Part shown: in pieces, positions 1 through 64,000 of the stretch
How positions within the stretch are numbered: position 1 is the first letter of the stretch
Layout of the letters: every line of letters starts with the position of its first letter
NCBI RefSeq assembly: GCF_006345805.1
Contig: NC_043003.1
Span: forward strand, 78,554,001-78,618,000
Direction of reading: 5' to 3'
Source of the DNA: Octopus sinensis
Taxonomy: Eukaryota
Length of the DNA stretch: 64,000 nucleotides
Position numbers and translations under genes: made by a program
Notes under the pieces: model-generated
Seen by the model: only the letters and a program-made list of their open reading frames with translations
Databases searched by the model: none
Told to the model about the DNA's origin: nothing

Positions 1-17
1 ACATGCACACACACACA

Positions 18-91
<74 letters not shown>

Positions 92-425
92 GCATGCATA
101 TACGCACATACACTCATATACGCACGCACACACTCGCTCATGTCGTCACTTTCCAAAAGCGCGCACATTTTTTTATAATTTATATGTTGCCATGTATGTA
201 GAGCCGAAAGGTATATCCAGATACATCATGAATACATGCCCAAACACAAACCAGCATACATATACACCTCCTTCCATACACACACACATATACGCAAATA
301 TATATAGATATATATATATATATGTATGTATGTATGTACGAATGGATATATGTATGTATGTATATGTGTATGTATATGTGTATGTGTGTAGGAATGTATA
401 TATGTATGTATGTATGTGTGTACGA

Positions 426-493
<68 letters not shown>

Positions 494-495
494 AT

Positions 496-585
<90 letters not shown>

Positions 586-610
586 TATACAGATGCACAT
601 ATACATATGC
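1..610. repeat. Compound microsatellite (CA)n/(TA)n/(TATG)n
   Basis: Directly visible. Similar tracts at 826-908, 1000-1163, 2085-2250, 3600-3700, 4198-4300, 14837-15408, 17069-17267, 18815-18880, 19972-20167, 20906-21130, 21741-21779, 22000-22400. Confidence 0.98.
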
Positions 611-859
611 TGCTCAGCAATACAACCCGACACACGGACACACGTATACATAAAATTCTGCAGAAAAAAAGCGAAAGAGGAAGAGAACTCTATATTCAGT
701 GTGTATATTTATATACCATCTAGGCGTCGACGTGCAGCTGTTTTTTTAAGCTAAACATCAAACGCACCAATCTAACCAGTCTCTGAGGGCCTACGAAGGT
801 CATCGGCGCACGAAACGATTAAACACACAGAGACACACACACAGGCACACACACACACA

Positions 860-891
<32 letters not shown>

Positions 892-1165
892 TACACACAC
901 ACACACACTAAGTAAAATGGGGAACTTAAGAGTGTTACTGATGACATTGAAAATAAGGAGAAATTCTATTGAGTCACAAGCGAATAGTTACACAACGCAG
1001 ATATATACATATATACATACATACATACAAACATACATACGTACGTACGTACGTACATACATACGTACATACATACATACATACATACATACATACATAC
1101 ATACATACATACATACATACATGCATACATACATGCATACATACATGCATACACATATGTATATA

Positions 1166-2003
1166 CGAGGTCTGAACAATAAGTATCCGGACTGTTGCTA
1201 TAGTAACAAAGCTAAAGCACGCAGAGTGAAGCCGCTTGGTAAAAATTGACTTTGAACTCTGCTGTGCATGCGCACTAAGTTTTAACGTTCTAACACACTT
1301 CTGCTGTTTGCAGCAGGGCTTGGTAGAAAGGTGTGTAGCATGTGATCGTTGCATTGACTATAAGAGAGAAAGTTGTTATGACGATACCAGCTCAGAGCCC
1401 TACACAAAGTTGCAGAAAGCGTATGAGCCGCATAGAAGTGTACGAGTGTTTCAGACGTTTCGAAGATAGCCGAAAAAACGTCGATATTGAGGAACGTTCT
1501 GGGAGACCCGCACCCAACAGAACTGAGAAAAATATCGCAAATGTACGTACAAGTGTGAGGGAAAATCGCCGAATCACTATCCGTGAGCTATCAGAGGATG
1601 TGCAGATTAGTTACGGTTCAGTTCAGTCCATTATCACTGAAGATATGTGTATGAGGCGCGTGTCTGCTAAGTTTGTGCCAAAACTGCTTTCAGATGACCA
1701 AGAAGACGCTCAGGTTTCAGTTGCTGAAGATTTACTTGATTGTGTCGAGATCTATGAAAAATCTTTGAAAACTTTGCATAAGCCGCTGAGTAGGTATCGC
1801 CAAGCTTTTGGCAACATTTGAAGCAAATTCTCTGCTCAACTTTCCCTACAATGGTCAACGTTACGATCACACGCTAAACAGCGGAAATAAGCTAGAAGGT
1901 TAAAACTTAGTGCGCATACACAGCAGAGTCCAAGCGGCTTCACTCTGCGTGTTACAGCTTCGGTACTATGGCAACAGTCCGGATACATATTGATCAAACC
2001 ACG
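1166..2003 (+). mobile_element. Defective mariner element built from two inward-facing 5' ends
   Basis: TA-flanked inverted termini CGAGGTCTGAACAATAAGTATCCGGACTGTTGC / reverse complement at 1971-2003. Plus-strand transposase HTH and linker (ERSGRP...RRITIRELSE...SAKFVPKLL). Minus-strand N-terminal fragment (EQRICFKCCQKLG) at about 1760-1870. No DDD catalytic domain. Confidence 0.88.
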
Positions 2004-2081
2004 TATATAATTTCAGGTGTATTATGTTAGGAACGTTGTAGAGTACAAAATAGTGCTCGTTCGCCCTTAGAATTACCAAAT

Positions 2082-2209
<128 letters not shown>

Positions 2210-2252
2210 CTATATGTATATGTATATTTGCATGCATGTATCTATGTATGTA

Positions 2253-3491
2253 CATAGACATGACAGAAGTAAACAGACAACCCTATAATCATTAAAATTT
2301 ATTTAAATTTGAAATTATACATACAAATTATTTATTAATTGTTATAATGTGAATACTTAATATTCGGTAGACATGCCCTTTGCATTTTCCAATGCAAGGA
2401 CCCTTTTAGGCATGTTACTGATCAGATGCCGAATATTCTCTTGCGGAATTTCTTGCCAAGTTTCATGCAGTAATCTCAAAAGATCTGGCTTTGAATATGC
2501 TTTCTTGTTATTTTTATGAAGTGTCCTGTCCATTATGTTCCAGAGATGTTCAATAGGGTTTATATCTGGTGACTGGCTTGGCCATGGAAGCTTTTTAATG
2601 CCATTCTCATCCAACAAATCTTGGGTCATTTTAACCGTGTGTCAAGGAGCCCCATCTTCCATAAAGAGTCTTCTTTAATCATTTCACCACCGGAGAAGAT
2701 TGTAAGGAGTCCTTTCTGCAATATGGACACATATTTATCTGAGTTTATGTTTCCCTTACTCGCCACCAGCTCTGATCAACCATTGCTCCAAATTGCTCTC
2801 CAGACCATCACAGAATAGCTGCCCTGTTTCATTGTTGGCTGCAATCGTTTCACATCAAATTCTTGATGGCAGAGTCTCCAGGCCGACACTCGACCACTGC
2901 CAGGAAATACAGCAAATCTGGACTCATCAGAGAATATGACAGTGCCCCAAATGCTAGTGGCCTCTCCATCATCTCACTGGCCCAATCTTTTCTCCGCTTG
3001 ATGTTAGTTGGTTGAAGAAGTGGCTTCCTTCTTTCTGTTTCGCCATAGTAACCTAGTTTGTGGAGATACCTGACAGCTGTTCTGAAACTGACATCAACTT
3101 GTACTACAATGTCAGAAGCCTTGCAACGGGGATTATCCTCCACACTTCTCTTAGCAAAGAGAAGGGTCCTGTCAGAAGACCCTGTTTGATCTGGGTGAGG
3201 TGATGTGGACTCCTTCTCCTCTCAGGGGAATTGCACAATCACTTTATTAACTATAGAAAGTGGGATCCCAAGGTTTTCTGCGATTGTACGCTATGTTTAC
3301 CTTCAGAATGACCCACAATACGGTCGCTTTGAAATTCAGACAGTTCCAAGGCTTCTTTTGTACATGGTATGATTAAACGTCACATATAGAACCTTAAGCA
3401 TAAAAATGTCAATTAATAAAAAATATAAACCTTTATAAGTTAGAATAAATATAAAACGATGTTTTATGGGGTGTCTATTTACATGTCTGTG
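2253..3491 (-). mobile_element. Decayed Tc1-like (DD34E) transposon, transposase pseudogene at about 2357-3370
   Basis: Motifs LELSEFQSDRIVG, RRKPLL...KRRKDWA and WPSQSPDINPIEHLW in shifting frames; degenerate TA-flanked TIRs CAYAGACATG...TAAAYAGACA. Confidence 0.88.
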
Positions 3492-5070
3492 TATGTACGT
3501 CACTATTCAGTTTATTTCAAGATTTCTTGAAAGAAACGGTTTCTAATCTAGAATCAAGATTCCTTCAGTGGAATTTCAACATTAACAACAGGGTATTTTT
3601 GTATGTATGTATGTATGTATGTATGTATGTATGTATGTATGTATGTATGTATGTATGTATGTATGTATGTATGTATGTATGTATGATGTATGTATGTATG
3701 TTTGCATGCAGGTAATAGTTTCATATTAAGTGAATATATTGCACAGCTCAAACGGTTACCTACAACTATCCTCTCGTCAGGTGAAGAGTAGTTGCTAGCG
3801 AATCGTTTTGAAATTTGAGACGAAGAGCTTCGATTGTTAGGAATGTGGAGGGATGTGCCGTTTTCCTTTTTGAGAATTGTGTAAGTAGTTACGTCGTTGA
3901 TGTACAATGAAATTACCTGACTGTTTATCCCAGTGTTTCCTAACTTATTTTTCCCCAGGACCCCACTATAACTTTCCAGAAAAATGTATGCCCCACCGGT
4001 GGATGGAAAAAAGTATAGGCTCAGCAAGGAGACCTAGGATTAGCCAAAAAGCAAGATGGATGGATAATATCCATATCTTTGTTGGTTACGTTCTGGAATC
4101 CAACCGGAAAATCTAATGACATTTGTTTCTGATAGGACTCTATGGAAGAGGTACCTGAGGACTCTACTCGCACGACCCTCCCAAAAACGGTAGACGAAGA
4201 TGGATGGATGAATGGATGGATGAATGGATGGATGGATGGATGATGGATGAATGAATGAATGGATGGATGGATGGATGGATGGATGGATGGATGGATAGAT
4301 GGAGTATTAAAAAATGTGGAGAAACCATTATTAAAAGATAAGATTTGCGGAAGACTGAGTCTTCAATGACGCTTATACCATATTGTAAGTATAATATAAA
4401 CAAAATACTGCGTGTAATTGAAAGGTATCAATTGTCTCAGCTAGATAGAAAGGTAGGCGGAGAAAGTTACTTTTGTCGTTATTGTTATTTAACCCTAGGT
4501 CAACCGTAGATCAATGTTTATGATCAAAGATATTCCAGCTAGGTCCTAACTGTATAGAAACAAAACTACATTATCCAGTGTATCCTCCATTAGAAAATAT
4601 ATTAGAGAAAGATATAATGGAGATTTGGGCTGCTATTTCTAGTAAGCCAAGCAACTGTGTTGAGGCTACTTCATTGACTCAGAGAAGAGTAAAGGTCAAA
4701 GCAAAATTAGATATCGAAACCACAAATTCAAAGATGAGCAGTGGTAGGTGTTATTACTATTATACAGCGTTGGTGCAGAGAAAATCCAACAAATCGATAA
4801 AAACCTGTGACCTCCACCCTACAGCAAAAAGTGGAAAGCTCTTGTCTCGCCTAGGTAATGTTGATGTATGTTATTGTTGCGATGGTGTAGCCCCACATCA
4901 ACTTCGATTGAACCTTCCAGGCGTGACTCAAGAACATGTTGCTTTTGCCTAGCTTAGAGGCTTAATGCATACTCCGACTTGAAATGGTTGCTCTTAAGGG
5001 GAATAGTGTGAAACAGTCTAGACATGTATTCTGAGAGGTAACATTTATCTCCACCAAAGTAACGAGTTGT

Positions 5071-5330
5071 GGAGACGCGTGGCTTAGTGGTTAGGGTGTC
5101 AGCATCATGATCGTAAGATTGTGGTTTCGATTCCTGGACCGGGCGACGCGTTGTGTTCTTGAGCAAAACACTTCATTTCACGTTGCTCCAGTCCACTCAG
5201 CTGGCAAAAATGAGTAACGCTACGATGGACTGGCGTCCCGTCCTGCTGGGGAACACATACGCCATAGAAACCGGAAAACCGGGCCCATGAGCCTGGCTAG
5301 GCTTTAAAAGGGCGCATTTATTATTTTTAA
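5071..5330 (+). mobile_element. tRNA-derived SINE (family D)
   Basis: A box TGGCTTAGTGG and B-box-like GGTTTCGATTCC, followed by a non-tRNA body and a T/A-rich tail. Confidence 0.75.
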
Positions 5331-8119
5331 GGTAACGAGCGGACAGAATCGTTAGTACGCCAAGCGAGATGCTTAGCATCACTTCGTCCGTTTTCACGTT
5401 CTGAGTTCAAATTCCACCGAAGTCGACTTTTCCTTTCAACATTTCGCGGTCGATAAAATAACTGGAGTCGTGTAATTGACTTACGCTCTCCCCTGAAGTT
5501 GCTGGCCTTGTGTCAAAATTTGAAATCAATATTTATTTCCACTTAAATGTGGCTGTTTTGTTAGAACAAATTATACTGCGGAAACTCTCATGTTGTATTC
5601 TCTCCTCTACCCTGTCTGTTTATGTGCATTTGTTGTTGAAGTTGCTATTTAACCCCGAGAGATCACTGACCCAGCGACTTAATATCACAGGTGCTTCAGC
5701 CTGGTTATCCTGTCTTTTCTATTTTGTATCAAATCTAGGGAGTTTTGAGCTAAATCACTCAATGTACCTATGTAAAAAGGCCAATAAGAACTAATTTAAG
5801 GATGGTTTACCTGCTATTTTTCGCATGTCAAGCAACCATATAATGGTTCCTTCATATACTCGTTTGTAAGCCTGTACTTTCTGGTCGTAGGTGAAGCGGA
5901 GTCGGGAAATTTGGCTTCCATCAAAGTGTAACAGTTGCTGTTTATATGCACATGTTTGAAATAGAGTCGAAGGTTTATTCTGAAATCGTCAATCTTGCAG
6001 GTAAATGTATTTTGGTTGTGGGTGTTGGATTTATTATTATCACCTTGAAATATCTTGTGTTATCTTCTTTAGTGTTGTGTGACCGGCTCTTCTTAGTAAT
6101 ACCACGAAGTGGGGAAAGGTGGTGTGGGTGAGGTATAGGAATCTGTAAAATAAAGGAGGAGGTGGAAAAAGAGGAGGCGATGGATTGCTAAAAAAAGAAA
6201 TATTCGTAATATCTGATACACCCTGAGATTTGATTTTATCTAAAATATTCCAGACTTAAGGAGTTTCAAATTTCAAAAATGTTTCAAAATTTTCTTTTTA
6301 GATGTTTTAATATAGACATATCAATTTGATAAGTGACTCAGTTGAAATGTAGAATAGACGTAATTCTAATTAGAACGGTTTACATAGAGAAACATATAGC
6401 CTTTAGATAATTTTAAGAGAAATTTACCATTAATTTAGGTACGAGACATAAGGATAAATGTAATTCTTTTTTTTTTTCACTGTAAAAAGAAAAATGTATG
6501 TGATCTCGTTACATTCAGTTAATTATCATTAATATAACATGTTCCATATCTTTTCTCATTAATTTATTACAAGAGCGATGTTCAACAACTGGATATGTTT
6601 TATTAATTGCCTCATATACTTAAATGCGGTTTAATGAAATAAATTAAATTGTCTGTTATAAAGTGAGGGCAGCAACCTCTGCGGAAACGGTGAATCATGA
6701 GATTAAAGAACTTGGGATATTTACTATTGTCCCTTTATATCTTCAGTTCAAATCTGGAATTCATTGCAGTAGCCTTACCAAATATTCATTAACTATTCAA
6801 AGTGTCGTGCATTTTGAGTTAAAGACCCGGTGTGGTAAATTTCGCCTTTCATTCTTTCGGGATCGATTAATAAAGTATCAGTCCCGTACAAGAGTCGATT
6901 TTTCTTTTTCTTTGGATTGTACATGTTCTTTAAAGTCTTGTTACGTCGTTCATACAGAGTAAAGATGTTCGAGGAATCCTCAGCCACTAATACGCTAATC
7001 TTACGAGTAGGAAGAGTACAGGGTGATAGAATCATTAGCTTGCCGGTCAAAATGCTTAGTCACATTTCTTACGGCTTTACATTTTTAGTTCAAATTCCGT
7101 CGAGTTTGGCTTTGCCTTTCATCCTTTCAGGGTCAATAAAATAAGTACCTGTTGAGCACAAAATCGATGTAATTAACTAGCCCCAGCTCTTAAAATTTCA
7201 GGTTTTGTGCTTAAACAGAAAGAAAACTTTTATGAGTAGGAATTCAGTCGCGCGAACAAATGAATGATCATCGCCGAGTTCGATGGAGTGACAGTCGATA
7301 AAGTCAACTTTTTCTTTCATCTCTCCAGGTTCGATAAAATAAATACTAAAAAGTAAGATGCTTGTTGAATCAACGATACTCTTTGTTTCTTGCTAACCCT
7401 TTAAGTATTCAGTGATTTGCCGAAATTATGCCAAGAGACGGATGTCGTTTATAAGCGATGCTGGTTGTTTTACCATTTTTAGAAGGGATAAAATTCCATT
7501 TTTAACTTCAGTATTTCCTGGCAAAAAAGTCGTCACTTTCTTGCCAAATCTTGCTTGATTTCACAAGGGATTTTTGGGTCTGTAAAGTGTATAAGTCAAC
7601 CTATCTTTTTTGGCTGTAAATTTTAGCCTGAAAAATTCGACTGGTATGTTGGAAAATAAGGTATTAATTTTCATTATATTTTTGCAGCCAGAATAACATA
7701 CCAAATAGATTAATTAGTGTAGCTAATGGTTAATTAGTCAGGATGACATGCCCACACATTAATTAATGTCGCTAAAGGGTTGTTAGCCAGACTGAGATAT
7801 ATGCTCAAACATTTATTACGAGTAGTGTGTCTAAAGAGTTAAACTTGCATTTCTATATTTAAAAATCATTCGTCATAATTAACTTTATAATTATTATTAT
7901 TTGTTTTTCTTCTCTCTCGACTTGCAACCATTATTTACAAATTATTTGGCAGACCCACAAATTTCTTTGATACTCCATCAAATGAAATAACAATAGCAAA
8001 ATCACAAAAAGAAACAAAGAACTAACAGAAAATAAGCAGGAACAACAAATAAAACAATTTTTTTTTTTTTTAGATAATTCTTTTGGATGCTATCTTTATT
8101 TTTTTAATCATTATTTTAC

Positions 8120-10205
8120 AACGAGTAGCTGTAACAGTCCCGCCTCGTTTTGCTTGTGGCGGCAACAGTACCACTTCAAGTATATGAGAAGTACTGAAAG
8201 ATGGATTTTACTCGAAAGTGTAGAGAATTGGTAATTGGTCTATCCTGAAAAAGAAACCTTGTCTCTGGGATGCAGTCTTAGCTATGTTATATAAGAATAG
8301 TCACCCAACAACGGTAACCGGAGATTGTAAGGTTTAATATTTGAAATGACTTTGAGGATTTTAGCTGCATGCTGTTTCCACTCTAGAGATAGTGAGGTGC
8401 TATATTGTTTCTTTGATATTATATGAATTTGTGCTTTTGTACTGTTGGGGATGAACTTATATCTCCAATGAGGAATGTTTTCGAGATGTACGTTTATGGA
8501 AGTCGCGCAGGTTTGACGTGAAGTATCTTGGTGACATGTGGATTACGTCTGTATACGGAGGAGGAGGGGGATAGGCACAAGCATTATTGAAGGTGACGGT
8601 AAGTAGATCGTTAATTAGCACGCCGGGCGAAATGCTTTGTGGTATTTCGTCTGCTGCTACGTTCTGAGTTCAAATTCCGCCGAGGTCGATTTTGCCTTTC
8701 ATCCTTTCGGGGTCGATTAAATAAGTACCAGTTACGCACTGGGGTCGATGTAATCGACTTAATCCGTTTGTCTGCCCTTGTTTGTCCCCTCTGTGTGTAG
8801 CCCCTTGTGGGCAGTAATAAAACAGGTAAGTATATCGTTAATATTTCGTCTGCCGCTGCGTTCTGAGTTCAAATTCCGCCGAGGTCGACTTTGCCTTTCA
8901 TCCTTTCGGGGTCGATTAAATAAGTACCAGTTACGCATTGAGGTCGATATAATCGACTTAATTCGTTTGTCTGTCCTTCTTTGTCCCCTCTGTGTGTAGC
9001 CCCTTGTGGACAGTAATAAAACAAGTACGTATATCGTTAATATTTCGTCTCCCTTTACGTTCTGAGTTCAAATTCCGCCGAGGTCGACTTTACCTTTCAT
9101 CCTTTCAGGGTCGATTAAATAAGTGCCAGTTACGCACTGGGGTCGATATAATCGACTTAATCCGTTTGTCTGTCCTTGTTTTGTCCCCTCTGTGTGAGCA
9201 GTAAAGAAATAGGCAAGTAGATCGTTAATACATAGGAAGGAAGGAGCTGATGAGATGTAGCCTAACGTTTATAGAAGGAGGGTTAAAAAGAGAGAGAGAG
9301 AGAGAAAGTCAGGACGAGGTGAGAGAAAAGGAAGGCCCTTAGGCAATTTAGTTACGAATTTCTCACAAATGAAAGCTTGGCTAATTAACATCAAGCAACA
9401 ACATTGCTTTCGTCGAATTTCTGAAGGTCGTGGGATCATTGAGTAACGGAAAATTTAAGAATAGATCTCAGAAGATAGAGCTTCACGGAAGCTGAAGTGG
9501 TGATTGCTGGTGAAGGAGAAAGTGATTGAAGGTGTTGAAAAACTGATTAGTAGCAACATTTCTCCGCTAACTTTTGAACTGTTGTAAGTGAAAACAGTAG
9601 GTCAATAGTGAATCATATCAGAAAGGTGATCCTTCTTGGGAATGGGACGTACTGTTACATGTTTCCAAAGATGCGATTATACCTCTGTAATGATACAAAA
9701 ATTGACGTAATTAGCAAAGACAGGAACTTATTCTAGAGCCCGCCTTTTGAGGGTAATGGAAGGAGCATTGCCAGAGTCTGTAGCATTATTATTTTGAAGC
9801 AACTTGAAGTGTTTCTGCATTTGGTCTGTATGTGTAGATAGAGGTGAAACGTGTACGAAGAAGAAAGCTTTTGTGAAGTTAAGTGCATAGCAGGCAACTT
9901 AAATACAAACTTTCCCTGCAGAAGTACTACCTATAGATTCCATAAAGCTGGTAATCTCCAGGCAAGGGCTCAGAATGACAAATACAATTGGATATAATGG
10001 AAGTCTTGCGGACTGTGTGATGCCTGAAGGCATCTTTAGCTGAATGGATAGTAATGTTCTATGAGTTGAGGAGATGGCAATCTACAATACACACGATCAA
10101 CAATACATAAGGCAAACCCACATAACTCTATCGTTGATGGAGGCAAGTGAATATCAGTGCCATTGAGTTTTGGCTGGATATTCTGGTATGAGATGATGAG
10201 TAGCG
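8120..10205 (-). mobile_element. Highly decayed LINE reverse-transcriptase remnant (Jockey/L2/CR1 group), interrupted by SINEs
   Basis: Minus-strand VRPIPKKDHLSDMIHY*P near 9600-9655 resembles the PIPKKGD...NYRPI motif; many stops; boundaries uncertain. Confidence 0.5.
8616..9212 (+). mobile_element. Three tandem copies of tRNA-derived SINE family A
   Basis: Repeated GTTCTGAGTTCAAATTCCGCCGAGGTCGACTTTGCCTTTCATCCTTTCGGGGTCGAT core; flanked by AAGTAGATCGTTAAT duplication. Confidence 0.92.
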
Positions 10206-10210
10206 TCTAA

Positions 10211-10555
10211 CATCGACCCCAGTGCTACATAACTGGTACTTAATTTATCGACCCCGAAAGGATGAAAGGCAAAGTCGACCTCGGCGGAATTTGAACTCAG
10301 AACGTAGCGGCAGACGAAATACCTATTTCTTTACTACCCACAAGGGGCTAAACACAGAGAGGACAAACAAGGACAGACAAACGGATTAAGTCGATTACAT
10401 CGACCCCAATACGTAACTGCTACTTAATTTATCGACCCCGAAAGGATGAAAGGCAAAGTCGACCTCGGCGGAATTTGAACTCAGAACGCAGCGGCGGACG
10501 AAATACCACATAGCATTTCGCACGGCGTGCTAACGTTTCTGCCAGCTCGCCGCCT
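10211..10555 (-). mobile_element. SINE family A, tandem dimer
   Basis: Reverse complement of the family A core twice; head GGCGGCGAGCTGGCAGAAACGTTAGCA at the right end. Confidence 0.9.
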
Positions 10556-11110
10556 AAAGAGAGAAATTATTCTATGAAGTACAGTACACCGACCAGCATA
10601 TTTTGCTTCTGAACCTGCCTCCACGTATTAACAATAAATATACAAATTACTGTTGATTTATTTCATTGTTCGCAAATGAGATTAAATGGGGAAAGGAAGG
10701 GAAGAGTAAACTAAGACACGTGAGTTTCCATTGTATTTATCCCTGTAAACAACCCAGCTAGATATCAGTGATCACTCGAAATTCTTTGTTCACGTTGTCA
10801 ACAGTAACGAAGGGGTGAGAAAAGACGATACGGAATTATAGGCTGACTGTTACTGCAGCTTCTCCCAGAAGTTACAGGATGTTATCCAGAAAACGGAAAC
10901 CTAGTTTGGTTACGTGCAACAAAGTTAACTCTACTAAAGATACCCAAGAACCAGATGAATGTTAAATCAGACTGTGTATTGTGTCTACTCCAGTGGTTCT
11001 GAAGCTGGGTTCACATGACCCTTAGGGGTCTATATAAAATTTAGTTGTTAAAATGTATGTGCAATAATTCGGTTATACTCTTACAATACTCAAAATATCT
11101 TAATAGTTTT

Positions 11111-12279
11111 GGATCTTTTCATTTCCAAGGCCTGTTTTTTCAGATTTTTCCTACTTAACCAAACAATTTGAAACTTCGTATACTGGTAGAATGTGTCGAA
11201 AGAAAACATAATTGTAAACCAGAATGAAAACGGAATTGTAATTTCAAAGTTTAACGTTGTTTAAAAATTAGAATTTTAACCAATGGTATTCGGTCTTTCG
11301 GCTTCATATTATTTACTCCGTCTCAATAGACGTAAACGGCTATTTTGCTGACGTATTTAACATACGTGAAATGTAAACACCCGGTTACCGCATTCCTTCA
11401 GTTTCTATTCACATTTTTTTTATATATTATTAACTAACTTATATATTAAACTTATATATTATATAACTAACTTAGTTTTTGTAAATTTTCGTATATTTTT
11501 TGTGATTTTTATTCTTTACTTTATTCGTGTAACTTTTATTTCTGTAACTTTTTATCTTTGGCAAGCTTTCGTATGTGTGTGTATGTATGTGTGTGTGTGT
11601 ATGTATGTATGGCCGATTCAGTGTTTACATTATTTCGAGTTAAAACGAAAGATTACCTTTGCTATGTAGAAAATAATGAGGTTGACTCAATGGAATAATG
11701 ACAGTGATCGAAGATATAAACAAAATTTTTTTTGGTAATCTTTCGTTTTAACTCGAAATAATGTAAACACTGAATCGGCTATACATACATACACACACAC
11801 ACATACATACACACACATACACACACAAACATACATAGATACATACACACACACACATACATGCATACATACATATACACATACACCGAGTAAAAAAATT
11901 CAGTTATCTCTCTCTTTCACACATTACTCTCTCTCTGTCTCTTCACACACACTAACAGAAGTACTTCACTTACACAACATACTTTCTGTCTCCCACACCC
12001 CATCAAACACACACACACGCACACAAAACACAGACCTACGCACAGCTGTCTACGTCACACTAAGATAATGCAGTTAATTATTTCAAATGAAAACAAACAA
12101 TACGATTGGTTAAAATTCGCAGATTTAATCTACCCTTAAAGTTATAAAATACATTTTTCTCAAATAAACAAGTTGAAACTAGTGTTTTCTTTTGAGACAC
12201 TCTACCTGTATACGAAGTTTCAAATTATTTAGTTAACTAGAAAAATCTGACAAAACAGGCCTTGGAAATGAAAAGATCC
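11111..12279. mobile_element. Non-autonomous TIR DNA transposon with ~100-bp TIRs, GG termini and 8-bp TSD
   Basis: GGATCTTTTCATTTCCAAGGCCTGTTTT... and its reverse complement at the right end; ATAGTTTT duplicated at 11103-11110 and 12280-12287. Confidence 0.85.
11571..11820. repeat. Near-perfect inverted repeat, 87-bp arms with 76-bp spacer
   Basis: 11571-11657 is the reverse complement of 11734-11820 with one mismatch. Confidence 0.93.
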
Positions 12280-12774
12280 ATAGTTTTTTGTACAATTCCC
12301 AATGATATTTAATTATAAAAATATAATAGGTTTCTTGAAAACTTTAAATGGCTATTGAGGTCAAGTAGAGTAAAATAGGAATGAAAGGGATCCGCGAGCA
12401 AAAAATGGTCGAGTTCACCTTGTCTAAAAAGAACAATAGTATTTTAGCGTAGCATCAGAGACCAGAGAGGTTGTCTTGCTAGACTTTTCTGACCTTTGAT
12501 TCTAAGCAACCTTACAGTATAAAAAAATTACTCGTTGAAAATTCATTCTTTTCTCGACTAATTTACGCAGCAATAGGTGTAGTGAAACTGAACTGTTGAT
12601 GGTGCCGACAGTTTTAGGTACTCTTTGGGGTGACACACTTGCCAGTTTTAGGGTCTCACAGTAGGACTTGAACATAATATTGCCGTATTATGAAACAATA
12701 TTGGAATGGTGCTGGTAGTGGTAGTGGTAGTGGTAGTGTTGGAAGTGGTGGTCGTATTGGTGGATGTGATAATG

Positions 12775-13152
12775 AAAGACTGTTTCCTAACCACATAGTT
12801 TTGTGTTCAGTCCTAGTGCGTGGCACCTTGAGCCAGTGTCTTCTACTATAGCTGTGACCAAAGCCTTCTAAATGGATTTGGTAGACGGAAACTGAAAGAA
12901 GCCCATCGTATACATATGTGTGTACGTCTTTATGCCAATGCTTGTCTTCCACCAACGCTTGACGACCGGTGTGCGTGTATTTACATCCTCGTAACTTAAT
13001 ACTTCGATAAAAGAGACCAATAGAATAACTTCCAGGCTTCAAACAAAACAAAAGAAAAAAGTACTAGGGTCGATTCTTTCGACTAAAATTCTTCAAGATA
13101 GTGCCCCAGCATGGCCGCAGTTTGATGACTAAAACGAGTAAAAGATAAAAGA
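12775..13152 (+). mobile_element. SINE family B (tRNA head, CORE-like segment, internal microsatellite), 5'-degenerate
   Basis: GGCACCTTGAGCCAGTGTCTTCTACTATAG...GGATTTGGTAGACGGAAACTGAAAGAAGCCC...CCAGCATGGCCGCAG matches other copies in the window. Confidence 0.8.
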
Positions 13153-13479
13153 TCTTATAGCACTCACGCTACCAAAATTAATGAGATGTTTCTATGGTAC
13201 TTATTTAAAGGTAAGTTGACTGTAGATTAAAAATAATTCTTGGTATCCACGTTTTTCATTTTTTTTTCATTAGTTTTAGTCAGTGTACCAAAGTGATCAA
13301 CAAGAATTTTCAAAACTCATTGTAGTGACAGAGTAATCTTAGTACAATACATACAAGCTTCACACACACACACGGATACAAGGTGCCGCGCTGCGGGATC
13401 ATAATAGAAATCAAGTGATTATGACGCAAATATCTTAACCAGACGATTATAGGTGTGCTTCTACTTACTACGGTGGTTT

Positions 13480-14560
13480 CCTATTTAGGTACAAAGCAGA
13501 CAATTTTGAAGGGATGGTAATAGTCGAAATCAAAACCAACACCGAAAAGATGAAAAGCAAAGTTGACCTCGGTACGATTTGAGATCAGAACGTAAAGAGC
13601 CGGAACAAATACTGCAAAGCAATTTTTCCAGCGCCCTGGCGAATCTACCAGCAACCCCACCCCACCCCACCCGTATGGTTCACATTCTGGCATAAGGCCA
13701 GCAACTTGGTGGGGTGGGGGAGGGGAGAGATTAATAGATCACACCGACCCCAGTGCTCAACTAGTTCTTACATTATCAACTCCAAAAAGATGAAAAAACT
13801 AAGTCGACCTCGGTGGAATTTGATCTCAGTTGGTAAAGCCGAAAGAAATGCCGTTAAGCAGTTTGTCCGGCTCAGTAACGATTCTAGCAGCTCGCCGCCT
13901 CCACTACTTTACATAATCCTGTTTTATTTTGGCACAAGGACAGCAATTTTGAGGGAAGCGGTATGTCGATTGCATCGGTCTCTAAGGTTCAGCCAGTACT
14001 TATTTTATCGATCCCGAAAAGATGAAAGGCAAAGTCAACATCTGCGGATTTAAACTCTGAAAGTGAAAAGTCGGAAGAATTTTTTGTTCGACGCGCTAAC
14101 AACTCAGGCATTTTGCCGCCTTCCCCTACTTTATAAAATGGTTTCAAATTTTAGCACAAAGCCAGCAAGTTTGCAGGAAGAGATAGGTCGATTTCATCGA
14201 CCCTAATGTTCAATTGGCTCTTATTTTATCGACTCCGAAAGAATGAATAGCAAAATCGACCTCGGCGAATTTTGAACTCAGAACATGAAGACAGAGGAAA
14301 CACCGCTAAGCATTTTGCCCAGTGTGCTAACGATTCTGCCAGCTCTCCGTCTCTTTTGGCACAAGGCCAGCAATTTCGAAGAGAAGATAAATCGATTACA
14401 TCGGTCCCTAGTGTTCAACTGGTACTTATTTAATCGGCCCCGAAAGGATGAAAGGCAAAGTCAACCTCGACGGAATTTTAACTCTGAAAGTAAAAAGTCG
14501 GAAGAAATGCCAAACAGCATTTTGTTCGACGCAGTAACGATTCTGCTTGCTCACCGCATT
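13480..14560 (-). mobile_element. Cluster of about five old family A SINE copies
   Basis: Repeated degenerate GAAAGGATGAAAGGCAAAGTCGACCTCGGCGGAATTTGAACTCAG. Confidence 0.75.
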
Positions 14561-15014
14561 CGTCTACTTATTATAATAAAAACAAAACAGACGCATCAAT
14601 TCGTTGGCGAACTTGCCAAGCCACATGTGAAAATTGCAATTCAGTCGTACTTTACTAAAATAACTGACAACGTCGTCACACCTAACACAAATTTGCACCA
14701 CAAAACACGACAAACAGGATTTTCCCAGCACGCGTATACAATCTCAGCTTTATCATTGGCTGCCTTTGTTTAGCATCGTCGCTGATTGGTAGACTAGCAG
14801 AAAAACTGATTTTTTGGGTTAACATAGGTATAAGCCTATATATACATACATACATACATACATACATACATACATACATACATGCATACATGCATACATA
14901 CATACATACATACATACATACATACATACACACATACATACACACACACATATGCATACATTCATATGCAATAATACACATGCTCTCCCTCTTCTCTCTC
15001 TTTCCCCTCTATGC

Positions 15015-15046
<32 letters not shown>

Positions 15047-15134
15047 GTATATTTATATATATATATATATATTATATATATATGTATATTATATATATGT
15101 ATATGTGTATATATATATATGTATATATATATAC

Positions 15135-15205
<71 letters not shown>

Positions 15206-15247
15206 TATGCATATATATATATATATACACACACACATATAAATATA

Positions 15248-15329
<82 letters not shown>

Positions 15330-15378
15330 TGCATATATATATATACACACACATATAAATATATATATGTATATACAT

Positions 15379-15409
<31 letters not shown>

Positions 15410-15598
15410 CTAAGCAATAAAGGGTTTAGCAACGAATTGCCTTACTACAGACCGAATTTAGAAATAGCAGTCAAAGAGTTATAGCTATTTCTTCTACTAA
15501 AAAGGGAGATCTCAGTAAAAAACACAGCAATTGGAAGGCAGACACAAACAAGTAAGAGAGAATGAATTGACGGCAATCTATCATACAATTTTAAGTTA

Positions 15599-15700
15599 TC
15601 TACGGACGCACGTTTCGAAATCAAGTTTTTAGGAAAGCATAAGAATTAAATATTAAATAATTCTACCTTACCCAAACTATTCTTTTCTCTTCAGCGTAGA
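15599..15700 (-). ncRNA. Type I hammerhead ribozyme, second intact copy
   Basis: Reverse complement of the 16671-16770 motif with a 2-nt longer stem II; core intact. A third, truncated and mutated copy lies at 16197-16245. Confidence 0.85.
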
Positions 15701-16670
15701 ATACTATAATCATAAATGATTATATATTGAATTTTGAGATACTAGAAGGCACCAACTCAACTCAGTATCAGAGCGCGCTAGAATCCTCAACTAGTATCAC
15801 CAAATTCAAAGTGTGAATGAAAAGATTGTGTCACCAGCCCCTTCCCACCCGCGTGTAGCCAAAACAAGATGCTGTGGTCATCTACCGAGATAAAATATGG
15901 TTATCCGTAATAATGAAGGGTGAAATTAATTAATTTGGAATAATTATCAATTACACCAAGTAGTCTTCGGCATGTAAAAGCCTCGTTCGAGGAAAATTTA
16001 AGTAATACTAAGCAATAAAGGGTTTAGCAACGAATTGCCTTACCACAGACCGAATTTAGAAATAGCAGTCAAAGAGTTATAGCTATTTCTTCTACTAAAA
16101 AGGGAGATCTCAGTAAAAAACACAGCAATTGGAAGGCAGACACAAACAGGTAAGAGAGAATGAATTGACGGCAATCTATCATACAATTTTAAGTTATCTA
16201 CGGACGCACATTTCGAAATCAAGTTTTTAGGAAAGCATAAGAATTGCTATGTTTTTTACTGAATCTCCCTTTTTAGTAGAAGAAATAGCTATAACTCTTT
16301 GACTGCTATTTCTAAATTCGGTCTGTGGTAAGGCAATTCGTTGCTAAACCCTTTATTGCTTAGTATTACTTAAATTTTCCTCGAACGAGGCTTTTACATG
16401 CCGAAGACTACTTGGTGTAATTGATAATTATTCCAAATTAATTAATTTCACCCTTCATTATTACGGATAACCATATTTTATCTCGGTAGATGACCACAGC
16501 ATCTTGTTTTGGCTACACGCGGGTGGGAAGGGGCTGGTGACACAATCTTTTCATTCACACTTTGAATTTGGTGATACTAGTTGCGGATTCTAGCGCGCTC
16601 TGATACTGAGTTGAGTTGGTGCCTTCTAGTATCTCAAAATTCAATATATAATCATTTATGATTATAGTAT

Positions 16671-16770
16671 TCTACGCTGAAGAGAAAAGAAGTTTGGGTA
16701 AGGTAGAATTATTTAATATTTAATTCTTATGCTTTCCTAAAAACTTGATTTCGAAACGTGCGTCCGTAGA
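16671..16770 (+). ncRNA. Type I hammerhead ribozyme with long stem II
   Basis: Stem I TCTACG/CGTAGA; core CTGAAGA (16677-16683); stem II 16684-16752 (GAAA/TTTC, AAGTTT/AAACTT, AGAATT/AATTCT); GAAA 16753-16756; CGTGCG; GUC cleavage triplet ending at 16764. Confidence 0.85.
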
Positions 16771-17066
16771 TAACTTAAAATTGTATGATAGATTGCCGTC
16801 AATTCATTCTCTCTTACCTGTTTGTGTCTGCCTTCCAATTGCTGTGTTTTTTACTGAGATCTCCCTTTTTAGTAGAAGAAATAGCTATAACTCTTTGACT
16901 GCTATTTCTAAATTCGGTCTGTGGTAAGGCAATTCGTTGCTAAACCCTTTATTGCTTAGTATTACTTAAATTTTCCTCGAACGAGGCTTTTACATGCCGA
17001 AGACTACTTGGTGTAATTGATAATTATTCCAAATTAATTAATTTCACCCTTCATTATTACGGATAA

Positions 17067-17159
<93 letters not shown>

Positions 17160-17756
17160 GTTTATATATATATATATTTATATATATATTTGTATGTATA
17201 TACATATATATATTTATATGTGTGTGTATATATATATATATGCATATATGTATGTATCTATCTATATAATTGGTCGCACTCAATGTAAGTGTTTTGCTTA
17301 TTCGCCGGTTCCCTTCAGAATAGCGCTTTGGGGACGACTGCCTCATAGCACTGAGTGTTTTAACACCCAGTGCTATGCGTGGGATCATTGCACTGCTAGG
17401 GCATTCACTCATTTTCTCATCTTTGTTAAATTTTTATCGATAAAAATTCTTATGCAGATGAATTTGTAGCAGCTGATGTTTCCTGAGTTGTAGCTGACGT
17501 CTCCGGTATTCCAGTTGAGAAATTTGCACGAGTTTTTCTTGAATATTATAATAGAGATCTAGTAATTATTTTTCAATACCAAATCTTTCAATTTTTTTTT
17601 TTTCGTTTACTGTGTATTGAGTATGGCTTTGAAGCAGTCGATTATTTGCAGGCTGGGTTTTGTCGCAGTGCACTGTGCCTTGAGAAATGTCGGGCCCGAG
17701 CTGACCAATGCCTAATGAGTAAATTTGTTGAAAGGAAACTGTGGAAATCTGTCGTA

Positions 17757-17793
<37 letters not shown>

Positions 17794-18186
17794 CTCCTAC
17801 ACCACCCGACAACCGCAGCTAATTTGTTTACGATCTCATAATGTAGCGGTTCAGCATAGGGGGTCCGACAAAATAAGCACCAGACTTTAAAAAAAAGGTA
17901 CCGGGGTCGATTTGTTCAACTAAAATCCACCAAGGAAGTGCTCCAGCATGACCGCAGTTCAATAACTGAAACAAATAAATGATAAAAGATTATGGTAAGC
18001 ACGGCACCGAATCATTTGAGACGGTTCTAAGAAATATATACTAATATATTTTTGCTATATCCGTTTTTGTGATGATGATAAAAATAACAGAAAATTTATT
18101 GTTAAAATGCTCATTGTAGTCCCTAAAGATGAAAGACGTTTGTCTGGGATTTAAAGGTTTCATTTTATCATCCACAGGAACTGTCT

Positions 18187-18588
18187 GCGGCGAGCTGGCA
18201 GAAATGTTAGCGCGCCGAGCGAAATGCTCAGCGGTATTTCGTCTGCCATTACATTCTGAGTTCAAATTCTGCCGAGGTCGACTTTGTCTTTCATCCTTTC
18301 GGGGTCGATAAATTAAATACCAGTTTCGCACTGGGGTCGATGTAATCGACCTAATCCGTTTGTCTGTCCTTGTTTGTCTCCTCTGTGTTTAGCCCCTTGT
18401 AGGTAGTAAAGAAATAAGTATTTCGTCCGCCGTTACGTTCTGAGTTCAAATTCTGCCGAGGTCGACTTTGCCTTTCATCCTGACGGGGTCGATAAATTAA
18501 GTACCAGTTACACACTGGGGTCGATCTAATCGACTGGCCTTCTTCCCACCAAAAATATCGGCTCTTGTGCCTAGAGTAGAAAAGAATA
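18187..18588 (+). mobile_element. SINE family A, tandem dimer
   Basis: Head GCGGCGAGCTGGCAGAAATGTTAGC and two copies of the core. Confidence 0.9.
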
Positions 18589-18923
18589 TAATCAGGAGTG
18601 TTCATATGCCGTTCTTGTAATATTTTGTTATAGATTTGTCACGGATGGAACGCTATTGATTCTAGGTATGCTCTGTATGATGTGTTAGCTCAGGGAAAAC
18701 AGACCAACGCACGAGCCGAAATTAAAATATAAGGACTTCATCATGAATACCTTGGAAAAGGCAAAAATTGAAAGGGCGTTCAAACCAGTGCTTTCTGTGA
18801 CAGAAATACAAGCATACATACATACATACATACATACATACATACATACATACATACATACATACATACATACATACATACTGTTAGCGATTTCTTTTCC
18901 TTCTTTGGATTTTTCCCATTTTC

Positions 18924-18959
18924 CTTTCAGACGAAGAGCTATGCTCGAAACGTCAAAAG
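18924..18959 (+). ncRNA. Degenerate minimal hammerhead-like motif
   Basis: CTTT-CAGACGA-A-GAGC-TAT-GCTC-GAAA-CG-TC-AAAAG; U4 replaced by A; downstream sequence resembles the 23274-24300 repeat unit. Confidence 0.55.
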
Positions 18960-19099
18960 TTCTCTCCTTTTACTGAGCATCAAATTAATACATTCCTTGT
19001 TCACGTCCTCTTCTCTGTTATTGTTAATTTTATTATTCGTTTGTTTGAAATGATTGTTTATTTGAATTGATCATATGTGTGTGTGTGTGTGTAATTTTA

Positions 19100-19525
19100 T
19101 AAAATAAGTTAGATGGCCTCATTGTCCCAGCAGAGAAAATGGAAAAGATGTTGTCCTGGAGGATAGCGAGGGAGATGCACTGGAACAGCCACACTGACCA
19201 ACGAAGCTCGCACTTGCGAACAGCCATCTCCGCCCCGATAGTGGTGTGCAGGGATATGGTTCACTGGCCGAGAACGCCGGAGGTCTCCATTGCCACAGGT
19301 TCGACCATAAACCCGTCAGAGAACGATCAGTACTTTGACAGTTTGCTTTTATCAGCTTGAAGAGCAGTAGAGCCTGGGCTGGTAGCTGAACACACTAAGT
19401 TGACGCTGGAGAAGGTCTCACAGCATGTGGCGTCCAAGATGAGGGGGCCTACCGCCACAGAACGGGAAAACTGTCATATCGTCAGGCCTTTTACCGTCCC
19501 CTCGGTCTAGCCCCGCTGGCTTGAA
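19100..19525 (-). mobile_element. 3' fragment of a CRE-clade-like non-LTR retrotransposon (restriction-like endonuclease domain)
   Basis: KPAGLDRGDGKRPDDMTVFPF...LDATCCETF...KLSKY...PVAMETSGVLG...LFQCISLAILQDN, with one frameshift and two stops. Confidence 0.78.
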
Positions 19526-19870
19526 CTAATGGCTGGAAAAACCTCGTTCTAGATCGTTCATCGTGGAGAGGAGCAGTGCATGTTGAAAGAAAGGAATTCG
19601 AACGAAATCGTATCGAACATGAAAAAGCTTAAGAGTGATGTTCGTAATGGTCTTGATATAAATTTTCGTAGAAATGTTTGCGTATAGTCCGATTTTACAT
19701 ATGTAACGAGTGTGGTTGTGTCTGTGTTTGTAACCGTACATTGTATGGCGTCACTATTTGCAATGAATGTGGGAAAAAATGTGCGTCAGGAGGTGGTCTG
19801 AAACGTCATATGAAGGCTCACCGAAACACCTACTGCATGAGGCACCCATCATTGTCACATTAGTGCAAAA
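19526..19870 (+). mobile_element. 3' fragment of an RTE-like LINE with terminal C2H2 finger
   Basis: WKNLVLDRSSWRGAVH...FERNR followed by CNECGKKCASGGGLKRHMKAH. Confidence 0.7.
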
Positions 19871-20513
19871 GAGAATAAGTTCATAGCGAGACTAAAAAGC
19901 CATGTCCATTTTGCCCGTGTTTAGGAGAACAATCAAGCGATGGCACTACTCGAAACCGAGTTGCAACCATCATGTATGTATGTATGTATGTATGTATGTA
20001 TGTATGTATGTATGTATGTATGTATGTATGTATGTATGTATGTATGTATGTATGTATGCAAGGATGTGTGTATAAATGTATGTATGTATACAAGAATGTA
20101 TTACGTATGTATGATCGTATGAATGTATGTATGTTTGCGTGCGTGTGTGTGTGTGTGTGTGTGTGTATAATCATTTAAATATCAATATTCGTACTTCCTA
20201 GTATTTGTATGTATATATCATTACATAAATTTTAAATCACTTTAAGGCTTATGAGTTGGTAGAATCGTTAGTGCACCGGTAAAATTGCATCGCAGCATTT
20301 CGTCCGTCTCTAAGTTCGAGTTCGAATTCCACGGATGTCGAGCTAGCCTTTCATTCTTTTCGGGGTCGGAATAATACGTGCCATTTGAGCACAGAGGTAG
20401 AAATTGCTGGTCTTGTGCCAAAATTTGAAATAAGACACTGGGTACTCTATAGCAGTTGTATTAAAATATACAGCATTGTATTAAAATAAGTTGTATTAAA
20501 ATATACGAGCAAA

Positions 20514-20683
20514 TCAACCCCAGGACTTATTCTTTGTAAGCCCAGTACTTATTCTATCGGTCTCTTTTGCCGAACCGCTAAGTAACGGAGGCGTAAAAAC
20601 ACCAGCATCGGTTGTCAAGTGATGTTGGGGAGACAAACACAGACACACAAATACACACACACACACACACACACACACCACAC

Positions 20684-20733
<50 letters not shown>

Positions 20734-20905
20734 CATATATACGACGGGCTTCTTTCAGTTTCCGTCTGCCAAATCCACTCACAAGGCTTTGGTCGGCCCG
20801 AGGCTATAGTAGAAGACACTTTCCCAAGGTGCCACGCAGTGAGACTGAACCCGGAACCATGTGTTTGGTAAGCAAGCTACTTACCACTAAGCCACTCCTA
20901 CGCCT
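20514..20905 (-). mobile_element. SINE family B
   Basis: Head GGCGTAGGAGTGGCTTAGTGGTAAGTAGCTTGC on the minus strand; internal (CA)/(TA) tract; matches the other family B copies. Confidence 0.9.
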
Positions 20906-21743
20906 ATATATGTATGTATGCATGTACGTATGTATGTATGTATGTATGTATGTATGTATGTATGTATGTATGTATGTATGTATGTATGTATGCATGTACG
21001 TATGTACGTATGTAGGTATGTATGTATGTATGTATGTATGTATGTATGTATGTATGTATGTATGTATGTATGCATGTATGTATGTATGTGTATACATATG
21101 TGTCTGTGTATGCGTGCGCGCGTGTGTATGTGATTATATCGTACCAAAACCTACGCGCGCCCTATACGGCTTTGCTATAAACGCTCAACAGCTGAAAAGT
21201 TTTGAACGACACCTGACGTCTTAAACTGATTACGCTGCCAGTGACGTCATTTTCCTTTCATCATGTATCAAGTGGATCTTGTTTAAGATTCATGAGTAGC
21301 AGTTTTGGCAAGTGGCGATAGCGTGAAGATAATTCATTCCAAGAACTAAAAGAGTCGACCATGTAATTGCTGAAGCATGGCGCGTTTGTCTCATGAAAGC
21401 GGGGGATTCTTGGAGAAATACAATATATATCGTGCTGACAACGCCACGTTCAATTATATTAGATTTCCAAATTATCCATTAACAATTTGAAATGAAGAAC
21501 GGAGTCCAGGGAAACCATAATTGTCTACCTCGGAAAAAAAATAAAGCGCGCCGGACAAAATGCTTTGTGGTATTTCTTCCGGTTTTACATTCTGAGTTCA
21601 AATATCCTCAAGGTTGACACTACAGTTCAGCATATCGTAATCGATGAAATAAGTACCAGTTGAGTACTGAGGTCGATGTAATCGACTGTCCTCCCCACCA
21701 ACATTTCAGGCCTTGTGCCTATAGTAGAAATAATAACAATAAC

Positions 21744-21779
<36 letters not shown>

Positions 21780-22000
21780 CTTATTAACTGGAACAGCTCA
21801 TGTACTGAGAAGAGCACTATCGCTGTGAAAATAACATCCATCCATGAATTTATTTAGTTATTAATTTTTAAATACATATTTTATCTTTGAATTTGCGCGT
21901 GTAATCTGGGAATGCATACAATGCCCTTCTCTACCCTAGGTGTATGGAAAACACTCGGCGAGAAACGGAAGAAAATTTGAAGACAGAAGGATAAAACATG

Positions 22001-22068
<68 letters not shown>

Positions 22069-22270
22069 CCTTTCTACTATAGGTAAAAGGCCTGAAATTG
22101 TGGGGAGGGGGTAGTCGATTACATCGATCCTCAGTACTCAACTGGTATTTAATTTATCGACCCCGAAAGGATGAAAGGCAAAGTCGGCCTCGGCGGAATT
22201 TGAACTCAGAACGTAGCGGCAGACGAAATACCGCCAATCATTTCGTCCAGCGTGCTAACAATTCTGCCAA

Positions 22271-22317
<47 letters not shown>

Positions 22318-22340
22318 ATAATAATAATAATAATGATAAC

Positions 22341-22372
<32 letters not shown>

Positions 22373-22550
22373 CGACGACGACGACGACGATAATGATAAT
22401 AATCCTTTCTACTATAGGCACAAGGCCTGAAATTTGGGGTAAAGGGAATAATCGTTTACATGTACATCAGAGTTTCACTGGTACTTAATTTATCGACCCC
22501 GAAAGGATGAACGGTAAAGTCGACCTTGGCGGAAATAATAATAATAATAA

Positions 22551-22955
22551 TCCATGCCCTGATGCAGTACCAGGTAGTGGCTCTCATGGCTATGCCCTGA
22601 TGTAGGACCAGGCAGTGGCTCTCATGGCTATGCCCTGGTGCAGTACCAGGCAGTGGCTCTCATGGCTTCTGATCTTAACTGATGTACATTGTTTTGTCTT
22701 GGTATAAAAGATGGGCTACAACAAATATTCTGATCAAAAACCACAGATTTGCTTGTCAATTGTTTGATCTTGACCAGTTGAGCATGTCCCTTAGTGGCTG
22801 ACGATATGTGCATCTCTGACCACGAGCAGAAGTAGTTGGGGAGCATCATAGCCATGTGTTGAGAGGAATTCTTTGGGGTTTGAATAATTCACCTCTGGAA
22901 ACATGGGTGTTTCATTCAACATCCTTAAACAACCCTTATTCAGGGACCTTCGCGA
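22551..22955 (-). mobile_element. SINE-like repeat (family E) with a triplicated ~37-bp terminal unit
   Basis: TGCCCTGATGCAGTACCAGGCAGTGGCTCTCATGGC x3; related fragments at 43190-43345 and 49385-49550. Confidence 0.7.
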
Positions 22956-23273
22956 TGCCTTAACTAATAGCTTTCTTTAATCTATTTCTTTCTATTCTTA
23001 AATCTTTGCTAAAAGTTATCGATTCTACTCTAATCGTTCTCTTCAGAGCGATCCACCGCTGGTTGTTGACGATTGCCCCCGTCAACTGCCACTTAACTAA
23101 TCCGGTTCCTATAGTCTTTGCAATCTGGTAAGGACGCATCCAACTTATCGGGGTAGGGTGGGGGGAATCGGATCGTGTGAATTTTCCGAAAGTCTTCTCC
23201 CCACCCCCGGTTCGTTTGCGCATATTTTGATTTCCAGATTCGTTTTCTACACACCTTTTGCATACATACATAT

Positions 23274-23446
23274 CTCTCTTCCTTTCTGTTGAAGAGCGTA
23301 GGCTCGAAACATAAAAGACTTTCTCACTTCCCGAGCGTTAAACTAATACAACTGTTTGTTGTTTACACACCCGTCTTCGTCCTTTGTTTCTTATTTGTAA
23401 AATCTCACTATATACATGCATGCATGCATACATACATACATACATG

Positions 23447-23516
<70 letters not shown>

Positions 23517-23764
23517 CATAGCCACTATACCTTTTTCTATGCCTGTTTATTTCTGTGTTCCTTCTGTCGAAGAGCGTAGGTCGAAACGTAAAAGACTTTC
23601 TCACTTCCCGAGCGTTAAACTAATACAACTGTTTGTTATTTACACACCCGTCTTCGTCCTTTGTTTCTTATTTGTAAAATCTCACTATATACATGCATGC
23701 ATGCATGCATACATACATACATACATGCACACACACCACACACACACACACCACACACACACAC

Positions 23765-23834
<70 letters not shown>

Positions 23835-24047
23835 CATACATAGCCACTATACCTTTTTCTATGCCTGTTTATTTCTGTGTTCCTTTCTGTCGAAGAGCGT
23901 AGGTTCGAAACGTAAAAGACTTTCTCACTTCCCGAGCGTTAAACTAATACAACTGTTTGTTGTTTACACACCCGTCTTCGTCCTTTGTTTCTTATTTGTA
24001 AAATCTCACTATATACATGCATGCATGCATGCATACATACATACATG

Positions 24048-24100
<53 letters not shown>

Positions 24101-24300
24101 ATATATATATATATATATATACATACATAGCCACTATACCTTTTTCTATGCCTGTTTATTTCTGTGTTCCTTTCTGTCGAAGAGCGTAGGTTCGAAACGT
24201 AAAAGACTTTCTCACTTCCCGAGCGTTAAACTAATACATCTGTTTGTTGTTTACACACCCGTCTTCGTCTTTTTGTTTTGTTTTTTTTGTAAATTCCAAG
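23274..24300 (+). repeat. Four-copy tandem array (periods 278/323/287 bp), each unit with a minimal hammerhead-like motif
   Basis: Cores CTGTYGA-A-GAGC-GTAG-GYTC-GAAA-CGTA-AAAG start at 23286, 23564, 23887 and 24174; units differ mainly in the length of the embedded microsatellite. Confidence 0.85.
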
Positions 24301-24464
24301 AATATATTTAAGCTTGGGAATGTTAACAATGACTTTTATAATGAAACTTCGGAATATATGGCGGTAATTTTATGATTAATCACTCGTTTTTCGCAATATT
24401 TCAGAAATTACCTCCTCTGTCCGTGTATTCGTTAGTCATGACGTTCCTTTAAAAGTTGACGTTA

Positions 24465-24650
24465 CTCTTTCACTTGTTTCAGTCATTTGACTGTGGCCAT
24501 GCTGGAGCACCACTTTCAGTCGAACAAATCGACCCCAGGACTTATTCTTTGTAAGCCTAGTTACTTGTTTTATCGGTCTGTTTTTGCCGAACCGCTAAAT
24601 TACGAAACACACCAGCATCGGTTGTCAAGCGATGGTGGGGAGGGAGACAA

Positions 24651-24688
<38 letters not shown>

Positions 24689-24930
24689 TATATATATATA
24701 TTATATATATATTATATATATATATATAATATATATATATATATACGTATAAATATATATATATATATATATACGACGGGCTTCCTTCAGTTTCCGTCTA
24801 CCAAATCCACTCAAGGCTTTGATCGGCCCGAGACTATAGTACCTTCCCAAGGTACCATGCAGTGGGACTGAACCTGGAACCATGTCGTTGGTAAGCAAGC
24901 TACTTACCTTACAGCTACCCCTGCACCTAT
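24465..24930 (-). mobile_element. SINE family B
   Basis: Similar to the 20514 and 25280 copies. Confidence 0.85.
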
Positions 24931-25279
24931 ATGAAATTCTAAAATATATCAAAAATGTTAGATAATAATATTAAGTACTGTTTGTACTCTATTCTTTCCT
25001 AATGTACTCTTGAAATATTCTGAACTATTTCCTCCTCACTTACTTAATTACACGATGTCATAAAATTCATTGTCACCTGAACTATCTCATTAGATTATAA
25101 AAACAAATCCTATAAATATGTTTAGGAAACCTGTAATTAGTCGTACTGTGAAATTAAGACGGAGAAAATACTAGTGCCAACCTGTGGTGGAAACATTAAA
25201 TAACACGTAATAATTAACATTGGTAAGGTAAGTTGGTGTGACGCGAGAAAAAGTGAGTTTTAATATTTCGGGGAGAATC

Positions 25280-25475
25280 TCTCTTTTTCTTGTTTCAGTC
25301 ATTTGACTGCGGCCATGCTGGAGCACCGCCTTTAGTCGAGCAAATCGACCCCAGGACTTATTCTTTGTAAGCCCAGTACTTATTCTATCGGTCTCTTTTG
25401 CCGAACCGCTAAGTGACGGGGACGTAAACACACACCAGCATCGGTTGTCAAGCAATGCTAGGGGGACAAACACAA

Positions 25476-25512
<37 letters not shown>

Positions 25513-25669
25513 CATATATACGACAGGCTTCTTTCAGTTTCCGTCTACCAAATCCACTCACAAGGCATTGGTCGGCCCGGGGCTATAGCAGAAGACACTT
25601 GCCCAAGATGCCACGCAGTGGGATTGAACCCAGAACCATGTGGTTGGTTAGCAAGCCACTCCTGCGCCT
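25280..25669 (-). mobile_element. SINE family B
   Basis: Near full-length; GGCGCAGGAGTGGCT head at the right end. Confidence 0.9.
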
Positions 25670-25890
25670 AAAATCCTGTATTTTTTTTTTTTTTTCGAAG
25701 AAATAACAATGTTCTAGTTTCTAAGAAGCGCCTTTCCAAGAAGGACCCTATCCTAAACGTCAGGGTTCATTTCCCCTCACAGCACAAACTTTATCCGTCT
25801 TTTGCTCTTCTTTTTATAAGCAATGTTTTTAGTTTAATTAAAGCTTGACTGATCTGCAATTAACAACTTTTAATTTTTGCAGTTAATTAA

Positions 25891-28082
25891 TAGTTTAACA
25901 CTCGGCCACCTAAAAAGAAAAAGAGAAAAAAAATGGTGCAATAGACGTAAAAAAATGTGTAGTAAACGAATCCGAAAACCAAAATTTGCGCAAACGAACC
26001 GGCGGTGAGGAGAGAACTTTCGGAAAATTCACACGATCCGATTTTTCCCCCGTAACTTTCAGGATAATGGATATCTTTTAATAAAAATTTATATAAGTAC
26101 CTTTCAAACGGCATAGATTACGATTATAAGGAAATTAGTGGGGAAAATTTTTTCGAAAGGTGTGGAGAGGATTTTGAGAAAATTCACACGATCCAATTTT
26201 TTCCCTCATAACTTTCAGGAAAACAGGTATCTTTTAATGAGAGTTTATACAAATACTTTTCAAACGGCATAGATTACAATTATAAGGAAATTTGTTGGAA
26301 AAAGCTTGTCCAAGAGGGTAGAGAGAGGAGTTTCGAATCAAGAAGACCACATAAGTTGGAATTTCTCCGTTTTGACGGGGATTTTTACAATTGTTTTTCA
26401 CCACAGCCTTCAAAATGATGAAAAACGGTTTGGAAAATGATGATACCAATGGACCAAACGCGTGCTCATTTGGTGGGATATAAGCACCAACAAAAAAATG
26501 GTAATTCAAATTTTTATCCCCATCTTAATTAAGTGAGGCCGTGTGTGTGTAAGAAAAAAAAATCTTCTAACAGAAAAGTATACAATTAAAATTAATTATC
26601 TTTTATATACCTATACTTTTTTTAAATCACTGTGGTTGAAAGCCAGAAATGACCCCAGGCTCTCCAATATTTTAAATTATAAACAGAAACAATCAGGGGC
26701 GGGGAGTGGTTTTGAAAAAAATCATAAATTTTCAATTTTTTTTTTATAGTATAAATGTGTTTATGGGGAGAAAAATATTCATTTCTGCTCTTGGCACAAG
26801 GGCCGAAATTTTGGGGGAGGAGGCCAGTCGATTATATCAACCCCAGTACACAACTGGTACTTAATTTATCGATCCTGAAAAGACGAAAGGCAAAGTCGAC
26901 CTCGGCGACATTTGAACTCAGAACGTAACGGCAGACGAAATACCTATCTCTTTACAACCCACAAGGGGTTAAACACAGAGAAGACAAACGGATTAAGTCG
27001 ATTATATCGACTCCAGTGCGTAACTGGCACTTATTTAATCGACCCCGAAAGGATGAAAGGCAAAGTCCACCTCGGCGGAATTTGAACTCAGAACGTATCG
27101 GCGGATGAAATACCTATTTCTTTACTACCAACAAGGGGCTAAACGCAGAGGGGACAAACAAGGCCAGACAAACGGAATAAGTCGATTACATCGACCCCAG
27201 TGCGTAATTGGTACTTAATTTATCGACCCCGAAAGGATGAAAGGCAAAGTCGACCTCGGCGGAATTTGAACCGAGAACGTAACGGCAGACGAAATACGGC
27301 TACGCATTTCGCCCGGCGTGCTAACGTTTCTGCAAGCTCACCGCTTTGATGGGGAGAAAGAAATTGAAAAACATCAATGAATGCGAGAGTGAGCAAGAAA
27401 TGAGGAGGGTTGTCTTGAGATATGCTAGAAACAACAGCCAAATCTCCCTTTTTTTCTGAGAAGATATTTACAATTTTTTTTAATACCAAAAAGGATCCTC
27501 CCACAGTTTATAAGTGCAAAAAATTGGCCAAAATCGGTTCGGAGTTGGGATGGGGGAGTAAAAAAAAAATGAGCTTATGTGGTCTTCCTGACCCGAAACA
27601 CCGTTTTTCGAAACTCCCCACCCCACACTCCGGAAACAATTTTCTTCACAAATTTCTTTATAATCATGATCTATGCCGTTTGAAAAGTATTTGTATAAAC
27701 TTTCATGAAAGTTATGAGGGAAAAAATCGGATCGTGTGAATTTTCCCCAAACCCTCTCTCTATCCCTTCGGAAAAAACATTTTCCCCACAAGACTTATAA
27801 TCGTAATCTATGCCGTTTGAAAGGTATTCATATAAGATTTCATTAAAAGATATCCATTTTTCTGAAAGTTATCGGGGTGGGGTGGGAGGAATCGGATGGT
27901 GTGAATTTTCCGAAAGTCTTCTCCCCCATCCCCGGTTCGTTTGCGCATATTTTGATTTCCAGATTCTTTCTCTACACACCTTTTGTACACCTATTACATT
28001 TATTTATTGTTTAAATTTTATTTATTTATTTATTATTATTTTGGGTTGTTTTTTTTTTTTTTTGTGGCAGGGTGTGAAACTA
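25891..28082. mobile_element. Fold-back-type non-autonomous DNA element with ~470-510-bp modular inverted arms
   Basis: Termini TAGTTTAACACTCGGCCAC / TAGTTTCACACCCTGCCAC (reverse complement). Arms 25891-26355 and 27574-28082 each hold two AATTCACACGATCC...TTCAAACGGCATAGAT subrepeats. Another fragment lies at 23145-23262. Confidence 0.8.
26780..27345 (-). mobile_element. SINE family A, tandem trimer nested in the fold-back element
   Basis: Three consecutive reverse-complement cores. Confidence 0.9.
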
Positions 28083-28457
28083 GATATAAACCATTTTTGC
28101 TAACGTCAGTTAATAAATCGCTGAATGTCATTGGTTAGTTTTTTCATGATACCATCACTCAATCTGAAAGATCGTGTTTCGCATATGAAAACCTTCCAAC
28201 TAGGAAGAAAACGATTTGGGCTCACACAGGGCCAGAGAACTCATACATACATACATACATACACACACGCATGCATGCAGGCTTAAGTACGTGCGCGCCA
28301 TTAGACACATTTGAAGTCCCAGTCAAGTATTTATCTTTTTATGTTTTACTTCTTTGAGTCGGTATATATATATATATATATATATATAGAAGTAAATATA
28401 TGGAACAACGAAGTACCGATATTCTTTACTGGAAAGCAATACTCTCGTATTGCATTA

Positions 28458-28488
<31 letters not shown>

Positions 28489-28597
28489 AATATATATAAG
28501 TAAAAATTTAGATTCAGAAGAATATGGTACCGAAGTTGAGGCATCAGAATTTAGTACGGTATTATCCATACAATTTCAAAATAAGGTGATTAGAATC

Positions 28598-28723
28598 AAA
28601 ATAAGCAACAAGGATATCCAGAGGTAATGCAGTACGATCGTTTTACACAACTCCATTAAATTAAATGGAGTTGCATGAAACGATCGTACTGCATTATCTC
28701 TGGATAGCCTTGTTGCTTATTTT
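28598..28723. repeat. ~126-bp imperfect palindrome
   Basis: AAAATAAGCAACAAGGATATCCAGAGGTAATGCAGTACGATCGTTT...CAACTCCATT pairs with its downstream reverse complement. Confidence 0.9.
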
Positions 28724-28904
28724 AATTATATACATAGAGAGAGAGAGAAAGAGAGAGAGAGAGGTTAAGAGAAGTAATGGGTCAATAAAATCCAAAGGTG
28801 TCAGGTAATGCTGAGTAAGTGCTATGGACAGACTATAGTTAAGCTCCAGGTTCAGTGATTATGCGAATAAGGAGTCCAACGTAGGTCATATATCAACATG
28901 TTTA

Positions 28905-29318
28905 CTCTTACTCTTTACTCTTTTCCTTGTTTCAGTCATTTGACTGCGGCCATGCTGGAGCACCGCCTTTAATCGAGCAACTCGACCCCAGGACTTATTC
29001 TTTTTTGTAAGCCCAGTACTTATTCTATCGGTCTCTTTTGCCGAACCGTTAAGTGACGGGGACATAAACACACTAGCATCGGTTGTCAAGCAATGCTAGG
29101 GGGACAAACACAGACACACAAACATACACGCACATACATATATATACATATATACGACAGGCTTCTTTCAGTTTCCGTCTACCAAATCCACTCACAAGGC
29201 ATTGGTCGGCCTGGGGCTATAGCAGAAGACATTTGCCCAAGATGCCACGCAGTGGGACTGAACCCGGAACCATGTGGCTGGTTAGCAAGCTACTTACCAC
29301 ACAGCCACTCCTGCGCCT
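28905..29318 (-). mobile_element. SINE family B, full length
   Basis: Complete head, CORE-like body and (GAGTAAAA)-type tail. Confidence 0.92.
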
Positions 29319-29324
29319 ATATAA

Positions 29325-29475
29325 AAATTTCTTTTGGAATGAGATCAAAATCCAAGGCTGTGAAAAATTTTAGAACATAAATAATATTTATAAATAATAT
29401 TTATATAAATAATATTTATAAATGTTCTAAAATCTTTCACAGTCTTGGATTTATATCTCATTCCAAAAAAATTTC
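29325..29475. repeat. Inverted repeat, ~55-bp arms around an AT-rich loop
   Basis: TTGGAATGAGATCAAAATCCAAGGCTGTGAAAAATTTTAGAACAT versus ATGTTCTAAAATCTTTCACAGTCTTGGATTTATATCTCATTCCAA. Confidence 0.85.
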
Positions 29476-29599
29476 ATATATATATATATATATATCCTCT
29501 TTCTTAATAGAGCAAAACCATAAATTTACCTGTACAAATCCCTCAACATAATCAGTGTATCTAAGAAATGTTTGTATTTGTGCGTTTTCTGCAGCTGGA

Positions 29600-30450
29600 T
29601 ATTATATAAACCTTCAAAGTTACATAAACGAATATACTATGGCGGTTGTGAAGTTGTTTCAAAGAAGTCTTAATATTCTATGTCAACATTCTAAAATGGG
29701 TGTAGTCACACTCTGATCCAAGTGGGAGTGGTATATATCCTATTGAAGGCAGCGTGCTGGCAGAAATGTTAGCACGCTGGGCAAAATGCGTAGCCGTATT
29801 TCGTCTGCCGTTACGTTCTGAGTTCAAATTCCGCCGAGGTCGACTTTGCCTTTCATCCTTTCGGAGTCGATAAATTAAGTACCAGTTATGCACTGGAATC
29901 GATGTAATCGACTTAATCCGTTTGTCTGTCCTTGTTTGTCCCCTCTGTGTTTAGCCCCTTGTGGGTAATAAAGAAATAGGTATATATCCTATTGGTCCAA
30001 TAATAATGGGTATAAAACAGTAAGTGTATTTTGGGTACTGAGGTTTATAAAATCATCTCTGATCTTGGCATTCCTCTGTAATTGTTTTTACAATAATCAT
30101 ATCTGCCAGGTGGGCAACTGGCTTCTACAACAAATAATATTTTTATTTTATGGTCCCAGACTACAATATCAGGACAATCACGTTTTAATTTGTCTGCTAT
30201 TTTGCTTTTAGGTTAGTTTTGATCCATCTGTCATGATGTGTTCGTTTTAATTGTTGCTGTTAAGTTTTTATTCCAGATTGCTATTGTTTTTATATCATAC
30301 CACACAAGAAGATAGACTAGCAAGGACATTCCATACTCCTACAGTTGACAGCTTTTTGGCTTTTGTTTTGTTTTTGCACAGCCACATTTTTGCCAGCTGA
30401 TGTTTTTATGCATAAATCTATATACAAACATATGAGGTGCATTCACAAAG
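29600..30450 (-). mobile_element. 3' fragment of an R4/Dong-like LINE (restriction-like endonuclease), interrupted by a SINE
   Basis: CPDIVVWDHKIKILFVVEASCP and FIPIIIGPIGYIP once the SINE at 29748-29980 is removed. Confidence 0.7.
29748..29980 (+). mobile_element. SINE family A, full length with 16-bp TSD
   Basis: GGTATATATCCTATTG at 29730-29745 and 29979-29994. Confidence 0.93.
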
Positions 30451-30930
30451 TCATCATCGTTTAACATCCGTTTTCCATGCCAGCATGGGTTGGACGGTTC
30501 GACCGGGATCTGGGAGGCCAGGAGGCTGCACAGGCTCCAGTCTGATCTGGCAGTGTTCCAACAGCTGGATGCCCTTCCTATCGCCAACCAATCTGTGAGT
30601 GTAGTGGGTGCTTTTTATGTGCCACCGGCACAGGGGCCAGGGGAGGCTGGAAAACGGTCACGATCGGTTGGTGCTTTTAACATGCCACTGACACGGACGT
30701 CAGTCAGGCGGCGCTGGTATCTGCCACGTTTTGACGGTGCTTTTTATGTGTCACCGGCACGGGTATCTTAACTACAATTTCTATTTGATTCTTATTTTGA
30801 TGTTGGTGTTGACATACTTGACTCAATAGGTCTCCTCAAGAACAGTGGGTCACTCTACGATCCAAGGGTAGCACAACAGGCCGTCCTGCGAGCATGAACT
30901 CACTTCATTTGTCGGGTCAAAAGTATCTGA
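30451..30930 (-). mobile_element. SINE-like family C ((GAT)n tail, internal ~60-bp repeats)
   Basis: Shared GGCGTTAGGAAGGGCATCCAGCTGTAGAAAC...CCAACCCATGCTAGCATGGAAAGCGGACGTTAAA(TGA)n. Other copies at 31935-32420 (+), 32735-32990 (+), 37236-37345 (+), 43830-44135 (-), 46260-46555 (+), 53745-54000 (+), 56035-56345 (-), 57020-57483 (+). Confidence 0.85.
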
Positions 30931-31934
30931 CTTTATTGTTCCTACTGAAAGTAATGCCGCATGGGCAAAATCCTTTGGGAGGAGTTCAAATTCCACCAAG
31001 GTTGGGGGTCAATAAAAATAAGTGTACTGGGGTTGATGTAATTGACTTAGTCCCTACTCTGAAATTGCTGGCCAAAATTTGAAACCATTATCACAAACAA
31101 TAATTATCAATTTTAACAATAAGGGAGCTTTTACATAGCCAATCGATCTGCTAGAAATAGCAACCAAAACTCCTTCAACTCACACCTTACTGACTTTAAA
31201 CAGAATCAAGGACACATTGTATAATGCTAAACCAGATATATTATATTCAAATGAAAGATCATAAATCTGCTTAATCTAGATTGACTTGGAGCTGCACAAC
31301 AACAAAAACAATGCCTCATTTTTATTTTCAGTTACAAATACAGTCCTTCAACTCAAACTCTTCACTTACTGATGTAATTTCTACCACAATTTTTCACTGA
31401 AAGATGCAGTCCTCCCAAAAATATTTGCTTAAGTTAGAATTCTCCTTCCTCAACTTTCTTCATTTGCAGATACAGTCCCCCACCACCAAATTCTTCCCAT
31501 GGAAGTGCAGTTTTCACCTCCAAATTTTTTACTTAAAAGAGAATTGTTACAAAACTAATTTAATCTGTTCTGCTATAGGTACAAAACCTAAAATTTTGGA
31601 CGTGGAGACTAATCAATTTCATTGACCTGCCACAGTATTTGACAGGTACTTATTTTATTGATCCAGGAAGGATGATAAATAAAGTTGACCTTGGAGGAAT
31701 TTGAACTCAGAATGTATAGTTGGAAGAAATGCTACTAAGTGTAACTGTGGCTGTGTGGTAAGAAGCTTGCTTCCCAACCACATGGTTCCACATTCAGTCC
31801 TACTGCATAGAACCTTGGGCAACTGTCTTCTATAGTAGTCTCAGGCTGACCAAAGCCTTTTGAGTGGATTTGGTGAACAGAAACTGAAAGAAGCCTGTCG
31901 TGTACATTATGTGTTTGTATCAAATCAAAACAAA

Positions 31935-32420
31935 TCAAAATAGATGAACATCAATGGAATTTGTATCTTTGTGGTACCAGTGCCGGTGGCACACAAGAAA
32001 ACCATCCGAACGTGGCCGTAGCCAGTACCGCATCGACTGGCCTCCATGCTGTGGGCACGTAACAAACACCATCCGATTGTGGCCGTTCGCCAGCCTCATC
32101 TGGCACCTGTGTCGGTGGCACATAAAAACACCATCCGAGCGTGGCCGTCTGCCAGCCTCGTCTGGCACCTGTGTCGGTGGCACATAAAAAACACCATCCG
32201 AGCGTGGCCGTTCGCCAGCCTCGTCTGGCACCTGTGTCGGTGGCACATAAAATCACCCACTACACTCTCGGAGTGGTTGGCGTTAGGAAGGGCATCCAGC
32301 TGTAGAAACACTGCCAGATCTGACTGGCCTGGTGCAGCCTTCGGGCTCCCCAGACCCCAGTTGAACCGTCCAACCCATGCTAGCATGGAAAGCGGACGTT
32401 AAATGATGATGATGATGATG
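31935..32420 (+). mobile_element. Family C element with ~63-bp internal tandem repeats, nested in a family B SINE (31735-32620)
   Basis: CCATCCGAGCGTGGCCGTTCGCCAGCCTCGTCTGGCACCTGTGTCGGTGGCACATAAAAA repeated three times plus one diverged copy. Confidence 0.88.
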
Positions 32421-33427
32421 TATGTCTGTTTGCCCCCATCACTGCTTGACAACCAGTGTTGGTGTGTTTATATCTCCATAACTAAGCAGTCTGGCAAAAA
32501 GTGACTGATAGAATAAGTACCAGGTTTAAAAAAAAAGGTACGGGGATCGATCTGTTCAACTAAAAGTTCTTCAAGGCAGTGCCTCAGCATGGCCATAGTC
32601 TAATGGTTGAAACAGATAAAAGAAGCATTTTGTCCAGCTTGCTGCTGATTCTGCCGACTCACTGCCTACAAAACTAATATCATTAACAAATGACCGAGAC
32701 CTTTGGTGATATACCATGCTTGAGTAAAAGACCCATGCTTGAGTAAAAGAAGTGAAATCGTAGACATGGCAGATACTGGTGTCACACAACTGGCACCCAT
32801 GCTGGTGGCATGTAAAAGCACCTATTACACTCTCGAACTAGTTGATGTTAGAAAGGGCATCCAACCATAGAAACCATGCCAAATCAAACTGGAGTCTGGT
32901 GCAGCCCCTCAGTTTACCAGCCCTGGTCAAACTGTCCAACCCATGGCAGCATGAACAACAGACATTAAATGAGGATGATGATGATGATGAATGAATGATT
33001 TAATTCTATTTGTAATGAAGTGTCTTAAGACTATATTGTCATTCGGAGTTAAATTACATAAAATATACGTTTGCATATGCATAAATATGAAAACATTTTA
33101 TATACTGAAGTGTGGGTATGTTACATAAATGGTCTTGCAGTGGAAGGAAATTTTGATGGTGAATGTCCCAAATTCTAGGCAAAAACTGCACAAGTAGTGT
33201 ATCAGATCAGCTTGCACTCTTTGGCTTTGTTATAGCTCCAAGATTATTTCCAAACCAATACTAAATATGTTCCAAAGCTACCAAATACATTGGTACATTA
33301 AATTTCTCCACTTTTCATGCTGTGTAGTTGTACAGAAAAAAAAATATAATCTATTTATAACAATAACAAATTGGACGGAATATCAGGTATTGTTTAACTA
33401 TGTTCTTCTAAGTTCTCTTTCAGCTCC

Positions 33428-33674
33428 TTACAAAACTAGTCTGTCTTCTTCTAGAAGAGCTGTATCCCAAGCAGGATTCATTGCTTTAGAACCACTGTGG
33501 TTTAGAGATGCTTGCTCAAAGCATTGCTTCTTACACTCCATGATGCGAAGAAAATCTTTCCATACTTTCATCTGTTTCAAATTGGGAGTGTAGTTATCTT
33601 GGAGGAATTTCTTCTTTTCACGCAGCTTTTTACCCATGTTTTCCTGTTCTTTGATTTTCCTTTGGTAAATTTCT
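33428..33674 (-). CDS. IFT81: IFT81 last coding exon, 247 bp ([20 protein letters not shown]...EEDRLVL*)
   Basis: tttcag acceptor; TAA stop at 33430-33428; C-terminus typical of IFT81. Confidence 0.95.
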
Positions 33675-36600
33675 CTGAAATGGCAAATGGAAAATTCATG
33701 AAAGATGCCATGCCCTATCAAATACAACACAAAACTATATTTATTATTCATTATCAACACAACCATCTACAAATACAGAAACTATACACTAACTTGCTAG
33801 AATTAGCAGTCAAATTTCCTGTCAATTCAACTGACAACCCTCTCACAGTGAAGCTAAAAACCTGTCAACCCAAAACTACCAGTCAATCCCATCAAATAAC
33901 CCTGTCAACTCTGCTATCTGTCAGTCAACCCATCCTTCAACCCAATGACAATCCTGTCACCCCAGCTATCTACCAATCCTGCCAACCCAGCTATCTGTCA
34001 ATCTACCTATCTGCCAACACCTGTCAACTCAGCTACTTACTGACTTTGTCAATCTAGCTATTTGCCAACCTTGTCAACCCAGCTACTTACCAACCCAGTT
34101 GTCTACCATCCCTGTTCACCCAGCTGTCTATCACTTAGCTATTTCTCACTGTTCAGGAATACTGTAATTTACCTCAATGTTTTCTTTTTGTCCTGTGCAT
34201 CCAATGATTTGTAAGCTTGAATTTCCTCAGACACTCTCTGCTTCTGTGCTTTGATTATAGCAATCTTTTGACTGAACAAATGGTACCTTGTCTCTTCCAC
34301 ATTGCTCTCATCTCGGTATGCTTGCACTTCCTACATGAAATAGTTCAGACATAGACATAATAGTATTGTGTTAAAGAATCAAAGCTTCAGTGAAGCCAAT
34401 TTCAGCTGCTATTTAAAAAAAATAAAACCACAAAAGAAAAACAATACAGGTAAAAAAAAATAAACAAATTTTTTATTGTTGCTCAAACAGTTAGAAACAG
34501 CAACTAAATCTCCCTCAAATCGTACTCTATAGTTTAAAAAAAGGAAGGACACATTTGAAAATGTAGTGCTAAATAATACATATGTAAAAAAGATAAACAA
34601 AAATATGTAAAAAAAAGATAAACAAAAGGCATAGGAGTGGCTGTGTGGTAAGTAGCTTGCTTACGAACCACATGGTTCTGGGTTCAGTCCCACTGCATGG
34701 CACTTTGGGCATCTTCTACTATAGCCTTGGGCTGACCAAAGCCCTGTGAGTCAATTTGGTAGACGGAAACTGAAAGAAGCCCATCGTATTTATGTATGTA
34801 TGTATGTATGTATGTATGTATGTGTGTGTGTGTGTGTGTTTGTCCCTCCAACATCGCTTGACAACCAATGCTGGGGTGCTTACGTCCCCGTAACTTAGTA
34901 GTTCAGCAAAAGGGACCGATAGAATAAATACTAGGCTTACAAAGAATAAGTCCTGGGGTCGATTTGCTTGACTAAAGGCGGTGCTCCAGCATGGCCACAG
35001 TCAAATGACTGAAACAAGTAAAAGAGTAAAAGAGTAAAAAAAAAAAGATGGATGGTCACACTTGAAATACAATTGTCTCCTCATTTGCTGCTATTTTCCT
35101 CTGGCATAGTCTGAGGTTGCTGGAGTGAACTCCTGATCAGTCTGGGGATGCTGATGTGCCCTCCTTTCAAGGGTGACTGCCATCTACTACCTCTGATCTG
35201 AATCTACATTATTAGACACACATTATGTTAGTTTTACCAACCATACTTTTCTGTGCTGGCTTAGGACATGCTGGAAGATGATATTAATTTTGGAGTTTTT
35301 CTTCTCCTAGACTGATTACATTCACCACAGCTAAGCAGTTCAATCTACCCTTACAAAAATTCATTTAACCCATAAATGGGACCCTAATAGGTATTACAAT
35401 CATCTCATAGGCCTGCTTCATTAAGACAGACCTAGGGTTAAACAAAAACAATGATTCTATGTGTCTACACGAAGATATTCCATTATATGAATAAACCATA
35501 CATTATTTCTAGTATTATGGTCGCTAAAATTTTAAACAACACAACTTGAACATATTTGGCTTCGAACTCTTTCAGAATATTTTTCAAGAAATTATGATAT
35601 AACATTTTTGGAAGAGCTATTTAATGGAGAAAGGAAACTATAAGACAACTTCAAATAGACACTAAGGGAGTGAGGGGTACAGCAGTAGGAGAAGACTGAA
35701 ATACGTAGAGAAAGGAAAGGGAAAAAACAATAAACAGTGAAGTAGTGGGAGGTAAAAAAAAAAAAAACATAAGCATTAGAAGGATGAATTAAAGGGAAGT
35801 GGGGAACAATAAACAGTAAAGTAGTAGGAGGAAAAAGGGAGAGTAACAGTAGAAAGATGAGAGAGGAAAGGAAGGAGAGAAGAAAGACAAAAATCAAAGC
35901 AATAAGAAGACTAAGCAAATAAGGAGTAAACTGAATGTAAATGTAGATTAGACTAATTTTTCTTCCAACACTCGTTAAAGATTTACTCATTTCAAATTAC
36001 CTTAACATACCTTAATTTTCAATTTCTAACCACAATGCTAACATGGAATTATGTTGCTTTCATAACAGGGTACTCCTCTCACGTCTCTTTCCTTCTTTGG
36101 TAGAGCTCAGAAGTCTTATCAACACTTTATATTTTGACATGGATTTATGAGATTTTAATAACACAGTACCCACCTCAATTCCGTTTCCTTTTCTTGCTGG
36201 ATTTTGTAGTCTCATTTCAACCCATTTTATTTTGATATGAAATTATGTTAGTTTGATAACAGGGTGTCCACCTCCTTCACTTTCTATCATTGGTTGAATT
36301 AAGAGGCTTATCTATCTTTTAATATTTTGTTATGAAATTATGTTTGCTTTAATAACAGGGTACCTGCTCCTTTTCTCTTTTTTGATAGGATTATATCTAC
36401 CTATTTCTTTATTATCCACAAGGAGCTAAACACAGAGGGGACAAACAAGGACAGACATAGTTATTAAGTCGATTATATCGACCCCAGTGCGTAACTGGTA
36501 CTTATTTAATCGACCCCAAAAGGATGAAAGGCAAAGTCAACCTTGGCGGAATTATATCTACCCTCCCACTGTAAGATGAATGGCAGATGAGTGAAGAAAA

Positions 36601-38426
36601 CATAGGGCTATGAAATCTCTTTACTTCTGTCTTGTGAAGGATTTACCAAACTCTTGAGTTGGTACCATGAGAAAATGCACCCAGAACACACTGTAAAGTG
36701 GCTGGCAACAGGAAGGGTGTCCAATCATAGCTACCAAGCCAAAGCGATACATAGAAACATCAGTGAATGAAAGCAGTGACTCCCAATAAGGACTAGGATC
36801 ATGATGAAGCATTCAAACCATGCCAACGTGCAAAGTGGATGTAAAATGATGATTGATGATGATAACATGATGTTTAAAACTGATTTTATCCAGGGAGAAC
36901 CTATTAAAAAATGTTAATTTCCATTAGGATTATTCAATGAGAATAAACTAGAAAGAGATAACTAAATGACCCCACCCACCACCACCTTGCAGAAATATGA
37001 TTCTGTACGTATGAAATACAATGGTTATAAAGATTGTTATAATGTGGTGGACTACATCTCACATAAGTTTTATAACGTTTATCATATAGTGCCTCAGATC
37101 CAGGTACATAACTCTACTTCCTCCAATCTCTATTAACTACATTGTCTAAACATTTTCATCAACTGATCTTATTAAGGTTATCTCTGACTGAGGGCTGGCG
37201 AACCAGATGGCTGCACCAGGCTTCAATCTTGATCTAGCTGTAGAAACTCTGCCAGATCAAGATTGAAGCCTGGTGCAGCCATCTGGTTTGCCAGCCCTCA
37301 GTCATACGTCCAACCCATGCTAGTATGGAAAGCGGACATTAAACGATGATGCTGATGATGATGATCTCCTCTGCTTGTAGATATTTAGATTTTAAAACTT
37401 TTGTAGGAGTTTTTGCTAACTAATTGCTTGAATAATCTTAATCAAAATGTTCTGCTTATTATTCATATATGACATATGTGAACCTTATTAAATTTGCTCC
37501 AGTTTGGTTTAAAATGAAGTAAAAACAGCATCCATGAGAAAATAGGTTCTTAAAAAAAAATAAATATCTAAAAAAAATATAAACTTACTTTTTCAAGCTG
37601 AGATCTCTGAGTTTCCAGGTTAGCTGATTGCATATTATAAGAAGATTTCTTTTCTTCATATTCTTGTGTCAAGTTCTAAAGAATAGAATATGTCACATTC
37701 AAATAGACATATAAGATATATATATACTTTCACACACATGCATAGACACACACATTTAGCAGATCTTTCAAGCATGGAAGTGTTGGTTTCAAGATGGAAA
37801 ACTGCCAGGAGTGGACAAGATTCCAGTAGAAATCTAGAAAAATAGGAGACAAACTCATTAAATGTCTTCAACAACTGATGGTGGAATTATGGGATGGTAG
37901 TTGATGTTCTACAGAAATGAAAAGTGGTTTGCACTGTCCTCGTATCCCACCAAAAGAAAAAAAAAAAAAACGTAATAGGAGTGAATGATGAAAATATAGA
38001 ATTTCTCTAAATGTTATAACCAGGAACATCCCTTGCATGATTGTCACTCGACAGATTGAGTAAGAAAATCAAAGTAGTTCTACCTGAAACATGATGTGGC
38101 CTCAAAAAGGAAAGGAGTACCAGGAATATGGTGTTCTGGTGTTCTTCATATGTATGTATGTGTGTGTGTGTGTACATAGCTGTCCCCCTGTTTCCAGACA
38201 ATTAGACTTAGTGACATGTCAGCTTTAGTGAATTCTCAGTTTCTGAGAGTATCTCTACTTCACATTTGGAGAAGGTTGCAGTTGCCACAAAGTATTTATT
38301 TAATCCTCTTTCAAAGGGAAGATAGCTTCAAGAATTTATCTTGTACATTATTTGATAGACCTTTATTTGTCTTTATTGTCTATATTCATAACACTGGTCA
38401 CTAAGTGTTTCTTCATTTGGCTCATT

Positions 38427-38458
<32 letters not shown>

Positions 38459-38651
38459 CACAAACGTACACACACATATATATATAAAAAAATAAATCTG
38501 TATTTAGTAAAATCTAGGTGTTTTCCTTATGTAGCTCTTGGCTATGTGCAGATTAAGACTAGTATTTAATGTTGCGATTTCATATAAATATAGCCCTAGA
38601 GTCCAAAGTCATTAACTAGCAGACAAAAAATGAAGAACTATGTGTGTGTAT

Positions 38652-38704
<53 letters not shown>

Positions 38705-39307
38705 ACCGTGACCGCCCAGGCTATCAGATGTTGCTACACATCGCTGGTCACAACACGTCTCACATTATTTTAGCCTTCAAATGATGCTACCCCGCTGGCT
38801 AAGTGAGCAGGCCAACAGAAGAAAGAGTAAGAGAAAGTTGTGGTGAATGAGTACAGCAGGGATTGCTGGAGCCTTGCGGATTTTTAGGTGTTTTCGTTCA
38901 ATAAACACTCACAACCCCTGGTCTGGGAATCGAAACTGCGATCCTACGGCTGCGAGTCCGCTGCCCTAACCACTGAGCCACTGCGCCTCCACACACACAC
39001 ACACACATATATATATTTATTCTAAACACTATGTAATGTAAAGGAGCTTCTACTAACCTTACATTCCTCCCGAAGAGACCTTAAGTTTTCAATGATAGGG
39101 GCCAGAGTTTCCTTTTTCTCTCCAATTTTCCCAGTCAGTACATGTATCATGTGAGACATGTCTTCTAACTGCTTGTCCTTCATCTCATCAAATTCACTTT
39201 TCAAAGTAGAAACTTTTTCAAGTTCTTCTTGGGTTTTCCAATAGCCAGAGACTCCTTTATTTGCCTCCAGGTGTGTCTAGAAGGTGATAGAAATATATCA
39301 GTTTCAT

Positions 39308-39354
<47 letters not shown>

Positions 39355-42300
39355 GTGATTCAAAACTCACCATACATAGGAAAAGTTTATTTTTTTATAA
39401 GAAACAGTTAAATTAAAAAAAAAAAACTGTTTCTTATAAAAAAATAAATTGTTTCTTATGTATGGCAACTTTTGAATCACCCAGTATATAGTAACAGAAA
39501 TATATTGGTTTCATTCACATTAGAAAAAAAGAGAAAAAAAAAAGAGATGACAAAGGAATAAATGATAATCTTATTGACTTCATTAGCTTACATCTGTTTC
39601 TGCTATAAAATTTGGTGGGCTCATAGTTGAATGCCTGAGTAACACCTTATTGCTTCATCAGAGTCTCAATCATGGAGTGTAATTTATTTGGGAAAACAAT
39701 TACATTTATGCATATATACAGGTAAGGCTACAGTAGAAGACACTTGCTGAAGGTGCCATGAAGTGGGTGTGAACACAGAACCATGTGAATGGGAAGTAAT
39801 CTTCTTACCACACAGCCATGAACACAGTTCAATGATTGAAAAGAATTTAAGAAAAATAATTTCTAAAATCAGCTGACTAAATTTTTAAAATATTTTTAGA
39901 AGTTTAGCCAAGAGGATGTGATTGTACCCTTGATCTTCACAAGCCATCTGAGATTGTAGAAGGTGGTGTTCTCATTACCTCTGTAAGTCCTCTGACACTG
40001 GTCACTTGATGTTGTTGCTGATACCCATTTTGATTAACTTGCAATATGGTATCTGTTGGAAAAACTTGGGAAGGGAATTTCAAAGGGGAGGATGGATTGA
40101 GCATGGTGATTGGTACAGGAGCAGTGAGTATTTATTGCTGTCGTTGAAAGCAACTAGGTTATGATTCTTTCAAGGTACAGAGAAATCTTGATCGAGGAGT
40201 GACTGAAAGAAGGATCCTGTAAAGTCGGTACTGACTCTATTGGCAAGATACCATAAGAACAGCAGCAGTTTTGGGATAAGAGAGGTTGTAGGTTGTGTGA
40301 TGCACAAAAACCTCTTTCTATTTGGTAGAGGTAGGTGATAATATTGGTTTCAAATTTTGGCACAAGGCCAGGAATTTCAGAGGTGGGAGTAAGTCAATTA
40401 CATCATCCCTAGTCCTCAACTGGTACTTATTTTATCAAGCTTGAAAGGATGAAAGGCAAAGAGAGCCTTGGCAGAATTTGAACTCAGAATGCAAAGATGA
40501 ATGAAATTCCACTAAGCATTTTGCCTGGCATGCTAACATTTCTGCTGGCTCACCACCCTTGATAATGATTCTACAGGCTCACTAATCTTGCTAAAAATTC
40601 TGCAGGCTCACCACCCTGAGATGGGTGATAATACTACAAGACCTGTAATGCTTAGCAGTATTTTGTCTGCCAATACATCCTGAGTTCAAATTCTGCCAAA
40701 GTCGACTTTGCCTTCATCCTTTCGGAGTCGATAAATTATGTACCAGTTGTATAATTGATTAGCTCCCTACCCAAAAATTTCAGGCCTTGTGCTTAGAGTA
40801 GAAAAGAATACTACAAAACATGTAATAAGGACTCTCCTACTGCCAGATTCCTCTATCCTCATAAACTAAAACATAATAATGATTTCTAGAACTTTTTTCT
40901 AAAAGATTTCTAATGTAAACACAAAGCTACAGATATGAGTGGAGGGTATTGTCTATTAGAGCATCTCCAACTCTTGACTAGGACTTTATATTACTGACCT
41001 CAGAAGGATAAAAAGTAAAGGCAGTCTTGACAGTTTGAACTCAGTAATTAGCATGCCAGGTGAAATGCTTAGCAGTATTTCATCTGCCGTTACGTTCAGA
41101 GTTCAAATTCTGCCGAGGTCAACTTTGCCTTTCATCCTTTCAGGGTCGATAAATTAAGTTACCAGTTGCGTGCTAGGGTTGATCTAATCGACTAGTCTCC
41201 TCCCCCAAAATTTCAGGCCTTGAGCCTAGAGTAGAAAAGTAGGAAAGAAATGTGTGTATGCTACAAATAGTAGTTACTGCATGTTGTATATACACATTTC
41301 TAAGCATTATATGTACTCTGTTGCCTAATATATCAGTAGAAACATGAGCTGACAGTAGCCAATGTACTACAAAATTCTACACAGCTCTAACACTGAAGAA
41401 ATAAAAATAGAAGAGACAGCATATAACATAATGGGCACAGCTTTTATGTTTGGATTCAGATATTTTGATGGGCAGGGGACTGGTAGTGGCATGGGTGTTA
41501 CATCCATCTGTACACAGATTTTTTTTTAGCCTTTATTTCCTACAGAAATATCAACTTAAAAAAGAAAAAAATTCAAGTGACATTATGATAAACTGTTTGT
41601 TAGCCACAACCACAACAATGACAACAATAATAACAGACTTTGAAATGTGATTAAGTCAATAAAAATGAATGAATGAGTGTGTATGTGTGTGTGTGTGTGT
41701 GTGTGTATTTATTTATGTCTGTGTTTGCCTGCCCTCCACCACTACTTGACAATTGGTGTTGGTGTGTTTACATCCCTGTAACTTAACAGTTCAGTAAAAG
41801 AGACTGATAGAATAAGTTCCAAGCTTAACAGAAAGTACTGGGATCAATTCATTTGACTAAAATCCTTCAAGGTAGTAGCCCAGTTTGGCCACAGTCTAAT
41901 GCCTGAAGCAAGTCAAACGATAAAAGAGACAGAAGAAATATAACTACAGTATATCAGAATGTTTGTAGTAAAACAACAGAAGGCATTGAATCCCTAATTA
42001 AATGAAACGAGTGAATAACTTTAGAAGTAACTTACCAATTGTTCATTGCTGAGACCAAGTTTATGAGAGAGGATCTCCTCTGTGCGAGAAAGGACACCAT
42101 GCTCAACTTTGATCTCTTCTAGTTCAAATTTCTTCTTTTTATGCAAATTGCTTTTGGATCTGAGCTTGTTAACAAACATCATGTACTAGAAAAGATAGCA
42201 GTACCCAAACATTATATAAGCTACAAGATAGTGATACTTGAAACATGTATTGTGAGAGATAATAATACTGAAACATTATGTACTGTAACAGATAGTAATT

Positions 42301-45300
42301 CTCAAGAATTAAAGTATAAAAACAGCAATACTATAATGGATACAATATTTAATACTATGTATTTCAAAATGAAGTGATACTGTAACAATATGTACTATAA
42401 AAGATTGCAATATACAAACATTACAATAATATAATAATGAAATTATTGTATGCAGTGCTCAGGTGCACCACAACTTGTCAAAAGTGCGTATAAAGCATAT
42501 GCAGTAATGTACAAATGTCTGGGAAGTGAACAGTGTATGAGTCAAATATGTGCTTGTGTGTGTGTATGGAGGAGAGAAAATCAGGTGTAGTGTTGGCTAA
42601 TCTCAGGAAGCATGGAAGTTTTGAAGTTTTGAAGGATGCAATGCTCCGACAACTGACAACTGATGCTGGCAGTTTGTTCCATGCTTCAGCAACTCTTAGC
42701 GGGAAAAAATGTTTCCGAAAGTCATGGGAGCTGTGCTGTTTTCTGACTTTGTACACATGTCCACGGGTATTAGACAGGTGGAGTTTGAAAAGGTGCTCAG
42801 AGTTATTGTTAGTAAGATGGTTAATAATTTTATGGGTGTCTGCCAAGTCAGCTGCCAGACGTCAGAGTTTCAATGTATCCATGCCCAGGGAAGTAAGGCG
42901 CTCAGAATATGGCAAATGCCTGATGGAGGGTATTCTCTTGGTTGCATGTCACTGAATGGTTTCCAGATGGTTAATATCCTGGGCAAGAGAGGGGTTCCAG
43001 ACCAGTGATGCAAATTCCAGGTGAGGCCGCACCAAACAAAATTATAATTTTATTTTGTCTTTGGCCAGCAAGTGTTATCTCCTATTTTCTTCTCTCTAGA
43101 AAGCATAGGGAATGGCAACTATTTACTTCTGTGACCTGGACATCATCGTTTTGAAACTGATTTATTTTCCATTATACTTCAGCCATATTCAGGGCAAATA
43201 TTCTGCCCAATGCCACAGATTTATTTGACCTTAACTAGCTGAGCATTTCCTTTAGGGGCTGACAGTATGGGCATCTCTGATCATGAACAGGAGTAGTCGG
43301 GGAGCATCATAGCCATGTGTTGAGGGATTCTTTGGGGTTTGAATAAATGTAACAAAAGCGAAGTTTGAAGGAAATATTAGCCATTTTTCATACTTTCTAT
43401 GGGTAAGCAAGTAGGAAATAACAGTCGCTAGCCAAGGATAAAAATTGTATTACACAGAATTATGTACTGGAAAAAATTGCAATATTCCAATATTGGGTAC
43501 TCTAAAAGACAGCATTACCCAAAACATTATGTACTGTAAAAGGTAGCTATACTCAAACATTGTGTATAGTAAAAAAATTGACAATAAAAATATAATGTTG
43601 TATTAAAGTACATAATGTTTGAGTATTGCTGCACTTAAAACATTATATATTATAAATGAGAGCAATACTCAACGAACAACATCTTTCTGTTTGAAATAGA
43701 AAAGTGAGGAAGCAAGGAAAAAAACGAAAAGGGAACAGAGAGAAAAGAGGAGGGGAGGTGGAAAGAAAGAAAAAGAAAAACAGAGAAAAGGGAGATAATG
43801 ACATATAGATGTAAAAAAGGAGAGATAATCATCATCATCATCATCATCATCATTTAGCGTCCGCTTTCCATGCTAGCATGGGTTGGACAGTTCAACTGGG
43901 GTCTGTGAAGCCAGAAGGCTGCATCAGGCCCAGTCTGATCTGGCAGTGTTTCTACGGCTGTATGCCCTTCCTAACGTCAACCACTCCGTGAGTGTAGTGG
44001 GTGCTTTTTACGTGCCACCCGCACAGGTGCCAGACGGAGCTGGCAAACGGCCATGAACGGATGGTGCTTTTACGTGCCACCAGCACGGAGGCCAGTCGGG
44101 GCGGCGCTGGCAATGGCCACGAACGGATGGTGCTTGGAGATAATAATATGTAGATGTAAAAAAAAATGATGAAAGGGAAGGGAGAGAAATGAAACAGATA
44201 TATAGACACTAAAAAAAAGAGAAAGAAAATGACAAAAAAAGAGGCAAACAAAAATGAGAGAGAAAGCATCAGCTTACATCCTCTCCCCTCAAAATCTCCC
44301 CACCACCAGTCTCTTTCAGAAGCTGTCTCTTTGATTCATATTGCTGTGAAAGTTTGTTAATTTCTTCCCTCATTTTTTTCACTTCTTCGATTTTCTCATC
44401 TTTCTTGCGGGCAACAATGGTGGCCTGAAATCAAGAGTGAAACAGAGGATGTCATTACTGGCTTCACAATGGATCCAGAGACTATTTTACAATCAAGTAT
44501 CAACGACATCCCTGCAATCATTCATTGATTTACAAATATCAATCATATAAATTACTGAGAGATTTACTGAAAATGGTGCCATTCCCAAGACTCACCTGAT
44601 TCCTAAACAAATGCAGTTTATCATCACCTCCATTTGATAAAATACCTTTTTTCTCAATTAGCTGATTGACTTCTGTAATGAGGTCTTGAAGCTGAAAATA
44701 ATTTGCAGGTAAACATTCTCCATGACAAATTCTCAAAAACAATAAAACTTGCACAGATTTCTTTAATATAAGTTAAAATTACATGGAAGAAAAAACCCCA
44801 AAAAGCAGGCTATTGAAGATATTCTACAGAATTTTCTTTAATCTAGAAAAGCATCAAAGAAATTGATGAATTTTCATTAAGCTATCTTTGTTGATTTACC
44901 ATTTAATAAATATATGCAGTAAGGTGGCAAGCTGGCAGAATCATTAGCACACTGGAGAAAATGCTTAGCAGCATTTCATCAGTCGATACGTTCTGAGTTC
45001 AAATTCTTCTGAGGTTGACTTTGCTTTTTATTCTTTCAGGTTTCCATAAAATAAGTATCAGTTGAGCACTGGAGTTGATCTAATCAACTTATACCTCCCC
45101 TGAAATTACTGGCCTTGTGCCAATATTTGAAAACTAAATATATATATATATTCACTTATTTACTGTTCCAAAAGTGGAGAATCAGGAAAATTCTTTAGTC
45201 TTGTCAAGGATAAGACTGTCACTAATGCTGGTGCCATAACAAGACATCCAGTACTCTCTACAAAGTGTTTGGTGTTCTGAAGGGCATCCATCCATAAAAA

Positions 45301-48300
45301 CCATGCTGAATGAAAATAATGAGAAAGGTATGGTTCCACACTATCTATGACCAGGAGCTATCTAGGATCATGGCAACCTGTCAAGCCTAAGCTGTGGAAA
45401 TTGAGAGATAATTTTCGAAATACCAGCAACTATACAGGATAGGAAAAAAATTTAAGTGGATAAAAAAATATGATGGAGATACTGAATGGTGGAATTACTT
45501 TTCATAAGTGGTTACCTAGCCTGAGAGGAGAGCAAAAGAAGGAGGGAAAGAGTATGATCAAGAAAGAGAGCAGAAACCGGTATATTCATCATCATCACGA
45601 TGTATCTCTTTTACAACGGCATAATTGTTTCTGTCTTTTTCCTTGTTAACTTTCTCTCCCTCTCTCTCTCTCTCTAGATAACCATGTATCTCCTATTCAG
45701 CAGCATGCCTGTTTCTGTCCTCATTTCTGATCACTCTCTCTCTCTCTCCTCTGGTTAGGTAAGCATGTATCTCCTTTATTGCATCGCACCTGTTTCTAAC
45801 TTCTTTCTTATTTCTTTATCGCCCACAAGGGGCTAAACACAGAGGGGACAAACAAGGGATTAAGTCGATTACATCGACCCCAGTGCGTAACTGGTACTTA
45901 ATTTATCGACCCCGAAAGAATGAAAGACAAAGTCGACCTCAGCGAAATTTGAACTCAGAACATAACAGCAGACGAAATACTGCTAAGCATTTTGCCAGGC
46001 ATGCTAATGTTTCTGCCAGATCGCCGCCTTCTACTTTCTTTCTTGTTAACTCTTTCTCTCTCCCTCTCTGTCTGCCTGTCTCTGTATCTCTCTCTCCCTA
46101 GTCATTTCACTCTCTCTATAGCTGGGTAACCATGTACCTCCTCTACAGCAAGACATCTGTTTCTGTCTCTCCCTGTCACACTCTAACCTTTCATCATCTG
46201 GCACAACATCACCTCTTCCAATGCCCCCTCCCCTCTCAAAGATTCGTTGTCTTTCAAAGTTACTTGGTGACCCTGCCAGTGCTGGTGCCACTTAAAAAGC
46301 ATCCAGTTCACATTGTAAAGTAGTGGTTGACATTTGGAAAGGCATCCAGCTGTAAAAACCATACCAAAAGTGACCTCACCTGTAAAAAGCACTCAGCTCA
46401 CTCTGCTGTGTGGTTGCTGTTAGGAAGGGCATCCAACCGTAAAAGAATAACATGCCAAAACAGACACTGAAGTGTGGTGCCAGCTTGTCAGGCCAGCTCC
46501 TGTCAAACCGTCCAACCCATGCCTGCATGGAAAGCAGATGTTAAACGATGATGATTGGGTGGCTTACCTGATTTTCCAACTCCTCTAGTTCAGGCTGACC
46601 AAGAACACGCTCAGAAACAGCCATTTGCATAATGTTTTCAATCTTTTTCTTCTCTTCAATTTCTTTTACTTGTTGAGTAGAAACTACATACTTGTTGGTC
46701 TTAATCTCTTCTTCAAGCTGCTGTAATATCACTACAAATACAGGTGTACATGGACAGATTAAATAGATCTGTTATAAATTAACCCTTTTGTAATCAGATT
46801 ACTCTATCAAATACAATGCTTATTTATTCATACTGCTTTGACTTAATCATACATTATCTTGTAGCTTTGAAATTTTGAAAATGCAATTGCTCATTTTTAG
46901 AATGACATTGTAAGGTAGATGTGAGAGGCACTTTCTTCCTATGGCTGGGTTTCAACATGGCCCACAGTAACAAAGTCCATTTGCCATACTTCTCAGTCCA
47001 ACATCACTGCCTTGAGGTTTTGGATACATTCCAGGTCATTGTCTGCGAACAAGTCGTCAATGCAAATGTAGCAATGTTTCCATCTTCTTACATCAACAAG
47101 AAATTCCAAAAGACTACGTCACATGCTTCCAGTTCAGGGTGGCACACACAGTGACGAGATACTTGCAGCCATCTTTGCCTTATCTTGCTAACTTTTGGCA
47201 GGTTTCCATAAGAGCATCTGTTTGTCATATGTTGCTGCCATTTGTAGCATCCATTTAGCTAAGTTCAGTGTCCATGTTTCACTGCCATATAATAGCACTG
47301 ATTTGACAAGTTTAAATGCTAAAGGGTAAATAGGGAAAGATTAAACATAGGTGTACATATAAAGATTAAATACAGATGCATGGTTATATATTAAACATAG
47401 ATATTTAGGAATGGATTAAAATAGGATACACTGTTGTAGATTAAAGGTAGGTATGGATTAAATACAAGTATACAATGACAGTAAAAATGGAAATTGAAAT
47501 GGTATTTAGTTTTTAAACACTTGGTTGATCATATGATCAATAACATGGAATCATGCCAGACATCAGCTTTGAAATGAATCAGCAGGAATTTTGGTATATG
47601 TTGGCAAGTCAAAATAAGTTCAGATTTTTTATTCAAGATTGGATCATGCCTTTAAGGCAAAATTTTGAAATAAAGATTGGAGTTGGATAATAGATGTCAG
47701 AAAGGATAATAGTAAAGACTATCAGACAGAAGTTGCAAAACTTTGATCCATTCCAAAAAATGCTGTATCACATTAATGTTCTATTTTTCCTGGACTTTTG
47801 ATGGTACATTCACATCTGCTGAACAGCTAATTTCCACAACAGTGCACGGCTTTTGTTCCATGTCTCACAGAACAATATGTTCCACACCATTTATGAAGGC
47901 AGTAACTGTTATGTCTGCACAAAGGCAGTAACTCTGTTATGGTTGCACCGAGTGGCTGTTTCTATTGGAGTGTTCCACCAACATTCCTTGATTTTAAAGG
48001 TGTGAATACATGTTGGTTCTGACATGCCTTTGATGTATACATCAGGACAATCCTGCATCCATATAGTGTTCTAATTAGTCTTTTCAACTATATAATACCT
48101 CATGGTCAGGTAGTATCTTGTAGACATTTTAGAGCAGCTGCTGATGATGTGGGTGATATATTCTACACTGGTATAGCAGAGCCAACATTTTCTATCACAA
48201 TGTGGAGGTTTGGCGGTATCTTTGTCTCTCTTGTTTATCAGGTATTTAGCAGCTATCTCCAATACATGGTTAGCAAATGCATATCATTCAAGGTGGAATG

Positions 48301-51300
48301 TAATGTATCTACCACAGATCCAAGAGAGGCTACTGTTCCTGTAAATGCTCTTGTTACCCTCTAACATACATACGTACCCATGCATTGCTTTTTGCTGGGA
48401 CTGATGCCTGCTTCTCTTCCAGCCACCTTTGAGTCACATTAGATGATTGTACTCTGAAGGTGTAGTTGCTCTCACTTTTGAGTATGCATGTAATGTACTC
48501 ATTTCTTCCTTTACTATTCAGCTGATGTTGTCTGAGTGATACAATGCGACATTCAAAGGTTGTTTGGACTGAAATATAGGAGGATCAATTAATTATGATT
48601 TTATTGAACATATTCTCCTCTCAGATCCACTCATTGCAGCAGTCCTTCTGCTTTTCTAAGCCCTGTAAAAGAACTCAGAAGGTTGGGCCTCCAAACAGGC
48701 CTTTTGTCATACCCTTAAAACCAGGAACTTGTCAGTACCCTCTCATATATATAATACATATAGTTTTTTTTTGTTTTTTGGTCATTTGTGTGTGTGTTTT
48801 TCTGTATGTCGTTCAATGTATAGACAATGCAACACAAACTTTAAAAAAAGACTTTCACTTTGAACAATTCATGAAGGTATGTGCATGATTAACAAATATT
48901 TTTCCCAGTAGGGTAATGACAATTAACGACCTAGTGTCTTACAAAATTAGAAAATTAATTATAGACACCATATGATAACAGACAAACACTAGTCACAAAC
49001 AGTGAGTAGGCACCTCACTACATGACTTACTTTTTGCAGTTGCCCCATTCCTGTATTGCTGTGTGTTCTTTAGCTGTTGCTGTAACCTTCGGATCTTCTG
49101 TTCAGCTTGATGGATCTGATAGATATAAGATCATGGATTAATAGATTATAGAGAATTATTGCTGGAAACCAATTTAGCATAGTTTTAGTGCTCAGGAGAA
49201 AAAATGTTTGAGTTTAATTTTAGAGTTAGAAGTGTATTAAAAAAGAAAAAAAGATCAAATTTATTTAATTACACTGTGTAACACAAATTTTGTCCCCGAG
49301 TAGCAACTGTTATTTCCGATTTATTTATCCCTAGAAAGTATGAACAACAGGTAATATTTCCTTCAAACTTTGCTTTTGTTACATTTATTCAAATCCCAAA
49401 GAATCCCTCTAACACATGGCTATGATGCTCCCCCACTACTCCTGCTCATGATCAAAGATCCACATAGTGTCAGCCACTAAGGGACCTGCTCAAGTAGTTA
49501 CGGTCAAGCAACTGACAAGCAAATCTGTGGTATTGAGCAGAATATTTGCTGAAATGATATTTTTGCTTCAAGCAACTCAGCACCGAATCTGTCGGAAATG
49601 TAATGGAAAACAGGTCAGTTTCATAACATTGATGTCAAGGTCACAAAAGCAAAGTTTGAAGGGAATAATAGTAATTTTGTTTTGATTTCTATATAGAAGC
49701 AAATAGGAAATAACACTTACTGACCACAGACAATAAATAAATAAATATTTTGTCAAAGGTGTTATTATATTTCTATTATTTAGCTAGAGAAAGAGAGGAA
49801 GCACTTTGAGATCAGGATCAGAAATCTGGCATGGATATTTTCAACAGAATGGATTCCACTAGAAATATTCAAAGGCCAGGTGGTAGTGTTAAACCAAGTC
49901 AGAAATAGGCAAACTTGTTCAAGAAGCAGGCCACATGAGACATGGCTCATTATCAAGCAGACTGCACCATTAAAAAGATCATTCAAATTTTCATTGGCCA
50001 TTCAGAAAGTCTTGTGAGCTGTAATTTGTTTATGACCAAACCCGGTAATGTATCTAAATTTACCATTTCTGGATTACCTTTGAACAAATTTCTTGGCAAA
50101 AAGTCTTTCACTTGGGAAAACACCCATTATTAAACAGAAAATAAAACTTATTTATTTCTAGTAAAACAGTAGAATCTGAGGAAACTTATAATGGTCTGTG
50201 TTAGTAAACAGTAAATGAAAAATGGATCAAAAGGTGGAATAAGTTTGTTGTGAGTAAAGAAGTGATCTGATATTTGGGGCAGGGCCCTACTCGGAGTCTT
50301 AGTCTTCATTTACAATAAGGATCTTCTTTCAACAGAAAGAGTCATGTGTCCTGTTTATTAGCATATGATACAGCATATAAATTTCTTATTTCTTTATTGC
50401 CCACAAGGGGCTAAACATAGAGGGGACAAACAAGGACAGACAAAGAGATTAAGTTGATTACATCTACCCCAGTACGAAACTGGTACTTAATTTATTGACC
50501 CTGAAAGTATGAAAGGCAAAGTCAACCTCGGTGGAATTTGAACTCAGAACGTAACGGCAGATGAAATACCGCTAAGCATTTCGCCCAACGTACTAACGCT
50601 TCTGCTAGCTCACTGCCTTTATTACTATATAACATATGCCATGGAAAAGGAGGAAATCATTGTTATTGACCAATATGCTAGAACATGTCAGTTGGCCCAG
50701 CCGCTCTCTGATTACCAAAGCAATTTCTTGACTTTTCAGAACCAAAGCTTTCCACCAATGAATAGTCTAACTCCTTCAGATTTGTAGATGTAAACAGTAA
50801 AATCCAACTTCTTATGGTTGTACCTACAACAAGGGTTGGACACAATACAGCAAGCAGATAAAAAACATGTAACATGACTGCTGTAACTTATTGTGAATTG
50901 TGTTATGGTGCTGTTTTTCTCACATATAGTGCCCAACTGACCCTACTATACTGTGTAGCTGACAAAATCAAAAACAAACAATGCACAAATGTAAAATTAA
51001 AAACATAAAATGGTGACAATTTACTCATCACACCCTGTACATATATACACACACACACACATATGAATGTATGTATGTTTATTACATAGTAGTTTATTAT
51101 TCACTAATTCATTATAAAAATAACATACTTGCTCATTTTGTCTTTGCTTCTGTTCAGCAAGTTTCTTCTCTTCATCTCGCTCCCTTCTTAGCTTCCGTGC
51201 AACAGCCATCATAGTCTGGGCATTTGGATGAGACTCAACCTACAAAAGCAATTAATCTCAAATGAAACATCCTTGCCATTTCAAGTGTCAGTAAAAACAA

Positions 51301-54300
51301 AAAAATCTTTGTCTACATCCCAACTACCTCCAAAAGAATGCACCTAACCAACAAAGATTCATACACCAAGATATTCAGATGTTTTTTGGTATATGACACC
51401 TTGTTAGTTGTCGAAGTACTGCATCCGAAGTACTGCATCCTGAGATTCGCCAACACTACACCTGATTTTCTCCCCTCCATACACTTGCAAGCATGTATCT
51501 GACTCATACATTGTTCACTTTCCAGACATTTGTACATTACTGCATATGCTTTATATGCACTTTTGGCAAGTTGTGGTGCACCTGAGCACTGTATACAATA
51601 ATTTCATTATTATCATTGGTCCCACATATGGATCACAGGTACATTGTCTTCCTTTTCTGAGTTTGCAGCACAACAACTTCTCCCCAGAGCTAGCTAGGTT
51701 TATATCAACTCAATCCAAGACCATGCAACAAACTCATTTTCCTTTCTTTCATAATGTAGACTGTTCCATCACCTCTGCCAACATGATGTTAACATCATTC
51801 CGAATATTTCTTGAAACTGTCAACAATATAGAATACCTTCTTGTCCATTCTCCACCCCTGCAAACACTGGCTTACTGATGCTCAAATTGTAAGTCTTGCT
51901 AATCTGGAAGAGCCTTCAATGGAGAAAGGGGTTGTCATCAGTGGCCCTGCAATCAAAACCATCATCATATCTTTGCTTTCCACGTCGACATTAATTGAAT
52001 GAACCTTCACGCTTTAAGTCAGTCCTTATTTACAGTTACTGCCCTTTAAATGAATGGGGCGACATATCGCTCATAAAGTAATGTCTTGGCACAGTTTCTA
52101 TTACTTCATTGCCTTCCTAACAGCAACCACTTTACAGAGTGTATACAGTGCATTTTATTGTAACACCAGCACTTCTGAAGTTGTATGTACCCTGCAAGAC
52201 AAAAGGCGTCCCCACTGTCTGTATCGTCACCTTTCATTCAGGGGCAATAACATTAACATGACCAAGGGATGGAAAAAAGTTCAGAACACGTTATCTTTAT
52301 TGGTAACAAAAAGGCTCTCTCTTGAGTGATGGGCAGTTTGTATGAAAGGTATGCATAAAGCATTATGCTGTTTGGTAGTAAAGCATGACGTTTTGAATGC
52401 TGAGGATTAGTAAAGACTCAAAAAGAAACGAAGTAAGCTTGCTTTGCTGAATATGTAATCTTAGAGTGTATAAACAACAATGTAGAAATGTGCTGAGAGA
52501 AAAACTGGATGTAAAAGTAATTAGCTGTTGTATGCAAGAAAGACTGTTCTGATAAGGGTGCATGATGTGTATGAAATGATGACAGTTGTATAAAGAACTC
52601 AGATGGAACCTGTAGAAAAGAAAGAAAGTGGTGAAGACATGCTGTAATTCATGAAAGTGATGACAAAGGACCAATGTAACTGGTTATGCATGGTGCTGGA
52701 GAAGGCCAGTCTACCTGTACAAGAAGGGTTAAAATGCTAATTAAAGTAATGAAAGTGATGGATACTGGATTGTGTTATCCGTTGGCTTCCTATGCAGTCC
52801 TTATCTGTGTTCCCCCATCTCCTCAATACCCTTTCTTTTTTTTTTATTCTCTTATTTACAATACTATGCCACCTATGCAACAAAGAGTGATGATAGATCT
52901 GTCCTAATTCAATTACCACTCCCTGCTGCAACCATCACTCATATCTCTCTCTTTTCCCTCAAGATGCAGATTAACAAGGGATAAGATCTGTTCGTATTTG
53001 TTGCATCCCATCAACATCTTTCTGCACTGCTAACCATTGATCCCTCTCCTTCAAGTCATTCATTAGTGACATCCATCACCCAGCCTATCTCTATGACTAT
53101 CATTCACTAGTGCTTTCTCTCTCTTACCAGCAACCAAAACCTTCTGTACTGCTAAATATCATTCATTCTCCCACAGATTACTATGACATCCCTCACTCGC
53201 ATTTGATCTCTTTCTTACCCACAAGCACCACCTCTCCCACATTATTGGCCAGAAGCCCTAAGCTAGTACTGTCTCTCTTCTGTTAGTCATTCCAGCATTG
53301 TCTCTGCCATTATTCCCTCCTCAATCCTCCTCTCACACAAATCATTTCGTTTCCCAACATGTCTCACTTCCTTCACTGTCCCACCCATGTTCATATGTTG
53401 ACTTGATTGAACAAAGACAGCATAGTGAAGACTCTTTAGTCATGAGAGTTACAAAACAGCCCAACAGGTGTTGGGGCCATCATGAAATGTATCTAGTAAC
53501 TCTGTGACATGTTTGGCTAGCAAGAGAAGACAATACAGAGTTGAGAACATTATAACCTCAGCAGTGTTGGTTCAATGAAGAGATACAGACAATACACTTT
53601 ACGTTCTTAATTAAAGAAGGATCCATTGCATGAAATTGTCTATGATATACAAAACAATTGATTGGTCATTACTGGAAATATCATGGTTCTAGTTCTGCTT
53701 AATCAGGACTAACCCGGGGTTAAACAAGAACAACAGTATTAGCCTTGTGTGGCACGTAAAAAGCACCATCCGATCATGGCCGTTTGCCAGCCTCGTCTGG
53801 CACCTGTGCAGGTGGCACGTAAAAAGCACCCACTACACTCACAGAGTGGTTGGCGTTAGGAAGGGTATCCAGCTGTAGAAACACTGCCAGATCAGACTGG
53901 GCCTGGCACAGCCTTCTAGTTTCCCAGATTCTAGTTGAACCATCCAACCCATGTTAGCATGGAAAATGGACGTTAAACAATGATGATGATGATGATGATG
54001 AAGCAGACTACGAAATTGTCAATGAAAAAATGACAAAATTAAATCAACAAAATACAGATAGTATTGTTTCTCTATTTCTTCTTCCTTCTACTTCCATTTC
54101 CTCAGACAAATATTTTGAATGAAATATTTTCTATAAACTGTTTCAATGGAATTCCAAACTAAAAGCAAATAGGAAGTCTATTATTGCCCACCTCCACCAT
54201 GACCTAATTAAACTTACTTTATGCTTCAGCCTCTCAATACGTTTCAAAAGTTGTTCTTTTTCTTCCTCCATCTGGCTGATATCACGACGAATTTCGGAAG

Positions 54301-57300
54301 TGTTGAAGCTGGAGTTCCTTTGTTGCTCAGAATGTTTGTGCCATTCTTTGAACTGTTCAATCAGTTCTTCATACTGAAACAAAAGAAAACAAAATGGATA
54401 TAACCAGAGATCATTTAGTTTTGATACACAAACGAACACATTAGTTAACCCTTTCGTTACTAACCCAGCTGAAACCGGCTCTGGTTCTGTTGTACAAATG
54501 TCTTGTTTTCATAAGTTTTGAATTAAAATCTTCCACCAATCCTTAGTCACAATTTATGTTCCTAACAGTAGCTGAATGATAACTAAGTTATTTTACTAAA
54601 TTCTTTGTTATATTTAAATTCATTGAAAGAAACACAGAGCATCTCAAAATAAATACAGTAACGAAAGGGTTACTACATCCTGGTGAAAGCAACAGATATC
54701 AAATGGGACCTTTCTATGTAAATTTCTGGTATATTTCATATTATTTTAAATTTCTGAAATTTCCTCAAAGAGTTTTTATAAGAAACAAGCTCATAAAAAT
54801 GATAGATATCTTGAATGAAAATAAATTCATGATGATGATTAAAAATGCAGAGTTTTATAAACTATGAAGAAAATTGTTTCATATATATCATAAAATATTT
54901 GTGTGGGAGGAAAGCATAATAGTTTATGATTGGGGATGTTATCCAGTATGCTTCAACAAGGCACTCAACTATACTTGCTTCTGTTTGCCACATTGGCAAA
55001 ACAAGATTTCACTTCGGAAGGTTATTCAGCTGTAGAAACAAAATCATTATCATCATCATTTAACATGTTTTTTTAAGCTGGTTTGGATTGAACTAGGTCT
55101 CACCCACTGTCACAATTCTTCATCGTCTGGGATGCACCACAACAGAGAATAACCAGCAATCTCTGTAGTTGTGTTCATATTACTTTTCTTTTTCTTTTTC
55201 TTTCTTTTTTTTTTTGTTTATTTTTAACAGACAGATGCTCTTCCTATCGACAGTTATTTGAGACCATAGACTGTGCATTCTTTATTGCGTTACTAGAATT
55301 AGCTGAGTTATCTGTACTGGCATTAAAGTGTCTCTTATATTCTGTAACAGTTTCTATATAGAAAGTCATTGCTCTTCTTATTCCAACAAAATCTAGCAAG
55401 GAAAACTTGAAGCAGGGAAAAACTAATACTAATGTACTTGTCTGACAGTGTTCAGGCATGGCTGTGTAGTAAGAAGCTTGTTTCTCAGCCACATGGTTCC
55501 AGGTTCAGTCTCACTGCATGACACTTTGGGCAAGTGTCTTCTATTATAGCGACAAGCCAATGAAAGCCTTGTGAGTGGATTTGGTGAACGGAAACTGAAA
55601 GAAACCCATCGTATATATATATCATCATCATCATAGGCGCAGGAGTGGCTGTGTGGTAAGTAGCTTGCTAACCAGCCACATGGTTCCGGGTTCAGTCCCA
55701 CTGCGTGGCATCTTGGGCAAGTGTCTTCTGCTATAGCCCCGGGCCTTGTGAGTGGATTTGGTAGACGGAAACTGAAAGAAGACTGTCGTATATATATGTA
55801 TATATATATATGTGTATGTGTGTGTTTGTGTGTCTGTGTTTATCCCCCTAACATCGCCTGACAACCGATGCTGGTGTGTTTACGTCCCCGTCACCTAGCG
55901 GTTCGGCAAAAGAGACCGATAGAATAAGACTGGGCTTACAAAGAATAAGTTCCGGGGTTGATTTCCTCGACTAAAGGCGGTGCTCCAGCATGGCCGCAGT
56001 CAAATGACTGAAACAAGTAAAAGAGTAAAAAGAGTATTTAACGTCAGCTTTCCATGCTAACGTGGGTTGGACGATTTGACTGAGATCTGGCGAACCAGAT
56101 GGCTGCACCAGATTCCAATCATGATCTGGCAGAGTTTCTACAGCTGGATGCCCTTCCTAACGCCAACCACTCCATGAGTGTAGTAGGTGCTTTTTACGTG
56201 CCACTGGTACAGGTGCTAGGGGTGGCTGACAGTGTCCACAATCAGTTGGTGCTTTTTATATGCCACTGGCACGGGAGCCAGTCAAGGTGGTGCTGGCACC
56301 CACCACGTTTGGATGGTGCTTTTTACGTGCCACCAGCACAAGTATCACAACATATGCATGTATATATTTATATGTATGTATCTTTGTGTCTGTGTTTGTC
56401 CACCCTCCACCATTGCTTGAGAACCGATGGTGGTGTATTTATGTTCCAGTAACTTAGCAGTTCAGCAAAAGAGACCGATAGACTAAGTACTTGGCTTACA
56501 AAGAATAAGTCTTGGGGTTGATTTCTTTGACTAAAACCCTTTAAGGTGGTGCTCCAGCATGGCTGCAAATTACTGAAATGTGTACAAGAAAAAAAATTAA
56601 AGAATAATACTACAACTCTATCAAAAAGATAGCTGCAGGGAAGAGGAAGTTAGAAAGTGAAACCAAATAGAAGGTAACTTACTTGTTCATAGGATTCGAT
56701 TACGGTTTGATCTTGCATAATGTCTGTAGGAACAGTAATCTTCACAAGAAACTGAGCAAGATAAGCCCGTTTCTTCAGATCTGTTATTCTTTGTAGAAGC
56801 CATTCCAGGATAGGATAAACAACAGACTTCTCAGCTTGAACAAGGCCACAGTTGAAATCAGAACTAAAACCAAAAAAATAAAGACTCACTTTAGGAAAAC
56901 CATCTTTTAATCACCACCATAATCACAACCATCATCATCATCTAACATTCAATTTTCCATGCTTGCATATGTAAAGAGAGGGGAAAACAGCGAAGACCTG
57001 TTGAGGCAATGGAAATCAAAATCAAATTCTATGACTGGCATCCATGCTAGTGGAGCGCTAAGAGTACCATACGAGCGTGATCGCTGCCAGTGCAACAAGC
57101 TGACCTCCGTGCCGGTGGCACGTAAAAAACACTATTCGAGCATGATTGGTACCTGTGTCGCCTTACTGGCACTTGTGCTGGTGGCACATGAACAAACATT
57201 CGAGCAAGGTCGTTGCCAGTACTGCTGGATTGGCTCCTGTGCAGGTGGCACATAAAAAGCACCATTTGAGCATGGCCGTTGGCAGTACTGCCTGACTGGC

Positions 57301-60300
57301 CCTCGTGCCGGCAGCACATAAAAGCACCTACTACACTCTCGGAGTGGTTGGCATTAGGAAGAGCATCCAGCTGTAGAAACTCTGCCAGATCAGATTGGAG
57401 TCTGGTGCAGCCATCTGGTTTGCCAGTCCTCAGTCAAATGCTAACATGGAAAGTGGACGTTAAACGATGATGATGATGATGATTAACAATAAAACTAATT
57501 TTTTTATTTTTATTTTTTTGAAAATATCTTAATCACAGGAAAAAGGATAGTGCACGAGCTGCCTTTTTAGGGTCTACAAGACTGATGGGATGAAGGAAAG
57601 AAGTTTTCCTCAGACTGGAGATCTGATTCAATTGTTTGCAGCTGAGTGAACCCTGCTAAAGGCACTATTGGACCATGGGCTATTTAGTGGGTATTAAACA
57701 TGTCGAAAAATTAAGTCTGTCACCAGAAAACAAGAATGGTCCAACCAATAGGCTTCCATACGACTTCAGCCTACCAAATTCTACTCAGAATACTTTAGCA
57801 ACTTGAGGTTAGGTTAAAGACTTTTGCCCAAAGTTCTGTGCAGTAGGACTGAACCAAAAACTGCACAGATTTGAAGACAACTGCAGAACCACACAGCCAT
57901 GCCTTCCCCAGCCTAATAAATTGATGAAAATCATCTTGTCTTATTCTTGCTTGTGACTACATAGATACCTAAAACAATGAGGAAAGTATGGTACAAGCTA
58001 CCAGATCATACACATCGATGAGCAATAGCTATGCTTGTGTGTATGTGTGTGTCACACTAGTTGACAACTTTTAAAAATGGAAGACACACTGGATATTGTA
58101 TTCCTGGGTACACAATGCCTGAAAAGCTGGAAGGTCTTTATTCAGGGCAGACAAAACTTGACAGTTTGTATGAGGAGAGTTCAAAATCTAATAGGATATT
58201 TCATTACTGTTATCATGTAACTCCAAATCAGCCCTGAAGCAGTGGAAATATCACCAAAAGTGGCTCCAAACATGGCCACTCTTGTGGATTATGTACCTAG
58301 GACTACATTATCTGATGTCTCCCTTCCCTTAACAAGACAGAAGGGTATCATGTAAGGGAGATTCCTCTGATATATCTAGCAGATCAAATCAAGAAAACAC
58401 ATAGAAGTTCCTTTGTTGTTTATTTGAGTAATTATACACTTATTGTCCCCATTCTTTTAACTGGCTTCAATCATTGAACTGTGGCCATACTGGGCACTGC
58501 TTTTAAAGGCTTCAGTCGACTGTATTGACCCAGTAATCATTCTAAGACATTTATATACCAAATGACTACTACATAAAGAGATGTAATTCAAGATAAAGAT
58601 TTACATCAGTAAACACAGATATATGCACATCATCATCATCAGCTTTATTTTACATCTACTTTCCATTCTGACATGAGTTAGATGAGTTCATCATGCTCTG
58701 AGACAATTTTTATTCAAAGTTACTTTGGAGGAGTTGGTACACTACATCTAATTTGTACATTGCATCCTTGATATGATGCCCTTCCTGAAACTAAGGAATG
58801 AGACATTTTTTTCTTGCCCATTTGGCATCACTGATATAACTGACTTTTTTGACATCAGATGCTTTTTGTCCCAGGGGCCTTTTGACACCATAAAAATTTC
58901 ATTTTTTATTCTAGTTGACAACTAGCGTTTTATCACAACTACTAAGCATTTCTACTTCACTTTATGTATTATAGGGCTATCTGTCTGTCTGTCAGTCTGT
59001 TTATCTATCTATATGTGTGTATTTCTTTGCACATATGCATGTGTATGTCTCTAATGCCAAAAAATACTATTACCAAAACAGGTTCGATGACCAGTCAGCC
59101 ATGGCAGATTGTCAGTGTCCAAACAGCTGTGCCCAGTTGTCTCACTTTACTAAAACCAACCACTTTAAAAAGTAGGTGGAGTGCATTTGACTGCCATGTC
59201 ATCAGCAGGACTAAAAAAAAGAGTTTTCTCAACCCTAAATTGTTTCCACTTGTCCACATACTATTTACAGAGTGTGCTTGGCGCATTTTATCATGTACCA
59301 ACATTAGTGAGGTTGCTTTGTGTCCCACAAGACAAAAGAATCTATTCTACATTGACTCTTTTCAAAGTAATGTCACTAAAGTGGTAAAAAGACAAGAGGG
59401 CAGTAAGAGAAAGTTGAGACAGTGAATGAAATGGAGGCTGACATGAGAGAATAGTAGAAGAGTGGAAGAATAGTGGAAGACAGGGTGAAGGGAGGTAATA
59501 GTGGAAGTGAGATAGCAATGACATCTGCGGGAGTGAAGGTTAGCATAAAAATGGATAATGTGATGCAATCTCTGATTATGTAAGTACTGGATTAAATTGG
59601 AATAAACCATTCACCATTTGGCTAGTCCTGTGTTATTCTTATTTCTTTATTGCCTACAAGGAGTTAAACATAGAGAGGACAAACAAGGACAGACAAAAGG
59701 ATTAAGTTGATTACATTGACCCCCAATGCGTAACTGATACATAATTTATTGACCCTCGAAAGGATGAAAGGCAAAGTCGACCTCGGCAGAATTTGAACTC
59801 AGAACGTAACGGCAGATGAAATACCATATAGCATTAAGGAGGCGAGCAGGCAGAAACGTTAGCACGCTGGGTGAAATGCTAAGCGGTATTTCATCTGCCG
59901 TTATGTTCTGAGTTCAAATTCCGCCGATTCCTGCATCATTCTATCACACCAATTATCTTTAACTCCTACACAAAATTATCTTGAATGATTAAAAATTCAC
60001 ATCTTGTCACCAAAACAACAGTGAGTTTCTTTTGCTACTGCAAAATCCCATTGGGTTAATTAATCTTAAATAACAGGGTCGATTAGTGTTAATGAATTAC
60101 AATAGGCTTTTCTGACACATATTTGGGAAAATGACACAATTAATTGCATCAATCTCATTACTTGCCTTGTACTTATTTTAAATCTTGAAAGCATGGGTGG
60201 CAAAGTCGATGCCAGTGAGATTTAAACTCAGACCACAAAGAGATGTAAGTACATACTGCATGCTTTTTTTGTCTGATATGCAGTCTATTCTTTGATCCCC

Positions 60301-63233
60301 TTTCTTTGACGTTAACTTCTCACATTTTCACAAGGTCAAAAATCAGTAAGAGAGGAGTATGACCAACGAAACCAACTTCAACAAAATAATGGTTTCTACT
60401 ATAAACACAAGACCTGAAATTTGAAGGGAATGGGTTAGGCAATTACATTTACCCCAGTGCTCATCTGGTACTTTTGTATTTCATTGACCCTGAAAGGGGT
60501 GAAATCTAAAGTCCACCTTGGCAGCATTTGCTTTCAGAACATAAAGCAAGAAGAAAGGCCACTAAGCATTTGTCCAGCTGTACATTGCTGGAGAGACAAA
60601 ACCCAGGTGTGTTTACAGAATCAAATATGAACTTGTAACAAAGATACATATATAGCAGAGGCATGTGTGTCCAATACTCTCTATACTTCTACCAACTATC
60701 ATCTTTTAATGATAAATAATGATTTCTGGCATATGATAATGGCCAAATTTTTGGAAGAGGACAGTTAATAATAATAGTAATGAAATTATTGTGTACAGTG
60801 CTCAGATGCACCACAACTTGTCAGAAAGTGCGTATAAAGCATATGCAGTAATGTACAAATATCTGGGAAGTGAACAGTGTATGAGTCAAATACATGCCTG
60901 TGTGTGTATGGAGGGGAGAAAATCAGGTGTAGTGTTGGCGAATCTCAGGAAGCATGGAAGTTTTGAAGGATGCAGTGCTCCGACAACTAACAACTGATGC
61001 CCGCAGTTTGTTCCATGCTTCAGCAACTCTTAGCGTGAAAAAATGTTCCGAAAGTCATGGGAGCTGTGCTGTTTTCTGACTTTGTAAACATTTCCACGGA
61101 TGCTAGACAAGTGGAGTTTGAAAAGGTGCTCAGAGTTATTGTTAGTAAGATGGTTAATAATTTTATGGGTGTCTGCCAAGTCAGCTGCCAGACGTCGGAG
61201 TTTCAATGTATCCATGCCCAGGGAAGTAAGGCATTAATTCAATAGTATTAGACGAGTACTTAATTTGCTTGCGTATAATGTTTGCTGTCACCAAGCTGAG
61301 ATTACTACAATGGTAGAGTGTGGTAAGAAACTTGCTTCCAAAGCACATGGTTCTGGGTTCAGTCTCATTGCATGATACTGTGGGCAAATGTTTTCTATTA
61401 TAGCCTCTGGCAGCGAGCTGGCAGAAACGTTAGCATGCCGGGCGAAATGCGTAGCGGTATTTCGTCTGTCGTTACGTTCTGAGTTCAAATTCCGCCAAGG
61501 TCGACTTTGCCTTTCATCCTCTCGGAGTCGATAAATAAAGTACCAGTTTCGCACTGGGTCGATGTAATCGCTTTAATCCCTTTCTCTGTCCTTGTTTGTC
61601 CCCTCTATGTTTAGCCCCTGGTGGGTAGTAAAGAAATATATTATAGCCTCTGGCTGACCAAAGCTTTTTGAGTGAATTTGGTAGACAGAAACTGAAAAAA
61701 AGCCAGTCACATATATATATATATGTATGTGTGTGTTTGTGTCTGTATATTTCCGCCACCACTGCTCGACAACCAATATTGGTATGTTTATGTCCCTCTA
61801 ACTTAGTAGATGGGTAAAAGAGATAGAATAAGTACCAGGCTTTAAAAAAATCACTAGGGTCGATTGATTTGATTAAAAATTCAGCAAGGAAGTGCCCCAA
61901 CATGGCCGTAATCTAATGACTGAAACAAGTAAAGGGAATACAAACTGCAAACAATTTCTAGACATCATTATATGACTCCAACCTGATTTATTCTGTTTCA
62001 AACCAAATCATCTGAAAACAAATAACAATTGGATCATATCTCAATACCGCAAGGTAAGAATTATTATTTGCCATCTTTGATGGGTGTGTTATACTCACCT
62101 AATACACCTATGATAGACGTTGGTACTTAATTTACTAATCACAGGAGACATAAAATAAAGAGTTGACCATGGCACGATAAAAAAACTCAAAGCGTAAAGG
62201 GACATAACTCTATATCACATTCTTACTATCAACAGAATTTATTTTGCCGTCAATATCCAACAATAATGATTTTTAAATATAATTTGTAGAGAAGGGATTA
62301 GGTGTTGAAAGATAGATCAACTTCAATATTTGGCTGGTATTGTACCTTATAAATCACAGGCAGAAAAAGAAATGGCAAAGTCAATTCAGGTAGGATTTAC
62401 CTAATAATAATAATAATCTTTTCTACTACAGGCACAAGGCCTGAAATTTTGAGGGTGGGTTCTAGTCAATTACATCAAATCTAGTACTCAACTGGTACTA
62501 AATTTATTGACCCCCCAAAAGGATGAAAGGCAAAGTTGACCTCAATGGAATTTTAAATCAGAATAGAAAGTCAAGAAGAAGAAGGAGGAGAAGAAGAAGA
62601 ACAACAACAGTTTCAAATTTTCCCACAAGGGCAGCCCTTTGGGAGGAGGGGATGTGTCGATTACATCGACCCAAGTGTTCAACTGGTACTTAATTTATCG
62701 ACCCTGAAAGGATGAAAGGCAAAGTCTACCTCAGTGGCGTTTCAACTTACATCGTAGCGGCAGGTGAAATACCACTAAACATTTTGCCCAGTGTGCTAAT
62801 GATTCTACTAGTTTGTTGCCTTAATAATAATAATGATTTCAAATTTTACAAGGGCAACCATTTTGGAGGAGGGGAAGAGTCGATTATATCAACCCCAGTG
62901 TTTGACTGGTACTTGTTTTATCGACCCCTAAAAGAATGAAAGGCAAAGTCAAACTTAGTGGAATTTGAACTTAGAACGTAACAGCAAAGGAAATACCATG
63001 AAACATTTCACCCAGCATGCTAATGATTCTGTCAGCTCACTGCCTTAGTGATAATAATAATAATTGTTTAATTATTGTCTTAATTATTCAAAATGAAATT
63101 AATAGGATACACACCAAGAAAATACTTACAATGATTCTTTATCAGAAGGTGGAGTATATTTCAAAATCTTCAAAGTATTCATAATACGAAGAGCTGTCTG
63201 ATCAGGAGTTTCTTGTCTAATATCAAGTTTGTG
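33428..63233 (-). CDS. IFT81: IFT81, intraflagellar transport protein 81 homolog; 13 coding exons in window (1905 nt, 634 aa + stop), 5'-partial
   Basis: Exons with canonical AG/GT boundaries join in consistent phase. The translation follows IFT81 from the late CH domain ([36 protein letters not shown]) through the coiled coils to the conserved C-terminus (MECKKQCF...EEDRLVL*). The start exon was not found before 64000. Confidence 0.97.
33825..34142. repeat. Degenerate ~20-bp minisatellite (CCTGTCAACCCAGCTATCT-like) in the last IFT81 intron
   Basis: Recurring TGTCAACCC and CCCAGCTA words. Confidence 0.7.
34173..34330 (-). CDS. IFT81: IFT81 exon, 158 bp ([17 protein letters not shown]...DKKKTL)
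   Basis: catgtag acceptor, gtaaat donor; phase 0 to 2. Confidence 0.93.
34628..35040 (+). mobile_element. SINE family B, full length, intronic
   Basis: GGCATAGGAGTGGCTGTGTGGTAAGTAGCTTGC head to GAGTAAAA tail. Further copies at 55455-56035, 61315-61935 (split) and 63410-63798. Confidence 0.9.
37185..37304. repeat. 51-bp near-perfect hairpin formed by an inverted piece of a family C element
   Basis: 37185-37235 is the reverse complement of 37254-37304 with one mismatch. Confidence 0.92.
37589..37675 (-). CDS. IFT81: IFT81 exon, 87 bp ([29 protein letters not shown])
   Basis: ctttag acceptor, gtaagt donor; phase 0/0. Confidence 0.92.
38703..38990 (-). mobile_element. tRNA-derived SINE (family F)
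   Basis: Minus-strand head GGAGGCGCAGTGGCTCAGTGGTTAGGGCAGCGGACTCGC...GTTTCGATTCCC followed by a non-tRNA body. Confidence 0.78.
39058..39276 (-). CDS. IFT81: IFT81 exon, 219 bp ([33 protein letters not shown]...LREECK)
   Basis: cttctag acceptor, gttagt donor; phase 0/0. Confidence 0.95.
39351..39484. mobile_element. Palindromic Tc1/mariner-type MITE in (TA)n
   Basis: TA-CAGAGTGATTCAAAA...TTTTGAATCACCCAG-TA; the arms pair almost throughout. Confidence 0.8.
40345..41240. mobile_element. Cluster of family A SINE copies in both orientations
   Basis: Core on minus (40345-40560) and plus (40645-40810, 41048-41240). Other intronic copies at 36405-36552, 44922-45135, 45808-46029, 50385-50617, 59636-59928, 61409-61637, 62420-63045. 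Confidence 0.8.
42036..42185 (-). CDS. IFT81: IFT81 exon, 150 bp ([19 protein letters not shown]...[10 protein letters not shown]...NEQL)
   Basis: ttttctag acceptor, gtaagt donor; phase 0/0. Confidence 0.94.
42430..43032 (-). mobile_element. 5'-truncated CR1-group LINE (RT C-terminus and 3' UTR)
   Basis: [14 protein letters not shown]...[15 protein letters not shown]...TRGHVYK...[14 protein letters not shown]; same family at 60780-61234 (-) and 51435-51610 (+). Confidence 0.88.
44278..44424 (-). CDS. IFT81: IFT81 exon, 147 bp ([14 protein letters not shown]...GGEILRGED)
   Basis: tttcag acceptor, gtaagc donor; phase 0/0. Confidence 0.94.
44596..44691 (-). CDS. IFT81: IFT81 exon, 96 bp ([32 protein letters not shown])
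   Basis: ttttcag acceptor, gtgagt donor; phase 0/0. Confidence 0.94.
46568..46731 (-). CDS. IFT81: IFT81 exon, 164 bp ([14 protein letters not shown]...LEELENQ)
   Basis: tttgtag acceptor, gtaagc donor; phase 1 to 0. Confidence 0.94.
46783..47327. mobile_element. piggyBac-like MITE interrupted by an RTE-like LINE fragment (about 46935-47310)
   Basis: TTAA-CCCTTT start and CTAAAGGG end; left part matches the repeat at 63810-64000; the insert has [10 protein letters not shown] on the minus strand. Confidence 0.65.
47930..48400 (-). mobile_element. R4/Dong-like LINE fragment (CCHC knuckle and start of the endonuclease)
   Basis: [27 protein letters not shown] and [16 protein letters not shown]. 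Confidence 0.72.
49031..49115 (-). CDS. IFT81: IFT81 exon, 85 bp ([28 protein letters not shown])
   Basis: ctatcag acceptor, gtaagt donor; phase 0 to 1. Confidence 0.92.
51129..51239 (-). CDS. IFT81: IFT81 exon, 111 bp ([37 protein letters not shown])
   Basis: ttttgtag acceptor, gtatgt donor; phase 0/0. Confidence 0.94.
54218..54373 (-). CDS. IFT81: IFT81 exon, 156 bp ([13 protein letters not shown]...IERLKHK)
   Basis: tttcag acceptor, gtaagt donor; phase 0/0. Confidence 0.95.
54449..54669. mobile_element. piggyBac-like MITE
   Basis: TTAA-CCCTTTCGTTAC...GTAACGAAAGGG-TTAC. Confidence 0.8.
56683..56863 (-). CDS. IFT81: IFT81 exon, 181 bp ([25 protein letters not shown]...VIESYEQ)
   Basis: ttttag acceptor, gtaagt donor; phase 2 to 0; overlaps ORF 56650..56889. 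Confidence 0.95.
60780..61234 (-). mobile_element. 5'-truncated CR1-group LINE, second copy
   Basis: Nearly identical to 42440-42900. Confidence 0.88.
63130..63233 (-). CDS. IFT81: IFT81 exon, 104 bp ([34 protein letters not shown])
   Basis: ttttcag acceptor, gtaagt donor; ends in phase 2. Confidence 0.93.
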
Positions 63234-63573
63234 CTGAAAAGGAACAGAAATATAAAACGAAGGCATTGGTAAATTTTGTCCAAATTTCTGAAATGAGGAA
63301 TTATGGTTCTCATCTTGGTTATTACAGGCACATTTTGATCATTGTACCCTCTGGCCATCATCAGGTGTCTGCCATATTTCATAGTCTTCTCAGAATTTCA
63401 AACAAAAATAGGCACAGGAGTGGCTGTGTGGTAAGTAGCTTGCTTACCAACCACATGGTTCTGGGTTCACTCCCACTGCGTGGCACCTTGGGCAAGTGTC
63501 TTCTACTACAGTCTTGGGCCGACCAAAGCCTTCTGAGTGGATTTGGTAGATGGAAACTGAAAGAAGCCCGTCG

Positions 63574-63606
<33 letters not shown>

Positions 63607-64000
63607 ATATGTTTGTATGTCTGTGTTTGTCCCCCCCCCCCAACATCGCTTGACAACCGATGCTGGTGTGTTTACGTCCCCGTAACTTAGCAGTTCGGCA
63701 AAAGAGACCAATAGAATAAGTCCTGGGATCGATTTGCTCGACTAAAGGTGGTGTTCCAGCATGGCCACAGTCAAATGGCTGAAACAAGTAAAGAGTAAAA
63801 CCCTTTAACTCATTAGCATTTACATAATTCTTTCAAAATTAAAACTCATTTTTTACATTGTCTTAAATTAATCATGCATTATCTTTAGCATCAAGATTTT
63901 GATGAAGTAACTATTAATATTTAGAATGATGTTGTAAGCTGGTGTGATAGGTCAGATCTGGACTGTTTAAACATAATAGAATATTTTGGCAGGATGTGGT

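Follow-up and report, generated by a model that had tools for sequence, protein, structure and literature searches.

Head-to-head insertions of a hammerhead repeat family in the Octopus sinensis genome pair two different 3' ends

How do two copies of a non-coding repeat, each longer than one unit, come to lie 5'-to-5' inside a microsatellite? The question is raised by a locus of Octopus sinensis found in a window of 64,000 nucleotides (the whole stretch of DNA that was analysed; contig NC_043003.1). Two arms, each of about 1.4 units of a 596-598-bp non-coding repeat, are joined there 5'-to-5' at AATT and lie inside (AT)n. It had been proposed from the window that the arms are different permutations of a greater-than-unit copy, made by reverse transcription round a circular or multimeric RNA with priming at both ends of a break. 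The features of the locus are listed below, the unit being numbered from U1 = window 16263.

15015-15409: (AT)n microsatellite, left target flank
15407-16245, minus strand: left arm, 839 nt, period 598, from U460 to U104, 1.41 units, ending at site A
15407-15415, minus strand: 3' end of the left arm at site A (U104); the final three bases could equally belong to the (AT)n target
15599-15700, minus strand: complete type I hammerhead of the left arm, predicted cut between 15605 and 15604
16197-16245, minus strand: second hammerhead, 3' half only, with C>T in helix III (16210), where the left arm is truncated 5'
16242-16245: AATT common to both arms, the 5'-to-5' junction (4-nt overlap)
16242-17072, plus strand: right arm, 831 nt, period 596, from U575 to U214, 1.39 units, ending at site B
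16263-16858, plus strand: reference unit U, full 596 nt, 35.6% GC, non-coding
16671-16770, plus strand: complete type I hammerhead of the right arm, predicted cut between 16764 and 16765 (U502/503)
16963-17072, plus strand: 'tail' of about 110 nt, from site A (16962) to the site B zone (17057-17072), present at the right-arm end only
17069-17268: (AT)n microsatellite, right target flank

These coordinates, and the identity of the two arms at 717 of the 724 positions of their common sequence, bear out the original prediction of two greater-than-unit arms joined 5'-to-5' through AATT. The arms end in ...GCTTAGTAT (left) and ...GGATAACCATAT (right), and each runs into an (AT)n array. A motif scan of the whole window showed two complete hammerheads, one per arm, as had been predicted. 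The longest ATG ORF of the unit is 37 aa, there was no match to a Penelope-like element (PLE) in the window and no RT/GIY-YIG ORF is attached to the repeat, which agrees with the earlier description of a non-autonomous ribozyme retroelement. No contig bridging 16248-16259 was found in any of four public runs, bearing in mind that contigs prove presence and not absence, and the window insertion may be private to the assembled animal. Since neither arm carries two complete hammerheads, the locus is more likely to be a product than a source of circles.

In the right arm, helix I (16671-16676 pairing with 16765-16770) is followed by the core CUGAAGA (16677-16683), a long helix II of about 70 nt, GAAA (16753-16756), a short helix III with a self-complementary loop and GUC (16762-16764). 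The open helix is helix I, hence the assignment to type I. Of the 60 Rfam matches obtained at E<=10, none was to a hammerhead family, probably on account of the ~70-nt helix II. The identity of the hammerhead in the unit is supported by its motif, fold and covariation. Older subfamilies, 67-80% identical, are present in the same genome, and in 39 stretches of these helix I, the core and helix III had a mean identity to the window copy of 86%, compared with 70% elsewhere. Nineteen copies were aligned; position N7 was the only variable position of the CUGANGA box and loop III mostly alternated among self-complementary versions. Pairing was kept in 98.7% of cells and 3 of 12 pairs were changed on both sides, figures to be taken as support and not as a probability, the 19 copies being mutually related and chosen by motif search. 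Judged from these sequences, the hammerhead is under selection. Hammerheads with a helix III of 1-2 bp and a palindromic loop have been described as acting as dimers (PMC4209133). Given that helix III here has 2 bp and a self-complementary loop, RNA of the window family would probably cleave, by analogy, as a dimer. A pattern search for the same helix I with a shorter helix II found three places, all of them non-coding relatives.

Searching the 2.72-Gb genome with the unit gave 1,242 first-look candidates, which is not a copy number; 40 were scored, and their full-length matches to the unit were 93-100% identical. The repeat family is large, young and dispersed. Eighty loci were mapped, comprising the window, 39 from the whole-unit search and 40 of 42 new places from further searches (one probable duplicate and one further place were left out), and arms of less than 90% identity were dropped to leave 123. 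The loci are the best matches to the window copy and the sample leans young and long. The 3' ends of 110 of the 123 arms fell in two zones about 100 nt apart, with 69 in zone A (U84-115), 47 of them at U104, 41 in zone B (U193-214) and 13 elsewhere. The 5' ends were spread over all twelve 50-nt bins. The (AT)n target that had been proposed was recovered, the 3' flanks being (AT)n-like for 112 of 123 arms with the ends placed at short AT matches. Two internal RT start sites, the spacing of which corresponds to the tail, are described for a PLE by Frangieh et al. (PMC11167929), and zones A and B correspond to this PLE 'tail'. The two window arms do therefore differ in their end points as originally noted, but they are not free permutations: their 3' ends are two sites preferred throughout the family, matching the PLE tail, and the 5' ends are ordinary truncations. 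The ordinary pLTR arrangement, in which fixed ends are attached to a Penelope ORF, was also checked for, and no PLE ORF was attached to the repeat at the 80 loci. A PLE fragment lay near the repeat at five of the 80, at distances of 125-3,067 nt, none being continuous with it in sense.

Two observations on individual copies may be added here. At L267:2843-2914 (G000:C10) a 13-nt segment of the unit is repeated several times head-to-tail ahead of the 5' end of one copy, which looks like telomerase-style slippage and re-copying by the RT. At least half of the sampled words of the unit (window 16477-17068) were found in public runs under seven organism labels, which suggests that close relatives of the family exist in other species or labels.

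The 123 arms group as 38 head-to-head pairs and 47 single arms. The pairs comprised 29 A+B, five A+other, three B+other and one other+other; neither A+A nor B+B was seen. None of 100,000 shuffles reached 29 A+B pairs and the shuffles averaged 14 same-class pairs. Of the single arms, 38 of 47 ended at A. One of the queries used for the extra loci favours B arms; among the 40 loci for which the whole unit was the only query there were 11 A+B and no same-class pairs among 15, and 24 of 26 single arms ended at A. The older subfamilies, examined by eye, were also mostly A+B (L101, L105, L108, L109, L111, L117 and L291), the exceptions being L116, which is B+B, and L292, which is A+A with extra rearranged pieces; L104, L112 and L119 have one end elsewhere. 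The pairing supports priming from both ends of the break, as in the original prediction.

Judged by BLAST ends, the arms overlapped by 1-12 nt at the junction in 26 pairs, abutted in eight and were separated by a gap in four. The B arm passes site A in 27 of the 29 A+B pairs, and arm lengths within pairs showed no correlation (rho 0.11, p 0.57). In 13 of the 29, including the window locus, neither arm is nested in the other, and DNA fold-back was rejected for these. An inverted copy, with the tail often at one end only, has already been drawn by Craig et al. (PMC8557442), and literature searches, of a scope that left supplements aside, found no prior count of the exclusion of same-site pairs. 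The head-to-head shape is therefore already known and the counted A+B rule is the addition. Nor can the shape be used as a sign of a circle, as had been suggested, because PLEs are already known to show it (PMC8557442, Fig. 2 legend), and it also occurs in L145, a two-armed, ORF-bearing PLE copy ending A+B (a single case). At L060:4082-5724 two head-to-head insertions about 100 bp apart have common, otherwise private variants, and may have arisen in one event.

Our main reading, to which we give a probability of roughly 0.55, is that a protein-free hammerhead repeat is mobilised by a PLE and that both ends of an (AT)n break are primed on one RNA, most likely a one-unit circle. The parts of this reading differ in strength. 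We hold with high confidence that the element is non-autonomous and of PLE type, and consider it likely that the two break ends prime at A and at B on RNA of common origin, while a covalent circle as the usual template is an even bet. The mobilising enzyme would probably be a Penelope-like RT-endonuclease of Neptune type. In the proposed sequence of events a copy with two hammerheads would be transcribed, the RNA would cleave itself and the monomer would be ligated. A PLE protein, probably a dimer, would bind the tail region and cut both (AT)n strands, whereupon cDNA synthesis would begin at site A from one DNA end and, from the other, at site B some 100 nt further downstream. Both cDNAs would run upstream through the former cut site and stop at random; the B strand would either displace the A strand or be made on a sister RNA of the same origin. 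Joining of the cDNA ends at 0-5 nt of microhomology would give the head-to-head shape, and extension of only one end would give a single arm, usually ending at A. Cutting and extension of both strands have been described, with a dimer predicted (PMC11167929). A broader proposal is that all PLEs integrate symmetrically, by means of a dimer and a circular, hammerhead-made RNA, with one fixed start site per break end and both cDNAs rolling round the circle to generate pLTRs, tails and inverted copies. This we regard as speculative and somewhat doubtful; if the symmetric reaction were true, the window family would be a genome-scale record of PLE integration.

The nature of the template was approached through sequence variants, scored at positions represented two or more times in a locus. 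There were 137 alleles present in every copy of their locus, 16 in some and 192 in one, four of the 16 partial alleles coming from L264, which has two separate insertions. Divergence was 0.63% within an arm, 0.70% between the arms of a locus and 1.38% between loci; the values for 'diagnostic' sites (1.2%, 3.3% and 21%) are partly circular since these sites were picked as fixed. The shared fixed variants and the low divergence indicate that both arms came from one source. Fixed variant sets were diverse, 32 distinct sets occurring in 57 loci, and the pattern indicates a lineage that has passed many times through a single unit. The cut site was crossed cleanly, with one indel within 12 nt in 157 crossings against 3.1% of other 12-nt windows, and only five of 123 5' ends lie in U500-515. 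Clean crossing and uniformity are what a ligated circle predicts, and circular templates have been proposed for PLEs and for retrozymes (PMC4209133; PMC7229834). On the uniformity within loci the circle that was originally suggested is still plausible.

Some variants do not follow this pattern. L045, L059 and L252 each have one variant in unit -1 of both arms and lack it in the other units, a register match expected by chance about 1 time in 16 (an estimate). Eight more variants are partial within an arm, L037 is mixed, and in L042, L031 and L066 variants are common to adjacent units. These register-matched and block-wise variants can be explained by a linear or mixed multimer, by a dimer circle or by subsequent gene conversion, and are not predicted by a pure monomer circle. 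The array at L042:2624-7401 has eight units with variants in blocks of neighbouring units, which suggests local duplication after insertion. Linear RNA from 33 of the 123 arms, including the window right arm, could template at least one unit, so that length alone does not demand a circle. In contigs from four of 14 public runs presumed to be RNA, the head-to-tail joint fits tandem and circle alike.

The alternative that survives best, which we nonetheless think unlikely, has the same two-end priming, with a linear multimer left uncut as the template. This would be transcribed from longer master arrays that DNA-level homogenisation had made uniform, and the hammerhead would do no more than trim or regulate the RNA. 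The three register-matched inter-arm variants and the blocks in L042 are in its favour, as are the 33 arms long enough to act as linear masters. For an anole PLE in vitro, hammerhead cleavage was dispensable and mostly uncut RNA was used (PMC11167929), and local amplification into tandems has been proposed by Li et al. (10.64898/2026.07.22.740005). However, many separately homogenised masters would be required to supply 32 distinct fixed sets in 57 loci, and the 192 single-copy variants, against 16 partial ones, have escaped homogenisation. Nor can a linear multimer lengthen arrays: 19 arms have at least two units and only eight could template that length.

Another possible template is a linear monomer cut by the hammerhead, which the RT would re-read by jumping, once at its 5' end, to the 3' terminus of that RNA or of a sister molecule. 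It would account for the uniformity within loci no less well than a circle. In three arms the alignment begins at U505, just past the cut site, and one of them has a target-like start. End-to-end jumping is known for R2-type RTs, and such jumps usually leave extra or missing bases. The single indel in 157 crossings and the lack of a clear 5'-end pile-up at the cut site among the 123 arms make this explanation improbable. Finally, that the head-to-head shape arose by DNA-level fold-back, later rearrangement or assembly artefact is very improbable, for although the window junction was unbridged by contigs in the four public runs and two differences from the family fall within the initial 21 nt of the right arm, there are 38 pairs at 80 loci with a separate junction in each, 13 of the 29 A+B pairs are non-nested, and older subfamilies as well as an ORF-bearing PLE show the A+B rule again.

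As likely drivers, intact, young PLEs with open RT + GIY-YIG frames of 775-781 aa are present in the genome, and by the cysteine motif between RT and endonuclease, compared by eye with the description in PMC8557442, we call them Neptune-type. In two of these families the 3' ends fall at a pair of positions 35-40 nt from each other, followed by (AT)n and downstream of a hammerhead-like motif. No autonomous PLE with the unit sequence was found in 70 PLE stretches (L070-L099 and L120-L159), drawn from the 150 of 5,029 GIY-YIG and 144 of 16,614 RT candidates that were scored. Three further leads were discarded. Matches in L092/L132, L134 and L147, considered as pLTR kin, were read as separate insertions of older relatives. 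Antisense AT-rich matches to PLE stretches were weak (E 0.03-0.09) and were set aside. A CTCG...CGAG hairpin after site A, considered as a trait common with Neptune tails, is not conserved in sequence in the older subfamilies.

The 10-mer TTTCACCCTT (window 17043-17052) stands just before site B here and in most older relatives, and it is also found in one autonomous PLE family (L140:1050-1160). It could be an RT recognition motif or a chance match, and is only a lead to PLE kinship. The 781-aa Neptune-type family (L120:1674-5374 and L124:3739-7439) has an upstream frame of 479 aa overlapping the RT frame, of equal length in the two copies and with only a weak Pfam match; canonical PLEs, in contrast, are described with one ORF. 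The hammerhead-like motifs of autonomous PLEs (L125, L126, L130 and L140-L145) have U3-A8 in place of the usual C3-G8.

Where does the family stand among known elements? Animal retrozymes have been argued to be non-autonomous PLE derivatives by Li, Clavereau and Pollet 2026 (10.64898/2026.07.22.740005), who give consensus lengths of 51-972 bp, whereas Cervera and de la Pena 2020 (PMC7229834) give units of 150-450 bp. The monomer of about 597 nt, first described as unusually large, lies within the former range, though above the latter. Like metazoan non-LTR retrozymes, the family consists of non-coding, low-GC (<50%) tandem units with a type I hammerhead in dispersed short arrays, and co-occurs with autonomous PLEs. 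Li et al. count as active a copy with at least two complete hammerheads, which 34 of the 123 arms have, in head-to-tail arrays; each window arm has one. The retrozymes of PMC7229834 differ in lacking so large a unit and the ~70-nt helix II, and the window family is further set apart by how often it inserts head-to-head and by its strict (AT)n target, the word 'inverted' being absent from the 2020 main text. Circular RNA has been shown for coral, mussel and axolotl retrozymes; for the window family it is proposed.

With PLEs the family has in common two 3' ends defining a tail, 5' truncation, partial tandems, an adjacent inverted copy and a microsatellite bias. It differs from the Neptune and Poseidon PLEs described in PMC8557442 and PMC11167929 in having no RT/GIY-YIG ORF and a tail of ~100-110 nt instead of 30-40 nt. 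Chlamys PLEs such as MRC1 (PMC8557442) are likewise non-coding PLE derivatives with pLTRs and multicopy head-to-tail insertions; the Chlamys/Naiad group is, however, described with permuted domains and without canonical hammerheads, whereas the window family has a type I hammerhead. Non-autonomous Chlamys PLEs are also described as resembling their own autonomous families at the 3' end, and no such kin was seen for the window family in the 70 PLE stretches. The plant LTR retrozyme differs in its type III hammerhead and its LTR-internal-LTR layout.

In LINE-1 twin priming both ends of the target prime on a single RNA, and microhomology joins the resulting cDNAs head-to-head. L033 and the second L060 insertion abut exactly at site A, as in twin priming. 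Unlike twin priming, the arms overlap in the template in 27 of 29 A+B pairs and both start sites are fixed.

On its sequence features the element works like a PLE and has the sequence traits by which non-LTR retrozymes are recognised. We conclude that it is a new family of a known class (non-LTR retrozyme, non-autonomous PLE). Literature searches for the family, with Repbase, Dfam and supplements outside their scope, returned only general PLE and retrozyme papers, and it may already be catalogued. Craig et al. (PMC8557442) regard the origin of the tandem and inverted ends of PLEs as unsolved. A circular PLE template has been proposed since 2014 without proof (PMC4209133), while the hammerhead proved dispensable in the only in vitro system (PMC11167929). 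In the many short, young insertions of this family the start site used by each break end can be counted, as can whether all units descend from one monomer, and the A+B rule is a stringent prediction against which a reconstituted PLE reaction can be checked.

Other repeats were noted in passing. Unrelated hammerhead repeats lie in the flanks of several stretches (L122:6532-8071, L123:1346, L127:7422, L148:405 and L137:1409), some beside inverted repeats, and the genome seems to hold many hammerhead-bearing repeat families. Tandem arrays of related sequence at window 8643-9196, 26826-27297 and 62611-63058, with periods of 199, 170 and 224, are probably one other interspersed repeat family.
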